A stretch of 64,000 bases of DNA, from positions 434-64,433 of the forward strand of contig JAGVZW010000033.1 in the NCBI GenBank assembly GCA_018302235.1. The letters run 5' to 3'. A model generated the notes under the pieces. That model was given only the letters and a program-made list of their open reading frames with translations, did no database searches and was not told where the DNA came from. Source of the stretch: Candidatus Woesearchaeota archaeon (GTDB lineage Archaea; Nanobdellota; Nanobdellia; SCGC-AAA011-G17; GW2011-AR18). Positions 1 to 64,000 of the stretch are shown here, piece by piece. Each line of letters starts with the position of its first letter. Positions within the stretch are counted from its first letter, which is position 1. Both the position numbers and the translations under genes were made by a program.

Positions 1-345
1 TGAATAAGACCATACTGGCATGCTTGGTGCAGAAGGGACGCTTGGAGCTGGTGCTGACATTGCACATAAATCTGCAGTGAATCCATTCCAATAATCACAT
101 TCGTCATGTGTCCAACCTGTGCCTAATGCGTCACATTCGTCATGTGTTAATTGTTCACAAAAAACACTAGAAGAACACCCTGTTTCTCTTACATATCTAT
201 TCCATATATCACAGTCGTCATGTGTTATACCTAAACCTAATGCATCACATTCATTATGTGTGTACTGTTCACAAGGTAAAGCTGTTACTGTTACTATTCC
301 TGTTATTAATACTAATACAAACACAAACAATTTTTTTATACTCAT
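1..345 (-). CDS. Secreted cysteine-rich repeat protein, 5' partial. The start codon is at 345 and the ORF runs off the window start.
   Basis: The reverse strand reads GGAGGT, 8 nt, then ATG (complement of 343..345). It encodes MSIKKLFVFVLVLITGIVTVTA as a signal peptide, followed by repeated ..THD(E/D)CD..WN.. cysteine-rich modules. The frame stays open to position 1. It is absent from the ORF track because no stop lies inside the window. Confidence 0.45.
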   Translation of the reverse strand, partial: MSIKKLFVFVLVLITGIVTVTALPCEQYTHNECDALGLGITHDDCDIWNRYVRETGCSSSVFCEQLTHDECDALGTGWTHDECDYWNGFTADLCAMSAPAPSVPSAPSMPVWSYS

Positions 346-463
346 TTTTTAAACCTCCTTTAAATTTTTCGGCGATTCGTTAAAAGAATAATATATTTTA
401 CGGCATGTACATTATAGAACAATAATTAGATTTATATTATTTATATTTTCAATAAAAATAAAA

Positions 464-2101
464 ATGGATTCACTTAAAAGTAAGTATATAGTTTTTTGGT
501 TGACAAGTATATTAATAATTCTTATACTACTTAATATAACCTTAAACAAAAGAATTGGTTTTATTGATATAAACGCAGGATCTGGACTATTAAATGAATT
601 ACATTTTTATTGGATAATTTGTTATCTAATGATTATTATAATTACAATATATTTTATATTTAAATCTCGAAATAAATTAATATTTATAATAAATATAATA
701 ATACTTACTTTAGTCTTATTTGGAACCCCTATTTTAATAGAAGAATTACCAAGAGATCATGACAGCTATTGGCATATGAGCAATACTATAACTGTTGTAG
801 AAGAAAAAACAATAGATATAGACTTAGAAGCATCATCTAATAGATTATTAACTTATAATAAAAATTTTAATAAAGACTATTTAACAAAAAATTCTGGTGG
901 ACCTTTAATATATGCAACCCTTTACTTACTATCTGGTATAGAAATAGACAAGTTTATTAGATATGTACCGCTAATACTTGTACTTCTCATAAATATTACA
1001 TTATATATTTTTTTCAAAACATTATTCAATGAACAAAATGCTCAAATAGCTACAATTATCGCTATTCTATCAAATATCTACATACATTTTCATTTTGCAC
1101 CTGCAACACTAGGTATTTTTTTTATACTTTTAATATTTTGGAGTATTAATAAGGAAATAAGAAAAAATTTAATAATTATTATAATAGTTGGGTCTGCTAT
1201 TTTACTTATAAATATTCCAAGCTATATAATAATAATTTTAACAAGTCTATTTTTATTTTTAATTGGTGTTATAAAAAAGGAAAAACCTAAAATAGATGTA
1301 ATATGTATTTTAATTTTGACATTATTAGGAATATTATATTTATCACATAATAATTATTTCTCTAATTTGGTTTTAAAAGGTATAATAGAAAAAATTTTAC
1401 AAAAAGGTATTCAGGAAGCAAATTTTGGATTAATAACAATTAATAGATATATCAGAATATGTATTTTATCTATTATGGTTTTTATTTCACTATATGTTAT
1501 TTATAAGATTTTGAAAGAAAAAAAGAAACTAAATATAATTTTAAGTTTGTTTTTAACAAGTTTTATAATATTTATATTTACTGTGTTTATTTCAGGAAAT
1601 TTTAATTTAGATGATAGGGCTTATCTTGTGTTTATATGGGGCTTTACAATTGGAAGTCTTGCACTGTATAATATGAATAAAAGAAAATTATTTTTAACTT
1701 TAATTATATTTTTAGCTGTAATTAATGGATTAACTTTGTATGCAAATGAAAATCTATATCTTGTGAATAAATCTGTAACAGATAGTTGGAATTTTTTAGT
1801 AGATAATACTGAAGAAACAGATAAAATTTTAGCGTCATTGGATTATTACCCAACCTTTCTATATAAAAGAGATCGACCAAGACAAACAGAATTTCAATTT
1901 ACAGAGATAGACAATGATTTTCTTATAAACAAAAAATATAGAAACTATAATTATTTTAATTTTAATTCTAAAATACAATATGTGCAAAAATCAAAAAATT
2001 TAGAAGAAAATTATTTAGAATTAATGTCTATTATAAGTGAAAACAATAATAAGATTTACACTAATAAAGATTCAGAAATATATCAGCTTATAGCGTCATA
2101 A
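464..2101 (+). CDS. Polytopic integral membrane protein, possibly a membrane glycosyl/mannosyltransferase-like protein.
   Basis: 545 aa with roughly 12 or more hydrophobic segments and a long C-terminal soluble tail. It sits convergent and overlapping with a GT4 glycosyltransferase gene. No diagnostic motif was recognised. Confidence 0.35.
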   Translation: MDSLKSKYIVFWLTSILIILILLNITLNKRIGFIDINAGSGLLNELHFYWIICYLMIIIITIYFIFKSRNKLIFIINIIILTLVLFGTPILIEELPRDHDSYWHMSNTITVVEEKTIDIDLEASSNRLLTYNKNFNKDYLTKNSGGPLIYATLYLLSGIEIDKFIRYVPLILVLLINITLYIFFKTLFNEQNAQIATIIAILSNIYIHFHFAPATLGIFFILLIFWSINKEIRKNLIIIIIVGSAILLINIPSYIIIILTSLFLFLIGVIKKEKPKIDVICILILTLLGILYLSHNNYFSNLVLKGIIEKILQKGIQEANFGLITINRYIRICILSIMVFISLYVIYKILKEKKKLNIILSLFLTSFIIFIFTVFISGNFNLDDRAYLVFIWGFTIGSLALYNMNKRKLFLTLIIFLAVINGLTLYANENLYLVNKSVTDSWNFLVDNTEETDKILASLDYYPTFLYKRDRPRQTEFQFTEIDNDFLINKKYRNYNYFNFNSKIQYVQKSKNLEENYLELMSIISENNNKIYTNKDSEIYQLIAS

Positions 2102-3219
2102 TATTTTTTTAAATATGCTTCTTTAGAAAAATATTTTTTATAAATTTCTATACATTCTTTTTTTCTTATTTTTTCAATTTTTTTTAGATCTCTAAAAAAA
2201 TTATTTTTTGTAAAATATGGTTTATCTTTGAATTTTTCTATAATTTCAGGAATCCCACCATAATTGCTGCCAAAAACAGGTACACCATAACTCAATGATT
2301 CTAGGGCAACTAAAGGCATATTTTCAGGCCATTTTGAGGGCAGAAGTAATGCCTTAGCATTTTTTAATACGGAATATTTTTTTTTACCCTCTATCCAGCC
2401 AATGAAAAAAATATTTTTATCTAGCTTTTTTTTAATTTTGTTTTCTAAGGTTCCACTCCCAGCTATAATTAATTTTTTATTTGTTTCCTTAAATAAATCA
2501 ATTAAATCTAATATACCTTTATGATGTTCTAATGCACCCATGAATAAATAATAATTTTTAAATTTACTATGGTTGGTTTTTTTAGGATTTGAAACAAAAT
2601 TTAAAATTGTTTTTACTTTAAAATTTTTTAATCTTTTAGCCATAAATTCAGATGGGGCAATAACGAGATCTAAATCATCCAAAGCTATTTTAAATCTATT
2701 GAAATGTCTAAAAAATTGATATGGTTTTTTATGTTTAAAACAGCAGAAAAAACAATTTTTATCTAATTTACATTCCTTAAATTCCCTTAATAAATCATAT
2801 TTAGGACAAATAAGCCAATAGTCATGGGCTGTATAGATATTTTTATAATTACCTATTTTTTTTAATATATTCCATCCCAATAAAGATATATTATGGTGGT
2901 GGACAATATCTGGTTTTATTTCTTTCACTAATCTTCCAAATTCTATTAATATTTTTTTTGAACTTCCAAATGTATAATTTCTAAAACATTGATATCTAAA
3001 AAATTTTGTTTTGATCCTATGTACAATTACTTTATTATCTTTTATATTTTTATTAGAATAATCCTTTTTTTTAAATCTATATGAGTCAACTAAAGTGAAA
3101 ACATGTATTTCATGTCCCTCTTTAATTAAAGCATCCGCAAGATATTTAACATGTAAGGCATCTCCACCTAAATGAAATGGTGGATAAAAGGTGCTTGTAA
3201 ATAATATTTTCATTATCAA
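2083..3219 (-). CDS. Glycosyltransferase family 4 (GT-B fold).
   Basis: N-terminal GGDALHVKYLADALIKEGHEIHVFT and C-terminal E..P.ALESLSYGVPV.G..YGGIPEII are typical GT4 motifs. Confidence 0.8.
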   Translation of the reverse strand: MIMKILFTSTFYPPFHLGGDALHVKYLADALIKEGHEIHVFTLVDSYRFKKKDYSNKNIKDNKVIVHRIKTKFFRYQCFRNYTFGSSKKILIEFGRLVKEIKPDIVHHHNISLLGWNILKKIGNYKNIYTAHDYWLICPKYDLLREFKECKLDKNCFFCCFKHKKPYQFFRHFNRFKIALDDLDLVIAPSEFMAKRLKNFKVKTILNFVSNPKKTNHSKFKNYYLFMGALEHHKGILDLIDLFKETNKKLIIAGSGTLENKIKKKLDKNIFFIGWIEGKKKYSVLKNAKALLLPSKWPENMPLVALESLSYGVPVFGSNYGGIPEIIEKFKDKPYFTKNNFFRDLKKIEKIRKKECIEIYKKYFSKEAYLKKYYDAIS

Positions 3220-3450
3220 AGTTAATTACAAAATATTTAAAAAACTAATTATTAATTATAAATCAACTTTAAATACTATATTCACTATAATTTAAAGAAT
3301 GTATGAAATCCCTCAAATACTTGAATCGAAAGAAAATGTAATTTTATAATGGAAAACCCGAATATGTTCCCTATATGATTTATATAACGGATTCTCCCCC
3401 TTTAAAATGAGATGAAAAATTGTTTTTATTACAATTTATTTTAAATTTTA

Positions 3451-4263
3451 TTAAAATAATTGTATTAAACCTAAGGAAATAAAACATGCTACTGATAAAA
3501 ATGGCATTGCTGGATAAAATTTCTTTTTTTCTCCAAAAATAAATAAAAGTAATAAAGCTATACTTGTAATTAAAGAAGTAATAATTGCACTAAATATACC
3601 ATATTTTAATAAAATTACACCAGAGAAAAGCAAAGTAAAACCTATATCCCCTCCACCTAAAATTGCCTCTTTAGTAAACACTTTTTTATCCTCTTTTTTC
3701 TTTTTTCCATAGGGGATTAATAGACCTGTAAATATCTTAGCTTTATTCTGAAATTTAGCTAATTCTATCATATGTTTTGTTTTCCACACAGATATCATAT
3801 CGTATATTGATATTAAAATTAATAGCAAAGAAATAGAAAAAATATTAAAGATAGGAACAAAAAGTGCTGCTAAACCCCCATATAAAAATAGTTCTGTAAA
3901 ATTATGTATCAAGAAATTTGGCTTGGTTAATCTCCATAACGAAAGCAATACTGCCACAATCAAAGAAAGATACTGACTAAAGAATGAACTAAAACTTATA
4001 GTAAGACAAAATGTAAGACTTAAAAAAAACCAAATTTTCCAAATGAATATTGTTCTAAATTTTATCATAATTAATGCAATAATTGATGCAACTAATATGG
4101 CTATAAAGACAGGTAAATATGCAATATCTTGGGTTATCTCCATTCTTTGTATATTGAATGGTAAAACCCTTGTATTATATTCATTAATAATAGTTAAACC
4201 TATAAAATGTGTACCTATAAATAATAAAACTAAAACTAATATTACATAAAATTCATGCTTCAT
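3451..4263 (-). CDS. Presenilin/signal-peptide-peptidase homolog (A22 family intramembrane aspartyl protease).
   Basis: Multi-TM protein carrying the three A22 signature motifs in order: ISIYDMISVW (YD), LGGGDIGF (GxGD) and PAMPFLS (PAL-like). Confidence 0.65.
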   Translation of the reverse strand: MKHEFYVILVLVLLFIGTHFIGLTIINEYNTRVLPFNIQRMEITQDIAYLPVFIAILVASIIALIMIKFRTIFIWKIWFFLSLTFCLTISFSSFFSQYLSLIVAVLLSLWRLTKPNFLIHNFTELFLYGGLAALFVPIFNIFSISLLLILISIYDMISVWKTKHMIELAKFQNKAKIFTGLLIPYGKKKKEDKKVFTKEAILGGGDIGFTLLFSGVILLKYGIFSAIITSLITSIALLLLFIFGEKKKFYPAMPFLSVACFISLGLIQLF

Positions 4264-4447
4264 ATAAGATATATTTTTAAAAACTTTATATAAATGTTTA
4301 TTTTAACTTTTTAATAATTAATAAAAAACTAGATAAAAAAAAATTAGAAGAATATCTTAAAGAATTTAAAGAAAAATTTTATAATGATAAAATATATATT
4401 ATAAAGTAATATAATTCTTATAAGGACACTATCATTAAAAATACAAA

Positions 4448-5098
4448 ATGTGGATCACTCTTTCTGGTATAGATGGAACAGGTAAGAATGCCTTAAAGGA
4501 TAGATTAGAAGTCTATTACGGTGAAAAAGGCTACTCCATCTTTAATTTTAAAGTTCCATATCATACATGGGTTAAAGAGATGATAAATTTATCTGGTGGT
4601 GGAAGAAGTCATGGTGATCCTTTAACAGATGAATTAATATTTGCCGCCTCCCACAGAATAGAAAGCCCCATGATCACTACCTGGAAAAAAAAATATGATA
4701 TCTTAATCTCTAAAAGATTCTGGTTAGACCAATTTCCATACGCTGAAGTTAAGGGTCTAAAATGGGAAGAAATAAGAGAGATAACTAAAACATATGAACT
4801 AGAAAAACCTGATTTAATGTTTTTTTTAGACTGTGATGCTGAATGCGCCTTAGAAAGAAAAAATGTTTATCCACATAAGTATAAATATATAGAATTTATT
4901 CGACCATTAAGAATAAATTTTTTGAGAGTAATGGATCTTTTAAAAGACAAAAAACTTCCTGAATTAGATAACATACCATATTTTTTAATAGACGCTCACA
5001 AAAGTTTGGAAAGAGTTTATGAGGAAATAAGAGATATTATTGACTCATATATTATAGAACATAACCTCCAACCTAAAATAATAAAAGAAGAAAAATAA
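4448..5098 (+). CDS. P-loop nucleotide/nucleoside kinase, thymidylate-kinase-like.
   Basis: N-terminal ITLSGIDGTGKNAL resembles the Tmk P-loop (ITxEGxDGxGKxT). 216 aa. Confidence 0.4.
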   Translation: MWITLSGIDGTGKNALKDRLEVYYGEKGYSIFNFKVPYHTWVKEMINLSGGGRSHGDPLTDELIFAASHRIESPMITTWKKKYDILISKRFWLDQFPYAEVKGLKWEEIREITKTYELEKPDLMFFLDCDAECALERKNVYPHKYKYIEFIRPLRINFLRVMDLLKDKKLPELDNIPYFLIDAHKSLERVYEEIRDIIDSYIIEHNLQPKIIKEEK

Positions 5099-5101
5099 AT
5101 T

Positions 5102-5455
5102 TTAATCCCTTGATATTGTGTATAGCGCCTTTATCGCTACAATCGCTGCACCAGGAGCAATAAATACACTCATCAACTGGAAGAATGCACTAACTGCCTG
5201 CCAGCCAAGCAATAATGTTTCTACTACTGTAGCTAATGATTGAAAGCTTATCAAAAATGCTATTGAAGCAACCAAATACAACTTAATCTCAGCATCTGTT
5301 ATATTCAAAAACCCTACTATTGCCCCCAATATCGCCAACAACAATACACTCCATGTTGGTGTATCTGCAGCCTTCACTACAGATATTAAAAACGCAATTA
5401 CTAAACCTACAATAAAAGACCATATTCCTATTTTACTTTTTAGGTTCTTAGACAT
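5102..5455 (-). CDS. Small membrane protein (3 predicted TM segments), hypothetical.
   Basis: 117 aa, hydrophobic throughout. Confidence 0.35.
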   Translation of the reverse strand: MSKNLKSKIGIWSFIVGLVIAFLISVVKAADTPTWSVLLLAILGAIVGFLNITDAEIKLYLVASIAFLISFQSLATVVETLLLGWQAVSAFFQLMSVFIAPGAAIVAIKALYTISRD

Positions 5456-5818
5456 TTTCTAACCTCCATTATTTATATTGATATTATAAATAACAAATAC
5501 ATTTTAAATACTTTGGTTATTTTAAGTTAGTTATAAATCCAAAATTGTGGAGTCCTTAATTTATTTCTCACCTTAAATGATTTGCCTATTTATGGTAAAA
5601 TTAAACAAAAGAGGTTTGGACTCCCCTTTCTCATAATCTCATTTATAGCCTATTCTTTAAAAATACACCGAAATACCACTCTAGTGCAACCTCTAAATAA
5701 GCAAAGTAACATAGAACTCTCTTCTATTGTGTCCAGGACATTTTAATTATTATAGACCAAAAATATATGTTTTTTACGAAACACACATTCCAATTAAGGG
5801 AAGGATTGGGAGACATAA

Positions 5819-5933
5819 AAAAGTAGATGGAGGAAAAAAGCTGTAGAATTCTTTAGAAAGAAAACATATAATCGAAGATCGATAGTTGAAGCAAGTATTG
5901 GAAGTTTAAAAAGAAAATTCTGATCTAGTGTGA
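5819..5933 (+). pseudogene. Relic of a DDE transposase C-terminus (IS4/IS5-superfamily-like).
   Basis: A short open frame encodes KSRWRKKAVEFFRKKTYNRRSIVEASIGSLKRKF*. The Y-x2-R-x3-E-x6-LK pattern matches the C-terminal catalytic-E region of IS4/IS5-type transposases. In-frame stops lie immediately upstream, inside a 470-bp non-coding stretch. Confidence 0.3.
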
Positions 5934-6058
5934 ACTTTAAATCTGTTACAACAATTAAGTCAGAGATTATGGGAGAATCCTCACCCATAACTTATTGGGC
6001 AGATTTGGAACAGATTATAAACAACAAATTTATAAATAAATGTGGTTCTTCAGTAATT

Positions 6059-7123
6059 ATGGAAAAAAAATTTATATTTAATATATCTAAAAAAGATAAT
6101 TTTTCCGAATGGTATACGAATATAATTCAAAAAGCAGAATTAGCTGATCTAAGATATAATGTAAAGGGATTTATTGTATTTCAACCGTGGAGTGTTCTTT
6201 CTATGGAAAAGATGTTTAAATACTTAGAAAATGAGTTACAAAAAAAGAACCATAAACCATATTTTTTTCCTACACTAATACCTGAAAAAAATTTTAATTT
6301 AGAATCATCCCATATCAAAGGGTTTACTCCAGAGGTATTTTGGGTAACCAGCCACGGTACAAATGAACCAATTGAAGAAAAATTAGCCTTAAGACCAACA
6401 TCAGAGACTGCAATTTATCAAATGTTTTCCCTATGGATAAGAAGCCATAATGATTTGCCATATAAAATATATCAAAGAGCAAATGTATTTAGGTACGAAT
6501 CTAAAGCTACAAGGCCATTTTTAAGATCAAGAGAATTTCATTGGATAGAAGCACATTGTGCACACGAATCAGAAGAAAAGGCAATGGAGCAGGTTTACGA
6601 AGATATGGAAACAACAAAAAAGGTTTTGCATGATATCTATTGTTTACCATTTATGTTTTTTGAAAGACCAGTTTGGGATAAATTTCCTGGGGCAAAAAGA
6701 ACATTTGCTGCAGATGTTTTAAATCCTGATGGTAGGGTAGTTCAACAACCATCAACACACCTATTAAAACCTGAATTTTCAAAAGCATTTAATGTTCAAT
6801 TTAAAGATAAAGATGGCAAAGATAAATTTGTGTGGCTAACCTGTTACGGCCCAGCAGTTTCAAGAATTTTTGCAAGTATTATTTCAGTGCATGGTGATGA
6901 TAAAGGCTTGCGTTTTCCTTGGAAGATTGCGCCATTACAAGTAATAATTGTTTTAATAGAGCAAAATGAACTTCTTTTAAAAGAAGCGAAAAAGATAAAA
7001 GAAGAATTAGATAAGAAAGAAATTTCAGCTGAAATCGACAATAGTGAAAAAAGGCCAGGTGAAAAGTTTTATTTTTGGGAGATGAAAGGGGTGCCTTTAA
7101 GAGTCGAATCATTTATTCGATAA
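6059..7123 (+). CDS. proS: Prolyl-tRNA synthetase, archaeal/eukaryotic type. The frame is interrupted near the 3' end.
   Basis: FSEWYTNIIQKAELADLRYNVKGFIVFQPW and class II core motifs are present. The likely start is the internal Met at 6059 (ORF track starts at 5930). The frame stops at VESFIR*, while the expected C-terminal domain continues in the +1 frame (next feature). Confidence 0.8.
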   Translation: MEKKFIFNISKKDNFSEWYTNIIQKAELADLRYNVKGFIVFQPWSVLSMEKMFKYLENELQKKNHKPYFFPTLIPEKNFNLESSHIKGFTPEVFWVTSHGTNEPIEEKLALRPTSETAIYQMFSLWIRSHNDLPYKIYQRANVFRYESKATRPFLRSREFHWIEAHCAHESEEKAMEQVYEDMETTKKVLHDIYCLPFMFFERPVWDKFPGAKRTFAADVLNPDGRVVQQPSTHLLKPEFSKAFNVQFKDKDGKDKFVWLTCYGPAVSRIFASIISVHGDDKGLRFPWKIAPLQVIIVLIEQNELLLKEAKKIKEELDKKEISAEIDNSEKRPGEKFYFWEMKGVPLRVESFIR

Positions 7124-7370
7124 TAGTATTCTTGAGGCTAAGAATCAAACAGAGTTAAAAAAAGTTATAGATTCAGGAAAAATTGCTAGATGTGGTTTTT
7201 GTTCTGTTGAAATGAAAGGTGCAATTTGTGCAGAAAAGGTAGAGAAATATATTTTAGCTACAGTTAGAGGAACAAAATTAGAACAAGAGAATTTTTCAGA
7301 GAAAATAAGTAAATGTGTAATTTGTGGTGAGAGATCTAATCATATAGTTTACATTGCTAAAAGCTATTAA
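7101..7370 (+). CDS. proS: ProRS C-terminal zinc-binding domain segment, in a different frame from the upstream proS body.
   Basis: Open frame ESNHLFDNSILEAKNQTELKKVIDSGKIARCGFCSVEMKGAICAEKVEKYILATVRGTKLEQENFSEKISKCVICGERSNHIVYIAKSY*. The terminal Y and the Cys cluster match the archaeal ProRS C-terminal domain. Confidence 0.55.
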   Translation, partial: ESNHLFDNSILEAKNQTELKKVIDSGKIARCGFCSVEMKGAICAEKVEKYILATVRGTKLEQENFSEKISKCVICGERSNHIVYIAKSY

Positions 7371-7683
7371 ATAAACTGTTTTAAGGCTTTGATTAATAGA
7401 GGAATTTTTGTAGAAAGTCTCTATGAAAAAAATTAATTAAGAACCGAAGTATTTATTTTACAACAAAAAATGCAAATGTATACCAGACACTAATGGGATG
7501 GTAGATAAAGTTTGTATTCAATGATTTCTAGTCTTACTAATAATTATCTAACTATTCACAATGTATATTGTTATTATTCAAATAACGGAATTAAAAATGG
7601 TATATAAATCAAAACTTTGTAACCACTGTTAATGTAAGAAATGGAACAATAACAATACTTCCGCTAATAGAATTGGAACCAAT

Positions 7684-8475
7684 TTAATTTTTTATTTTTT
7701 TATAAATTGAATATGAAGCAATAGCTCCTTGACCAATAGCAACTGAGAATTGTTTAATTATACTTTTGCTGCATAAATCACCAACACAATAAATTCCTTT
7801 TATATTTGTAGAAAAATTATCATCAACTATAACTAAATTATTTTTATCAAGTTTAATCTTTAAATCTTTAATTAATATCTGTGAAGAAATTTTTTCTTCT
7901 AAAAAAACGCCATCTACTTTAATTTCTTTATTATCTTCTAAAATAATCTTATTTACAACAGTATCTCCTTTTATTTCTTTTATGTTTTTTAAAGAATAAA
8001 CCCTTGAAGCATACTTTTTAAGCAAATTTATATCATTCTTTCCTATAACTGCAACATTTAAATTTCTATATAATGGAGCATCACAAGAAACACAGTAACT
8101 TACACCTTTTCCTATAAATTTTTCTTCGCCTGGTATCTTTTTTCTTATATTTAATCCAAATGCCAAGATAATATTTTTTGTTTCTATTCTATTACTTTCA
8201 TAATAAACCACAAAATAATTTTTTATCTTCTCTATTTTTGTAACATCTTCTTCTATAATCTTTATTTTAAAATAATTTATTTGTTCTTTGAATAACCCTA
8301 CTAAATCTTTGCCATTTATTGGTTTTAAACCCAAATAATTTTCAATTAGCTGAGCTTTATTTATTGCGCCCCCTATTTCTTTGCCTATTATTAAAAAATC
8401 TAATTTATATCTAACTGCATATATAGCAGCACTTAATCCGCCAGGTCCAGCACCTATTATTACTAAATCTCTCAT
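7684..8475 (-). CDS. trxB: Thioredoxin-reductase-like FAD/NAD(P)-dependent disulfide oxidoreductase.
   Basis: DLVIIGAGPGGLSAAIYA is an FAD dinucleotide-binding motif, and CVSCD is a redox-active CxxC. Start placed at the internal Met (ORF track extends to 8556). Confidence 0.6.
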   Translation of the reverse strand: MRDLVIIGAGPGGLSAAIYAVRYKLDFLIIGKEIGGAINKAQLIENYLGLKPINGKDLVGLFKEQINYFKIKIIEEDVTKIEKIKNYFVVYYESNRIETKNIILAFGLNIRKKIPGEEKFIGKGVSYCVSCDAPLYRNLNVAVIGKNDINLLKKYASRVYSLKNIKEIKGDTVVNKIILEDNKEIKVDGVFLEEKISSQILIKDLKIKLDKNNLVIVDDNFSTNIKGIYCVGDLCSKSIIKQFSVAIGQGAIASYSIYKKIKN

Positions 8476-8562
8476 TTTAAAAAATACAATTCTTTTATAT
8501 ATAAAATCATCTATAAATCTTATAATATAAACATTTATAATATTCTTTTTAATCAAAATAAT

Positions 8563-8733
8563 ATGAAAGTTGAAAACATTACCAAAAGTGTATTGGGTTT
8601 GGTATTAATCTTTTTTGGTCTTTGGCTTATTATTAGATGGTGGTCTTCATTTTTAGTTATAGTAAAGGGCTTTTTACCATTATTTTTAGGTCTAATTGGT
8701 TTAATCTTTATATTATTAGCCTTTGAAAAGTAA
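8563..8733 (+). CDS. Small 2-TM membrane protein, hypothetical (56 aa).
   Basis: ATG at 8563 and TAA at 8731..8733. Encodes MKVENITKSVLGLVLIFFGLWLIIRWWSSFLVIVKGFLPLFLGLIGLIFILLAFEK. Not in the ORF track because it is under 60 aa. Confidence 0.3.
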   Translation: MKVENITKSVLGLVLIFFGLWLIIRWWSSFLVIVKGFLPLFLGLIGLIFILLAFEK

Positions 8734-8764
8734 GTTTTTTAAACCTTTAATTTATAATTATTAT

Positions 8765-9307
8765 ATGATATTTACTCCTACAGAGATACTTTACATATTA
8801 ATTACAATAGTTGCTATTACATATATCTTTAGCTCCGTAATAAAATTACCCTGCAGAGAGTTCAATATCAAAAAAATTGACACAGAACAAATTAAATTTG
8901 CTTTTATTATTACTGCACCAGCAATTATCTTGCATGAAATGGGCCATAAATTTATAGCCATATTCATGGGTTTAGAGGCCCATTATGAGGTATGGTTTTT
9001 AGGATTAATCATAGGTTTAATTCTAAGATTTCTAAATTTTGGTTTTATATTTTTAGCCCCCGGATATGTTACCTTTTCTACATCTTCTAATCTAGAAATT
9101 ATTCTTATTGCCGGGGCTGGTCCATTTATAAACCTAATTTTGTGGTTAATTCCATATTTCATTATCAAACATAAAAAAAATTTAACAGAAAAAACCTCAT
9201 TATTATTAGTTTATACATCAGAGATTAATAAATGGTTGTTTATATTCAATATGATACCAATACCACCATTAGACGGATCTAAAATATTATGGCCTTTATT
9301 TTCTTGA
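8765..9307 (+). CDS. Site-2-protease-like membrane metalloprotease (peptidase M50 family, short form).
   Basis: HEMGH (HExxH) lies in a TM helix and LDGSKIL is the LDG motif typical of M50/S2P. An alternative upstream start is at 8723. Confidence 0.55.
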   Translation: MIFTPTEILYILITIVAITYIFSSVIKLPCREFNIKKIDTEQIKFAFIITAPAIILHEMGHKFIAIFMGLEAHYEVWFLGLIIGLILRFLNFGFIFLAPGYVTFSTSSNLEIILIAGAGPFINLILWLIPYFIIKHKKNLTEKTSLLLVYTSEINKWLFIFNMIPIPPLDGSKILWPLFS

Positions 9308-9892
9308 CTTTTTCTTCTTTTTAACTGTTTTTTTCTTCTTGAGATTTTTTTTAGTTTTTACAGGTATAGCTTTTATTTTTGCTTTTTCAAAATTATCTAA
9401 TAATTCCTGAATTTCTTTTTTTTCTTCATTTAATTTTTGCATTCTTTTAGAACTATCATCTGGATTAAATATACTTCCACATTCTGGACATACAAAAGCA
9501 TATTCCATCGCATCCTCTATTGTCATTCTTACACATTTATTTGGACAAGAGTAATATATAACAGTTTTTTCTTTCATAATTTGTTCATCAATTATTTTTA
9601 ATTGATGCAATTTTTTTCTTTTTATTAATTCATTTATTTGATCATGTCTAAATGTCCAATAATAAATGTACCATCCCTTTTTTCTATCTTTTTTTCTTGT
9701 AAATGAAACTAAATTTTGAGAATCAAATTTATAAAGTATATTTCTAATTTGATTAATATTTATTTTTAATTTTTCACTTAATAAGAATTCACTATAATTT
9801 TCCTTATTCTTTAACAATAAATATACACTTAATCCTTCTTTTCCTACTAATTCTATAATCGCTTCTTCAATATACTTATCCATAAGATTCAT
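9296..9892 (-). CDS. tfe: Transcription factor E (TFIIE-alpha homolog).
   Basis: An N-terminal winged-helix region is followed by the zinc ribbon CPNKC..x18..CPECG and a Lys-rich tail. 198 aa. Confidence 0.7.
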   Translation of the reverse strand: MNLMDKYIEEAIIELVGKEGLSVYLLLKNKENYSEFLLSEKLKININQIRNILYKFDSQNLVSFTRKKDRKKGWYIYYWTFRHDQINELIKRKKLHQLKIIDEQIMKEKTVIYYSCPNKCVRMTIEDAMEYAFVCPECGSIFNPDDSSKRMQKLNEEKKEIQELLDNFEKAKIKAIPVKTKKNLKKKKTVKKKKKSRK

Positions 9893-10020
9893 TTTAAGTA
9901 CTTCTTTCTACTTTCTTTTATTTAAAAAGATTTGGTTCCTAGTTTTCTATTAACTTTTAAGTGATAAGAAATATTTTTAAAAGGAAATATATATTCTTCT
10001 TCAAAAGGAGATGATTAATA

Positions 10021-10536
10021 ATGGGATTATTCAGTAAGAAAAAAGAGGAAAAAATACCTGCCATTAGTTCTAATATTAAATTAGTTCAACCAAAATTAAA
10101 CATATCAGAATTTCCTGAAATACACAAAGAAGAAACACCAGTCCCTTTATATAAACCAACTTTATCTGAAATAAAAACAGAAGTTAAGGGTCAAAATTTA
10201 GAGATACCTGAAAGAAAACCAAGAATTGAACCACAAAGAATGATGCCATTTACACCCAAAATTGAACCAGAATCTTATGATTTTCCAACAGAAGATATAT
10301 CAACAAGTAGATTAACAACATCTGAAAAACCATTATTTATCAAGATTGAAAAATATAAATCAGCTATGGAAGAATTAGAAAGTTTAAAAGAAAAGATACA
10401 TACCACAGAAGAAATATTAAATTCTTTAGAAGATATAAGAAGAAAAGAAGACAGGCAAATACAAACCTGGAGAGAAGAATTAAATAAATTAAAAAATAAG
10501 TTATTGAATATTGATAAAGATTTATTTAATAATTAA
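10021..10536 (+). CDS. Hypothetical Lys/Glu-rich coiled-coil protein.
   Basis: 171 aa, charged, low complexity, no recognisable motif. Confidence 0.35.
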   Translation: MGLFSKKKEEKIPAISSNIKLVQPKLNISEFPEIHKEETPVPLYKPTLSEIKTEVKGQNLEIPERKPRIEPQRMMPFTPKIEPESYDFPTEDISTSRLTTSEKPLFIKIEKYKSAMEELESLKEKIHTTEEILNSLEDIRRKEDRQIQTWREELNKLKNKLLNIDKDLFNN

Positions 10537-10538
10537 TA

Positions 10539-10958
10539 ATGAAAAAAAAGAAAACAGTTAAACAAGAGATAACAGGAATACATATTAAAATAGATAGGCC
10601 CATAGAGGTTAGAAAGCAGATTTTAAAATATGCAATAGAAGTAGCACAACTTCTTAAATCATACGAAGATTATAAAGAATTACATCATAAAAAAGATCAA
10701 ATATATTCTAATCTATCAGATAATTTTTATGAAATAAAGGATTTAGAAAAAAAATTAACAAGAGGACATTCACTTCCAACATTAAAACAATTAGGCTTTG
10801 AAGAAAAACCCACAGAAAAAGAACATATAATAGAAACAACACAGGAAATTAAAATAGAAACTAAACAAATTATTACAGAAAAACCAAAAGGTGATTCTGA
10901 AATTGAAAGATTAAAAAACGAATTAAAAGATATAGAAAATCAATTAAAACATCTATAA
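10539..10958 (+). CDS. Hypothetical Lys/Glu-rich coiled-coil protein.
   Basis: 139 aa, begins 3 nt after the preceding ORF, charged and helical. Confidence 0.35.
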   Translation: MKKKKTVKQEITGIHIKIDRPIEVRKQILKYAIEVAQLLKSYEDYKELHHKKDQIYSNLSDNFYEIKDLEKKLTRGHSLPTLKQLGFEEKPTEKEHIIETTQEIKIETKQIITEKPKGDSEIERLKNELKDIENQLKHL

Positions 10959-10960
10959 AT

Positions 10961-11560
10961 TTATCTGCTTGAATCAGCTTGTCTTTCCAATTCTAATTTT
11001 TTAGTTATAGCTTGACTGCCTTGATCACACCTGTAAGCCTTCATAATCTCATCAGCTAAACATCTTTCTATTCTTTTCTTTTTATTAAATGAAGCACTAT
11101 AAGATCCTTGCACCATTTGTCTTAATACCAAATCAATTCGCCTTTGAGGGCTGCATTCAACAGCTTGTGGATATCTTGCTCCCCCATATTCTATAGCAGT
11201 AATCTCTTCGCGAGGAGCAGCATTTTCTACAGCCTTAATAAAAATTTCAATAGGATTAACCTTCATTTCCTTTTCAATAATATCAAAAGATTTTATTATT
11301 AAACAATAAACAGTATTATATTTTCCTGTACACTTGCCAGATGTTATTTTATGTTTTTTTCCCCTATGACCTGGAACCATCATTTTGTTTATTAATCTCT
11401 CTATAATATTATATTTGCTCTTCCAGAATCTATTGGAAGCATTTCTTCCACACCGTTTTGGAATATATACCTGATCTAAATTAATATAATCCCTTAATCC
11501 AACATCATTAACTTGTATTTGGGAAGTATCCCATCTGCCAAACAATTTTATTTCATTCAT
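10961..11560 (-). CDS. rps7: 30S ribosomal protein S7 (uS7).
   Basis: 199 aa, archaeal S7-like N-terminus (KLFGRWD), downstream of S12 in the conserved cluster. Confidence 0.85.
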   Translation of the reverse strand: MNEIKLFGRWDTSQIQVNDVGLRDYINLDQVYIPKRCGRNASNRFWKSKYNIIERLINKMMVPGHRGKKHKITSGKCTGKYNTVYCLIIKSFDIIEKEMKVNPIEIFIKAVENAAPREEITAIEYGGARYPQAVECSPQRRIDLVLRQMVQGSYSASFNKKKRIERCLADEIMKAYRCDQGSQAITKKLELERQADSSR

Positions 11561-11991
11561 CTTCTACCTTTTTCTATTTTTCCCTTTAATAAAGCATCTA
11601 AACTCTGATCATTAACCTTTATTATCCTCCATCTTACACACGGAATATCACCCATAGCCCTACCCATTTTACCCCCAATACATTCTATAAGAACCTCATC
11701 GTGTTCTGTAATAAACCTTTGTGCATTATCTCCAGGAATAAAAGCAGTTACTTGTTTGCTATTCTTTATTAACTGAATTTTTGCACACTTCCTCATTGCA
11801 GAATTTGGTTGTTTTGCTTCTCTTTGTATCTTTTCTAAAACAATACCCTTAGCTTGACTACTCCCTTGTAAAGGATCTGATCTAATCTTAGAATTATTAA
11901 TCCTTTTAATAAACCATTTAGAGCTTTTTTTACTTTTTTTTCTTCTACTCACTAATTTATTTCCAGTGTATAAGCCATTACTTTTATTCAT
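11557..11991 (-). CDS. rps12: 30S ribosomal protein S12 (uS12).
   Basis: PNSAMRKCAKIQL...VTAFIPGDNAQRFITEHDEVLIECIGG is the S12 signature. Confidence 0.9.
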   Translation of the reverse strand: MNKSNGLYTGNKLVSRRKKSKKSSKWFIKRINNSKIRSDPLQGSSQAKGIVLEKIQREAKQPNSAMRKCAKIQLIKNSKQVTAFIPGDNAQRFITEHDEVLIECIGGKMGRAMGDIPCVRWRIIKVNDQSLDALLKGKIEKGRR

Positions 11992-12398
11992 TTTATCTTT
12001 ATATCCTCAATATCATCATAATATTTTTTAACAAGATCAATAATCCATTTTATATTTTCTCTACTTCTTCCATAAATCTTGCCCTTTATCCTATTATCCT
12101 GGACATAAATCTCTATTATATTGCCTTCTTTTTGTATATTATCTACTTTTAAAGGGTATAATAAGTTATTAATAAACTTTACTACATTCTTAGAAAAGGC
12201 TATTAATATTATTTTTTTCTTAAGTATTTCCTCCATTCTTTTTAAATTGGAATTATCCCTACCCAATGCCCTTTTTATATGCCCTTCTTCCACTATAAAC
12301 ATTAATTTATCCTCTTTTTTTATACAGTCTTTTATGTTTGCCCCAGTCATACTTTCAAACAAATTAATTGTTTGTATTGTTTCTAAGTTTAATTTCAT
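11988..12398 (-). CDS. nusA: Archaeal NusA-like KH-domain protein.
   Basis: 136 aa, KH-like GxxG region (ALGRDNSNLKRME), at the canonical position between rpl30e and rps12. Confidence 0.7.
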   Translation of the reverse strand: MKLNLETIQTINLFESMTGANIKDCIKKEDKLMFIVEEGHIKRALGRDNSNLKRMEEILKKKIILIAFSKNVVKFINNLLYPLKVDNIQKEGNIIEIYVQDNRIKGKIYGRSRENIKWIIDLVKKYYDDIEDIKIK

Positions 12399-12400
12399 TT

Positions 12401-12652
12401 TTATTCAAAATAAATTACACCAATAGAAAATCTTTTCTTGCATATAATCCCAATATCTTTATTATTCTCATCAAGTAATATTAATTTAACACCCATAATC
12501 CTACAAATATCCTCAATCTCTTTTTTTCTATGGTAAGTTTGTGCTGCATATACGCGCTTACATTTTCCTGTTTTTATAGATTTTATAGTCTTATTAAACC
12601 CGTAATATGCCTTTTTATTCTTCAAATCCTTTTTTAGATCAATTAAACTCAT
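12401..12652 (-). CDS. rpl30e: 50S ribosomal protein L30e.
   Basis: 83 aa L30e/L7Ae-fold protein at the canonical position between rpoA'' and nusA. Confidence 0.7.
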   Translation of the reverse strand: MSLIDLKKDLKNKKAYYGFNKTIKSIKTGKCKRVYAAQTYHRKKEIEDICRIMGVKLILLDENNKDIGIICKKRFSIGVIYFE

Positions 12653-13778
12653 CTTTATCCTCTGTCAAATTTCTCATAATTAATTGTGGCAATCCAGTTC
12701 CTAATGGAATTGGCTGATTTAAAATAACATTTTCTATAACACTATTTAATTCATCAACCTCTCCAATCAGACTAGCATTTAAAATATGTTTTATTGGGGT
12801 CTCAAATGCTGCCCTAGCTAAAACACTTTCTTTTTCCCCAGCTATTCCAGTTCTTGTAACCCCCTTTATTTCACCATTTCTTGTCATTATGTCAGCTAAA
12901 AGCATAATATGCCTTATATCAATAGATAAACCCTGTCCATCTAAAACCTTTTGTATTTCTACAATAATAGCATTTCTAGCTGCTTCTATACCTAAAACCT
13001 CACTAATTTCATAAATATTATTACTTGTAGTCCTCTCATGATCTATTTCCTCTAATTGTAATGCATCTTTTAAATTACTTCCAGCACAATATATTATATA
13101 TTCATCCTCATCATTTTTTACAGGTAACACCCTAGTTATACCCTTTAATCCACTTATTTTAATCCTTTTAATCTTTTCTTTTAATCTATAGATCTCAGAT
13201 AAAGTTATCTCTTCTTTAGATTTACAGTTAAATCCCTCTTTTGTCTCTTTCATATTTACATTTTTTAAACTATGTTTCAATATATCCAATAAATCCTTTT
13301 CTTTTAAACCGTAATCCTTCATAGTTCTTTTATCAAATTCAGCCTCTATTTGCAATTTAGCAATATTAATAGTAATCTCTTTTAAAATATCTTGCATTTT
13401 TGTTTCTTTTATATTCTCTGCAATTTTTTTTACAGTTTCAACGTTTTTTGAGTATTTTGGCTTGAGATACAAATCCATTCTAGGTGTGCTTGGTGTTTTT
13501 CTTGCATCTAATACCTCAATTAGTCTAGATAATCCTGTTGTAACACTCATCTCAGCAACACCAGCAAAATGAAATGTATCTAAAACCATCTGAGTACTAG
13601 GTTCACCAAAAGATTCCGCAGTGATAACCCCAATAGCCTCACCAGGGTCAATTTTAGAACCAATATATACATCCTCTAATCTTTTCATAAATTCCTTCTC
13701 TTGTTTTATATTCATTTTATATCTTTTAACTAATTCCTTAGCCTCTTTAAGGAGATGATCAGGTAACATTCTTATCAA
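12639..13778 (-). CDS. rpoA2: DNA-directed RNA polymerase subunit A''.
   Basis: 379 aa with a conserved trigger-loop region, immediately downstream of rpoA'. Confidence 0.9.
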   Translation of the reverse strand: MIRMLPDHLLKEAKELVKRYKMNIKQEKEFMKRLEDVYIGSKIDPGEAIGVITAESFGEPSTQMVLDTFHFAGVAEMSVTTGLSRLIEVLDARKTPSTPRMDLYLKPKYSKNVETVKKIAENIKETKMQDILKEITINIAKLQIEAEFDKRTMKDYGLKEKDLLDILKHSLKNVNMKETKEGFNCKSKEEITLSEIYRLKEKIKRIKISGLKGITRVLPVKNDEDEYIIYCAGSNLKDALQLEEIDHERTTSNNIYEISEVLGIEAARNAIIVEIQKVLDGQGLSIDIRHIMLLADIMTRNGEIKGVTRTGIAGEKESVLARAAFETPIKHILNASLIGEVDELNSVIENVILNQPIPLGTGLPQLIMRNLTEDKDEFN

Positions 13779-16323
13779 CCCCCACTACCTCTTTAGCTAT
13801 CCTTTCAACATTAATCTTTCCACCCCATGTTTTAGAAACATCTAAACTATCTTCCCCGTATTGAAATTGAATTATATTTCCCTTTCCATCCCTTACAGAA
13901 TAATCATATTCTACCCTTAAATCCTGCAATGCACTAGATAATCTTCTATATAAGTACCCTGATTTTGGAGTTCTTAATGCAGTATCCATAAGCGAATCCC
14001 TTCCAGTCATAGCATGCATAAAAAATTCAGATGGAATTAATCCATCCCTATAACCTCTTTTTATATAGCCCTTAGAAGAAGGCTGTAAATCTCCCCTACT
14101 AAAAATAGTTAAAACCCTATCCTTATAACCATTAGCTATTCTTTTTCCTCTCAAAGCTTGTTGTCCAACACACGCAGCCATTTGAGCTAAATTAATAATA
14201 TTACCCTTTGCACCTGAATTTGCCATAATAACTACAGGATTGCTTTGATTTACATTTTCAGCAATTAACTGTCCAACCTTATTTCTTGATTTGTTCAATA
14301 TCTCCATAATCTTTATCTCTACTGTTTCTTCAAGAGCTAAGCCAGGTAATGGTTCTAATTCCCCATTATTATATTGCTCTATATATTGCAACACCTTCTT
14401 TTCTGCATTTGAAATGATCTCTATATTTTTTTCTTTAACATGTTCAGGTAGATCAACATTTGTACTAGAGATAGAAAACCCCTCTCGCAATAAAATTTCA
14501 ATACCCAATCTAAATATTTGTCCTAAAATTTCAATTCCAGTTTCTTGATTATATTTAGCAAAAACTGCTCTTATTAATGTACCTTTCTCATTACCTATTG
14601 TATTATTATCAATATATCCTTTTATAATATTCCCATTCTTAATCACTAATTCTTCTTTAAGTTTAGTAATCCCTATAAAATCAAAATCCGATGGCAATAA
14701 CATACTAAATATCTCAATGCCCTTTACTTTATTTTTTAAATTTAAAAATTTTTCAGGCTTATTCACACCTATCGAATACAAAATTTCTATTGCATCTTCC
14801 CTATTATATTCTAATTCTTTAGTAAGCAAATAATTCCCAGTAACTGAATCTGTATCACATCCAATAATATTCAAACCATTTTTAGGTGTTATAATTTGGT
14901 TTTTTACATCCATCAACATCTCAACCTCAACCCTTGCCTCTTCTATTTGAGGTATATGAAGATTCATTTCATCACCATCAAAATCAGCGTTATATGGATT
15001 ACAAACCGCGGGATTCAACCTAAAAGATTTTCCAGGAAGGACCTTTATTCTATGCCCCATAATACTCATTCTATGTAATGAAGGCTGTCTGTTAAATATT
15101 GCAATATCATTATCCATTAAATGCCGTTCTACCTGATAGCCAGGCTGTAATTCTTCTAATAATTGTTCTTGTGTTTCCTCTGTTATCTTTTTTTTCTTAT
15201 TATCTGGTCGAATAACATAATTGCTTCCAGGATATTTTTCTGGACCATTTTCTACAAATTTTTTCATTCTTTTAAGGTTCCATTCTGTTACTCTCTCTGG
15301 TATGGTTAACTCCATAGCCACTTCTTTAGGTATTCCAACCTCATTTAATTCTAATTTTGGATCTGGAGAAATTACTGTCCTTGCAGCATAATTTACCCTC
15401 TTGCCAACTAAATTATTTCTAAACCTACCTTCTTTACTTTTTATTCTCTCACTTAATGTTTTCAGAGCCTGACCACTCCTATGTCTTGCTGGAGGGACCT
15501 GACTTATCTCATTATCAAAATATGTAGTAACATGATATTGTAATAAATCCCATAAATCCTCCACAATAACCTCTGGTGCACCAGCATTAATATTCTCAAA
15601 CAATCTTTGATTAATCCTAACAATATCACTTAATTTATGGGTTAAATCATCCTCACTTCTTTCCCCAGTTTCTAATGTAATAGATGGTCTAATAGTTACA
15701 GGAGGAACAGGTAATATCTCCAAAATTGCCCATTCAGGTCTTGCTTTCGAAGGGTCCAATCCAATTAAAGAGACAGTAAACTCACTAATCTTTTCCAATC
15801 TTAATTTAATTTCGATTATTGATAATTTTTTATCATTCTCTAAGAATGTTGATGGTTTTTCTATTTTAACACTATATTGCTTAGCTTGACAATGTGGACA
15901 TTTCTTAACATTTCTAGCACTTGTTATTAATGATCTTATATGCTTTTTCATCTCACTTTTAGTTATAACGTTTTCTTTCTTCTTTATTTTTTTTTCATCT
16001 AATAATATTTCACCACATTCCCTACATGTAGCCCTTAAGAAAGCTAGAACCATATCTATATATTTTATGTGTAATAGCGGCCTTGCTAATTCAATATATC
16101 CAAAATGACCATTACACTCCTTTAATTTTCCACCGCAAGTTTTACATCTTAATCCAGGATCTATAACACCCAACCTAATATCCATTAACCCCCCATCAAC
16201 AGGATAACCCTCTTTATCATATAATTCAGGGGTTACAACCTTAACACTAGCCATTTTTTTAACTAATTCAGGACTCAACATCCCAAATTCTATGGCCTTA
16301 ATTTTTTTATAATATTCTCTCAT
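13759..16323 (-). CDS. rpoA1: DNA-directed RNA polymerase subunit A'.
   Basis: 854 aa with NADFDGDEMNLH, the catalytic Mg-binding motif, and N-terminal zinc-binding Cys clusters. Confidence 0.95.
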   Translation of the reverse strand: MREYYKKIKAIEFGMLSPELVKKMASVKVVTPELYDKEGYPVDGGLMDIRLGVIDPGLRCKTCGGKLKECNGHFGYIELARPLLHIKYIDMVLAFLRATCRECGEILLDEKKIKKKENVITKSEMKKHIRSLITSARNVKKCPHCQAKQYSVKIEKPSTFLENDKKLSIIEIKLRLEKISEFTVSLIGLDPSKARPEWAILEILPVPPVTIRPSITLETGERSEDDLTHKLSDIVRINQRLFENINAGAPEVIVEDLWDLLQYHVTTYFDNEISQVPPARHRSGQALKTLSERIKSKEGRFRNNLVGKRVNYAARTVISPDPKLELNEVGIPKEVAMELTIPERVTEWNLKRMKKFVENGPEKYPGSNYVIRPDNKKKKITEETQEQLLEELQPGYQVERHLMDNDIAIFNRQPSLHRMSIMGHRIKVLPGKSFRLNPAVCNPYNADFDGDEMNLHIPQIEEARVEVEMLMDVKNQIITPKNGLNIIGCDTDSVTGNYLLTKELEYNREDAIEILYSIGVNKPEKFLNLKNKVKGIEIFSMLLPSDFDFIGITKLKEELVIKNGNIIKGYIDNNTIGNEKGTLIRAVFAKYNQETGIEILGQIFRLGIEILLREGFSISSTNVDLPEHVKEKNIEIISNAEKKVLQYIEQYNNGELEPLPGLALEETVEIKIMEILNKSRNKVGQLIAENVNQSNPVVIMANSGAKGNIINLAQMAACVGQQALRGKRIANGYKDRVLTIFSRGDLQPSSKGYIKRGYRDGLIPSEFFMHAMTGRDSLMDTALRTPKSGYLYRRLSSALQDLRVEYDYSVRDGKGNIIQFQYGEDSLDVSKTWGGKINVERIAKEVVGVDKNVT

Positions 16324-18125
16324 TAAAACTTTCCTCCTAAAATAATTTTAGGATAAACACATAATGCCTTTAGTTCATCGATTAGTAATTTAAAAGCATA
16401 TGATACCTCTATAGAAGATATTTTTACCTTAGAACCACATTTAGGACAACTCTCTTTATCCTTATAATTATCATAAACAGCCCACATACCACATTCCTCA
16501 CAAACGTAAATTACAGTCTTGTCAGAATCAAATCTTTCTTTTAATACCATAGCAGCCCCATGAGCAACAAAACAATCCTTCTCCATCTCGCCAATCCTTA
16601 AACCACCACCCTGTAATCTTCCTTCTATAGGTTGTCTTGTTAATAGTTGAATCTTACCAGATGCCCTTGCATGTAATTTATTTGCAACCATATGTTTAAG
16701 TTTTAAATAATAAATATTTCCAATATATATCCTAGCAGGATAAACCTTACCAGTGATCCCATTGTACATAAGTTCAGTACCATCATCCTTGAAACCCATT
16801 TTTAATAAGTTTTCTTTCAAATCACTTTCCGGAGTCACATCGAAAGCAGTGCCATCAACAAATTCTCCACTTAATGCACTAACCTTACCTGCAATTATCT
16901 CAATTAAATGAGATATTGTCATTCTCGAAGGAATACCAAAAGGTGAGAATAAAATATCAGGCACAATACCAGATACTGTAAAAGGCATATCTTCCGTTTT
17001 TACTATATAACTAATAACTCCTTTTTGACCATGTCGTGAAGCAAACTTATCCCCAACCTCAGGAATCCTCTGTTCTCTCAGCCTTACCTGTACTAATCTA
17101 TTCCCCTCTTCATTTTCTGTTAGTAATACACTATCAACAACACCCTTTTCTCCATGTTTTAAAGCAACAGAACTCTCTCTCTTTACATTAGCAGCTATAC
17201 TAAACTCTTCAAACTCACCTAAAAATCTTGGAGGACTAACCTTACCAACTAATACATCATCAGCCTTTATCTTTGCACCCTCATAAATTACACCGTCATC
17301 TTCTAAAAATTTATAATCCTTTTCTGCCCTATATCCCTTAACCTCTTTATCAGGTATAGTGAATTCATCCATTAAACCCCCCTGATATCTTTTTTCTTCA
17401 GAAGAAAACGGTTTAAAAAAAGTGGATCTTCCAAAACCCCTATCAACTGAACCCTTATTCACAATAATAGCATCAGACATATTATAGCCCTCATAACTCA
17501 TAATTGCAATAACAACATTTTGTCCAGAGGGATGTTTATCATAATTAAAAATATCATGCATAAATGTTTTTGTCAATGGTATTTGGGGATAATGTAATAT
17601 ATTTACATCAGTATCCATTCTTAACAAAAAATTAGATGAGTATAAACCCAACGATTGTTTTAAAATTTTTGTTCCCCTTATTAGTCTTGAACTGCCACCA
17701 TAATTTGAATATGGCACTAAAGACGTGCATAAACCCAATATTGCTACAGGTGATATCTCTATATGTGTATGGTCTTTATTTAAATTATTTTCATCTAGAG
17801 CAATATAACAATTTTCTTCCTCAGCAGCATCTACGTATTCAATTATTCCTTCTTTTAGTAAATCCTTCCATTTTAGTAAGCCTTTATCTATAGCATCAAT
17901 ATGTTCCTTTTTAAACAAAGATGCTCCATTCTTAACAATTATTAATGGCCGTCTTGCTCTACCTTTAGATGTATTAAGATAAATAGAATTATATTTTTCT
18001 TCATAATAATAATTCAATTCATTAGGTAATATACTTTTCCTTCTTTCTTCTTTTATTTTGTTAATAAAAGTATCTCCATTATCTACCTCCCCAATGTATT
18101 TTTCATTTAAAAATATATCTACCAT
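16323..18125 (-). CDS. rpoB1: DNA-directed RNA polymerase subunit B' (C-terminal part of the split B subunit).
   Basis: 600 aa with conserved GQKG...ISHLIE and a C-terminal zinc ribbon CEECG..x14..CPKCG. Confidence 0.9.
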   Translation of the reverse strand: MVDIFLNEKYIGEVDNGDTFINKIKEERRKSILPNELNYYYEEKYNSIYLNTSKGRARRPLIIVKNGASLFKKEHIDAIDKGLLKWKDLLKEGIIEYVDAAEEENCYIALDENNLNKDHTHIEISPVAILGLCTSLVPYSNYGGSSRLIRGTKILKQSLGLYSSNFLLRMDTDVNILHYPQIPLTKTFMHDIFNYDKHPSGQNVVIAIMSYEGYNMSDAIIVNKGSVDRGFGRSTFFKPFSSEEKRYQGGLMDEFTIPDKEVKGYRAEKDYKFLEDDGVIYEGAKIKADDVLVGKVSPPRFLGEFEEFSIAANVKRESSVALKHGEKGVVDSVLLTENEEGNRLVQVRLREQRIPEVGDKFASRHGQKGVISYIVKTEDMPFTVSGIVPDILFSPFGIPSRMTISHLIEIIAGKVSALSGEFVDGTAFDVTPESDLKENLLKMGFKDDGTELMYNGITGKVYPARIYIGNIYYLKLKHMVANKLHARASGKIQLLTRQPIEGRLQGGGLRIGEMEKDCFVAHGAAMVLKERFDSDKTVIYVCEECGMWAVYDNYKDKESCPKCGSKVKISSIEVSYAFKLLIDELKALCVYPKIILGGKF

Positions 18126-19622
18126 TTATTTCACCTTTAAACCGTATGTTTCTAATTGTTTAATTATATTATTTTCATTTATTTCACTACAAGAAACATC
18201 ACATAATAAAGCCATATTTTTTCTCAATCCAATAGGTGTTCCCTCTGGGGTTTCAATTGGACATAACCTCCCCCAATGGGTTGAATGCAATGCCCTTGCT
18301 TCAAAATTTTCTTGAGTAGAAGTTAATAAACTAACTATCCTATGTAAATGAGAATTAGCAGCTAAAGCATTAGTTCTATCAATATTCTGGCTAATTCCCT
18401 TTCTGCCCCCAGTCCATGTTCCAGTAGCCAAAGAACTTTTGATATTAGAAGTTAATAATTCATCTCTAATAATTATCTTTATAGATTGAAATTTTCCCCT
18501 CTTCACTAATCTTTGAAAATTATACATTATATCTTGAACTAATGATTTTAAATTAGTTCTAACTAAGTCCTCTAATAAATCACCACTTAATTTTAATCTT
18601 TTATTCATGTAATGATCCTTATCTGGAAAATCATTTTTATTTTCAATATGAGATAACATCAAAAATTTTTTTAGAATCTTACATAAATTAAATATCTTTA
18701 TATTTCTTGAATCGGGTGTAACCCCTAAGTGCGGCATAAAATATCTGTCTAATTGTTCTTTACTTCTTTCTATTTTTATCTCTCTAGGTTGTGTTATACC
18801 CATCTTTTTCCCTAAGATTTCCAATGCATCATCTTGATTTTTTATTTCTGCACTCTCATATAAATTAACTAAAAGAATATCATTTAATGATTCATTTCCT
18901 TCACATATAGACCTCATTATATCTTGTTCCTTAGACATACCCAATCCCTTTAAAAGATTTATTACTGGTATTTTATTGAAGCGTGTAAACGTTAAATAGA
19001 TAATACCATCTTTCATTAATTCAAATGTATGTGGTATTCTATAACTTCCAATCTCTGAAAATAATCTACCAACAAAGATATCAGAATCATCCCTTTCCTC
19101 AATAAAGAGTTTATTTGAAGCTAAATCTTCTACTGTAATAAGCACTCTTTCATTACCATTAATTATAAAATATCCCCCCTGATCATATGGATCCTCGCCT
19201 TTTTCTATTAATTCTTCTTTTTTTAATCCATATAAATGACAATATTTTGATTTAATCATGATAGGGATTTTTCCTATTAAAGATGTAAAATTTTCTCTTT
19301 GAATATCATCAACATAAGCGCTTACCTCTAGATAAATAGGTGCAGAATAAGTTAAATTTCTTAATCTCGTTTCAGCAGGAGTTATCTCTCTTTTACTCCC
19401 ATCTGCCTCTATTATAGAGGGTTTTTCTATCCATATTTTTTTTAGTCTTATTATAAAGCTTTCAACCTCTTGTGGAATTATAGTGGGAATAATGTCTCCA
19501 ATTTCATCCACAAGTTTTTGCATACCTTTATCCATAAAATTATTAAAACTTCTTAAATTAGCACTACCAAAAGGATTCTCTTGAAAATAACTGTTTATAA
19601 TCTTTTTATAACCATCAACCAT
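18126..19622 (-). CDS. rpoB2: DNA-directed RNA polymerase subunit B'' (N-terminal part of the split B subunit).
   Basis: 498 aa, ends directly adjacent to the rpoB' start. Split rpoB is characteristic of certain archaeal lineages. Confidence 0.9.
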   Translation of the reverse strand: MVDGYKKIINSYFQENPFGSANLRSFNNFMDKGMQKLVDEIGDIIPTIIPQEVESFIIRLKKIWIEKPSIIEADGSKREITPAETRLRNLTYSAPIYLEVSAYVDDIQRENFTSLIGKIPIMIKSKYCHLYGLKKEELIEKGEDPYDQGGYFIINGNERVLITVEDLASNKLFIEERDDSDIFVGRLFSEIGSYRIPHTFELMKDGIIYLTFTRFNKIPVINLLKGLGMSKEQDIMRSICEGNESLNDILLVNLYESAEIKNQDDALEILGKKMGITQPREIKIERSKEQLDRYFMPHLGVTPDSRNIKIFNLCKILKKFLMLSHIENKNDFPDKDHYMNKRLKLSGDLLEDLVRTNLKSLVQDIMYNFQRLVKRGKFQSIKIIIRDELLTSNIKSSLATGTWTGGRKGISQNIDRTNALAANSHLHRIVSLLTSTQENFEARALHSTHWGRLCPIETPEGTPIGLRKNMALLCDVSCSEINENNIIKQLETYGLKVK

Positions 19623-19857
19623 TAACTACCACCCGATAAAAGATCGTTTCTTTAGCTGTATAACTCATTCTCTTTATTTTTATGATATCTCCCACCTTCA
19701 AATCATTAATATGTTTGATTCCAGGATCACTAATTCTTATATAAGCCAATTTTACCCTATCAATATTGTATTTTTTAAGTAATTCTGACTTTTCATCATC
19801 AGTTAATTTAGTACTTTCAGGTACCCATCTATGCTTTAATATATTAAATTCAGTCAT
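19615..19857 (-). CDS. rpoH: RNA polymerase subunit H (Rpb5 homolog).
   Basis: MTEFNILKHRWVPESTKLTDDEKSELLKKYNIDRVKLAYIRISDPGIKHINDLKVGDIIKIKR. Start placed at the internal Met, because the longer ORF-track start would overlap tRNA-Lys. Confidence 0.8.
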   Translation of the reverse strand: MTEFNILKHRWVPESTKLTDDEKSELLKKYNIDRVKLAYIRISDPGIKHINDLKVGDIIKIKRMSYTAKETIFYRVVVNG

Positions 19858-19876
19858 TTTTTTTCTATTATAGGTG

Positions 19877-19980
19877 CGGGCCGGACGTGATATACACAAA
19901 CACTGAAACACAGTATTAGTTTTGAACACGCGACCACCTGATTAAAAGTCAGGTGCTCCACCAAGCTGAGCTACCGGCCC
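19877..19980 (-). tRNA. tRNA-Lys (anticodon UUU) with a ~30-nt insertion inside the T-loop.
   Basis: Manual fold: GGGCCGG/CCGGCCC acceptor stem, GCTC/GAGC D-stem, CCTGA/TCAGG anticodon stem with loop CTTTTAA, T-stem GCGTG/CACGT. The T-loop is 37 nt instead of 7 (TTCAAAA plus about 30 nt). Confidence 0.6.
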
Positions 19981-19986
19981 ACCAAT

Positions 19987-20074
19987 CGCCCTGACCGGGA
20001 CTTCCAGTATCCTTTTGAACCCGGGTTGAAGCCTCGACAGGGCTTCGTGCTAGACCGGTCTACACCATCAGGGC
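19987..20074 (-). tRNA. tRNA-Asp (anticodon GUC) with a ~13-nt insertion inside the T-loop.
   Basis: Manual fold: GCCCTGA/TCAGGGC acceptor stem, GTGT/GCAC D-stem, AAGCC/GGCTT anticodon stem with loop CTGTCGA, T-stem CCGGG/CCCGG enclosing a 20-nt loop TTCAAAAGGATACTGGAAGT. Confidence 0.6.
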
Positions 20075-20277
20075 ATAGATCCTCCTAAAAGGGATTTTTT
20101 GTAAAAAAATTGATTATCAGCCACTATTGAAGATGTTACTGCTACCATTTTAGAAGAGACTCCATAAATTGCAAATACTTCTTATTTATAAAGGTTATGT
20201 TTTAAATTTTGAAAACACAAAATTTTACAATTAGTAAGTAGGATTAAGCTTATATAAAATAGATAAATAAAGCACAC

Positions 20278-20943
20278 ATGGAAAAAACAAAATATTATGG
20301 GATATATACTAAACAAAATAAAAAGATAAAATACTATACTGAGAATTTAACACCTGGGATTAGCTTTTTTGGAGAAAAATTAATTAAAGAAAATGATAAA
20401 GAATACAGAGAAACCAATATTAGAAGATCAAAATTATTTGCTGCAGTTAGTAAACATATATCCAATCTTTTTTTAAAAAAAAATAATATTGTATTATACC
20501 TGGGAGCATCACATGGATATACCCCAAGTTTTATTTCAGATATTGTCTCAGAAGGCTATGTTTTTTGCTTAGATTTTGCTCCAAGAGTTGTTAGAGATCT
20601 AGTAGCTGTATGCGAGAAAAGAGAGAATATGATACCTATTTTAGCAGATGCAAAAAAAATAGATGAGTACAAAGATAGAATAGATGAAGTTGATATTATT
20701 TATCAGGATATTGCACAAAAAAACCAAGTTGAAATTTTATTTAAAAATCTAGAATTTTTAAAAGATAAAGGCTATGTCTTATTTACTGTAAAAGCAAGAT
20801 CAATCGATGTAACTAAACATCCAAAACAAATTTTTATAGAAGTAGAAAAAAAATTATGTAAAAACTTGAAAATAATTGATTATAAAATATTAGATCCATA
20901 TGAAAAAGATCATTGTTTTTTTGTTTGTCAAAAAATTAATTAG
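20278..20943 (+). CDS. flpA: Fibrillarin-like rRNA/tRNA 2'-O-methyltransferase.
   Basis: ILYLGASHGYTPSFISDIV and VFCLDFAPRVVRDL..A.KRENMIPILADA are fibrillarin SAM-MTase motifs. Confidence 0.85.
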   Translation: MEKTKYYGIYTKQNKKIKYYTENLTPGISFFGEKLIKENDKEYRETNIRRSKLFAAVSKHISNLFLKKNNIVLYLGASHGYTPSFISDIVSEGYVFCLDFAPRVVRDLVAVCEKRENMIPILADAKKIDEYKDRIDEVDIIYQDIAQKNQVEILFKNLEFLKDKGYVLFTVKARSIDVTKHPKQIFIEVEKKLCKNLKIIDYKILDPYEKDHCFFVCQKIN

Positions 20944-21295
20944 ATTTAAATATTTTTTGATATTTATATTTTTTATGATTAGATATTTAACCTTTTTAGA
21001 TGTGAAGAATAGAAGGTCTGAGTTAGAATATAAACTTAAGGAAATGGTTATAGAAATAAATATAATTAAAGAAAATCCAAAAAAAGATAGAAAGCAAGTT
21101 GAGGCTTTATTAAGTGGAGCTTATATTTTACGTAGGTTATTAAAAAGGCGTTCTATTGACATAGAAGAATTATATGAAGAATTCGTAAAAGAATATGGAT
21201 TTAATGACAAAAAAATTTTTTATGATGGGGCTGAAATGGTTAATAACCTCTTAAAAGAAGGTACCTATGTTACTGGAAGATTTATTTCGCAATAA
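20900..21295 (+). CDS. Hypothetical protein. The true start is probably an internal Met.
   Basis: 131-aa ORF overlapping the flpA 3' end. No motif recognised. Confidence 0.3.
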   Translation: MKKIIVFLFVKKLIRFKYFLIFIFFMIRYLTFLDVKNRRSELEYKLKEMVIEINIIKENPKKDRKQVEALLSGAYILRRLLKRRSIDIEELYEEFVKEYGFNDKKIFYDGAEMVNNLLKEGTYVTGRFISQ

Positions 21296-22466
21296 TTTCT
21301 ATTACATCTAAATGCTTTAATATATAATCCTTGCCTATTGTCTTTTTATTTTTAACATCTATAGCTCTAATAAAATTTTTTCCTAAATCGGTATGTAGTT
21401 TGTAAGCAAAGTCTAGAGCAGTAGAATTTTGAGGCATTAAAAAACAATCTGGTAGAATTCTTCCTTGAGAGTCCTCTAATTTATTCACGCCCCCTGGAAA
21501 GACAGCAATATATTTTAAAAAATCAAAAATTGCTGTATTTAATATATTTTGTACACCACTTGTATTATATCTTTCCAAAATATCTTTTTTAATAAAATCT
21601 AATGCCTTAATCTGTTTTTCTGATAAATCTCTTGATATAACCTTAAAATTATTTTCTCCTGGGATATATTTAATTAAATTTTTCTTAGCAGCCTCCCGTA
21701 ATGCAAGCTCTGATTCTGCTGAACATGAAATTATCAAGTAATTTGAAAATTCTTTTCTTGCTCTTTCTAAGTTTTTTTCTGAACCAACAATATCTATTTT
21801 ATTTGCAGCTATTATCATTGGTTTTGATTTTTCTCTTAATTTTTTACTTAAAGAAAATAAAAGGGTGTCATCCCACTTTGTAGGGTCATCTGGAAATTGC
21901 TTAATTGTTTCTTTTACATCCTCTTCTGTTACCTTTAATCCAGATAATTGTTTAGCTATTGATTTATACACCTCTGATTGTTCTTGCTTTATCAGCCTAG
22001 CGAACCTATCCCAACCCTTTTTTAATATTCCATAATACCAAATATTTAATTCTTCTTCAAGGAATTTTATTGTATTTAAAGGGTCATAAGATAATACTGG
22101 AACTGATTCTCCATTTTCATTTGTTGATCCTGAAATGTCCACTATATGGATCAAAATATCTGCATTTCTTAGATCATCTAAGAAGGCATTACCTTGCCCC
22201 TTACCCTCTGATGCCCCGGGAACTAAACCTGCAACATCCATTAAGTCTATTGGAACAAATCTATTATGATCATTACAATAACCTTGTCTAGGATTACATT
22301 GTGTTTTAAAGAATTGATCAGCACAAAGTATTTTTACATATCCCACAGCATGATTTGGTTTTATTGTTGTAAAGGGGTAATTAGCAATCTCTACATTAGC
22401 CAAGGTTGCAGCCTTAAAAAATGTAGATTTTCCTGCCGATGGCGCCCCTATAAACCCAACAATCAT
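21282..22466 (-). CDS. ychF: YchF/OLA1-family Obg-like ATPase/GTPase with a C-terminal TGS domain.
   Basis: GFIGAPSAGKSTFF (G1), ANYPFTTIKPNHAVGYV, and DVAGLVPGASEGKGQGNAFLDDLRNADILIHIVD. Confidence 0.8.
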   Translation of the reverse strand: MIVGFIGAPSAGKSTFFKAATLANVEIANYPFTTIKPNHAVGYVKILCADQFFKTQCNPRQGYCNDHNRFVPIDLMDVAGLVPGASEGKGQGNAFLDDLRNADILIHIVDISGSTNENGESVPVLSYDPLNTIKFLEEELNIWYYGILKKGWDRFARLIKQEQSEVYKSIAKQLSGLKVTEEDVKETIKQFPDDPTKWDDTLLFSLSKKLREKSKPMIIAANKIDIVGSEKNLERARKEFSNYLIISCSAESELALREAAKKNLIKYIPGENNFKVISRDLSEKQIKALDFIKKDILERYNTSGVQNILNTAIFDFLKYIAVFPGGVNKLEDSQGRILPDCFLMPQNSTALDFAYKLHTDLGKNFIRAIDVKNKKTIGKDYILKHLDVIEIIAK

Positions 22467-22485
22467 CTTATAATGATATAAATAT

Positions 22486-23067
22486 TTATTTAATTCTCCT
22501 CAAATTAGCCCTTGAACTTGGTCTAGCCTTTTCATAACCCTGGCCCTTACCACCCAATCCCCGTGATTTTCTACCAGCAGAGGTTTTTCCTCTTAAAACC
22601 CGATAACTATGTTTATTGGAACAAATCCAATTTAATTCCTTAGAAGATTTAATCCCAGGATGATGCGGATCAATTAAAATGACCTCATACCATGCATAGA
22701 TAGCATCTTTTCCCACTTTATAAGAATTTAATACCTCTAAATTCTTATAATATTTCTGTGTTCTTTCCTCTGCGACCCACTGATAGTTCTTTCCTAATAC
22801 TAATTTCAAAGAACTAGCCTTTGATGTCCTACCCCTTACTCCTGAAGAAGGATGTCTTTTTCCTCCCCTCTTAACCCTCACTCTAACAAGAATTATACCT
22901 TGTTTTGCTCTATATCCCTTAGCCCTTGCAGCCAATGGATTAGTTGGATATTCTATTCTAAAGATACTTGGCTCTTTTCTCCATACAATTTTTCTTTGTC
23001 TATTTAGAATAATAATATTTTTAGGTCTTTTTCTTAATATTTCTTTTAAATATTTTTGATATCCCAT
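22486..23067 (-). CDS. rpl15e: 50S ribosomal protein L15e.
   Basis: RAKGYRAKQGIILVRVRVKRGGKRHP is a hallmark L15e segment. Confidence 0.85.
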   Translation of the reverse strand: MGYQKYLKEILRKRPKNIIILNRQRKIVWRKEPSIFRIEYPTNPLAARAKGYRAKQGIILVRVRVKRGGKRHPSSGVRGRTSKASSLKLVLGKNYQWVAEERTQKYYKNLEVLNSYKVGKDAIYAWYEVILIDPHHPGIKSSKELNWICSNKHSYRVLRGKTSAGRKSRGLGGKGQGYEKARPSSRANLRRIK

Positions 23068-23202
23068 TTTTACTCCAATTCAGGTTTTTAAGCCTACATT
23101 TTTATATTTAAAAAAAGAAGAAATTTATAAGCTTTATGTTATTTGAAGCAATCAAATAACATAATATAAATATTTATAAAATATTAAAATGTATAATTAA
23201 AT

Positions 23203-23343
23203 ATGGATGAAGAAAAAGAGGTTATGTGGCAATGTATAAGGTGTGAATGTATAACATATAGTTATGAAAAACCAGATTATTGTAAAAATTGTAATGCTTA
23301 TACAGGAGATATTGTACTTTTAGAAGACTCAGAAGAATCTTGA
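23203..23343 (+). CDS. Small zinc-ribbon protein (46 aa).
   Basis: MDEEKEVMWQCIRCECITYSYEKPDYCKNCNAYTGDIVLLEDSEES contains a CxxC...CxxC pair. Below the ORF-track size cutoff. Confidence 0.35.
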   Translation: MDEEKEVMWQCIRCECITYSYEKPDYCKNCNAYTGDIVLLEDSEES

Positions 23344-23556
23344 ATTTCTTTGGCTGTACAAAATTTTTTTCTTTTCCAATAAAAATGGCATTTTTCTTTA
23401 AACAATTTCCATTTTAAACAATTATTACAATACATAAAATTCTTAAAAATCAGCTATAAATAAAGGTTTAGTTACTACTAATAAATAGCGAAAGCTTTAT
23501 AAATAAGTTATATTTGTATTATCTAATAAAAGTAGTGAAATTAGGAGAAAATTGAA

Positions 23557-24342
23557 ATGATTGTATCTGATGCTGTAATAAAAAAAATAAGAAGTTCATT
23601 TGATCTGAATATATACGAGGCTAAGGAATGGCTTGCACTTTTATCAAAAGGAATAGCTACAGCAGGAGAATTGTCTGAAATATCCAGTGTGCCAAGATCA
23701 AGGAGTTATGATGTATTAGAATCATTAGAGAAAAGAGGCTTTGTTATCATGAAACTTGGAAGGCCTATAAGATATATTGCTGTTAAACCCTCAGATATTC
23801 TTGAAAGAATAAAGAAAGATATAAAAATCCAAGCAGACTCTGAGATTAAATCTTTGGGTGAAATAGAACAATCTGATTCTTTTAAAGAATTAAATCTATT
23901 ATTTAATAATGGTATAGAAAATATAAATCCTAGTGATATTATGGGTGTATTAAAGGGAAGAACTAATATATATTCTCATTTAAATTCCTTATTTGCTAAG
24001 GCTAAAAAAGAAATAATCATTGTGACTTCGCAAAAAGCTCTAAATAGAAAATTAGACAAATTTAGTTTTATATTAAAGAATTTAAAGAATAAAGGTGTAT
24101 ATATTAGAATAGCGGCGCCTTTTAATGATAAGAATTTAGCCAAAGAATATTCACTTTTTGCAAAAATAAAAGATATTGATATGAAGGCAAGATTCTTTAT
24201 TATAGACAACAAGGATTTGTTATTTTTGACTACAAATGAAGATGATATTCATGAAAAATCTGAGATTGCTTTATGGATAAATTCAGAATTTTTTGTTAAT
24301 TCGTTAAAAGAACTTTTTGAGACTAGCTGGAAGGGAAAATGA
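23557..24342 (+). CDS. TrmB-family transcriptional regulator.
   Basis: GELSEISSVPRSRSYDVLESLEKRGFV matches the TrmB winged-helix signature (SKVPRSRVYDVLESLE.KG). Confidence 0.75.
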   Translation: MIVSDAVIKKIRSSFDLNIYEAKEWLALLSKGIATAGELSEISSVPRSRSYDVLESLEKRGFVIMKLGRPIRYIAVKPSDILERIKKDIKIQADSEIKSLGEIEQSDSFKELNLLFNNGIENINPSDIMGVLKGRTNIYSHLNSLFAKAKKEIIIVTSQKALNRKLDKFSFILKNLKNKGVYIRIAAPFNDKNLAKEYSLFAKIKDIDMKARFFIIDNKDLLFLTTNEDDIHEKSEIALWINSEFFVNSLKELFETSWKGK

Positions 24343-24370
24343 TTTTTGTTTTAATTTTTAGAGGTATTAA

Positions 24371-24658
24371 ATGTTAAAAACATTGTTATATGCTACGGGA
24401 TTAAGTGTATTTATTAGCTGTTGTTCTCATAATTCACTCTCTGATAGGGTTTTTTTAAAAGAAAGAGAGATAGGTACAGTCGAAATGGATTATTCTAATA
24501 AGACGTGTATGGTTTATTATGAATCTGGACCTATGATTATGAATCTAGGAATAAGAAATATACCAAGATCTCTTTGTGATGTATTTTACAATACAATAAA
24601 AAAGGACATAGAAAAAAGAGAAATTCCAAGTTTAATTCCTACGTTAAAAAAAGATTAA
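24371..24658 (+). CDS. Small secreted/lipoprotein-like hypothetical protein.
   Basis: N-terminal signal with a Cys cluster (LSVFISCCS). 95 aa. Confidence 0.3.
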   Translation: MLKTLLYATGLSVFISCCSHNSLSDRVFLKEREIGTVEMDYSNKTCMVYYESGPMIMNLGIRNIPRSLCDVFYNTIKKDIEKREIPSLIPTLKKD

Positions 24659-24665
24659 AAAATTT

Positions 24666-25220
24666 TTATCTAAAAATTAAAGAAATTAAATCTGTAAAAA
24701 TAATCTTGATATAACCAAGCCAAGGTATTCTAAAGACTGCCTTTCCATACACTTTTTTTATATTTAATTCATCTTGTCTAGAATCTGCATTATTATCACC
24801 CTTGGTTCTATAGGTTTTATCTTCATTTATTTTTATTACTCTATGAATTATTGGTTTGCTTGCTGCTCCTTGGAATACAATGACATCTCCAATTTTAACC
24901 TTAGATCTCCCCCATAAAACCATTATATCCCCTTTATTAAAACCGTTTTTGAATCTAAAACCTTTAAATTCCTCTTTTGTAATATTTATGTTTTCATAGT
25001 AATTACCATTTTCTCCCCACCATTTTTCAAAACTATTTTCGTGTTGCATGCTACCTGAAACTACAGCTACAACAGGAAAATCAGTATTAAAAACAAAACC
25101 CAATCCTGGATAAATAACAAATTTAACCAGAATTATAGCAACAATAACGTTTAAAATCCATCCTAAAACTGAATCATCACTCCAAAAAATATCCCATAAT
25201 TTCTTTAAGTATTTATTCAT
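24666..25220 (-). CDS. Signal peptidase I, archaeal/ER type (S26B).
   Basis: Contains VVSGSMQHE (Ser nucleophile), GDVIVF, IIHRV (catalytic His) and TKGDNNADSRQDE, which is the archaeal SPase pattern. Confidence 0.75.
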   Translation of the reverse strand: MNKYLKKLWDIFWSDDSVLGWILNVIVAIILVKFVIYPGLGFVFNTDFPVVAVVSGSMQHENSFEKWWGENGNYYENINITKEEFKGFRFKNGFNKGDIMVLWGRSKVKIGDVIVFQGAASKPIIHRVIKINEDKTYRTKGDNNADSRQDELNIKKVYGKAVFRIPWLGYIKIIFTDLISLIFR

Positions 25221-25266
25221 CTATAGATAAAAAAAGAAAAGAATTAATAAAGGTATGGTTTAAAAT

Positions 25267-26655
25267 TTAATGTGCTTTTTCCATTCTATAAAAAAAATAA
25301 TTTTTCATGATTTTTAAAAAATAATTTATCCCTAGTTTAGTCTCATACGGATTTTTTATAATAAATAAAAGGTTATTATATAACCAAAAGGGATTAAAAT
25401 ATAGATTTCTATAGGCTTTTTTTCTAATTTTATTAAGTTCTTTAATAGATAATTCACATAAACTTATTAATGCTTCATCTTGATATAATTTTTTCCAATT
25501 TATATCCCTACTATATTTTTCATAAAGTTTTGTACCTGGATAAGGAACTGCTATATTGAATTGTGCGCTGTTTGGCTTTAACTTTTTAACAAATTTTATT
25601 GTTTCATTGGCTGTATTTTTATTTTCACCAGGCAGGCCAAAAATAAAGGCACAATAGGTTTTTATTCCTATTATTTTACAAAAATTTATTGCTTTTTCTA
25701 TGTCTTTAAGATTTATACCTTTATTACAAATATCTAATATTTTTTGTGAGCCAGACTCACATCCAAAACTTATTCCAGCACAACCAGCTCTTTTCATTTC
25801 ATTTAATAGTTCATAATCTATTAGATTTACCCGTGTATTGCAGTACCATTTAATATTCAAATATTTTAGATTATTACAAATCTCTAAAACTCTTTTTCTA
25901 TCCAGTGTAAATGTTTCATCAAAAAATGAGATTAATTGCACCCCATAATCTTTTAAAACTTTAATTTCATTAATAACTAGATCTACACTTTTTGTTTTAA
26001 GATGTGTATTAGCTACATTACAAAAATTACATTTATAAGGACAACCCTTACTGGTATATATTATTGAAAATATTTCATTCGTGTTTGCATTTATTTTATA
26101 AAAATTAAAATTTTTAAGTAGATTATATGCTGGAATTCCTAAGGAATCATAATCAAAGCCATTTCTTATGTATTCATTATGAAAAATTTTTTTATTTTTT
26201 TTATACGCTATTCCTTTAATATTTGAATAATTTTGAAAATTAGTAAATAAATCTTTAATAACCACCTCATAATCTCCTGTAATAAATATATCTAAATCTG
26301 CTTCCTTCATAATCTCCTTCCATAACGTTTTTAGAGTGAAGCATATTCCTATAATTATACCTTCTGGATTTTTTTTTCTAAATCTGTTTGTAATTTTAAG
26401 ATCATGATCAAATGTTGTTGGAGTAAATCTAAATATAAGAATATTATAGCCATCTAGTTTTATATCTTTAAATCTTAGATTTTCTCCGTTTGCATCTATT
26501 AGTGTTACATCATGTTTTAATTCTATTAATATTTTACCTATTTGAAGTAAAGAATAAGGTGGGATAATTGAATTTCTCTCTATAATTTCGCATCTTTCTT
26601 CTCTTATTATTGGAATCCCATTAACCCTTGGAGGGTTTACTAAAAGTATTTTCAT
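25267..26655 (-). CDS. B12-binding-domain radical SAM protein.
   Basis: N-terminal cobalamin-binding-like Rossmann region plus the CPYKCNFC (CxxxCxxC) radical SAM cluster. Confidence 0.7.
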   Translation of the reverse strand: MKILLVNPPRVNGIPIIREERCEIIERNSIIPPYSLLQIGKILIELKHDVTLIDANGENLRFKDIKLDGYNILIFRFTPTTFDHDLKITNRFRKKNPEGIIIGICFTLKTLWKEIMKEADLDIFITGDYEVVIKDLFTNFQNYSNIKGIAYKKNKKIFHNEYIRNGFDYDSLGIPAYNLLKNFNFYKINANTNEIFSIIYTSKGCPYKCNFCNVANTHLKTKSVDLVINEIKVLKDYGVQLISFFDETFTLDRKRVLEICNNLKYLNIKWYCNTRVNLIDYELLNEMKRAGCAGISFGCESGSQKILDICNKGINLKDIEKAINFCKIIGIKTYCAFIFGLPGENKNTANETIKFVKKLKPNSAQFNIAVPYPGTKLYEKYSRDINWKKLYQDEALISLCELSIKELNKIRKKAYRNLYFNPFWLYNNLLFIIKNPYETKLGINYFLKIMKNYFFYRMEKAH

Positions 26656-26700
26656 AATAAAGTGGAATTATGAAATATATTAAAAACTAATTGTTTAGAA

Positions 26701-29202
26701 TTAAGATATATCTCCTATCATATATTTATTAAATATTACTTTATCTAAAATAAAAACCATTGATGATATCATTATTATTAAGAACCAATGACTAATAAAT
26801 AACGGTGTTGTTTTAAATAAATTTGATAATAAATACACTACAACTAGTTGAAGCAAAAACGAAATAGCTATTGTCATTAAAAGATATTTGTTCTCAAAAA
26901 AATCTTTAAATTTCTCTATTGTTGTATAATTAAATGCATTAAAAAGTTGAAATAATACTAGACAAGAAAAAGCTGCGGTTTGGGCATAGATTAAGGAATA
27001 TTTTCTAAAATATGTAAATATAAATAAAACACCTATTGTTAGTATAGAAGATTGTATAATGATTCTCAATAAATTTTTATTGTTGATTATAGGCTCTTTT
27101 GGATTACGTGGAGGAATATTCATTATGGATGAAGGGGCTTTATCCATTCCTAATGCTATTGCGGGCAAACCATCTGTTAGGAGATTTACCCATAATATTT
27201 GAATTGCAATTAATGGTAAAGGCAACCCGAGAATTAATGATAAAAAGATTACCAATACTTCTCCAAGATTACAGGAAAATAAAAATAATATAAATTTTTT
27301 AATATTAGTATATATTGTACGACCTTCTTTAACTGCCTCTACAATAGATGAAAAATTGTTATCTAATATGATTATGTCTGATGACTGTTTAGCAACATCA
27401 GTGCCTGAACCAACTGCTGCCCCAATATCTGCTTTTTTTAATGATGTGGCATCATTTACACCATCTCCAGTCATTGCTACTATTTCCCCTTGTTCTTGCA
27501 AAAGTTCTAAAATTTCTCTTTTATGCTTGGGAGAAACCCTTGCTATAATGTTTGTTGTTTTTAATTTTTTAATTAATTCTTTTCTTGAAAGCCTGTCTAT
27601 TTCATCGCCATTTAAACTATCCCCTATAATTCCAACTTCTTTTGCTATTGCTTTTGCTGTTAACTCATAATCTCCTGTAAGCATTATTATTCTTATTCCT
27701 GCTTTTTTACAAAGAGAAATTGCATCTTTTACCTCTTTTCTTGGCGGATCAATCATCCCAATTAAACCAACGAAAATGAGTTCTTTTTCTGTTGTGGTAG
27801 AATAAGCTAATGCTAATACCCTTAATGCATTATTAGCCATTCTGTTGTAATTTTTAAAAATTTCTTGTTTTGTTTTATTGTCTAAATCTTTTATTTTATT
27901 ATTTATTAATATTTTTTTTGAATTTTTTAAAATAAATTCTGGTGCGCCCTTGATGTGGATTATTTCTTTATTATTAATTAAATTTATTGTTGACATATAT
28001 TTTTTTTCAGAAGAAAATGGCACTTCATTTATTCTTTTATAATCTTTATTATAATTGAATTGCTTTATAAAAGAAATTAATGCTTTTTCTGTGGGATCTG
28101 AAATATAATTATTACATAATTTTGCAATTCTTAATAGTATTTCTATATTTGCCTCTGATGGCTTTAAAACCCTATTATTAGCATAGATTTCTGTTACTGT
28201 CATTTCGTTTTTTGTTAATGTTCCTGTTTTATCTGTACAAATTAATGTTGTTGATCCTAATGTTTCTACTGCATATAATTTTCTAATTAAAATGTTCTTT
28301 TTTATCATTTTTTGGGTACCAATTGCTAAAGAGATTGTTACTATGGCTGGTAGGCCTTCAGGAATTGCTGCAACTATCAAGGCCATTGTTGTCATGAATA
28401 TTGTAAAAAATGAATAATTTAGAAAAAAATAGCCTACGATCAGAATAAATAGACAAATAAATAATATAGAAATAGTAATATATTTTCCTAAATCTTTTAA
28501 TTTTTTTTGTAATGGGGTTAATGTATCTTTTATATTTTGAACTTCTTCCGCTATTTTTCCTAATTCAGTTTCCATATTCGTTGCTGTTACTATAGCTATA
28601 GCATGCCCTAAAACAACAGATGTACCCATAAAAACCATGTTTCTTTGTTTTTGTAAAATCAAATTTTTTGGCAATTTTTCTGCTGTTTTTTCTACTGATA
28701 TTGATTCTCCTGTCAGGGTTGATTCATTAAGTTTTAGTGAAAAAGAAGATAAAATTCTTGCATCTGCTGGAATGTTTGCACCTTCACTTAAAATGATAAT
28801 ATCTCCTGGAACAAGAAATTTTGCTTCTATTTCTTTTTGGTTATTGTTTCTTAAAACTATAGCTTTTGGGGTTGTCAATCTTTTTAATGCTTCTAATGAT
28901 TTTTCTGCTTTATACTCTTGTATAAAACCTAAAACTGAATTTAAGATAAGTATTGTGGTTATAATAATTCCATCTGTATACTCTTTTAATAAAAATGAGA
29001 TCAATGCTGCAACTATTAAGATATAGATTATATAACTCTTAAATTGTGATAAAAATATCTTTAATTTGGACAAATACTTTGTTCTTTTTAATTCATTAAG
29101 TCCATATTTTTCTAATCTTTTTTGTGCTTCTTTCTCTGATAATCCTGATTCTTTACTACTTAATCTTATTATAGCCTCTTTTTCTGATAAAGTATAATAC
29201 AT
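26701..29202 (-). CDS. P-type cation-transporting ATPase, type II (Ca2+-ATPase-like).
   Basis: Contains DKTGTLT, TGD and GDGVNDA, with 10 TM segments. 833 aa. Confidence 0.9.
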   Translation of the reverse strand: MYYTLSEKEAIIRLSSKESGLSEKEAQKRLEKYGLNELKRTKYLSKLKIFLSQFKSYIIYILIVAALISFLLKEYTDGIIITTILILNSVLGFIQEYKAEKSLEALKRLTTPKAIVLRNNNQKEIEAKFLVPGDIIILSEGANIPADARILSSFSLKLNESTLTGESISVEKTAEKLPKNLILQKQRNMVFMGTSVVLGHAIAIVTATNMETELGKIAEEVQNIKDTLTPLQKKLKDLGKYITISILFICLFILIVGYFFLNYSFFTIFMTTMALIVAAIPEGLPAIVTISLAIGTQKMIKKNILIRKLYAVETLGSTTLICTDKTGTLTKNEMTVTEIYANNRVLKPSEANIEILLRIAKLCNNYISDPTEKALISFIKQFNYNKDYKRINEVPFSSEKKYMSTINLINNKEIIHIKGAPEFILKNSKKILINNKIKDLDNKTKQEIFKNYNRMANNALRVLALAYSTTTEKELIFVGLIGMIDPPRKEVKDAISLCKKAGIRIIMLTGDYELTAKAIAKEVGIIGDSLNGDEIDRLSRKELIKKLKTTNIIARVSPKHKREILELLQEQGEIVAMTGDGVNDATSLKKADIGAAVGSGTDVAKQSSDIIILDNNFSSIVEAVKEGRTIYTNIKKFILFLFSCNLGEVLVIFLSLILGLPLPLIAIQILWVNLLTDGLPAIALGMDKAPSSIMNIPPRNPKEPIINNKNLLRIIIQSSILTIGVLFIFTYFRKYSLIYAQTAAFSCLVLFQLFNAFNYTTIEKFKDFFENKYLLMTIAISFLLQLVVVYLLSNLFKTTPLFISHWFLIIMISSMVFILDKVIFNKYMIGDIS

Positions 29203-29274
29203 ATTACTAAAATATTTTGTTTATTTTTAAAAGTATGCAAAACCTTTTTAAATAAATAATGAAATAAAAAAGTA

Positions 29275-29898
29275 ATGAAAAAACATGAAGTATATGAAAC
29301 TATAATTGCAGTCGCTAAAGACATAGCTAAGACTAAAGAGGGGGCATTGTTTCTTATCACAAGACCTACTAGGGTTAGGGGGTTATATAAGTCATTGTTT
29401 CCACAAGTGCATAAGAATTTTCTTATTAATAAAAAAGGAGCAAATAAAGTTATTGAAAAACTAGCAACATTAGATGGGGCAGTGATTATCTCAGAGGATG
29501 GTTATTTGCGCGCATATGGAGTTAAATTAACTAAATCTAAACCAGTACATGGCCATGGCACTAAACATGCAGCTGCTTCTGGAATGACATCACATATAAA
29601 AGATTCTACTGCTGTTTTGATTAGTGAAGAAGATCATCTTATTCGGGTGTTTCAAAATGGTAAATGTATTTTAGAGATGGATGAAAAAGAAAAACCAAAG
29701 GTTTTACAAGATAAAATAATTGCATTTATTTCAGATGGAGATACTGCTTTATTAACTGCTGCGGGTGTATCTACAGCAATACTTGGAACTGCTGCTTTGG
29801 GACCTTTAGTTATTGTAGGTGGTACATATTTAGCTATTAAGACTGCAGGCGGAGTAATAAAAAAAAGTTGGGATTCAATAATAAAAAAAAGAAATTAA
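29275..29898 (+). CDS. dacZ: Diadenylate cyclase (DAC domain, DacZ-like c-di-AMP synthase).
   Basis: LDGAVIISEDG and GHGTKHAAASG..AVLISEEDHLIRVF match the DAC-domain DGA and GTRHRAA blocks. Hydrophobic C-terminal tail. Confidence 0.65.
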   Translation: MKKHEVYETIIAVAKDIAKTKEGALFLITRPTRVRGLYKSLFPQVHKNFLINKKGANKVIEKLATLDGAVIISEDGYLRAYGVKLTKSKPVHGHGTKHAAASGMTSHIKDSTAVLISEEDHLIRVFQNGKCILEMDEKEKPKVLQDKIIAFISDGDTALLTAAGVSTAILGTAALGPLVIVGGTYLAIKTAGGVIKKSWDSIIKKRN

Positions 29899-31205
29899 AC
29901 ATGATAATATTTGAATCCCAAATCTTTTAATTCTTTTTCATTATATAATGCTCTATAATCTCCAAAAAATGGATTCTCTTGCATCTTATTTTTAATATTT
30001 GGTAGATCTAAACTTCTAAATATATCCCATTCTGTAGCTATAATTAGTGCGCTAGAGCCCTCTGTTGCTTGGTTTTCGTTTTCTGCATAATTAATTTTAT
30101 CTCCAAATTCTTTTTTAGTTTCTTCCATTGCTTTTGGATCATAAACAGTTATATCTGCATTTAACTCCAACAGAATTTTTATTAATCTATGTGCTGGTGA
30201 ATCTCTTGTATCTGAAACATTTGCTTTAAAGGCTGTCCCAAGAATTGTTATTTTTTTATTCTCTAGAGAATTAAAATGTTCTAAAAGATCTTTAATTAAA
30301 TGCTCTGTATGTGATTTATTCGAGTTTATTATTTCTTGAAGTAATGTTGAACCTGGCAATTCTTTTTGTTTAGATAAAAAAGTTAAAGCTTGTATGTCTT
30401 TTGAAAAACAACTGCCACCAAAACCAAGACTTGGATGTAAGAACTTTTGTCCTATCCTTCTGTCTTTTCCAACAGCTTTCATTATTTCTCGTGTATTAGC
30501 ATTATACTTTCTAGCAATTTGAGAGATTACATTAGTTATTGCTACTCTAGCTGCCAAATGTGTATTAGATGCGTACTTTGCTAAAGATGCTTCTTTTGGT
30601 CCAATAAAAATAATCTCTGCTTGATTTAATGCATATGGCCTAAATAATTTTTGCACTAGGCCTTTGGCTATTTCAGACTTAATCCCTACTATAATCCTAT
30701 CTGGATTTGAAAAATCTTTTATTGCTGTTCCCTCAGCTAATGTTTCTGGACAACAACCAATCTCATAATCATATTTTATATTGTTGTTTTTTTCTATTTC
30801 TTTTATTTCTTCTTCTATAATATCTAGTGCTTCTGGAGGAGAAGTAGATTTATTCAAAATTAAACAAAAATTTTGTGGATTTAAATTTTCTCCTATTGTT
30901 CTTGAAATTTGTTTTATGTATCTTAAGTCTACACAACCATCTTCATCTGCTGGAGTTCCAACTGTAATAAATAAAATATCTTTATCCTTGATTGCTTCAT
31001 CTGGTCTAGTAGAATATGTTGTTTTATTCTTATTTTTTATGATTAATTCCTGTAAGCCTGGTTCATAGATCGGACAAATCTGATTTTTCAATGAATTTAT
31101 TTTATTTTCATCTATATCATAGAAAGAAACATCATTACCTAAATTTGCTAGACAATTTCCTGTAACTAGACCAACCCACCCTGTTCCCAGAACACCAATT
31201 TTCAT
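29895..31205 (-). CDS. UDP-glucose/GDP-mannose 6-dehydrogenase-family NDP-sugar dehydrogenase.
   Basis: N-terminal GVLGTGWVGL Rossmann motif and the catalytic GFGGSCFSKD motif. Confidence 0.85.
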   Translation of the reverse strand: MKIGVLGTGWVGLVTGNCLANLGNDVSFYDIDENKINSLKNQICPIYEPGLQELIIKNKNKTTYSTRPDEAIKDKDILFITVGTPADEDGCVDLRYIKQISRTIGENLNPQNFCLILNKSTSPPEALDIIEEEIKEIEKNNNIKYDYEIGCCPETLAEGTAIKDFSNPDRIIVGIKSEIAKGLVQKLFRPYALNQAEIIFIGPKEASLAKYASNTHLAARVAITNVISQIARKYNANTREIMKAVGKDRRIGQKFLHPSLGFGGSCFSKDIQALTFLSKQKELPGSTLLQEIINSNKSHTEHLIKDLLEHFNSLENKKITILGTAFKANVSDTRDSPAHRLIKILLELNADITVYDPKAMEETKKEFGDKINYAENENQATEGSSALIIATEWDIFRSLDLPNIKNKMQENPFFGDYRALYNEKELKDLGFKYYHV

Positions 31206-31324
31206 AATTATTTGCTCTGTACAGAATAAATAAAGATTATTGTGAATTCAGTTATATTTTTATTTAGAAAAATATTAAATAAAAAGAAAATTATATAAAC
31301 TGTTAATTCTTTTCTAGAGACTAG

Positions 31325-32788
31325 ATGGAAAATCAATTAATAAAGGAAAGAAAACAGAAACTAGAGGAAATTAAAAGATTAAAGATTAATCCGTATCCTC
31401 ATAATTTTAACAAAACAACAGATATTCAAAATGTAATTAATTCTTATTCATCCATTAAATCTGAAGAAAAATCAAAAGACATATTTTCAATTGCTGGAAG
31501 AATAATTTTAGAAAGGAATATGGGCAAGGCTACTTTTTTGAACATCCAAGATCAAACTAATTCACTACAATTATATTTAAATCAACAAGAAACTAAAAAC
31601 TATGAATTAATAAAATTTTTAGACATTGGCGATATTATTGGAACTAGTGGGTACCCATTTAAAACAAAAAAAGGAGAATTAACTTTATTCGTAAAGGAAT
31701 TAACAATATTAACTAAATCATTAAGACCACTTCCAGAGAAATTTCATGGTTTAAAGGATCAAGAATTAATTTATAGACATAGGTATCTTGATTTAATTAC
31801 AAACCCAGAATCAAAAAATAAGTTTTTAATAAGAACAAAAATGATTCAGACTTTTAGGGAATTTTTAGACTCTAGAGGTTTTATAGAAGTAGAGACTCCC
31901 ACTTTACAGCCATTATATGGTGGAGCAAATGCAAAACCATTCAAAACATATTACAATGCTTTAAAAAGAGATTTCTATCTAAGGGTTTCAAATGAGTTAT
32001 ATCTAAAAAGATTATTAGTTGGGGGATTTGAAAAAGTCTATGAATTTGTTAAGGATTTTAGAAATGAAGATATTGATACTACCCATGTTCCAGAATTTAC
32101 ACAAATAGAGTTCTATGAGGCATATAAGGATTATATTCATGCAATGGAAATGTATGAACAATTAATAGAATACACGGCAAAAAAGGTTTTGGGAACAATA
32201 GAGGTAATATATCAAGGGAATAAAATCTCTTTAAAAACACCCTGGAAAAGAATATCTATGGTAGATGCTATAAAAAAATATGCTAAATTTGATGTGAATA
32301 AAAAAACAAGAAAAGAATTAACAGATTTTCTAGAAAAAAATAATATAGAATATGAAAAAGAATTGTTAGATGGTATGTTAATAAAATTAATCTTCGAAGA
32401 AACTTGCGAAAAACATTTGATTCAACCAACCTTTATCATAGATCACCCTATAGAAACAACACCCCTGTGCAAACCAAAAGAATTGAACCAAAAATTTGTA
32501 GAGAGGTTTGAGCCTTATATTGCATGTATGGAGGTAGGAAACGCATATTCAGAATTAAATGATCCTATTCTACAAAGAAGATTATTTGAAGAACAAGAGG
32601 AACGTGGTCGTGGTGGAGAAAAAGAAACCCATCCATTAGATGAAGACTTTTTAGAAGCAATGGAAACAGGAATGCCCCCAACTACTGGTGTAGGAATTGG
32701 TTTTGATAGATTAGTAATGATCTTTACAAATTCAGAATCGATTAGAGATGTAATTCTATTCCCACCAATGAAGCCTAAAACAAATTAA
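31325..32788 (+). CDS. lysS: Lysyl-tRNA synthetase, class II.
   Basis: N-terminal OB anticodon-binding domain and class II motifs (FEPYIACMEVGNAYSELNDP, GMPPTTGVGIGFDRLVMIFTNSESIRDVILFP). Confidence 0.9.
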   Translation: MENQLIKERKQKLEEIKRLKINPYPHNFNKTTDIQNVINSYSSIKSEEKSKDIFSIAGRIILERNMGKATFLNIQDQTNSLQLYLNQQETKNYELIKFLDIGDIIGTSGYPFKTKKGELTLFVKELTILTKSLRPLPEKFHGLKDQELIYRHRYLDLITNPESKNKFLIRTKMIQTFREFLDSRGFIEVETPTLQPLYGGANAKPFKTYYNALKRDFYLRVSNELYLKRLLVGGFEKVYEFVKDFRNEDIDTTHVPEFTQIEFYEAYKDYIHAMEMYEQLIEYTAKKVLGTIEVIYQGNKISLKTPWKRISMVDAIKKYAKFDVNKKTRKELTDFLEKNNIEYEKELLDGMLIKLIFEETCEKHLIQPTFIIDHPIETTPLCKPKELNQKFVERFEPYIACMEVGNAYSELNDPILQRRLFEEQEERGRGGEKETHPLDEDFLEAMETGMPPTTGVGIGFDRLVMIFTNSESIRDVILFPPMKPKTN

Positions 32789-32861
32789 TTTTATTGAGAA
32801 AAACAATAACACAAGTTTGCACCATTAGTTCTAAATGATCTAAGAAACATTTGTAGAGGAT

Positions 32862-33122
32862 ATGTCTAGACTTATTAGTGGAGAGATTGATAGTGTTAAT
32901 AAAAAAATAGATGCTCTTGAAACCTCTCTAGATGGCCAAATGCAGGGTTTAAAAACTGGTTTAGAAGGTAGAATGTATGGTTTAGAAGGTCAAATGCAGG
33001 GTTTAAGAGATCAATATCATGCGCTTGAAAATAGAATGATAGCAGTAGAAACTAAAATGGATATTATACTCAATAGAACAGACATATTGAAAGGCAATAT
33101 GAAACTATTACACGCTATTTAA
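32862..33122 (+). CDS. Small coiled-coil protein with internal GLxGQMQGL repeats, hypothetical.
   Basis: 86 aa, repeats LDGQMQGLKTGLEGRMYGLEGQMQGL. Confidence 0.3.
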   Translation: MSRLISGEIDSVNKKIDALETSLDGQMQGLKTGLEGRMYGLEGQMQGLRDQYHALENRMIAVETKMDIILNRTDILKGNMKLLHAI

Positions 33123-33286
33123 AAATACTTATGAAAAGAACCGCTAATAAAAACATAGGTTTTAAATGTTCAAAAAAAAATAACTAATTCTAAAAAATTC
33201 CGAATTAAGAACAAATAAAAAGACTCGGTTATTATTATGAACTTATTAGATTCAATAGAAACAAACCATTATTTTAATTAAAAAAA

Positions 33287-33838
33287 TTAAAATTTCACCT
33301 TAACATTTTTTCTTTCTTCTTCTGTTGCCTCGAACATCTCTTTTTTAACAAAATGCATCATTCCAGCTATTAAACTATTCGGGAATACCTCTATCTTTGT
33401 ATTAAATTCCATAACCATGTCATTATAATGCTGTCTTGCATAACCAATCTTATTCTCAGTTCCAGCTAATTCCTCTTGCAACTGCATAAAATTCTCATTT
33501 GCTTTCAATTGTGGATAATTCTCAGCTACAGCAAATAGTGTTTTTAATGTTCCTTCTAACATATTCTCAGCATTTGCCTTTCCCTCTACACCCTTAGCAC
33601 TCATTAATGATGTTCTTGCCTTTGTTACATTCTCTAACACATCTTTCTCATGCTTCATATATCCCTTTACTGTCTCAATTAAATTTGGAATTAGATCTGC
33701 CCTTCTCTTCAATTGTACATCTATTTGTGCCCAAGCATTCTCCACCTGATTTTTTAGCCTTATTAAACTATTAAATAACCAAATTACTATTAAAATTAAT
33801 ACTGCTAAAACAATAAGTATAATCCATATAGCTTCCAT
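33287..33838 (-). CDS. LemA-family membrane protein.
   Basis: N-terminal TM helix, then [18 protein letters not shown]...[11 protein letters not shown], typical of LemA. Confidence 0.75.
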
Positions 33839-33873
33839 TTTAAACCTCCAAATTACTCATATGAATTAAATTT

Positions 33874-34470
33874 TTAAGCTTTTCTATTTAAAATCTTCAT
33901 TCTTATTGATTCATAAGATTCCATACCATTTATTATCTGACCATTTATAAACAAATACGGAGTTGCAGTTATACCTAACCCTCTAGCATCCATATAATCC
34001 CTTTCTACAAAAGACATCATTCTTCTAGCATCTAAACATGATTCAAATTGAAATTTATTTATATTTAATCCCTCAGCTATAATTATAAAATTCTCTGTAG
34101 TAAAATTATATTGGTTTTCCAACAAAACATCTACATAATTAAAATAGCCCTCATCCCCCTTTTGTTCCCTAAAACATCTAGTTGCCTCAGCTGCCCTCTG
34201 CGAAGATTCACTTAAAGCATAATCCTTTACATAAAGACTTACAATTCCAGTTTGAACAAATTCATTTACTATCTTCTGGAATTTATTCCTAAAAAAATCC
34301 CTAGTATCTTCTGAGCTATAATCTACAAAAATAAAGATCTTAGTATCAGCATCACCCTTGACAGGAGAATTATCTCTTCTTATAACAATCTCTTCTTCAA
34401 CTTGTGGATATAAAAGATATATAATAGCTATAATCAAAATTACAATTATTAGAGCTTTAAAAATTTTCAT
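33874..34470 (-). CDS. DsbA-like thioredoxin-fold protein lacking the CxxC motif.
   Basis: N-terminal TM anchor. KIFIFVDYSSEDT sits where DsbA-like proteins carry F.D..CP.C, and the C-terminus has ATPYLFINGQ (cf. TPTFFINGK). Confidence 0.4.
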   Translation of the reverse strand: MKIFKALIIVILIIAIIYLLYPQVEEEIVIRRDNSPVKGDADTKIFIFVDYSSEDTRDFFRNKFQKIVNEFVQTGIVSLYVKDYALSESSQRAAEATRCFREQKGDEGYFNYVDVLLENQYNFTTENFIIIAEGLNINKFQFESCLDARRMMSFVERDYMDARGLGITATPYLFINGQIINGMESYESIRMKILNRKA

Positions 34471-34485
34471 ATATTAAAAAATAAT

Positions 34486-37400
34486 TTATAATTTAAAACG
34501 TTTTCTTTTTAACACAAAATAAATTCCAACAATTAGTAAAATCCCAAGAATTGCTATTATTATAGGCCATAACAAAGATGTTTCTTCTTCAATCTGTTCT
34601 TCTTGAACCTCTTCTTGTGCTTCCTTTTCCTCTGTTATTGTAGGTATCTCACTAATAATTTGTTCTTTAATCGTTTGTATCCTCAATAATGCTGTATTAT
34701 TTTGTATATTATCCAAACCAACACTAAGATCATAAAAATTATCTGCATTTAAATTAAATTTTTTAGTTTCTCCTATATAAATTACTGCCTCAATAGGCTC
34801 ACTTTGTACAAGAATCTTAACATTATCATCATTAATCTCTTTTACAGTTACAGTATGTGTAGCACCCTCAAAAATAAATTCAACAATATCCCCATCATTA
34901 AAATATTGTAGAATTCCTTGTTCTAATTTCTCATTTGTTACTGTAGTTTTTGTAGTTCCGGTTGGAGTACTACTCCCACCCCCACTTGAACTTGAAGTGG
35001 TAGATAAAGATTCTCTATATGATGAAAATTCACAATATGGTATCTTCCAAACACAATTAATTGAATCCAATAGAGTTGCTTCTGCAGTTTTATCCACACA
35101 ATTTGCACCAGCATCATCACAATGATACAATGTATCACAAACCCCTGTAAATGGTATTTTTAATTTACAGACCTCTGGATGTAAATTACCTATTATTTTA
35201 TCCCTTGTAGCAGAAGTTAATCCCAAAATATTACTATCACTTATTATATCTGCTCCCCCATCAATTGATCTGACCTTATCATTTAAAGCAGTCATTGTTA
35301 AACTAGCATTAATAAATTCAAAATATACACTACTATCATTCTTTGCCATCTTTATATTAACCAACCTTCCATCTGTATAATTTGTTTTCATCCCTGAATT
35401 AGTTCCACATACTTGACCCTGTATATGCTCATATACCCCATTCTGATCTAAATCATACGAAATTACCCAAGCAGAAGTTGTTTTTATTCTTGCCACAAAA
35501 TTACAATATGGACATGTTGCATTAGTAACTGTTATTATCGAACTACATTGACTTACAGCACAATGTGAATCAGTATCACAAACCTTTATCTTATAATAAT
35601 ATCCTGTTTGATTAGAGAGACTAAAATTCAAAGCATTAGTTCCATTATATAAATTTGCAGTATGCCACAACTTATAATCCCTAACATCACTACTTACTAA
35701 ACCTATATCTCTTACTGTTGAATTCACAGTCAAACATCTTGAATAATTAGAATAAAATTCAACTGTACCATTAGTTGGTTTATTTGTATCATACATTATT
35801 AATGCTGAATCTGGATATTCCTCTAATTTTACCCCTAAGACTTGTGGTGATCTAGCATCTGTATATCCTGGAGAATTAACCCCTAAATTTGTGCATGCTG
35901 ATGAAAATTCACAATCCCAATCATAACAATCTAGTGTATTATCACCATCATCATCTACACCATTAAAGCAATCCTCATACTTTACATAACCATTCTTCAA
36001 GATATCCTCAAATTTCGCTACATTAGCTCCATAAGAAAACATACTATCTATCTCAAAATCAATAGTACCTGGTGTAAACCATATTGGTCCAATAGAATCA
36101 CTAACTACTGAAATATTTTCATATAAACCTGCTGTTGAAACATAAATCCTTATTTCTTCAGATGAATTATACAATGTAGGAAATCTAGCTAATTCTGATT
36201 TTTCTACAGCAACCATAGGCCCGCTTATCTCTGAGCACATCTTAGTCTTCCATGTAGTTAGTTTAATATCAGTAGCAGCCCAAGCATTATCATCACATTT
36301 ATACGCTGTTGTAGATTCTATTGATTTGCTATTATTCACATCCCATGTTGAAGTATATTTAAATCTAAATTCATATCCTGTTTTTGTTGTGTCATTTGTA
36401 AGTGCACATCCCCCTGTTGCCAAACCATCTGTATCTAAATATACATAAAGCTTTATAGTATCATTCCCATTACCAACTTTATCAGCACCATAAATATACG
36501 CTGGAAGTTTTTCTTTATTACATATTGAAGAATTAGAGAAATCCCTAACCTTTACACCATATCCAAAGGCATTTACCATATCCTTCACTCCAATATTGCA
36601 TATATCTATACTTCCTGCAATAGTAGTCTCATTACAATCATCATACCCTAATGGCATCATTATACCGCTTTCCATTCCAGTAAATATTTCATTCATAAAT
36701 CCAGGATTACACCATCCAGTCATCCATTTGCACCCAAACCCACAACCAGCCTGTGCAGTTTGATTATAACATGTGGGTTCACAAGTTCCCCATGCAGTAA
36801 CATTACAATAAAGATTATTATTACACTCTGTTTCCCAATCTGTTGGATTAGCCCATTTTTGTAATGTACTATTCATCCAACATTGATCCATAATATTAGT
36901 ACACCAACCATATCCTGATTCATTATTCCACCAACAATTATTTGTTGCATTGCATCCCCCCCCTGCAGGTGATAAATACATCCAACAACTACTATTAGTC
37001 CAGTCTACATCACAAAAAGGCATAGGTTCTGGGAACCATCCACATGTAAGATTAATATGTGTTTTATTTGTGCATAAACTTTGATTACCATCATATTTAT
37101 AACAATTAGAACCTGCAGCAGTAGCTACTCCACCTGCACCCATAGTCGATGCACTTGAAAATCCCCCATATTTAGGATCACACCACCCAGATTCCTTCCA
37201 TGTACATCCAGATGTAGCCTGACAACCCCCTTGATTGTACATATTTGAGGCTGAAGAACATGTTTCTAGATCCTCTTCCTGACACCATCCATTTTGATCC
37301 TTCCATTGACAACCACCTTGTGCATTACAAACAGATGATGAACTCTGATTACCTAACAAAAAACACCTTGGTTCACAAAAAGTATATGTCCAATCAGAAC

Positions 37401-40347
37401 GCCAAAAACATAAGGAATTTCCATTAGCATCAAATTGATTCGCACATGCAGCAGTAGTACTAGCACTCCAACATTTCTCAGTTGGATTTGCACACCATCC
37501 ACCCCATGTATCATTCCTCCACCAACAATCTGCATCAACACAAGTAGAATTAGAATAATATTGCCAGCAATTAGCACTATAATTTACCTCACAATGTGGA
37601 GTACTATACGAATCTACATACCAATTACATCCATCTGTATTATTACAGTTTGTTGATGTTGTATACATCCAGCAATTCTTTGGTTTAAAATTATTATGAT
37701 CACACCATCCACCAGCACCAGTACACCATGTTGTAGTATTACCCGTACCTAAACACCAAGAATCCGCAGTCCAATTACAACCATTTCCAGAAGCTGCATC
37801 ACAATTAGCCTTACTTAAACCCATACATAACTGAGTTTGACTCCAATCCTCTTCACACCAAGAATAACCAGTACCATTCTGCCATAAACATTGTGTACGT
37901 GAATTACAATAAGTTTCATTCGTATCATACTTCCAACACTGCGAACCTGGAGAATCACACCAAGTCCCCCACTTATCAACAACCCACTCACAACTATTAG
38001 TTTCACACGTTGCTTGCGTTACCCATCCAGAACATTCACCCCCAATAAAACCGCAATAACTATCTGAATAACAAGCACTGTCCATACAATCTATCAATTG
38101 ATTATTATTATTATCTGACCCATCCCAACAAATCTCTCCACTCTCTCCTACATTTGAAGAACAATATCCATCACTTGATGTTCCCTCCCACTTACAAGCC
38201 CCACTAGTATTTGAAACATCAGCTCTACCTAAACCCTGACAATCTGACTGTGTATAACACCTATCACAAGCATCTAAACATGTTTTATCCCCTTTTTTTA
38301 AACAATAACCACCTATAGTCATAGAAGTGTCTACCACCCATTTACAACCACCAGCACCAGAGTTTGCATTACTATTCTCACAATAACTTCCTGGTCTCTT
38401 TGTTGTATCATTACTAAGCGGATCTCCCATATATGTACATGCCCCACAATCAACATTACAATCCACTACAACATTATTTTTATATTGATATTTAGTTTTA
38501 CAATAGCCAATATTATTAGATGCTCTTGTATCAGCCTCAAACTCACAAATCCCTAAAAGAGAATTTCTGCACGCAGAATCAGCATTAGTCGCATTTACAG
38601 TATTCCCATCGCTATCTTCATATTCACAACCATAACAAGCCTTATCACAACTTACATCACCTCCAAACTTACTCTCACATCTTCCAGTAGGAACAGAAAT
38701 ATTACCCTCACAATAACTCTCAGTAATCCAATTTCCTCCAGTAAATTCACAAGTTCTCTTGTTAGTCAACTTATTCAGGCTTTGAGATGTATTCCCAAAG
38801 ATATCTGCTGCATCTACCAAGCATCTCTCTGTTGTATTATCCCATTTACAAGGCATATACCATGGATCACCACTAATCTGTTCACATAAAGATTTATCAG
38901 TATAAGAACTATAATCCTCACAAAAATTTGCACCCGCTGGTGGTGCTGACATCTGATCCCAACATGTTGTAATCAATTTGTTTGCAGTACAATTATTATA
39001 TTGCCAAGAGCAACACGATGATAACACAGATATACTATTACATAAATTTGAATCATTTATATAACTACACTTTATTCCATTACCTGTAATATTAATTCCA
39101 TAATTGTTGGTTAATGTATTGCATTTTTCACTAGAATAATTACAACCCAATGTCAAATTACAATTTGTTTGATTCATATCAAAAACATAACATCCAGGAT
39201 TCCATTCCTCAAATATTGTAGTAGAACTATTTGTTAATGTCCAATTTGGCGTCTGACAGCTACCACCTACACCTAGGTTATTTAGATCAGTATACACCCA
39301 CCAACAATAAGATGTTGCAGAACAATCATATTGTGTTGTTTTATTCGCACAACCTGTTGTCGTATAATCTTTATAACACCACCCTGGATTAGTAGCATTT
39401 GTAGCATTAGAATAATCATTCCATTGACAATTCATACTATAGGTATTGTTCTCACATGCACTTGCATTTCCCCCCTTTGCACCATCCCAACTCCAACATT
39501 GAGCCTCTTCGCAATAAGATGTTGATTGAGAAGATTTCCAATAACAATTAGTCATATTAGTACATGTATTATTAGCAGTAAAAGTCCAACAATCCTGCGT
39601 TGTACAATAATTACTACTCCATTTACAACTTAAATTATAGGTATTATTCACACACGCTGTCTGATTAGTCCAATCATAAACATAACATGCTGGTTCCTGA
39701 CACCAATTATTTCTCCATGCACAATTGATTTCATCTGTCACAGACGCACATGCTGTCTGATTAGTATAACTTGAACACCATCTCTCTTGACAAAGATTAG
39801 CACTCCATGTACAATTTTTACCATTCCATGATTTGCCTGCATTACACGTTGATTGAGTAGTATAATCAATACCACAATTTCTATAATCACACTTTCCCCA
39901 ACTACAACTTGTTGTATTTAAACATGAAGCTCTTGTCGTCTGTGCTGAACAATCTGCAGACCATAAAAGGTTATTATTATAACAACTCTCACTCCATTTA
40001 CATCCTAGATTCCTTGAATTATTTTCACATGTATTCTGATTTGTTCCATATAAATCATAACATGATGCCGTACCACAATAATTAGTGGTCTTGGAACCCA
40101 CCCAAGTACAATTTTTTCCAGTAATTACAGTATTTGTACATTCATTTTGTGAGCCTAGATTCCAACAAGCCAATTCTGTACAGTATTTTCCCCCAGAATA
40201 CTGCTTCCAAATACAAGCATTAGCAGCAGTACAACTTGCATTATTAGTCTCAGTATACAACCAACAATTTGCACCATATATTGACTTAATAAAAACAAAA
40301 ACTAAAAAAAATATTAAAAGATAAATGTATATATTATTTTTCTTCAT
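34486..40347 (-). CDS. Giant (1953 aa) secreted, C-terminally membrane-anchored, Cys/Trp-rich repeat surface protein.
   Basis: Signal peptide MKKNNIYIYLLIFFLVFVFIKSIYG. Dozens of ~30-aa modules of the form C-[WY]-x(4-6)-N-x-[ST]-x-C-x(4-8)-C-x-W-x(4-8)-C. Very dense N-x-S/T sequons. A Ser/Thr-rich linker (SSSGGGSSTPTGTTKTT), an acidic stretch, a C-terminal TM helix and a KRKRFKL tail. Confidence 0.8.
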   Translation of the reverse strand: MKKNNIYIYLLIFFLVFVFIKSIYGANCWLYTETNNASCTAANACIWKQYSGGKYCTELACWNLGSQNECTNTVITGKNCTWVGSKTTNYCGTASCYDLYGTNQNTCENNSRNLGCKWSESCYNNNLLWSADCSAQTTRASCLNTTSCSWGKCDYRNCGIDYTTQSTCNAGKSWNGKNCTWSANLCQERWCSSYTNQTACASVTDEINCAWRNNWCQEPACYVYDWTNQTACVNNTYNLSCKWSSNYCTTQDCWTFTANNTCTNMTNCYWKSSQSTSYCEEAQCWSWDGAKGGNASACENNTYSMNCQWNDYSNATNATNPGWCYKDYTTTGCANKTTQYDCSATSYCWWVYTDLNNLGVGGSCQTPNWTLTNSSTTIFEEWNPGCYVFDMNQTNCNLTLGCNYSSEKCNTLTNNYGINITGNGIKCSYINDSNLCNSISVLSSCCSWQYNNCTANKLITTCWDQMSAPPAGANFCEDYSSYTDKSLCEQISGDPWYMPCKWDNTTERCLVDAADIFGNTSQSLNKLTNKRTCEFTGGNWITESYCEGNISVPTGRCESKFGGDVSCDKACYGCEYEDSDGNTVNATNADSACRNSLLGICEFEADTRASNNIGYCKTKYQYKNNVVVDCNVDCGACTYMGDPLSNDTTKRPGSYCENSNANSGAGGCKWVVDTSMTIGGYCLKKGDKTCLDACDRCYTQSDCQGLGRADVSNTSGACKWEGTSSDGYCSSNVGESGEICWDGSDNNNNQLIDCMDSACYSDSYCGFIGGECSGWVTQATCETNSCEWVVDKWGTWCDSPGSQCWKYDTNETYCNSRTQCLWQNGTGYSWCEEDWSQTQLCMGLSKANCDAASGNGCNWTADSWCLGTGNTTTWCTGAGGWCDHNNFKPKNCWMYTTSTNCNNTDGCNWYVDSYSTPHCEVNYSANCWQYYSNSTCVDADCWWRNDTWGGWCANPTEKCWSASTTAACANQFDANGNSLCFWRSDWTYTFCEPRCFLLGNQSSSSVCNAQGGCQWKDQNGWCQEEDLETCSSASNMYNQGGCQATSGCTWKESGWCDPKYGGFSSASTMGAGGVATAAGSNCYKYDGNQSLCTNKTHINLTCGWFPEPMPFCDVDWTNSSCWMYLSPAGGGCNATNNCWWNNESGYGWCTNIMDQCWMNSTLQKWANPTDWETECNNNLYCNVTAWGTCEPTCYNQTAQAGCGFGCKWMTGWCNPGFMNEIFTGMESGIMMPLGYDDCNETTIAGSIDICNIGVKDMVNAFGYGVKVRDFSNSSICNKEKLPAYIYGADKVGNGNDTIKLYVYLDTDGLATGGCALTNDTTKTGYEFRFKYTSTWDVNNSKSIESTTAYKCDDNAWAATDIKLTTWKTKMCSEISGPMVAVEKSELARFPTLYNSSEEIRIYVSTAGLYENISVVSDSIGPIWFTPGTIDFEIDSMFSYGANVAKFEDILKNGYVKYEDCFNGVDDDGDNTLDCYDWDCEFSSACTNLGVNSPGYTDARSPQVLGVKLEEYPDSALIMYDTNKPTNGTVEFYSNYSRCLTVNSTVRDIGLVSSDVRDYKLWHTANLYNGTNALNFSLSNQTGYYYKIKVCDTDSHCAVSQCSSIITVTNATCPYCNFVARIKTTSAWVISYDLDQNGVYEHIQGQVCGTNSGMKTNYTDGRLVNIKMAKNDSSVYFEFINASLTMTALNDKVRSIDGGADIISDSNILGLTSATRDKIIGNLHPEVCKLKIPFTGVCDTLYHCDDAGANCVDKTAEATLLDSINCVWKIPYCEFSSYRESLSTTSSSSGGGSSTPTGTTKTTVTNEKLEQGILQYFNDGDIVEFIFEGATHTVTVKEINDDNVKILVQSEPIEAVIYIGETKKFNLNADNFYDLSVGLDNIQNNTALLRIQTIKEQIISEIPTITEEKEAQEEVQEEQIEEETSLLWPIIIAILGILLIVGIYFVLKRKRFKL

Positions 40348-40474
40348 TCATAAAACCTCTTTTTCTTATTAACAACATTAAATAATCTTTAATATATAAA
40401 TATTTTTATTTTATAAAATTAAATTGTGGTATAGGGATAACAATCTTTAAAAATTATTAATACAAAAGAATAGA

Positions 40475-40888
40475 ATGGAAGATTGTATCTTTTGTAAAAT
40501 TATTAATAAAGAAATAAAAGCAGCAACTGTTTATGAAGATAAACATACATATGCCTTTTTAGATATTAGACCAGCTTCAGAAAAAGGAGGACATACATTA
40601 GTTATGCCTAAAAAACATTATGAATTAATCACTGACATCCCAGATGAAGAAATAAAACACTTATCTTTAACATTAAAAAAAATATCATCTGCATTACTTA
40701 AATTCAGTCAAGGACTTAATATCCTACAAAATAATAAAAAAATTGCTGGTCAGTATATTAAACATATTCACTTCCACCTAATTCCAAGATTTGAGAATGA
40801 TAATATTACAATAGAAAAATGGAAAGCAAACGAATATAAAAATGGAGAAATAGAAAAGATTCAAAATAAAATTAAATTATTATTCTAA
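40475..40888 (+). CDS. HIT-family (histidine triad) nucleotide hydrolase.
   Basis: HIHFHLIP is the HxHxHxx motif. 137 aa. Confidence 0.85.
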   Translation: MEDCIFCKIINKEIKAATVYEDKHTYAFLDIRPASEKGGHTLVMPKKHYELITDIPDEEIKHLSLTLKKISSALLKFSQGLNILQNNKKIAGQYIKHIHFHLIPRFENDNITIEKWKANEYKNGEIEKIQNKIKLLF

Positions 40889-41266
40889 ACATCTCCCATT
40901 TTCACAACCATTAGAGCACCAAATCACCGAATTCAAAACATCATTATTATAACAATAAAATTCTTTTAAATTATTATTATTAACACAAATATCTGATTCA
41001 CTTTGAGATTCACAGTCTTTCAAAGATTTCAAACAGGTTTCAGAGTAAGCATAAACTGTTCCCTTTTTATTTACATTATAATACTTTCTATCAAAATATT
41101 GTGATGGCTTATCAGTATCTATGCATCCCTTTTGTACACTAAATTCTATAGATTTTCCTGTAAAAATCTCCTGTGATAGATTTGGCTTAAACTTTAATAG
41201 TATAAAAAAAATAGCTACAATTATAATCAAAACTACTAAAGTTCCTGCAAACCCTCTTTTATTCAT
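40880..41266 (-). CDS. Small secreted/anchored Cys-rich protein, hypothetical.
   Basis: N-terminal TM/signal segment and 8 Cys in a 128-aa protein. Confidence 0.35.
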   Translation of the reverse strand: MNKRGFAGTLVVLIIIVAIFFILLKFKPNLSQEIFTGKSIEFSVQKGCIDTDKPSQYFDRKYYNVNKKGTVYAYSETCLKSLKDCESQSESDICVNNNNLKEFYCYNNDVLNSVIWCSNGCENGRCLE

Positions 41267-41302
41267 TAAAATAAGAATACATTGATACTTAAAAAAATTT
41301 CC

Positions 41303-41320
41303 GTTAAATTTAAGTATAAT
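41303..41320 (+). promoter_or_regulatory. Putative archaeal TATA box (with BRE) for tRNA-Met.
   Basis: AAGTATAATTA is centred about 26 nt upstream of tRNA position 1. Confidence 0.35.
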
Positions 41321-41340
41321 TATCTTTTCATTGAATCATT

Positions 41341-41452
41341 GCCTCACTAGCTCAGCCTGGTTAGAGCGCCACTCTCATATGTTTGAGAAATGAAGCATTA
41401 GCTAATGAACTAAGAAAGGTGGAGGTCGGGGGTTCAAATCCCCCATGAGGCA
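41341..41452 (+). tRNA. tRNA-Met (anticodon CAU) with a 37-nt intron at the canonical 37/38 position.
   Basis: Manual fold: acceptor GCCTCAC..ATGAGGC, D-arm GCTC/GAGC, anticodon stem CCACT/GGTGG with CTCATA followed by the intron (41380..41416), T-arm GGGGG TTCAAAT CCCCC. Confidence 0.7.
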
Positions 41453-41466
41453 AAGCTTTAAATAGA

Positions 41467-42075
41467 ATGATTATTTTGAAATATATAATGAAAGAAATAA
41501 TTATTATTTGTTTATTATTTATATCATCTTGTGTAACACCATCAGAGGATTTGAATCTAGTTCCACCTATAGCAGAACCCAAATCTGATTTTGTTTGCAA
41601 TGAACCATATATTCAAGTGGGTTCCGAATGTTGTCTAGATCAAAATAAAAATAAAATCTGCGATAGGGATGAAATAATAGAAGAAGAGAATAATATAGTT
41701 GAATGTAATTTAATAAATCCATTTACGTGTAGATACGCAAAAATCGAAGATAATAAAATTATAATAAGTTTAAAATTCTTAAACCCAGAAATAGCATTCA
41801 TAAAAACGATATCATTTCCATCATTAGATTGTACAGTACATTTCAATGCCCCTGAATCAGAATGGATTAAAGATCCTTTAACAGATTATTCATATATACT
41901 TCCATTAAAAGAAACAGAACTTGAGATTCCCTGTGAGATTACAGAGGATTATGTAAATACTGATTGGGAAATAAGCTACATAATATACGATGATGGTGTT
42001 CCATATAATGATGGATTAAGATATTTATATGATAAAGAAGATAAAACCTATGGAACATTATTAGCTGAGTTATAA
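41467..42075 (+). CDS. Secreted Cys-rich lipoprotein-like protein, hypothetical.
   Basis: MKEIIIICLLFISSCVTPSEDL is a lipobox-like signal. 10 Cys. Confidence 0.4.
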   Translation: MIILKYIMKEIIIICLLFISSCVTPSEDLNLVPPIAEPKSDFVCNEPYIQVGSECCLDQNKNKICDRDEIIEEENNIVECNLINPFTCRYAKIEDNKIIISLKFLNPEIAFIKTISFPSLDCTVHFNAPESEWIKDPLTDYSYILPLKETELEIPCEITEDYVNTDWEISYIIYDDGVPYNDGLRYLYDKEDKTYGTLLAEL

Positions 42076-42094
42076 AATAGCAAAAAAAGAATAA

Positions 42095-43522
42095 TTAGTT
42101 TAACATAGCTTTTTTAATAAATATATGAGCATTATACAACTTTTCACATTTTATTTCATAATCCTTTATGTCTATTTTTTTAGAAAATATTGGACAATTA
42201 ACTACTAAAGTCTCTGCTTCTCCACCTTCAAATGCAACATTTATCCCCTTAATTTTAACTAATTTATCAACATCCTTTTCAGTAATTATTCTACCCAACC
42301 AAGATTTATCCAAACCATCACAAGCTACCTTGGTTATAATAAATTCAAAACCATTTCTAATTACCTCTCTTATCTCTTTTTCCTGATCCATATGCCATAA
42401 TGGTGAAAATATCTTTAAACCTAAAGAATCACAAATCTCTTCAATTCTTTTTCTTTGATAATCACTAAAAAGACCGCCATGTACTACCCCATCTATATGA
42501 TATTTTTTTTTAGCTAATTTTAACACTATTTTTAAATCCTCTAATTCCTTTTCTTTTTCACCCCAAGTTTCTTGTATAATTAAAGGAATACCTAAAGAAT
42601 CTGCCTGTAATCTAACTAAATCTATAGTTGGTGTATGATACATAAAAGAATCTTTATTTTTACTTTTAATTGTAACTAAACATTCAATCTTATAATTTTG
42701 TTTCATCATTACATACATTGCATAAATACTGTCCTTGCCACCACTAACTAATGCACCTAATCTTAAATTATAAGAATAATATTTCTTTAAATAACCTGAA
42801 ATATCTCTTTTTCCTGATTTTTTTAATGCCTTATGAAAATTAGAACCATATTGGGCAGCCCTTTTCTTTCTATTATATATCTCTTTTTTTAAACCCAAAT
42901 CCTTTCCTATTTCTCTCAAAATTAATTTATTATTCTTCTCATTAATCTTATATTTTCCATCAATATTTAAAACAAATTCAATTAATTTCTTATCTAAAAA
43001 TGGTAGTCTTAATTCTAAATTATTATACATAGTTATTACATCATCTCTATATAAATCTCTCTCATACATCTTTAACAAACCACTTAAACATTCTTTATTT
43101 ATATCATTAGAATTTTTATGTCTTTCATAACCAGCAAATATCTCTTCAGAACCCAAACCAGAGAAAATTACCTTACAACCATCTTTTCTTGCTTGTTCAC
43201 ATGCTACAAAGAAAGGCAAAGCTACACCAACCTTAGTAACATTTGTATCTTCAATCAATGGAATTATCTTTTCTAAATATGGTTTAATATCTTTAATTTC
43301 TATTACTTTCAAATCTAAATTTAACTCTTTAGCTACTTTTTTAGCAAAAATTACATCTTCAGCTTCTTTAATATTTTCACTATAAAAACCAGAAACATAA
43401 CAAGTAAAATCAACATTAAATTCCTTTAAAATCACAGCTAAAATTGTAGAATCTATTCCACCAGAAAACAGTAAACCTAATTTCTTTTTAGGTATTCTTT
43501 TTTTTACAGCTTCAAACAACAA
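42095..43522 (-). CDS. Asparagine-synthetase-type PP-loop synthetase domain fused to a Dph6/MJ0570-like PP-loop ATPase domain.
   Basis: N-terminal LGLLFSGGIDST with GYERH...RDD...LELRLPFLD is the AsnB C-domain pattern. The C-terminal half has a second PP-loop, ALVSGGKDSIYAM, resembling diphthine-ammonia ligase (Dph6) type ATP-binding domains. The apparent start codon is TTG. Confidence 0.65.
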   Translation of the reverse strand: MLFEAVKKRIPKKKLGLLFSGGIDSTILAVILKEFNVDFTCYVSGFYSENIKEAEDVIFAKKVAKELNLDLKVIEIKDIKPYLEKIIPLIEDTNVTKVGVALPFFVACEQARKDGCKVIFSGLGSEEIFAGYERHKNSNDINKECLSGLLKMYERDLYRDDVITMYNNLELRLPFLDKKLIEFVLNIDGKYKINEKNNKLILREIGKDLGLKKEIYNRKKRAAQYGSNFHKALKKSGKRDISGYLKKYYSYNLRLGALVSGGKDSIYAMYVMMKQNYKIECLVTIKSKNKDSFMYHTPTIDLVRLQADSLGIPLIIQETWGEKEKELEDLKIVLKLAKKKYHIDGVVHGGLFSDYQRKRIEEICDSLGLKIFSPLWHMDQEKEIREVIRNGFEFIITKVACDGLDKSWLGRIITEKDVDKLVKIKGINVAFEGGEAETLVVNCPIFSKKIDIKDYEIKCEKLYNAHIFIKKAMLN

Positions 43523-43985
43523 TCTTTCTTGGGTTTAGCTCAATCATTTCTTTAAATACTTTTTTTTCTGAAGCAAACATAAATCCATCTTTATTTGTGT
43601 ACCATAAAGGTTTTATTCCTAAAATATCTCTTGCTAAAATTACCTTATCATCTTTAATTAAAGCAAAGGCATAAGATCCATCTAATTCATCTAAATCTAA
43701 TCCTTTATCTACAAAATAAAATAATAGTTCAGCATCATTTTTAGCCTTGAGATTATATTTTCTATTCAATTCTTCCCAATTATAAATCTCACAATTAGCA
43801 ACAAACCTATTCTTTATTGGCTGTTCAACAAAACCCACAATTGAATGAAGTAAATGGCCTATTGAATAGTTTATATTAGAATAAACTTTTTTCCCATCTA
43901 AACCTCTATATTTTATTATTTCTAAACCCTTTTCAACTAATTCTTTATGATTTTTTCTATTGAATACTCCAATTATTCCACACAT
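43512..43985 (-). CDS. Class II (Ntn) glutamine amidotransferase domain of asparagine synthetase.
   Basis: MCGIIGVF has the N-terminal catalytic Cys. RGLDG, NCEIYN, GSYAFAL, ARDILGIKPLWY and FMFASEKK match the AsnB GATase domain. It overlaps the next ORF by 11 nt in another frame. Confidence 0.7.
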   Translation of the reverse strand: MCGIIGVFNRKNHKELVEKGLEIIKYRGLDGKKVYSNINYSIGHLLHSIVGFVEQPIKNRFVANCEIYNWEELNRKYNLKAKNDAELLFYFVDKGLDLDELDGSYAFALIKDDKVILARDILGIKPLWYTNKDGFMFASEKKVFKEMIELNPRKIVV

Positions 43986-44168
43986 AAGAAATTAATGAAT
44001 AAAAACCATTAAAAAAGTAACTTTTCTTATTAGGCAATACTTAAAATGGTAGAGCAAAAAGTATTTGCTCTTCATTAAACATATATTTTAAGGGTCAAAT
44101 ATTAATTTAAAACTATTTTTTCTAAAACCATCACAACTTTTATATATTTTATTAAAATGGTTTTTTAA

Positions 44169-45905
44169 ATGAAAACAAAATATAGAACCCATACTTGTGG
44201 GCAATTAAATAAAAATGATTTAAATAAAGAAGTTACATTAGCTGGATGGGTTCAAGCTAGAAGAGATCACGGTGGATTAATTTTCATAGATTTAAGGGAT
44301 AGATATGGTTCAACACAAATAGTTTTTAATCCTGATTTTAATGATTTTAAATTAGCAGAATCTCTAAGAAGAGAATATTGTATCCAAATAAAAGGCAAAG
44401 TAAAATTAAGACCTAAAGGCATGATTAATAATAATCTCTCTACTGGGGATATAGAGGTTGAGGTAAATGAAGTAAATCTATTAAATAAATCAGAAGTTCC
44501 ACCATTTGAGATTGATGAAAGGATAGAAATTAATGAAGATTTAAGATTAAAATACAGATATTTAGATTTAAGAAGAAAAAATATGTTAAAAAACCTAGAG
44601 TTAAGGTATAGAATGACTCAAATTGTAAGAAATTTTTTAGATAAACATAATTTTATTGACGTTGAAACCCCTTGTTTAACTAAATCAACCCCAGAAGGTG
44701 CAAGAGATTATCTTGTTCCATCAAGAGTTAATCCAAAACAATTTTATGCTTTACCACAATCACCCCAATTATTCAAACAAATTTTAATGATCTCAGGTTA
44801 TGACAGATATTATCAAATTGTTAGGTGTTTTAGAGATGAGGATCTAAGAGCTGATAGACAGCCAGAATTTACTCAGATAGATATTGAAATGGCCTTTATT
44901 GAAGAAGAAGATATTCAAAATATTGTTGAAGGTATAATGAAGGAATTATTTAAAGAATTCAAAAATAAAGACTTAAAATTACCATTAAAAAGAATAAGTT
45001 TTCATCAAGCAATAGAAACCTATGGTTCTGATAAACCAGATTTAAGATTCAATTTAGAATTAATTGACGTTGATGAGATAGTAAAAAAAAGTGATTTCAA
45101 TATATTTAAAACATCAGAATTAGTTAAGGCAATTAGTTTAGAAAAAGAAATTTCTAGAAAAGATTTAGATGAAATAACTGGCTGGGCCATGAGAAATGGT
45201 GCCAGAGGCTTAGCATGGATTAAAGTTAATGATGGAAAATATGATGGAGCTGTTGTAAAATATTTTAAAGAAAAAGAGTTAAAAGAATTAACAAAAAAAT
45301 TAAATGTTAAAAATGGAGTAATATTTTTTGTTGCAGATAAAAGAAAAACCGTTAATGAAGTTTTAGGAAGATTGAGAAATTATTTAGCTGAAAAATATAA
45401 ATTAATTGATGAAAATAAAGATGAATTATTTTGGGTAGTTGATTTTCCATTATTTGAGTATTCAGAGGATGAACAAAGATGGGTTTCAGTACATCATCCA
45501 TTTACTCAACCACATCCAGATCAAGTTAAAAAGATGACTACTGACCCGGGAAATGTTAGATCTAGGGGTTATGACTTAGTTTGGAATGGTAATGAGATAG
45601 CTGGTGGTTCAATAAGAATCCATGGACAAGAAATGCAATCAGATGTGTTTAAGTCATTAGGGATATCAGAAGAAGAGGCTAAAATCAAATTTAGTTTTTT
45701 ATTAGATGCCTTAAAATTTGGCGCACCACCACATGGAGGAATAGCTTTTGGTTTAGATAGATTAACTATGCTATTTGCTAAAACTAATTCAATAAGAGAT
45801 GTTATTGCTTTTCCTAAGAATAAAGATGCAGTTTGTTTAATGACAAATGCTCCTTCTCCAGTAACAGATTCTCAATTGAAAGAATTACATATTAAATTAA
45901 GATAA
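44169..45905 (+). CDS. aspS: Aspartyl-tRNA synthetase, bacterial type (with GAD insertion domain).
   Basis: THTCGQLNKNDLNKEVTLAGWVQARRDHGGLIFIDLRDRYG is a bacterial AspRS N-terminus. 578 aa, class II motifs, C-terminal GGIAFGLDRL. Confidence 0.9.
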   Translation: MKTKYRTHTCGQLNKNDLNKEVTLAGWVQARRDHGGLIFIDLRDRYGSTQIVFNPDFNDFKLAESLRREYCIQIKGKVKLRPKGMINNNLSTGDIEVEVNEVNLLNKSEVPPFEIDERIEINEDLRLKYRYLDLRRKNMLKNLELRYRMTQIVRNFLDKHNFIDVETPCLTKSTPEGARDYLVPSRVNPKQFYALPQSPQLFKQILMISGYDRYYQIVRCFRDEDLRADRQPEFTQIDIEMAFIEEEDIQNIVEGIMKELFKEFKNKDLKLPLKRISFHQAIETYGSDKPDLRFNLELIDVDEIVKKSDFNIFKTSELVKAISLEKEISRKDLDEITGWAMRNGARGLAWIKVNDGKYDGAVVKYFKEKELKELTKKLNVKNGVIFFVADKRKTVNEVLGRLRNYLAEKYKLIDENKDELFWVVDFPLFEYSEDEQRWVSVHHPFTQPHPDQVKKMTTDPGNVRSRGYDLVWNGNEIAGGSIRIHGQEMQSDVFKSLGISEEEAKIKFSFLLDALKFGAPPHGGIAFGLDRLTMLFAKTNSIRDVIAFPKNKDAVCLMTNAPSPVTDSQLKELHIKLR

Positions 45906-45966
45906 AATATTTACAAAGACTAACTGAATATATAATTCCTAAAATCCCAGTAAAACTCAAAATGTA

Positions 45967-47172
45967 TTAAATAAAATATAAAAATAAATTAGCAATTAAA
46001 TGCGCTAATATTGGATAAAAAATACTTCCTTTTCTAGCTAAATAGCCCATAAACAAAGAAAATATAAATAGAGCAATAAAATAAAGAATTACAAATAAAT
46101 AATCATTATAATATGAAAAAATTGTTTTTAAAAATAAAAAATGGATCGAAGCAAACAATAATGATTGTAATATTTGTGCTTTTTTAAAAGAAAATGATTT
46201 TTCACTTAATTTTAAAAGAATTAATCTAAACATATTTTCTTCTGTGATTGCAATAAATATTGGAGCAAATATGAAACTAAAATTTATGGGTTCTTTAATA
46301 ATATAAAATACATAACCAAGACAAAAGCCAAATAACAAAGATAGTAATATATTTTTTAAATTAAAAATAAAATTAAATTCTAATTTAAAAAACCTAACTA
46401 GATATATCGAAATTATTGTTAATAAAATTAGAATTATTTGATCTATAAAAGGAATATATTTTTCTAACAAAAAACCAATAAAACCAAAAAATAAATATAA
46501 GAATATTATTGCATTAATAGCTAAAATAAAATCATCTCTATATTCCTTTAAACCTATTAATTCCCTATAAAATACAAAATTAAAGATTAAACTTACTATT
46601 AAAAATGAAAAGAGAATAATTATTGAATTATTAATTAGATTTATAATTCCTATAGCTAATAATACAACACTAAACCCATATATTATAATTAATTTATTAT
46701 TTAATAAATCTTTTAAAATATTTCTGGCTAAATATCTACAACTAAAATAAGTGAAGATAAAAAAACCACCTAAATAAAATAAGATATCTAATAAAAATAA
46801 AAAAATAAGTAAAAAAACCATAATATAATCATTACTTTCTATAAAAAATAGAATTCCATTAAAATAATAATTTACAATAGAATAAATATAATTCCAGAGA
46901 AATATTCCTAAAAATACAAGGCTTCCTAAAAACAAAGAACTTATTAAAATATCCCTAAATTTTCTAATTAGTAAAAGAAAAACAAATATTAAAATAAGAA
47001 TAACAAATAATGTTTCAAAATTAAAGAAACTTACGGATGACAATTTATACGTTAAGAAATCAACACCAATTATACCTCCTGAAGATATAATCGCCTTTTG
47101 ATTCACCCACGGAACAAACAAAAAACAGAGAATAGATATAACTATGCAGCAGATTAAAATGTATCTTTTCAA
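45967..47172 (-). CDS. CPBP-family (CAAX protease/Abi) intramembrane metalloprotease with a long N-terminal membrane extension.
   Basis: TEENMFRLILL (EExxxR), LFASIHF (FxxxH) and ILAHLIANLF (HxxxN). Confidence 0.6.
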   Translation of the reverse strand: MKRYILICCIVISILCFLFVPWVNQKAIISSGGIIGVDFLTYKLSSVSFFNFETLFVILILIFVFLLLIRKFRDILISSLFLGSLVFLGIFLWNYIYSIVNYYFNGILFFIESNDYIMVFLLIFLFLLDILFYLGGFFIFTYFSCRYLARNILKDLLNNKLIIIYGFSVVLLAIGIINLINNSIIILFSFLIVSLIFNFVFYRELIGLKEYRDDFILAINAIIFLYLFFGFIGFLLEKYIPFIDQIILILLTIISIYLVRFFKLEFNFIFNLKNILLSLLFGFCLGYVFYIIKEPINFSFIFAPIFIAITEENMFRLILLKLSEKSFSFKKAQILQSLLFASIHFLFLKTIFSYYNDYLFVILYFIALFIFSLFMGYLARKGSIFYPILAHLIANLFLYFI

Positions 47173-47302
47173 ACCATTTATAAAATCCCCTATTTTAACA
47201 TCAAAAACAACAAAACAGCAAAATAGAATAGGAATAATTAATAAAAATAAAACACCTAATCCACTTAAGATGTAAATAATTGTGGTTAAAATATTAATTG
47301 AT

Positions 47303-47941
47303 TCAGATTGAAAATGTTCTATTAAGCTTAAATGTAAGTTTTCTACCGAGAATATTTAATATCTTAATTTTCTCACTCTTTAAGTCTTTAATAGCATAAA
47401 TTAGCGCCACAATAAATAAAGATTTGTCTAAAGATACCATGAACCATTGATTAACTAAACCAAACAAATATTGTGAAAATGCAAATAAAATTATAAAGAT
47501 TGAAAAAAACCTTAACCATAAGTTATTCTTTAAATAATTAGTTTTCTTAATTAAATTTGTTACTGCATAAACAACAGATAATTCTTTAATATTATTTTTT
47601 TTAGAGAAATAAAATGCTATTATTATTAGTATACTAGTACCTAATATCAAAGAAATATAACTAATTAATGTAGAATATATAGAAATATCTTTTTCTATAA
47701 AAGGAAGAAAGGTATCAATAACTAAAATATAAAATCCAAATAGAATTAACCAGTCTAATTTTTTATTCTTCGTACCTATGATAAAATTTGTTGGACTTAA
47801 CCTTAACCAAAAACAAAATAATAAAATTGCTGTTAATAATTTATCAATAATATTAAATGAACCTGGTAAAAGATTAAAAAAATCAAGAAAACCAAGGCAC
47901 AAAAGAAACAATTTAAAAATAATATCTAAATATTTATTCAT
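47303..47941 (-). CDS. Polytopic membrane protein, hypothetical.
   Basis: 212 aa with 6 or more hydrophobic segments. Confidence 0.35.
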   Translation of the reverse strand: MNKYLDIIFKLFLLCLGFLDFFNLLPGSFNIIDKLLTAILLFCFWLRLSPTNFIIGTKNKKLDWLILFGFYILVIDTFLPFIEKDISIYSTLISYISLILGTSILIIIAFYFSKKNNIKELSVVYAVTNLIKKTNYLKNNLWLRFFSIFIILFAFSQYLFGLVNQWFMVSLDKSLFIVALIYAIKDLKSEKIKILNILGRKLTFKLNRTFSI

Positions 47942-47971
47942 ATTTTTAAAAAATACTAAAAAATTAAAAAA

Positions 47972-48762
47972 CTATTGTTTCTTTGTAAATATAATAATTG
48001 CAATTATACCTAATATTATAATAAATACAAAGATTATTGTTGTTAATGAAAACCCCCAAATAACAGTATGAGATGATACCCCTGCTATTGAATTCGAATT
48101 TGCTATTGGTTTATCAGAAAATGTACTTGTTGAAACAACCTCTCCTGCTTCAAGATTATTAAAATTATATTTTATAACGGGATCATTTTCAATTATTTCA
48201 GTATTATCTGGCAAAACTAATTCTGATGCATCTGCTACATCTTCTTTTGGAATCTCAATTATTATATCTAAATCACCATCTTCAGGCATGACATATGTTT
48301 CTTTTAATTCATAAAATTCTTTACTTTCTCCATTTTTATTAATACCTACATGTGTAATTAACTCTTTTTTTTCTGCATTAACTGGTCTTTCTTTTTCTAA
48401 ATTAAAAATTGCTGTTTCTAAACCTTTATTTGGTTTTTCTTGAAGTTTTTTAGTTAAAATAATTAAAGCTCTATCCCTTCCTTTGTCCTCTAATTTTTCT
48501 TCTTTTAATACAAAAGTTTCTGCATCTTCATCAATAAATTTTTTAGCAGCTTTTTTTTCATCTTTATCATCCTTGTCTTCTACTTCATCTTTATCATCCT
48601 TGTCTTCTACTTCATCTTTATCATCCTTGTCTTCTACTTCATCTTTATCATCCTTTTGTCTTCCTTGTCATCTTCAGATTCATTTGAACCAGCAAAGACT
48701 AAAGAAAAAAAACTAATTAAAAAAAATACTATAATAACACTAGAGATTATTTTTTTATACAT
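47972..48762 (-). pseudogene. Acidic-repeat, C-terminally anchored secreted protein gene disrupted by frameshifts.
   Basis: ATG at 48762 encodes a signal peptide MYKKIISSVIIVFFLISFFL and then stops. A second frame encodes SLVFAGSNESEDDKEDK. A third frame (48667..47972) carries four DDKDEVEDK repeats, then ...MPEDGD... and a C-terminal TM helix. The shifts lie at a T7 run and inside the 27-nt repeat array. Confidence 0.4.
48558..48675. repeat. 27-nt tandem repeat, about 4 copies, with the last copy degenerate.
   Basis: Unit tcatctttatcatccttgtcttctact. On the coding strand this encodes DDKDEVEDK. Confidence 0.8.
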
Positions 48763-48887
48763 ATATATATTAAGAGAAACCCATATATAAATATATAAGC
48801 AATGATTATATGTATTTAGTTTTTTATAAAAGAACTATCAATATGTCATAAATATGTAAAGAAATATTTAAATAGCTTCTTTTTTTC

Positions 48888-49013
48888 AAGAACTTAAGCG
48901 AGGGTGCCGGAGTGGCCAAACGGGGTAGAATTATATTGTCTTAAAACACTATAATACCCATACTCAAGTTTGAAAAATAATCATTGAGTCATCTACTGGC
49001 TTAGTGCCTACGC
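48888..49013 (+). tRNA. Class-II-type (Leu/Ser-like) tRNA 5' portion with a long anticodon-loop intron. The 3' T-stem and acceptor strand were not found.
   Basis: GCGAGGG acceptor 5' strand, CCG/CGG D-stem with loop GAGTGGCCAAA, anticodon stem GTAGA...TCTAC separated by about 62 nt, a long variable arm GGCTTAGTGCC, and GCAGG TTCGAAT. No CCTGC or CCCTCGC complement follows. Confidence 0.35.
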
Positions 49014-49256
49014 AGGTTCGAATTTCTTAAAAAATACAATTCATTTTTATAAACCTCATAAGTCATTAAAGCAGAAAAAATTAGAGATAAAACTGCTAAA
49101 GAAATATAAAGGTGTTTATGATATCTTATTCTTCTTGGATCTTTTATATCCTTATAAATTGTTGTAGCTAATCCAAGACACTCCTCTTCTAGTTCTTTTT
49201 TTAATTCATGCATAATTATCAAAAAATTAGGTTATTAAAATAGTTTACGCTTAGAA

Positions 49257-50748
49257 TTCACTGGTGTATTAAGTGGGCTTTTTTAAGAATAAAATATATG
49301 AAATATATGGAATATGGTAAAGTTTATATAGTTCTTATATTGCATATATTTATGCAAATAAGATATAATCCATTTAATCCTCAACAACCAGCAAAACCTC
49401 ATTTTTTTGTTGGAAGAGAACAGGAAGTAAAATGTTTTGAAAATTTTTTAGGTCAAACTATTTACAATTCTCCTATGAATATGACCATTACAGGAGATAG
49501 AGGAATGGGTAAAACATCAATATTAAATAAATTTGAAGAGATAGCAGATAATCAAAGAGCCTTAGTAGTTAATGTTTCTAATTATGAGGGTAATGTAAAA
49601 GATGTAATTGAACTATCTGAATTCCTAATTACAAATATTCAAAGAGAAATAATAAGTCGTAATCCTATTTCAAAAAAAATTAATGAATTTGGAAAATGGG
49701 TTAGTTCATTTAAAGCAAGAATAGAAGTAAAAGGAATTACAATAGCTTTAGAAAAGAAACAAATAGTTGAATATATTTTAAGAGAAAAATTAGAAGAAAT
49801 ATGGAAAAATGTTAAAGAAATGTATACATCTATTGTAATTTTAATTGATGAAGCCGAAAGTTTAGAAAATATGGATGGTTTAACTTTTTTAAGAGAAGTT
49901 TTTCAAAAAGTACAATCAAATTCAAATTATATGATTGTTTTAGCAGGAAAATTTAACTTTCCTGAAAAAATGTCAGAACAATTTTCTCCTTTAAATCGCT
50001 TTTTTCCTGCAGAAAGATTAAGAAGATTAACTGAAAAAGATGTTTCAAATTATTTAGAAAATAGATTAAATGATACTGAGGTTAATATTGACAAAGAAGC
50101 CATATATAATTTATTTAAAAAATCAGAAGGACATCCGTATGTTTTAGTTTGTATTGGTTTTTTAGTTTTCGATTCTTTAAAAACTAATGAAATGGCTATT
50201 AATTCAGATGTTGTAGAAAGAAGTATTTGGAAAATTAGAGGGAAATTATCTCAAGATTTTTTTACTCCTATGTTTTATCCTTTATCACCACAAGCAAAAA
50301 GAATAATATGTAAAATCGCTAAAGAAATTAAAGGTTTAAAATTTACAATGAATGAAGCTACTTTAATAACTAATATGCCTAATAATCAACTTTCTGGTTA
50401 TTTTGGAGAATTTTTAAAAAGAGGAATACTTACAAAACCAAGTAGAGGTGTATATTGGATATTTCATACACAATTTAAAGAATATTTAATACATAATTCG
50501 GATAAATTTAATTAGATTCTTTTTCAATAATAATCTTTCCTTTTTCAAATACAATCTTTAATTCTTTGTCTATTAACCCACTCTCTTCTATTATTCTTTT
50601 AGGAAGATTAATTCTATATCTAAAATACTTATTATTATTAATCTCTTTGTCAAATGCTTTTAAAATTTTCATAAATGGTTTAGATATCAGAAGTTTTTAA
50701 AGTGTTCCGGTTTCCGAATTATTTAAGCCCACTTAATGCACCAGTGAA
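49257..50748. mobile_element. Putative transposon-like insertion: 24-bp terminal inverted repeats flanked by an 8-bp direct repeat (GCTTAGAA), carrying one ATPase gene.
   Basis: Left end TTCACTGGTGTATTAAGTGGGCTT (49257..49280). Right end AAGCCCACTTAATGCACCAGTGAA (50725..50748), its reverse complement with 1 mismatch. GCTTAGAA lies immediately outside both ends (49249..49256 and 50749..50756). Confidence 0.5.
49298..50515 (+). CDS. AAA+ ATPase of the archaeal ATPase (Arch_ATPase/ORC-like) family.
   Basis: FFVGREQEV...MTITGDRGMGKTSIL is Walker A and ILIDEAESL is Walker B, with a C-terminal wH-like region. Confidence 0.6.
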   Translation: MKYMEYGKVYIVLILHIFMQIRYNPFNPQQPAKPHFFVGREQEVKCFENFLGQTIYNSPMNMTITGDRGMGKTSILNKFEEIADNQRALVVNVSNYEGNVKDVIELSEFLITNIQREIISRNPISKKINEFGKWVSSFKARIEVKGITIALEKKQIVEYILREKLEEIWKNVKEMYTSIVILIDEAESLENMDGLTFLREVFQKVQSNSNYMIVLAGKFNFPEKMSEQFSPLNRFFPAERLRRLTEKDVSNYLENRLNDTEVNIDKEAIYNLFKKSEGHPYVLVCIGFLVFDSLKTNEMAINSDVVERSIWKIRGKLSQDFFTPMFYPLSPQAKRIICKIAKEIKGLKFTMNEATLITNMPNNQLSGYFGEFLKRGILTKPSRGVYWIFHTQFKEYLIHNSDKFN

Positions 50749-50789
50749 GCTTAGAAATATTTAAATCTCTTTTTAATTTATATTTTGTA

Positions 50790-51440
50790 ATGAAATCATT
50801 ATACTGTAATGGAAAATATTATTTATGGAAAGAAGGAGATCTGCACACTAAAGACGGATTTCTAAAAGAAGCAGACATAAAGAATAAAACATCCGCAGAA
50901 TCAAATATAGAAAAAAAATTTTATATATTCGAGCCATCTTTTAATGATTTATTAAAAAAAATACATAGAGGACCACAAATACCCCTACAAAAAGATATTT
51001 TACAGTTATTAAATTATATTAATAAAGATTCTATTGTCTTAGAAGCAGGCACTGGTTGCGGCTGTGTAGCTTTAAACCTAGCTAGATTTGTAAAAAAAGT
51101 AATAACCTATGAAAGAAATAAAGAATACATTAAAATAGCCAAAAAAAATTTTAATTTATTCAATATAAACAACATTGAAGTAATAAATAAAGATATTTTT
51201 GAAGGGATAGAAGAAAAAAACATAGATATGATTTTTTTTGATTTAGAAGAACCATATAAACTACTAAATGAGGCAAATAAATCATTAAAACAGGGAGGAT
51301 ATCTAATTATCTACTTACCAAATATTCCACAAATACAAGATGTAATTAGAGAGAATAATAATTTTATTCATGAAAAAACTATTGAAATTTTAGAGATGAT
51401 TGGTCATACTGGATTTTTAAATATATTTAGAAAAATATAG
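50790..51440 (+). CDS. Class I SAM-dependent methyltransferase, TrmI (tRNA m1A MTase)-like.
   Basis: VLEAGTGCGCVALNLARFVKKVITYERNKEYIKIAKKNF resembles the TrmI/GCD14 SAM-binding block. Confidence 0.5.
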   Translation: MKSLYCNGKYYLWKEGDLHTKDGFLKEADIKNKTSAESNIEKKFYIFEPSFNDLLKKIHRGPQIPLQKDILQLLNYINKDSIVLEAGTGCGCVALNLARFVKKVITYERNKEYIKIAKKNFNLFNINNIEVINKDIFEGIEEKNIDMIFFDLEEPYKLLNEANKSLKQGGYLIIYLPNIPQIQDVIRENNNFIHEKTIEILEMIGHTGFLNIFRKI

Positions 51441-51488
51441 TTTTTAAAGATAAAAAAGATTTATATTTTAGTTCTGTGTTGAAAAGAT

Positions 51489-52607
51489 ATGGAAAAGAAA
51501 TATTCCTCCCATCACGATACTAAAAAATATGCATGGGATTTTGCAAGAGAAAGATTTGGAAGTAAAGATGATGAAATTACTAAAGTAGAAACGTTAAGTT
51601 TATCTAGAAAAGATGAGAGTAAAAAAGATTCTGGTATTTTGAATGTTAAAACTAAAGATCAATTAAGTCAAGTGCATGAGAGTAATATTAAAGAAGAACC
51701 TCATATTTTAAAACCTTGGTATAAATTAATAGAACGGCTTACATATAGAAAAAAGAATAACGAGCTTACAAAAATTGATGAAAATTCTTTTAAAAGAATT
51801 GTAAAGATTGGATCAGTATTTATTGAAATCAATGACCGTACTGCTTATAACAGAGCTTTATATGAAAGAGGAAATAATTTTGGACTAGAAGAGCGTTTTT
51901 TGAAAAAACATTTTAAAGGTATTAGTTTTGCTGCTGCAACTACTGCTTTAACTATAGGAGTATTTACATTATATAATAGATTTAAATCTTCAATTGACGA
52001 TCATTTTCAAGTAAAAACCCCTATTAGCTATCAAATTAAAGAGCTTGAAGATGATTTAGAGGGAATCGTTGAAGATTATAAACCCAGAGAAATTGAAGTT
52101 GTTGAAACTAAACCAATTAAAGTTGTTGAAACTAAACCAATTAAAGTTGTTGAAACTAAACCAATTAAAGTTGTTGAAACTAAACCAATTAAAGTTGTTG
52201 AAACTAAACCCAGAGAAGAGATTAGAAAAAATGGGATGTATAGTGTTGATTTTTCAAGAACAAGTTTTAGAAATGGAAGAATAATAAGCACTACTGAATC
52301 TAATAAAATAATGCGGTTTTCAGAATATCATGGAACTCCTTATAAAGGGGAGGGCGATGAATTAAAATTGCGGATAAATAAAGATGGAACATCTTATCAA
52401 ATAAGATCTGAAACGAAAAAAGCTAGGAACTATTTTGTTATATGTTATGATACAAATGGTAATTTTATTGGGACTAAAAATGGAAATATTTCTAATGAGG
52501 ATGTAGTTCAAATACCTAAGGAAACAAGATATACTGATACTATGCTATTAAATGAAAAAGGAATAAGTATTGCATCACATATCAGTTACCAAAATATTGT
52601 TTTATAA
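51489..52607 (+). CDS. Hypothetical protein with a single TM segment and a VETKPIKV tandem-repeat region.
   Basis: 372 aa with a TM helix at GISFAAATTALTIGVFTLY. Four to five in-frame VVETKPIK repeats are encoded by a 24-nt tandem array. Confidence 0.45.
   Translation: MEKKYSSHHDTKKYAWDFARERFGSKDDEITKVETLSLSRKDESKKDSGILNVKTKDQLSQVHESNIKEEPHILKPWYKLIERLTYRKKNNELTKIDENSFKRIVKIGSVFIEINDRTAYNRALYERGNNFGLEERFLKKHFKGISFAAATTALTIGVFTLYNRFKSSIDDHFQVKTPISYQIKELEDDLEGIVEDYKPREIEVVETKPIKVVETKPIKVVETKPIKVVETKPIKVVETKPREEIRKNGMYSVDFSRTSFRNGRIISTTESNKIMRFSEYHGTPYKGEGDELKLRINKDGTSYQIRSETKKARNYFVICYDTNGNFIGTKNGNISNEDVVQIPKETRYTDTMLLNEKGISIASHISYQNIVL
52098..52211. repeat. 24-nt perfect tandem repeat (4.75 copies) flanked by aaacccagagaa.
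   Basis: Unit gttgttgaaactaaaccaattaaa, in frame within the 51489..52607 CDS. Confidence 0.85.
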
Positions 52608-52794
52608 TTCGTGTAAGAAGAAAATTTTCTAAAAAACATGTTAAATCTTATGAGCTTCTACAATTAAAATACTTCCTTCGAATTTTGATATAGTTATTTT
52701 TACTGAAAATTAATTATTAAGTTTAACTATTGTGTTTATAAATGAATATTTATTATTCACAAAATTTAAATATAAAAAATTTAGTAACTAAAGA

Positions 52795-53346
52795 ATGAAA
52801 AGATTAATACTGTTATTTATATTAATGTTAATGATAGCAAGTTGTAGTATTCAAAAAAATGATGGTTTTATAAAAATAAAAAATGTACTCTTAGAGGAAA
52901 AAAATAATACAACTAATATTATTGAAGAAAAAGAAACTAAACCAAAAGTAGTTACAACTGAAGATCTAAACAGTGAAGATGAAGAAGAGGATAATAATGA
53001 TGAAGATGATAACGAAGAAGAAGAAACTAAATTAACAACAGATAAAAACGAAATTACTGTAAAAACACCAGATGGAGATTTAAAAATTGTTATGAACAAT
53101 GCAAATGAATGGTGTATAGGAGGGTCAATCTGGGATTATACAGTACCCAGTTCAAAAGGAACAAGCTATGTAAAGGGAAAAGTAACTGGCATAATCACTG
53201 ATAACAATGAATTAAATGGTCTATGTGAGATATTCTATAGTATAAAGAATCCAGATGGAACTACATCAGAAATATACAATTATTTTAATAAAAGCAATGA
53301 TATCCTATATGCTAAAGATTTGAATGGAACACTTTATAAAAAATGA
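52795..53346 (+). CDS. Secreted lipoprotein-like protein with an acidic (D/E-rich) region, hypothetical.
   Basis: MKRLILLFILMLMIASCS is a lipobox-like signal. It has a poly-acidic stretch EDEEEDNNDEDDNEEEE and two Cys in the C-terminal domain. Confidence 0.4.
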   Translation: MKRLILLFILMLMIASCSIQKNDGFIKIKNVLLEEKNNTTNIIEEKETKPKVVTTEDLNSEDEEEDNNDEDDNEEEETKLTTDKNEITVKTPDGDLKIVMNNANEWCIGGSIWDYTVPSSKGTSYVKGKVTGIITDNNELNGLCEIFYSIKNPDGTTSEIYNYFNKSNDILYAKDLNGTLYKK

Positions 53347-53720
53347 TTAACCTTATTTTTTTCTTTTAAATTAGCAAAGGTTGCTCCCACATCAATTATA
53401 TATTTGCCTTCATCTAACATATAGACTATAGGCTCCTTTTTAAATAATTTAGCTATATCCAATTCAAATTTACCTGATTTTGTAATATTGATTGAAGCCA
53501 AATCTAACACTATAAGCTTATCATCTGAATTAATCCCTAATATATCCAATACATCTTTTTCTATATTCTCCTTTTCTTCTAAAGAAAGATTATGAATATT
53601 CTTTTCAGTTTTAGACTTGATAAAAAAAAAGAATTTTCCACCACAACCATTACATCCCTTAAGTATTTCATCTGAACCATCTTCAAATATTCTGTCGCAT
53701 TTTACACATTGATGTGGCAT
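53334..53720 (-). CDS. Zinc-ribbon protein conserved in archaea, hypothetical.
   Basis: N-terminal CVKC..x13..CNGCG Cys4 ribbon. Last gene of the GTPase operon. May correspond to the DUF2072-type Zn-ribbon family, recalled from memory and uncertain. Confidence 0.4.
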   Translation of the reverse strand: MPHQCVKCDRIFEDGSDEILKGCNGCGGKFFFFIKSKTEKNIHNLSLEEKENIEKDVLDILGINSDDKLIVLDLASINITKSGKFELDIAKLFKKEPIVYMLDEGKYIIDVGATFANLKEKNKVNHFL

Positions 53721-53722
53721 AT

Positions 53723-54118
53723 TTAATACTTCCTTTTTCTTCTATCTAATGTTAGAAGTTCAATTTTAAATGGATCTTTTTTTATTTCTTTAACTATTGT
53801 AGCTGGTCCAACAATAGTTAAACCATTTGATCTACCCAATAAAAAATTAGCAATTTTTAATCTGATCCTCTCAAATAATTCCTGATTTTGTTTAATGTTA
53901 TCAATACTGCATATCTCGATCCCCTTAAATTTTTTATCTATTTCCTCCATTGTTTTAGTTATTAATTCTGCCTCTTCATTAGGATCTAATTTTCCCTCTA
54001 TTAAAATTATCTTATCCTCTTTTACACTCCTTAAAATCTTTTTTAATTTTTCTTCTGTATTCAAATTTCCAAGTTCATGATATGGGATATATTGTAACGT
54101 TAACAATTTTTTGTTCAC
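53723..54118 (-). CDS. Conserved archaeal hypothetical protein, possibly DUF2073-like.
   Basis: 131 aa, overlaps the upstream GTPase stop by 4 nt and lies 3 nt upstream of the Zn-ribbon gene. Confidence 0.35.
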   Translation of the reverse strand: MNKKLLTLQYIPYHELGNLNTEEKLKKILRSVKEDKIILIEGKLDPNEEAELITKTMEEIDKKFKGIEICSIDNIKQNQELFERIRLKIANFLLGRSNGLTIVGPATIVKEIKKDPFKIELLTLDRRKRKY

Positions 54119-56136
54119 CTCTTTTTCACCATTTCAAATACCTTATCATAAAATTCCTCCATGTTTAAGCCCTTTTCAGCTGATATGCCTATAACAGAAT
54201 ATTGAGGAAATGCATCTTCTATTTTTTTTACATCAGATTTCTTTAAATCTGTTTTATTAGCTACAATTAAAACTGGAATATCCCTTGCAGCTAAATTACC
54301 TATAATTGTTATATTTACTTGATTATATGGATTTCTAGTTGAATCTAATACAATTAAAACACAATCCATATCATCCAACCATTTTATTGCATCTATAATC
54401 CCCTTTGTAGCCTCTTTCGCCCTTTCTTTTGCTTCATCTATCTTCATTTTAAATTTAAGAAAATCCTCATAATCAATCTTTGTAGCGATTCCTGGTGTAT
54501 CAACTAGATTAAAACTTAATTCCTTTCCCTTTGAATTAATAGTGATTTTTTCCTTCATATTTATTTCCCTTGTTTCATGTGGAATAGAAGATACTGTTCC
54601 CATATCTTCCCCTAACCAATCCTGACATATTCTATTTGCAATGCTAGTATTATGAGCGATCAGGCCATTAGAAATAATAAAGGTATGTGTATCTTCAATT
54701 GTTAAATCATAAATATAATCATTATATTCTTCTTGAGTTATTTCTTTAATTTCATCCCACAAGTTATCTGAATTAGTTAAAGTCTTTATAATTTTATTAT
54801 TTAATACTCTAGACATTTTCTCTAATCTATGATATGATATTCTATTATCTCTGTACATTCTAGCAATATGTTTATTATCTAAATAAAATTCTTCTTCTTT
54901 TAATTTCTCTTGTTTTCTTATATTTTCCAATAAACCCATAATAGGCAAATAAAACTTATTTCTTTTTAAACAACATTTGGATAGTTTATCTAATCTTTCA
55001 GCTTTATATTTTATTCTAAAACCAATTTTTTCTTTAAACAATCTGTGATTATCACTTCCAAATATAAATAAACTCCAGTAGGCTTGACCATTAATTAATT
55101 TTGATCTAAATCTCCCTACAATCCCAAATCTATTTAAAAGTAATTGAACTTGTTCTACCAAAATTTTACTTTTGGTACTATATTCAATCTGATTGCTAGA
55201 ATTTTTAGTTAATTTAGAAACATAACCCCCCATATCAAATAAAATTTGTAATAATTTTGCTGTTAAATTATCAGGTAAACCCATAAATTGTGAAGGAATT
55301 TGTTTATTACCTGAAAGAGATGGTTTGAAATTTAAACTTTTTTCTAAAAAATCAGTTAATGTTCTTGAATTTAATTCTCTTTCAGGCACACCATTATTTA
55401 TTCTTTTAATGGCTTCTAAATTGAATAATTTTTTTGTTAAATAATCAAAATGATTTAATGCGTATTCGTCTGAATTACTAAATTTAATCACGCTTTTTGT
55501 ATAATATGCTTCTGTAATTAGATAACCTATAAAACTAACTAAATCTTCATCTATGTAAGAAGGTATAATTATCTCTTTTTGATTATGAAATTTAGATATT
55601 ATTTGTATCATATTGCCATTAACGTTGAAACAATTTTCAGTAATTAATTTGGGTAACATAATGTTTGTTGCTAAGGATAACTTTTTTGCAATAGCAATAG
55701 ATTCATTAGCCTTTAAACCTCCAGTTCTTATATTCTCTACGCCATTATTTGAAAGCCTGATTAATGGATGTTCTGGTGTAACTCTTATTTGTCTACCCGC
55801 TTTAGTTAAAATATTATATATTTTTCCTTTATATTTTTGAGCATAAACAAAACTCACTCGTTTTGGAATTATTTTTAAGGTTTGTGTATTAAAACTTGGT
55901 ATGATTAAATTTTTAGATCTTACATCAATATATATTTCATTAAATGAATTATTATGGTTTACGCTATCAAATATTTCTTTTATTGTTTTAATTTCTCCAT
56001 TCATTAATACAATTTTAGTTTCTGGTGTAACACATTTTCCGCTGTTCGGTGGCCCATAAAGTCCTAATTTTATATTCTTCTTTTTATTAAAAATTGACCT
56101 TAAATTAAAAAAGAAAACCTTAAGCTTACGAATCAT
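54115..56136 (-). CDS. Small Ras/Era-like GTPase interrupted by an intein in the P-loop. The mature extein is about 211 aa.
   Basis: Extein motifs are GLYGPPNSGK|...|TSI (G1, split), DTPG (G3), NKTD (G4) and SAEK (G5). The intervening 462 aa begin with Cys and end with HN, followed by Thr. Confidence 0.65.
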   Translation of the reverse strand: MIRKLKVFFFNLRSIFNKKKNIKLGLYGPPNSGKCVTPETKIVLMNGEIKTIKEIFDSVNHNNSFNEIYIDVRSKNLIIPSFNTQTLKIIPKRVSFVYAQKYKGKIYNILTKAGRQIRVTPEHPLIRLSNNGVENIRTGGLKANESIAIAKKLSLATNIMLPKLITENCFNVNGNMIQIISKFHNQKEIIIPSYIDEDLVSFIGYLITEAYYTKSVIKFSNSDEYALNHFDYLTKKLFNLEAIKRINNGVPERELNSRTLTDFLEKSLNFKPSLSGNKQIPSQFMGLPDNLTAKLLQILFDMGGYVSKLTKNSSNQIEYSTKSKILVEQVQLLLNRFGIVGRFRSKLINGQAYWSLFIFGSDNHRLFKEKIGFRIKYKAERLDKLSKCCLKRNKFYLPIMGLLENIRKQEKLKEEEFYLDNKHIARMYRDNRISYHRLEKMSRVLNNKIIKTLTNSDNLWDEIKEITQEEYNDYIYDLTIEDTHTFIISNGLIAHNTSIANRICQDWLGEDMGTVSSIPHETREINMKEKITINSKGKELSFNLVDTPGIATKIDYEDFLKFKMKIDEAKERAKEATKGIIDAIKWLDDMDCVLIVLDSTRNPYNQVNITIIGNLAARDIPVLIVANKTDLKKSDVKKIEDAFPQYSVIGISAEKGLNMEEFYDKVFEMVKKR
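54649..56034 (-). other. Intein (about 462 aa) with a LAGLIDADG-type homing endonuclease domain, inserted after the P-loop Lys.
   Basis: Block A is CVTPETKIVLMNGE directly after GPPNSGK. The C-terminal block is THTFIISNGLIAHN, with Thr as the +1 residue. Internal LAGLIDADG-like motifs are LVSFIGYLITEAYY and LLQILFDMGGYVS. Confidence 0.6.
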
Positions 56137-56180
56137 AATATTAAAGATAGCAGATTGTTTAAAAATATTTTGGTTAAAAT

Positions 56181-56732
56181 TTATAGACCAACAAATAAAT
56201 TATATTTCTCGTTACCATCTAATTCTAAAAGTATTCTTTTCACAATAATCTTCTCTGGATCTGGAATAGATGTTACCCTCTGTTTTAGATCAAAAAAGCT
56301 TTCAAATCTCTTCTCCTTTCTAGCATCCAAAATCTCCAACATATGTTTCTTTCCAATACCAGGTAATAATTCTAAATAATGTCTTCTCATATTTATTGGA
56401 CCAGCCTGATTAAAAAAATCCAAGAATTTACTAGAATTTTTTTCTATTAAATCCTTTAATACAAATTCAAGTTCATTTCTCGCTGTCTGAGTCAACTTAG
56501 ACAAAGGAACCTTTCCAACTATATGATGGATTTGATCCCTTTTTCCATCCCCAATATAAACCTTTTGATACGGCTGCAAAAAAACATCTTCCTTTGGCAC
56601 TAATTCTAAAAGAACAAGATAAGTTTCACCTATAGCTTGAGCTATAGGATTTCTTTTGTGCAGTGGTTTGTTTTCGTAGGGGTATCCATGTTTTAAAAAA
56701 TCCAATATTACTGCATATTCTTCCTTGCCCAT
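56181..56732 (-). CDS. DUF655/COG1491-like nucleic-acid-binding protein (OB fold plus helix-hairpin-helix).
   Basis: C-terminal HhH-like LLPGIGKKHMLEILDAR. Conserved archaeal position next to rpoF and rpl21e. Confidence 0.4.
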   Translation of the reverse strand: MGKEEYAVILDFLKHGYPYENKPLHKRNPIAQAIGETYLVLLELVPKEDVFLQPYQKVYIGDGKRDQIHHIVGKVPLSKLTQTARNELEFVLKDLIEKNSSKFLDFFNQAGPINMRRHYLELLPGIGKKHMLEILDARKEKRFESFFDLKQRVTSIPDPEKIIVKRILLELDGNEKYNLFVGL

Positions 56733-56743
56733 TTTTTTCTCCC

Positions 56744-57085
56744 TTAAACATATTTTTTCACTACTTCTTCTATTTTACTCAAATCTTCTTGTTTTAATGT
56801 AATATTGTCCCCACTAAAAAGAGATTTTATGCTCTCCTGTGTAGTTGGCATTATATCTATTATCTTAATTAAATTCTTTTCCTTTATTCTAATTAAATTC
56901 AATTCACCTAATTCTTTCTTTAATTGTTCAGCATCCTTCTTTTTTATTTTTATATTCTCATTTAACTGATCCAATACCTTTACTGATCTAAAATTTAATT
57001 CTTTTTTTTGTTTTTTAAAACCCTCTAATCTTTCTTTTATATCAATTAGAGATAAAGGAACCTCCTTTAATATTTCAATATCCAT
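56744..57085 (-). CDS. rpoF: RNA polymerase subunit Rpo4/F (Rpb4 homolog).
   Basis: 113 aa helical protein (..IKIIDIMPTTQESIKSLF..LKQEDLSKIEEVV..) overlapping the rpl21e 3' end, which is the conserved archaeal L21e-RpoF synteny. Confidence 0.55.
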   Translation of the reverse strand: MDIEILKEVPLSLIDIKERLEGFKKQKKELNFRSVKVLDQLNENIKIKKKDAEQLKKELGELNLIRIKEKNLIKIIDIMPTTQESIKSLFSGDNITLKQEDLSKIEEVVKKYV

Positions 57086-57377
57086 TTTTTATCCTCCTTA
57101 AATGTATTGGATGCACAATCATAAGTTTTTTCAAATTACCATCAATTAGCTCAATTTCATAGCATTTGCCTCTTTTTTTTAATACTGTTCCAGATTTTCC
57201 ATGAAACCTTGGATGATACATTCCCTTTTGAATCCCTGGATCAGCTAAAAAATACACCATTTCTCCAGGATTTAATATTTTATAATATTCTATAATACTA
57301 ATCTTTCCCCTTTTTCTCTTTCCCTTTGATAATTTATATCGAGTATTCTTCCTTAAACCGCCAATCTTAGTTCCCAT
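57075..57377 (-). CDS. rpl21e: 50S ribosomal protein L21e.
   Basis: SKGKRKRGKISI...DPGIQKGMYHPRFHGKSGTV is an L21e signature (QKGMPH..YHGKTG). Confidence 0.8.
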   Translation of the reverse strand: MGTKIGGLRKNTRYKLSKGKRKRGKISIIEYYKILNPGEMVYFLADPGIQKGMYHPRFHGKSGTVLKKRGKCYEIELIDGNLKKLMIVHPIHLRRIKNGY

Positions 57378-57433
57378 TCACTTTTCTAAGCAAAATAGAA
57401 TATATAAATCTTTCTGCAGTCCAAAAAATAATT

Positions 57434-58117
57434 CTATAAAATCAACCAATCAAAATTTTCTTGACCATTATCTAAAGAATATAATATACCATCATCAACA
57501 TAATTTATATATAAATCAAAATTAGTTTCCTCTATTTTGTCATAAATACAAGTAATACAGTTTCTATTGCCATTTAAAGCATAATCTTCAACAATGAAAT
57601 CAGCTATATCAAACATTTTACTGATATTTGAGTTAAGAACAACATTAAAATACCTTAAATTATATGTTTTATCAGCCTTTGTAATATCTAATTTATAATC
57701 TAAAAGAACATTTACATTTTGATTAATCTCACTATTTACTTCAAATCCATTCTCTTGAATATTATACTCTGATAAATAATAAAAATCTTTAATACAATAA
57801 TTTAATCTATAATTAATATAATTGTTTAATTCTCTATTCAAAAAATTCTCTTCTATTAAGCTAACATTATTTTTATAATAATATGGTATCTCCTCTATAA
57901 AATAACCACCGTGATCACCCAAATAAACTAATCCCTCTTTAACTGTCTGTTCCAAACAATTTTTTACATATTCATCAACTGCTTGTATATCTTGAGGAAC
58001 AATATTAACATACTTACTCTCTAAAATATAAAATTTAACATAATAAACAATACCTAAAATAATTAAAATTACTAATCCTAGAATTACAAATATAGTTACT
58101 TGTCCCCTTTTTAACAT
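57434..58117 (-). CDS. Hypothetical N-terminally anchored protein.
   Basis: 227 aa with one N-terminal TM helix. Asn/Tyr-rich. Confidence 0.3.
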   Translation of the reverse strand: MLKRGQVTIFVILGLVILIILGIVYYVKFYILESKYVNIVPQDIQAVDEYVKNCLEQTVKEGLVYLGDHGGYFIEEIPYYYKNNVSLIEENFLNRELNNYINYRLNYCIKDFYYLSEYNIQENGFEVNSEINQNVNVLLDYKLDITKADKTYNLRYFNVVLNSNISKMFDIADFIVEDYALNGNRNCITCIYDKIEETNFDLYINYVDDGILYSLDNGQENFDWLIL

Positions 58118-58281
58118 GATATAAAAAATATGTAAGAATTAATAAATTTAATTCTCATATAAAAAAACATATTTTTATTCAATAAACAATTCTGAATAAT
58201 TACTAATTCTGAGAAAATAAAACATACTTAATTACTATTAAATGACAAAAGTTTTAAATAGTTTTTTATTAGATTAAGAGA

Positions 58282-58881
58282 ATGGAAAAACGCACTGACT
58301 ATTTTGAAACAAAAAATAGGGAGTTTTATTATGAATTTAAACAAACAGAAGATAAGAAAAAACGCGAAGAATGGGTATTATTTAACAAACATCTTGTTTA
58401 TTCTATAGCAAAAAAATTTACTAATTTTAGTATATATGATGATATTATTCAAGAGGGGTATATTGGCTTAATCCATGCTGTAGATAGATATAACCCGAAT
58501 TTAGGGAATTTTAGCAGTTTCGCATACTCTGCTATAATGAGAGAAATAATTAGATATATAAGAAAAAATAGATCAATAGTACATCCCCCTATAAATAATC
58601 AGCTAAGTGTATCAAAAGACGTAGCTATTGATGATATTATAGACCTAGAAGCAGAAACAAATCCAGAAACAGTACTACAAAAAAAAGAATTGGTTGAAGA
58701 TGTTCAAAAAACATTAAAATTAACAAGTTTAAGTGATATCTTAATTAGAATAATGTATGATGAAAATACATCAATAATAGCCAGAGCATATAAAGTATCT
58801 AGAAGAGAAATGCACCAATTAGAAACTAGGGCAGTTAAAACATTTAAAAAAAGATTCGAAACACCTGAAGCCTATATTTAA
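58282..58881 (+). CDS. Sigma-70-family-like protein (regions 2 and 4) encoded in an archaeal context.
   Basis: DIIQEGYIGLIHAVDRYNPNLGNFSSFAYSAIMREIIRYIRKNRSIVHPP aligns with sigma-70 regions 2.1 to 2.4 (DLIQEGNIGLMKAVDKF..G.KFSTYA.WWIRQAI.R.I...RTIRIP). IARAYKVSRREMHQLETRAVKTFKK resembles the region 4.2 HTH (VTRERIRQIEAKALRKLR). Confidence 0.55.
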   Translation: MEKRTDYFETKNREFYYEFKQTEDKKKREEWVLFNKHLVYSIAKKFTNFSIYDDIIQEGYIGLIHAVDRYNPNLGNFSSFAYSAIMREIIRYIRKNRSIVHPPINNQLSVSKDVAIDDIIDLEAETNPETVLQKKELVEDVQKTLKLTSLSDILIRIMYDENTSIIARAYKVSRREMHQLETRAVKTFKKRFETPEAYI

Positions 58882-58906
58882 TTTTTATTCTTCAAACCAC
58901 ACCTTA

Positions 58907-61060
58907 TTAACACTGCTCAAATACCTTTTGTTTATCTTCTTCCGTAATAAATTTATATTTTACTAAAAAATCAAATGAAGCAATATAAACACCTGTATAC
59001 GGACTATATTCACATATATGTTGCTTAAATTCCATTGGCCTATTTCTAATTTTAGTTGTCATATCAGAAATATCCTCATCCCAATCAGTAGCCCCATAAG
59101 GAGTAGCATAACCATAAGCAACCTCAAAAAGTGATTCATCACTCCACCCTAAACCATCAGACAATTTTTTATTAGGATAAGCATCATTTCCCTTATGAAT
59201 ATCATACCATTCTTGTTTAAAAAGGTTTTTTTCTCCTTTTTTATATCTACTAGAATATTTTTCAATCAATGGATGTGATAGTTCATGAACTAAAAATTCA
59301 TCATCTGAAAATTTATCACTTGTTACTTCTACGACATTATTTCCTATGCACCCAACAGTAGATTCATCTGATTGATGACATGCCTTTAAAAGATCATTTT
59401 TATTATTGTAAAGAACAATTTCCTTTAAACCAACCCTCATTTCAGGAGTAGAAGAATCTAATACATCCCCTAAATAAGATAATTGATCTTTACTGTAATC
59501 TCCATTTAATTTTATATTATATTTTTTTTCTAATAATCTTTTAGAAGATTTATCAACAAAAAATTTAGGTTTAGAGATTAGATCTTCAACTAGGTTAAAA
59601 CTACCATCCTCTTCAAAATTAACAAACCCAATTCCTATATCAAACTCAAAAGGAACAGCTTTAATATTTGATTTATCATTAACGAACCGTATATCTCGAT
59701 TTGTATACGTATCAAAAATATTTGGACCGTTCTGCATTCTAAATAGTTTTGTTTTTCCACCCAATTTTGAATATAATCTAACCACTGGGTTAGGATCATA
59801 ATCTTCCATCTTTAAAGAGTAACTTTCTTTATCATCAAAATCAAATTTAACATCACCTTTAAAGAAAGAATCCTTTGTAAAATCAAGATTAAAATCACCT
59901 TTGTCCTTCGCAATATTTGTATAAACCCCCACTTCTCCAAGAGAAATATAACTAGTATCTACCCCATGTTTATTACCATCAAAAAATAATTTTGTTTCTT
60001 GTTCACTGTATACATGAATACCATTAATTACACTATCTTTTGTATAAAAAGTATTACCTTTAATCAGAATTTCACCCTTATTTAATGTATTAAACTGGTT
60101 AATCTTGACATTTTCTCCAGTAATCTTCATATCAGGTCCATTTTCAGACATAGGCAATTCTTTAAATTCAGAATCCTTTGGAGCATTTAAAGTTATTATT
60201 CCATCCTTAAATTTAACATTAGAACCTGGCGGAGCATAAAATTTAGTTCCTTTTATATTATAATCACCACCTTGATCACCAATCTTAAAATCAGCCTCAA
60301 CTAAATCACCCTTAGCATCTAAAGTAAATGTACTTTTACCGTTTTCTGTAGGAATAATATTCTTAAATTCATTATCTCCTATCTTTAAGTCCCCTTCTTT
60401 TTCTATATTAATAACATTTAAATCATTTAAAGAGCTTGAACTAACTCCATTTGGATCACCAGAAAAAGAAAGATAATCATTAGTCTCATATCCTAAAGAT
60501 TCTCCAAAATTAAGCCCAGCAGCAGAAATTAAAAAGGAAAATAAAATAAAAAATATAAACACATTTTTTCTTAAATTCCTTAAAATAAGAATTAAAATTA
60601 TTATTAAACTAAAAATTAAAATATACAATAAATATTTCTTTTCTTCAGAAACTGGTTCTTCAATTATTTTTTCTTCTTCCTTAAAATAATCCACTAAATT
60701 AATCTCTAAAATCATATCTAAAGAGTCATTATAAACAAAAATATCCAGAATATTTTTATCATATTTAACACTTAAAATACCACTATAATAATCCCTCAAA
60801 AAAGTCTCGTCAGTTCCATTTTCATAATAAAACCTAATTTCTCTATCAAATTCAAAAGAATCCATTTCAACAATATTATTACTTAAATCAAATACTTGAT
60901 AGACATAATTTCCTTCATTATCTATTACATCATAATAATTCAACCCTATAATCTCGTAATCATAAACACCATTATCATAACTAATATTTATATCTAAATA
61001 TTCTCCAGCGTTAACACATATAATACTAATTATAAAAATAAATATTACCTCTTTAAACAT
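58907..61060 (-). CDS. Large secreted/membrane protein with a C-terminal HExxH zincin-like region.
   Basis: Signal peptide MFKEVIFIFIISIICVNAG. A mid-protein hydrophobic stretch. The C-terminal part has FLVHELSHPLIEKYS (HExxH) and downstream E/D residues. Confidence 0.4.
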   Translation of the reverse strand: MFKEVIFIFIISIICVNAGEYLDINISYDNGVYDYEIIGLNYYDVIDNEGNYVYQVFDLSNNIVEMDSFEFDREIRFYYENGTDETFLRDYYSGILSVKYDKNILDIFVYNDSLDMILEINLVDYFKEEEKIIEEPVSEEKKYLLYILIFSLIIILILILRNLRKNVFIFFILFSFLISAAGLNFGESLGYETNDYLSFSGDPNGVSSSSLNDLNVINIEKEGDLKIGDNEFKNIIPTENGKSTFTLDAKGDLVEADFKIGDQGGDYNIKGTKFYAPPGSNVKFKDGIITLNAPKDSEFKELPMSENGPDMKITGENVKINQFNTLNKGEILIKGNTFYTKDSVINGIHVYSEQETKLFFDGNKHGVDTSYISLGEVGVYTNIAKDKGDFNLDFTKDSFFKGDVKFDFDDKESYSLKMEDYDPNPVVRLYSKLGGKTKLFRMQNGPNIFDTYTNRDIRFVNDKSNIKAVPFEFDIGIGFVNFEEDGSFNLVEDLISKPKFFVDKSSKRLLEKKYNIKLNGDYSKDQLSYLGDVLDSSTPEMRVGLKEIVLYNNKNDLLKACHQSDESTVGCIGNNVVEVTSDKFSDDEFLVHELSHPLIEKYSSRYKKGEKNLFKQEWYDIHKGNDAYPNKKLSDGLGWSDESLFEVAYGYATPYGATDWDEDISDMTTKIRNRPMEFKQHICEYSPYTGVYIASFDFLVKYKFITEEDKQKVFEQC

Positions 61061-61477
61061 AGTTTTAAAAATAAAAACTATAATATAAATTTAATCTTAT
61101 TTTAGAGCGTATTTAACCGAAAAATAACATTAATATGTTTTTTTCTAGACTTAAGAACAAAGTTAGAAGAAATAAAAATACTTGAAATTTTAAATGAATG
61201 GAAAAAAAAAATAATATTAAGTTTATTCCATTATGGAAATGGTTATTGTTAAATGAATAAATTTTATTTACAAGAATCAACTAAAAGCATTATTTCAATA
61301 AGATATTTTTCCATATAAAAAAAATATTAGGAAATTACACATCGTCAAATAAAAGAAAATATATATTAACAATAATAGAGATATTATATCACAAAATAAT
61401 TACAATACTAAGATAATAGATAGCTTACTGAAATCAAAGAATTATATTTAGGTCCAGTCAAAAATAATTCTATAAAA

Positions 61478-62221
61478 TTAAATAATATTCTTAATTTCTT
61501 TAAATATAACAGCAAAATTAGGAACTATAGAAACATAATCCTTCAATTCATTTGACCATAAATTTTCCATATCTTTAATCTTTAATAAAAAAGACTTAGA
61601 ATCATATTTTTGATTATAATATTTTAATTTTTTATTAATCAGACTAATATCAAATTTAACACCTTTTCTTAATAAAAAATAAAAATCAAATATGTCTCTT
61701 GGTTTGCTTCTATTCATTATTGTTCTTACCTTTTCAGCCATAATTTCTCTCTCATCCATTACTAAAATATTATATGGTCTCAAATCAGAATAAACAGGAA
61801 ATATTTCAATTAATTTAGGATCTAACAAAATACTCTCTCGTAAACTGATGTCTAATCGAAGAGTACATAAACTAACTAAACTATTTACATATAAAGGCCC
61901 TTTTATCTTAAAAATAAAATTTTTTCCCAAATTTTTAACTTCTTCAAATTTAGTCTCATATCCAAAATCAGTTAAAGAATTAGCTATCTTAGAAATTAAA
62001 CTAATATCAAAATCTTTTGTTTGTGTAAAATCCAAATCTATACTAAACCTATTCAAACCATAAATCTTCTGCATAGCAGTTCCACCCTTAAAAATTAATT
62101 CATTAGAAAAATATTGTGACAAAAAGATTAAAAATAAATGTTGTAAATAATCCTTTTCGACTTGTGCTAAATTAAATCCTATAACTGAACAATATTTATT
62201 TAATTCATTTTTAGTTATCAT
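61478..62221 (-). CDS. AbiEii/DUF1814-family nucleotidyltransferase (type IV toxin-antitoxin / abortive-infection toxin).
   Basis: IFKGGTAMQKIYGLNRFSIDLDF matches the conserved DUF1814 N-terminal block (GGTAL...RFSxDxDF). Confidence 0.65.
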   Translation of the reverse strand: MITKNELNKYCSVIGFNLAQVEKDYLQHLFLIFLSQYFSNELIFKGGTAMQKIYGLNRFSIDLDFTQTKDFDISLISKIANSLTDFGYETKFEEVKNLGKNFIFKIKGPLYVNSLVSLCTLRLDISLRESILLDPKLIEIFPVYSDLRPYNILVMDEREIMAEKVRTIMNRSKPRDIFDFYFLLRKGVKFDISLINKKLKYYNQKYDSKSFLLKIKDMENLWSNELKDYVSIVPNFAVIFKEIKNII

Positions 62222-62916
62222 TCCAATACCTCATTAATATTTAATCTCCATCTAACTGAGTTATTTTTGCTTTTTTTCAAATAAGGATTCAAAAGATCAT
62301 ATCTATTGTTAATTTTTACCTTTTTTGATATATCAATACTAATCAAATCCAATAAAAACCCCAATCTTTTTAACAAAACAATAGAATTCATCAGTAAAGC
62401 ATATTTTAATAATTTTTCAATATCAATTTTATTTTTTAAAACCTCAAAAGTCTCAGAAATTGGACAAAATTTAGGTAGATATAAAGAATCAATTATAGCT
62501 TTTTCTAACTCTGCAACAAATAAATAATTCTTTTTATAAATCATCTTTCTATAGCCAAAAACATTTTTTAAAACAACAAAATTAATAGTCATCTTATTAA
62601 AAATTAAAGATTTTTTTGGTTTAGAAGAAACAATATAAATAGTCTTAGGAATTTGTGTAGTCAAACCATAAATAGAGTAGGCACTAATAAAAGAGATATA
62701 TGACGGAAAAATCAAATTAGAAGCAACCTCATAAGGTTCATCAGATAGAGTATATTTATTTTTTTCTATCTCCGTAATAATATTCCTTTTTTTTAGTCTA
62801 TATATATACAAACGACTATACTCTTTATTTTTATTAATAATCTTAGAGATATCATTTAATGTTAGAACTGAAGTTTTCATAGTTTCAATTTTTTTTAAAA
62901 AATCAAGTGCTTGCAT
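62218..62916 (-). CDS. AbiEi-like antitoxin/transcriptional regulator partner of AbiEii.
   Basis: 232 aa. Its stop overlaps the AbiEii start by 4 nt. The N-terminal region is wHTH-like. Confidence 0.45.
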   Translation of the reverse strand: MQALDFLKKIETMKTSVLTLNDISKIINKNKEYSRLYIYRLKKRNIITEIEKNKYTLSDEPYEVASNLIFPSYISFISAYSIYGLTTQIPKTIYIVSSKPKKSLIFNKMTINFVVLKNVFGYRKMIYKKNYLFVAELEKAIIDSLYLPKFCPISETFEVLKNKIDIEKLLKYALLMNSIVLLKRLGFLLDLISIDISKKVKINNRYDLLNPYLKKSKNNSVRWRLNINEVLE

Positions 62917-63525
62917 AAAGATATATTATTCTTTAACTATTTAAACTTTTTTATTTAATAAAATTATCAAATAAGCTAACTATAACAAAACAAAAAGTTA
63001 AAAATAACTAATAAATTTAATAAAATTATCATTTATGATAATTATAAACAAAAATATAGTAATATAAATAGAGTACAACGACCAAAAAAAGTATCATTCT
63101 TCTTAGAAACATAGCTATGTAAGAACAAAATAAAACAATATTATAAGAATCCAAAATTTTCTTCAACTTTCTTAATAAACTCTCTAGCAACATTCAAAGA
63201 TTTTTTTACTTTTTCAAGATCTATAACTTCATTTCGTAATAAAATAACAATCTTCAATATTCATATCAAATCTTCTCCATATAAAACAATATGATTTCTC
63301 ATTATATTATCATAAAAAACCCTATCATTCCTTTTTATATTTTTCCATTTTTCTATAGACAAAACCTCTATATTTACTTCTTTTTCTAATTTTTGTTCAA
63401 TTATCTGAGTTTCTTTTAAAAAATCTAGATTATATATGAAATAGAAATTAATGGTTTATTAGAAACATTAAAAGAATTAATATTAATAACAAAAAATTTA
63501 GAAAAAAAGATAATATTCAATTCGC

Positions 63526-63927
63526 TCATGAGACTTTTTGAATATTCCTACAGAGATCACCCATTTCTGTATCATAATAAACTGCATATTGACCAAAAAC
63601 AGTTGGATCCTCCCTATCATCATCACAAAAGTAGTTCTGTACAGAGTTTACTTCCCATATTTCCAAATCTATATCCTCATGATTACATTCTAGTGTGAAG
63701 TCATCATTAGAAACATAACCCCTAACCTCAAGTTCTTCCATCACCACACTCTCCTCTAAAAGGTACAAATAAAAAACCTGCTCCCCATAAGAATGATCAT
63801 CATTAAGCTCCTGTACATTTTCTGGATACAAATAAGCTGCACGATCAGAATTTTCTACTTCATATTCCATATCATTATTCTCGTTTTTTATTTTACAACT
63901 AAAATTTCCAAAGTCATTATCATGCAT
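63526..63927 (-). CDS. Acidic hypothetical protein.
   Basis: 133 aa, rich in D/E/Y/N. No motif recognised. Confidence 0.25.
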   Translation of the reverse strand: MHDNDFGNFSCKIKNENNDMEYEVENSDRAAYLYPENVQELNDDHSYGEQVFYLYLLEESVVMEELEVRGYVSNDDFTLECNHEDIDLEIWEVNSVQNYFCDDDREDPTVFGQYAVYYDTEMGDLCRNIQKVS

Positions 63928-64000
63928 TAAATCATTATCTAAAGAAAAATATAAACCAAGATAATCATCAGAAAAATATAAATAAGCAGATTCAAAATTA

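Follow-up and report, generated by a model that had tools for sequence, protein, structure and literature searches.

Genes and features of the locus

Sequence comparison identifies an intact, genuine AbiEi/AbiEii toxin-antitoxin (TA) pair of the abortive-infection type in a tiny DPANN archaeon. The host genome is that of a Candidatus Woesearchaeota with a GC content of ~27%, and its source is the Rifle aquifer. The pair lies within the window, i.e. the whole stretch of 64,000 nucleotides analyzed here, and its features are summarized in Table 1. Both genes are on the same strand, with the antitoxin gene first and a 4-nt ATGA overlap. The sequence-only reading of this DNA had given the toxin gene these boundaries and a 232-residue partner overlapping it by four nucleotides; both statements are exact, for the minus strand. 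The antitoxin-first order, with abutting or overlapping genes, recurs in all 11 homologous loci examined, where AbiEi and AbiEii are always adjacent. From this layout, we infer that the two genes are co-transcribed as a bicistronic operon. The sequence of the pair is identical across many independent metagenome assemblies. In NCBI, the toxin is named AbiEii/AbiGii toxin family protein (MBS3159893.1) and the antitoxin “hypothetical protein J4436_03835”.

Table 1. Features of the abiE locus, with positions counted from the first nucleotide of the window and promoter distances counted from the abiEi ATG.
Feature	Position	Strand	Description
Non-coding spacer	61061..61477	.	abiEii stop to start of the 717-aa gene (p717); T-rich right after the abiEii stop
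abiEii	61478..62221	-	247 aa; DUF1814 nucleotidyltransferase toxin, by PF08843, PADLOC AbiEii and fold
abiEi	62218..62916	-	232 aa; antitoxin and presumed autorepressor, by PADLOC AbiEi, profile-to-PDB and fold
Conserved regulatory block of the cassette	62917..63056	-	140 nt; 90% identical to the nearest relative, L009
Putative archaeal abiE promoter	62938..62951	-	AAAAAG (BRE-like) then TTTAAATA (TATA box); -35..-22
Proximal operator-like site	62964..62979	.	TTAGCTTATTTGATAA; imperfect TTATCA-N4-TGATAA (2 mismatches); -63..-48
Distal operator-like site	63026..63041	.	Perfect palindrome TTATCA-TTTA-TGATAA; -125..-110
Possible partner HEPN remnant	63144..63260	-	Frameshifted; starts at ATGA junction with the MNT remnant; by reading frames
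Pseudogene remnant	63261..63434	-	C-terminal ~57 codons of an HTH-MNT (minimal nucleotidyltransferase) antitoxin-type gene, translation ...IEVLSIEKWKNIKRNDRVFYDNIMRNHIVLYGEDLI*

The toxin and antitoxin

The toxin matches the Pfam profile PF08843 with an E-value of 3.9e-31 and 109.2 bits (cut-off 22.5 bits), as expected from its earlier assignment to DUF1814, and the PADLOC AbiEii profile PDLC02323 end to end (E=1.2e-71, 1-246 of 248). The block on which that assignment was based, GGTAMQKIYGLNRFSIDLDF, is present in the reading frame and makes up nucleotidyltransferase motifs I (K45-G46-G47) and II (R58, D62, D64). Motifs III (K164, R171) and IV (D176, D179) follow, and the residues of all four motifs, together with S60, are invariant in 23 archaeal homologues. 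In a family profile, the catalytic residues align with R63/D67/D69/K173/R180/D192 of Streptococcus agalactiae AbiEii (9HLO_B), whose mutation abolishes toxicity (PMC3985639); all residues essential for toxicity in that protein are conserved in the Woesearchaeota toxin. The invariant S60, located in R-F-S-I-D-L-D two residues before the catalytic D62, aligns to the phospho-acceptor T65 in R-S-T-V-D-I-D of S. agalactiae AbiEii and is likely to be the phospho-acceptor here. The AF2 model of the toxin (pLDDT 92.3) has MenT3/TglT, MenT4, JHP933, and MenT1 as its best PDB folds in Foldseek, with E-values of 5.9e-10 for MenT3/TglT (6J7Q), 1.1e-9 for MenT4 (6Y56), and 5e-4 for MenT1 (8AN4). Relative to L009, dN/dS is 0.21 for abiEii and 0.24 for abiEi, and both genes are under purifying selection.

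The antitoxin matches the PADLOC AbiEi profile PDLC02267 end to end (E=1.7e-46). Its family profile matches S. agalactiae AbiEi (6Y8Q/9HLO_A) at E~1e-6 over residues 35-186; single-protein phmmer searches of the PDB missed the S. agalactiae structures, and family profiles were needed to find them. The AF2 model (pLDDT 94.7) begins H-H-H-strand-strand, and its only PDB matches at E<=0.001 in Foldseek are 6Y8Q (8.4e-8) and Rv2827c (1ZEL, 1.3e-4). The protein has the N-terminal wHTH and C-terminal antitoxin domain of the AbiEi/COG5340 family. As a single sequence it falls below the AbiEi thresholds of Pfam (AbiEi_1, E=0.06) and NCBIfam (18.8 vs 150 bits), whereas 25/36 close homologues match PF13338 AbiEi_4. 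Overall, the identification of an AbiEi/AbiEii pair is borne out, by the DUF1814 match for the toxin and by PADLOC, profile-to-PDB, and fold for the antitoxin.

One difference from the bacterial antitoxin is situated in a loop that, in S. agalactiae, contacts the toxin. T86-T87-Q88-I89-P90 aligns to the contact loop T-D85-E86-I87-P of S. agalactiae AbiEi, in which D85-E86-I87 are collectively required for stable toxin binding (bioRxiv 10.64898/2026.01.19.700257). TTQIP is nearly invariant in the archaeal clade, with T-Q in place of the acidic pair D-E. Since the archaeal loop reads T-Q-I and the S. agalactiae loop D-E-I, details of neutralisation may differ.

The promoter and candidate operator

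An AAAAAG plus TTTAAATA-like element is found at the same distance in seven Woesearchaeota loci, and the BRE/TATA element probably acts as the abiE promoter. No Shine-Dalgarno sequence was read before abiEi, which points to a leaderless mRNA or one with a very short leader. Upstream of this element, the palindrome TTATCA-N4-TGATAA occurs twice. The 18-nt palindrome is matched exactly at the distal site and nowhere else in the 64-kb window. The proximal site falls in a 55-nt direct repeat with 62-nt spacing, and better palindromes occupy its position in homologous loci. Allowing one mismatch or fewer, the motif is found 13 times in the 1,760 nt that precede 11 abiEi genes, at 10/11 loci, against an expectation of 0.02 from a background of 13 in 1.07 Mb; the P-value of this enrichment is inflated because the palindrome was partly derived from the loci counted and because the window and L009 are close relatives. 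On this distribution, the palindrome is a likely candidate for the AbiEi operator.

The regulatory block is better conserved than the genes that it precedes. It is identical to that of L009 at 126/140 positions, compared with 78-81% identity for the abiE coding DNA, and further upstream the figure drops to 25/55, with homology ending abruptly. No description of the operator and promoter layout of archaeal abiE was found in a non-exhaustive literature search.

Surrounding genes, remnants, and spacer

Two putative gene remnants are present upstream of the cassette. In tblastn, the MNT remnant weakly matches the C-terminal end of a 192-aa HTH-nucleotidyltransferase at another locus (L017; E=0.002), where a HEPN-like gene follows; this hints that the remnant is separate from AbiE and marks TA turnover at the spot. 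The adjacent 63144..63260 is tentatively read as the remnant of a HEPN gene, and has no significant database match. An intact HEPN/MNT pair lies ~1.2 kb past the end of the window.

The spacer downstream of abiEii presumably contains the terminator of the abiE operon and the promoter that drives the next gene. It had been described as an AT-rich gap of ~400 bp. The gap exists and is long (417 nt, seventh longest of 30 gaps), but its GC content of 17.7% is not unusual among intergenic regions here, which average 20.7%. Eight metagenome contigs that are otherwise identical have a 506-nt spacer, owing to an extra 89-nt palindromic segment. This indel was considered as a repeated MITE and rejected as such: no second copy exists in the window or any locus. 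Searches of the non-coding gaps found no intrinsic terminators and no Rfam family at the gathering threshold or E<=1. Sigma-70 promoter-like sites are fewer in the gaps than in shuffles, as expected for an archaeon.

The sigma-70-like gene matched only itself in a word-index search, and its best relative in an exhaustive HMMER search was no better than E=1e-14 with 30% identity. Neither it nor p717 matched a defence model in PADLOC, save for a generic sigma region-2 match to MzaA. Such sigma-70-like genes are fast-evolving orphans that adjoin the 227-aa anchor gene, p227, at one edge of the variable TA-rich region in both relatives. Nothing supports a functional tie of the sigma-like gene or the HExxH protein to AbiE, and the presence of sigma-70 genes in Woesearchaeota is already published.

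A probably inherited cassette in a variable region

The sequence-only reading had also drawn the whole of 58282..63927, comprising AbiE, the sigma-70-like gene, the HExxH protein, and the AT-rich gap, as a horizontally acquired defence or accessory island. The accessory part of this proposal stands. The content between the anchors differs strongly between the window and L009, and the stretch is TA-rich: here AbiE is accompanied by the intact HEPN/MNT and decayed MNT/HEPN modules, while the same region of L009 carries AbiE, HepT/MNT, and VapBC. AbiE also adjoins MNT/HEPN at two other loci (L173 and L174). The modules in this cluster are exclusively of TA type, with no restriction-modification (RM) or CRISPR genes. 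The stretch past L21e is unconserved: at 72 loci from more distant Woesearchaeota/Nanoarchaeia, AbiE, the sigma gene, p717, and p227 are all absent from the 10-kb surroundings of L21e-RpoF-DUF655. In addition, the AbiE cassette occupies unrelated sites in other Woesearchaeota, consistent with past mobility, and published phylogeny infers a bacterial origin of archaeal AbiE (PMC12988326). The variable content, the clustering of TA modules, the scattered sites, and the inferred bacterial origin would fit a recently acquired island.

Nevertheless, recent acquisition is improbable. Gene composition and codon use are typical of the window: every gene in 58282..63927 falls within ~2 SD of the reference in GC content, GC3, and synonymous-codon likelihood, the reference being the genes of this one 64-kb window. 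The abiE genes are within ~1.4 SD, with z-scores for GC, GC3, and codon log-likelihood of -1.3, -0.7, and +1.0 for abiEii and -1.3, 0.0, and -0.2 for abiEi. The sigma gene and p717 are within 1 SD, and the partial ORF 63526..63927 is ~+1.6 to +1.8 SD in GC and GC3. The closest homologues of both AbiEii and AbiEi are archaeal, mostly from Woese-, Pace-, and Nanoarchaeota, rather than bacterial. Hallmarks of mobility were not seen either: no tRNA gene lies in or near the block, no mobility gene is recognisable in the Pfam lists of the neighbours checked, and the two stretches searched contain only short or local repeats, with no long flanking ones noticed. The idea of a provirus or mobile element was likewise rejected, as p717, p383, p227, p171, and p202 have no PHROG matches; among the phage and archaeal-virus protein families, the sigma gene matches generic sigma-factor families only, and apart from the MzaA match given above neither it nor p717 is recognised by a defence model. 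The right border at 63927 is an ORF-calling artefact, the reading frame there being the C-terminal part of a 383-aa gene (p383) that runs off the window end.

Synteny bears on both halves of the question. In L009, the AbiE cassette and its promoter lie between the same anchors, NifS-NifU-PDDEXK on one side and p227 on the other, although the neighbours differ. Its AbiE proteins are 71-74% identical in amino acids to those of the window, inside the 69-88% range of core genes. L009 is the single near relative available for comparison, and no same-genus genome lacking the cassette was found. Scans anchored on p227 retrieved nothing from genome or metagenome contigs, and a NifU-anchored metagenome scan retrieved distant relatives only (<=68% identity), with no useful synteny. 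A tblastn search with the NifS-to-p383 stretch against the 72 DUF655 loci gave just two weak NifS matches; hence the island is not delimitable from distant genomes. Overall, the AbiE cassette sits in a variable, TA-rich stretch, and it looks inherited instead of newly imported.

Comparison with known systems

The AbiE systems of S. agalactiae and Lactococcus lactis (6Y8Q, 9HLO) resemble the cassette in several respects. They share an antitoxin-first bicistronic operon of overlapping genes, an antitoxin of the same fold with a wHTH plus C-terminal domain, promoter inverted repeats (PMC3985639), and a DUF1814 toxin in which the catalytic residues are the same and a Ser/Thr acceptor precedes the first catalytic Asp by two residues. 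In contrast, identity is ~20% or less for both proteins, the archaeal toxin is shorter (247 vs 287 aa) and its antitoxin longer (232 vs 195 aa), and the host here is a DPANN archaeon, in which the function of the pair is a prediction. The candidate operators also differ. The archaeal one is a 16-bp palindrome present twice, 62 bp apart, upstream of BRE/TATA, whereas the bacterial operator has two 23-bp arms, with 3 nt between them, over a -35/-10 promoter (PMC3985639).

The best structural matches of the AbiEii model are the Mycobacterium tuberculosis MenAT toxins (MenT3/TglT Rv1045, MenT4 Rv2826c, MenT1), and the AbiEi model matches Rv2827c, the partner of MenT4. MenT toxins act by modifying tRNAs, and phosphorylation at the equivalent Ser/Thr controls them (bioRxiv 10.64898/2026.01.19.700257). 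Sequence identity to MenAT is only 13-17%, the target tRNA and nucleotide preference are not predictable, and MenT toxins are longer (~290 aa) with extra elements.

The closest likeness is to the archaeal AbiE clade represented by PDLC02323 and PDLC02267, which both proteins match end to end. Homologues at 45-74% identity are found in Woese-, Pace-, Nano-, and Aenigmatarchaeota, Nitrososphaeria, and Methanoperedens. AbiE is reported to be enriched in DPANN, and archaeal AbiE to cluster apart from bacterial AbiE (“Diversity and evolution of archaeal immune strategies”, PMC12988326). The locus is an ordinary member of this known, partly annotated family, with nothing essential to set it apart. 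HEPN/MNT (HepT/MntA) modules, neighbours of AbiE here and in several relatives, are likewise described as combining a nucleotidyltransferase with covalent modification of the partner (PMC7641770). However, they belong to another family outside the AbiE pair and their roles are reversed, MNT being the antitoxin and HEPN an RNase toxin.

A model for the cassette

On this basis, the following model can be proposed. The operon would be transcribed from the BRE/TATA promoter ~25-35 nt upstream of the abiEi ATG, and translation of abiEii, which has its own upstream GAGGT, would be coupled to that of abiEi through the ATGA overlap. AbiEii is predicted to be a pol-beta-fold nucleotidyltransferase that adds nucleotides to tRNAs, leading to translation and growth arrest; S. 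agalactiae AbiEii and the MenT toxins of mycobacteria are the models for this proposed activity. AbiEi would hold the toxin through the TTQIP loop and C-terminal domain and promote auto-phosphorylation of S60, switching the toxin off. Through its wHTH, it would also bind the palindromes and repress the operon. If AbiEi were then lost or titrated, or the toxin dephosphorylated, for example upon virus infection, the toxin would be freed, with dormancy or abortive infection as the outcome.

The proposed phosphorylation step follows a type VII scheme. In S. agalactiae, binding of AbiEi to AbiEii triggers auto-phosphorylation of the toxin, and AbiE has been reclassified accordingly, in place of an older type IV view with no stable toxin-antitoxin contact (bioRxiv 10.64898/2026.01.19.700257). 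The type IV label previously attached to this locus is now contested by that 2026 preprint, and the acceptor residue is conserved here. Family membership in sequence and fold, conservation of the catalytic and phospho-acceptor positions, purifying selection, operon layout, and the conserved promoter and palindrome are all direct observations on this locus; its toxicity, tRNA target, phosphorylation, DNA binding, and antiviral role are predictions.

Biological role

We consider it probable that the locus is a functional two-gene AbiE cassette (AbiEi-AbiEii; COG5340/DUF1814) of the archaeal clade, encoded in the chromosome of this Woesearchaeota genome. The contrary notion, of an inactive pair in decay like the adjacent MNT/HEPN fragments, draws on those fragments lying directly upstream and on the truncated AbiEii of a relative, but has very little to commend it. 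Both reading frames are full length and collinear with homologues, the catalytic residues are all intact, dN/dS is ~0.2, conservation is higher in the promoter and candidate operator than in the coding DNA, and many independent metagenome assemblies carry the identical sequence.

A stronger competitor, though still the less likely one, is a working TA module that takes no part in antiviral defence: a selfish addiction element, a stabiliser of the genome, or a switch between growth and dormancy, for example in an episymbiont that loses its host. The structure of the pair would be the same in either case, and sequence alone cannot tell an antiviral from a non-antiviral role. The neighbours are TA modules instead of RM, CRISPR, or other dedicated defence genes, and one relative (L167/L168) keeps the antitoxin with a truncated, 125-aa AbiEii, as is typical of decaying addiction modules. 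In addition, S. agalactiae AbiE gave E. coli no protection against 32 coliphages (bioRxiv 10.64898/2026.01.19.700257), and even in the type system defence against viruses cannot be taken for granted. Against this, L. lactis AbiE and the related RlegTA and SanaTA confer phage resistance (bioRxiv 10.64898/2026.01.19.700257), and the statistical enrichment of AbiE in CRISPR/RM-depleted DPANN is read by its authors as defence (PMC12988326).

Beyond the functional AbiE cassette itself, a broader and rather speculative idea is that the archaeal clade is a domain-adapted variant. A bacterial-type repressor would have been rewired onto BRE/TATA through TTATCA-N4-TGATAA, typically in two copies 62 bp apart, and the system would be kept vertically under purifying selection in CRISPR-poor DPANN symbionts, where, by acting on archaeal tRNAs, it could serve as a main switch for antiviral defence or dormancy. 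As a bolder extension, the sigma-70-like genes beside p227 may be functionally tied to the AbiE region.

The value of the locus is modest: it is a clean, well-supported example of AbiE in a DPANN archaeon, from a lineage said in the literature to depend on AbiE-type systems in place of CRISPR and restriction-modification. The locus also provides an annotation for an antitoxin listed as a hypothetical protein in GenBank, and yields a candidate operator and promoter model for the archaeal AbiE clade. Its neighbourhood is to be seen as a variable, TA-rich stretch and not a freshly imported island. As a compact cassette with defined catalytic, putative phospho-acceptor, and operator sites, it is a reasonable candidate for experiments on archaeal AbiE.

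Identity of the gene pair

The two minus-strand genes which the sequence-only reading had taken for an AbiEi/AbiEii pair with a 4-nt overlap were recovered at exactly those ORF positions, the overlap reading ATGA, and their identity is upheld by Pfam, PADLOC, profile and fold matches. The DUF1814 assignment of the downstream gene was borne out by PF08843 (E=3.9e-31, 109 bits against a cut-off of 22.5 bits) and by an end-to-end match to the PADLOC AbiEii model (1.2e-71). The 232-aa partner matches the PADLOC AbiEi model (1.7e-46); alone, it falls below the Pfam and NCBIfam AbiEi thresholds, and its homologues, family profile and AlphaFold model were therefore examined. PF13338 (AbiEi_4) is matched by 25 of 36 close homologues, and the family profile retrieves S. 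agalactiae AbiEi (6Y8Q, 9HLO_A) at E~1e-6, with the match covering most of its length. The sole PDB matches to the AbiEi model (pLDDT 94.7) with E<=0.001 are 6Y8Q and M. tuberculosis Rv2827c, while the AbiEii model (pLDDT 92.3) best matches MenT3/TglT, MenT4, JHP933 and MenT1. GenBank lists the toxin of this Candidatus Woesearchaeota MAG as "nucleotidyl transferase AbiEii/AbiGii toxin family protein" (MBS3159893.1) and the antitoxin as "hypothetical protein J4436_03835" (MBS3159894.1). Hence the toxin is already annotated, and its pairing with the antitoxin is not.

Features of the abiE region (window coordinates)
Feature	Position	Strand	Description
Sigma-70-family gene	58282..58881	+	Full length, regions 2 and 4; TIGR02937 match over full length
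717-aa protein	58907..61060	-	Signal-like N-terminus, internal hydrophobic stretch, C-terminal HELSH (HExxH) motif
abiEii	61478..62221	-	247 aa, downstream gene, DUF1814/AbiEii nucleotidyltransferase
abiEi	62218..62916	-	232 aa, upstream gene
Putative BRE/TATA promoter	62938..62951		AAAAAG-TTTAAATA, 35 to 22 nt upstream of abiEi ATG
Imperfect palindrome	62964..62979		TTATCA-N4-TGATAA
Perfect palindrome	63026..63041		TTATCA-N4-TGATAA
HTH-MNT/HEPN TA pair remnants	63144..63434	-	Frameshifted; between 383-aa gene and abiE promoter
383-aa Cys-rich protein	63526..64000, continuing in comparison locus L001 7545..8696	-	N-terminal membrane helix; 133-aa ORF is the C-terminal part only

Conserved residues

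In an alignment with 23 archaeal homologues, K45-G46-G47, R58, S60, D62, D64, K164, R171, D176 and D179 of AbiEii are invariant. The family profile aligns R58/D62/D64/K164/R171/D179 to R63/D67/D69/K173/R180/D192 of S. agalactiae AbiEii (9HLO_B), where mutation of these residues or of the motif I GG abolishes toxicity (PMC3985639). S60 aligns to T65, which is phosphorylated in S. agalactiae when AbiEi is present (bioRxiv 10.64898/2026.01.19.700257). On the antitoxin side, the nearly invariant T86-T87-Q88-I89-P90 aligns to the loop T-D85-E86-I87-P that S. agalactiae AbiEi requires for stable toxin binding (bioRxiv 10.64898/2026.01.19.700257); the loop keeps its position, with T-Q in place of the acidic pair D-E. 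Relative to L009, the locus of the nearest relative, dN/dS is 0.24 for abiEi and 0.21 for abiEii. Elsewhere, two loci of the woesearchaeote GCA_002763335.1 (L167 3508..3885, L168 4311..4688) encode an AbiEii cut to 125 aa beside a whole 237-aa AbiEi, a case in which the toxin has decayed and the antitoxin is kept.

Promoter and predicted operator

No Shine-Dalgarno sequence precedes the abiEi start, and together with the AAAAAG element this suggests an archaeal BRE/TATA promoter layout giving a leaderless mRNA. In abiEii, GAGGT lies 9-13 nt before the ATG. Farther upstream than the TATA element of abiEi is a 55-nt direct repeat with a spacing of 62 nt, each copy of which contains a version of the TTATCA-N4-TGATAA palindrome. 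Identity to L009 is 90% over the 140 nt upstream of abiEi and 78-81% for coding DNA, and the sequence beyond those 140 nt is unrelated (45%). Allowing up to one mismatch, 13 copies of the palindrome were counted in 1,760 nt of sequence preceding 11 abiEi genes, at 10 of the 11 loci including a Methanoperedens contig. Its background of 13 occurrences in 1.07 Mb of archaeal DNA gives 0.02 expected against the 13 observed, a statistic that is inflated because these data partly served to define the motif and two of the loci are closely related; independent loci agree. The palindromes lie at about -125 and -63 in the Woesearchaeota loci and abut the TATA box in two others. This arrangement fits the predicted role of AbiEi as a wHTH autorepressor, as bacterial AbiEi is, with a different operator (PMC3985639).

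Genomic context

The window (GC ~27%) has archaeal neighbours, namely ribosomal protein L21e, Rpb4/RpoF, DUF655 and an intein-bearing GTPase followed by OapB and OapC. The GTPase gene, at 54115..56136(-), is split by an intein that carries a LAGLIDADG homing-endonuclease domain. An Rfam tRNA (48 bits, 112-nt span) at 41341..41452(+), missed by ARAGORN, is probably an archaeal tRNA that contains an intron. At 45967..47941(-) lie the two genes of lowest GC in the window (18.9% and 20.8% GC, z about -2); no part of the proposed island departs as far from the window average.

Rifle aquifer metagenome contigs carry essentially the same AbiE region (99.8-100% identity). All eight such near-identical contigs have an extra 89-nt palindromic segment at window 61161/61162 (L001 11061..11149) that the window lacks. 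It reads ATCAAATTT...AAATTTGA, with an inner 16-nt hairpin and an RNA fold of -15 kcal/mol, and has no further copies in the window or any fetched locus. The difference could reflect strain variation, hairpin deletion or assembly.

The sigma-like gene does encode a sigma-70-family protein (TIGR02937, 78.5 bits against a cut-off of 42.9). It is an orphan, its next best match among 1.84 billion representative proteins having E=1e-14 and 30% identity. L009 has a different 304-aa sigma gene in the same spot beside p227, a 227-aa neighbour protein, in opposite orientation. Woesearchaeota sigma-70 genes were reported earlier, with their role left open (PMC8204110). Pfam, NCBIfam, PADLOC and PHROG gave no match for the 717-aa protein, and no tie of either gene to AbiE was found. 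In the TA remnants an ATGA junction is still discernible; the MNT part weakly matches comparison locus L017 (tblastn E=0.002), and the HEPN call, from reading frames, is tentative. The 383-aa protein has no family match. Past it, outside the window, lie a whole HEPN and MNT pair, an M48 peptidase, a PD-(D/E)XK (Cas4/Dna2-like) nuclease and NifU/NifS.

An accessory region, probably not a recent import

The proposal of a horizontally acquired island at 58282..63927 stands as regards a variable, accessory, TA-rich region, but not as regards recent import. The 72 species-level Woesearchaeota/Nanoarchaeia loci compared share a conserved L21e-RpoF-DUF655 block; within 10 kb of it, none of them carries AbiE, the sigma gene or the gene for the 717-aa or the 227-aa protein. 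Gene content between the same anchors is very different in L009. Further TA genes surround the cassette, with the intact HEPN/MNT pair shortly beyond the end of the window, HepT/MNT and VapBC in the L009 region, and MNT/HEPN or a second AbiE adjoining AbiE in other archaea. The cassette directly adjoins an HTH-MNT/HEPN pair in L173 (5610..6600), and an MNT gene and second AbiE pair in L174 (5671..8076), which suggests that these TA families recur side by side.

Several results speak against recent import. The proposed-island genes are unremarkable in GC, GC3 and synonymous-codon likelihood. No tRNA gene or recognisable mobility gene was found in the island or the neighbours checked. The only phage or archaeal-virus family matches among those neighbours were to generic sigma-factor families, and a repeat search of local stretches gave no long flanking repeat. 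Both AbiE proteins have their closest homologues in archaea. L009 holds the same cassette and promoter between the same anchors, NifS-NifU-PDDEXK and p227, with AbiE identity of 71-74% to the window, against 69-88% for those core genes. The right border at 63927 is an artefact, the ORF there being the tail of the 383-aa gene as it leaves the window. On the parsimonious reading, the cassette is probably old, ameliorated and vertically inherited within a rearrangement-prone TA hotspot. Over longer time scales it has clearly been mobile, since other Woesearchaeota hold AbiE at unrelated sites.

Predicted function and significance

Judging from its homologues, AbiEii would transfer nucleotides to tRNAs and thereby halt translation. 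In S. agalactiae the toxin modifies tRNA using UTP or CTP, and tRNAs are likewise modified by MenT toxins (bioRxiv 10.64898/2026.01.19.700257). AbiEi would repress the operon and, under the type VII model, neutralize the toxin by inducing auto-phosphorylation of S60; freed toxin would cause growth arrest or abortive infection. Phage protection is given by L. lactis AbiE, RlegTA and SanaTA, and S. agalactiae AbiE leaves E. coli unprotected (bioRxiv 10.64898/2026.01.19.700257). The sequence alone is compatible with an antiviral or a merely addictive role and cannot tell them apart.

The locus belongs to the AbiE family, within an archaeal clade already modelled in PADLOC, and enrichment of AbiE in DPANN is already published (PMC12988326). 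What is new is the antitoxin assignment of MBS3159894.1, the residue mapping, and the conserved layout of promoter and predicted operator.
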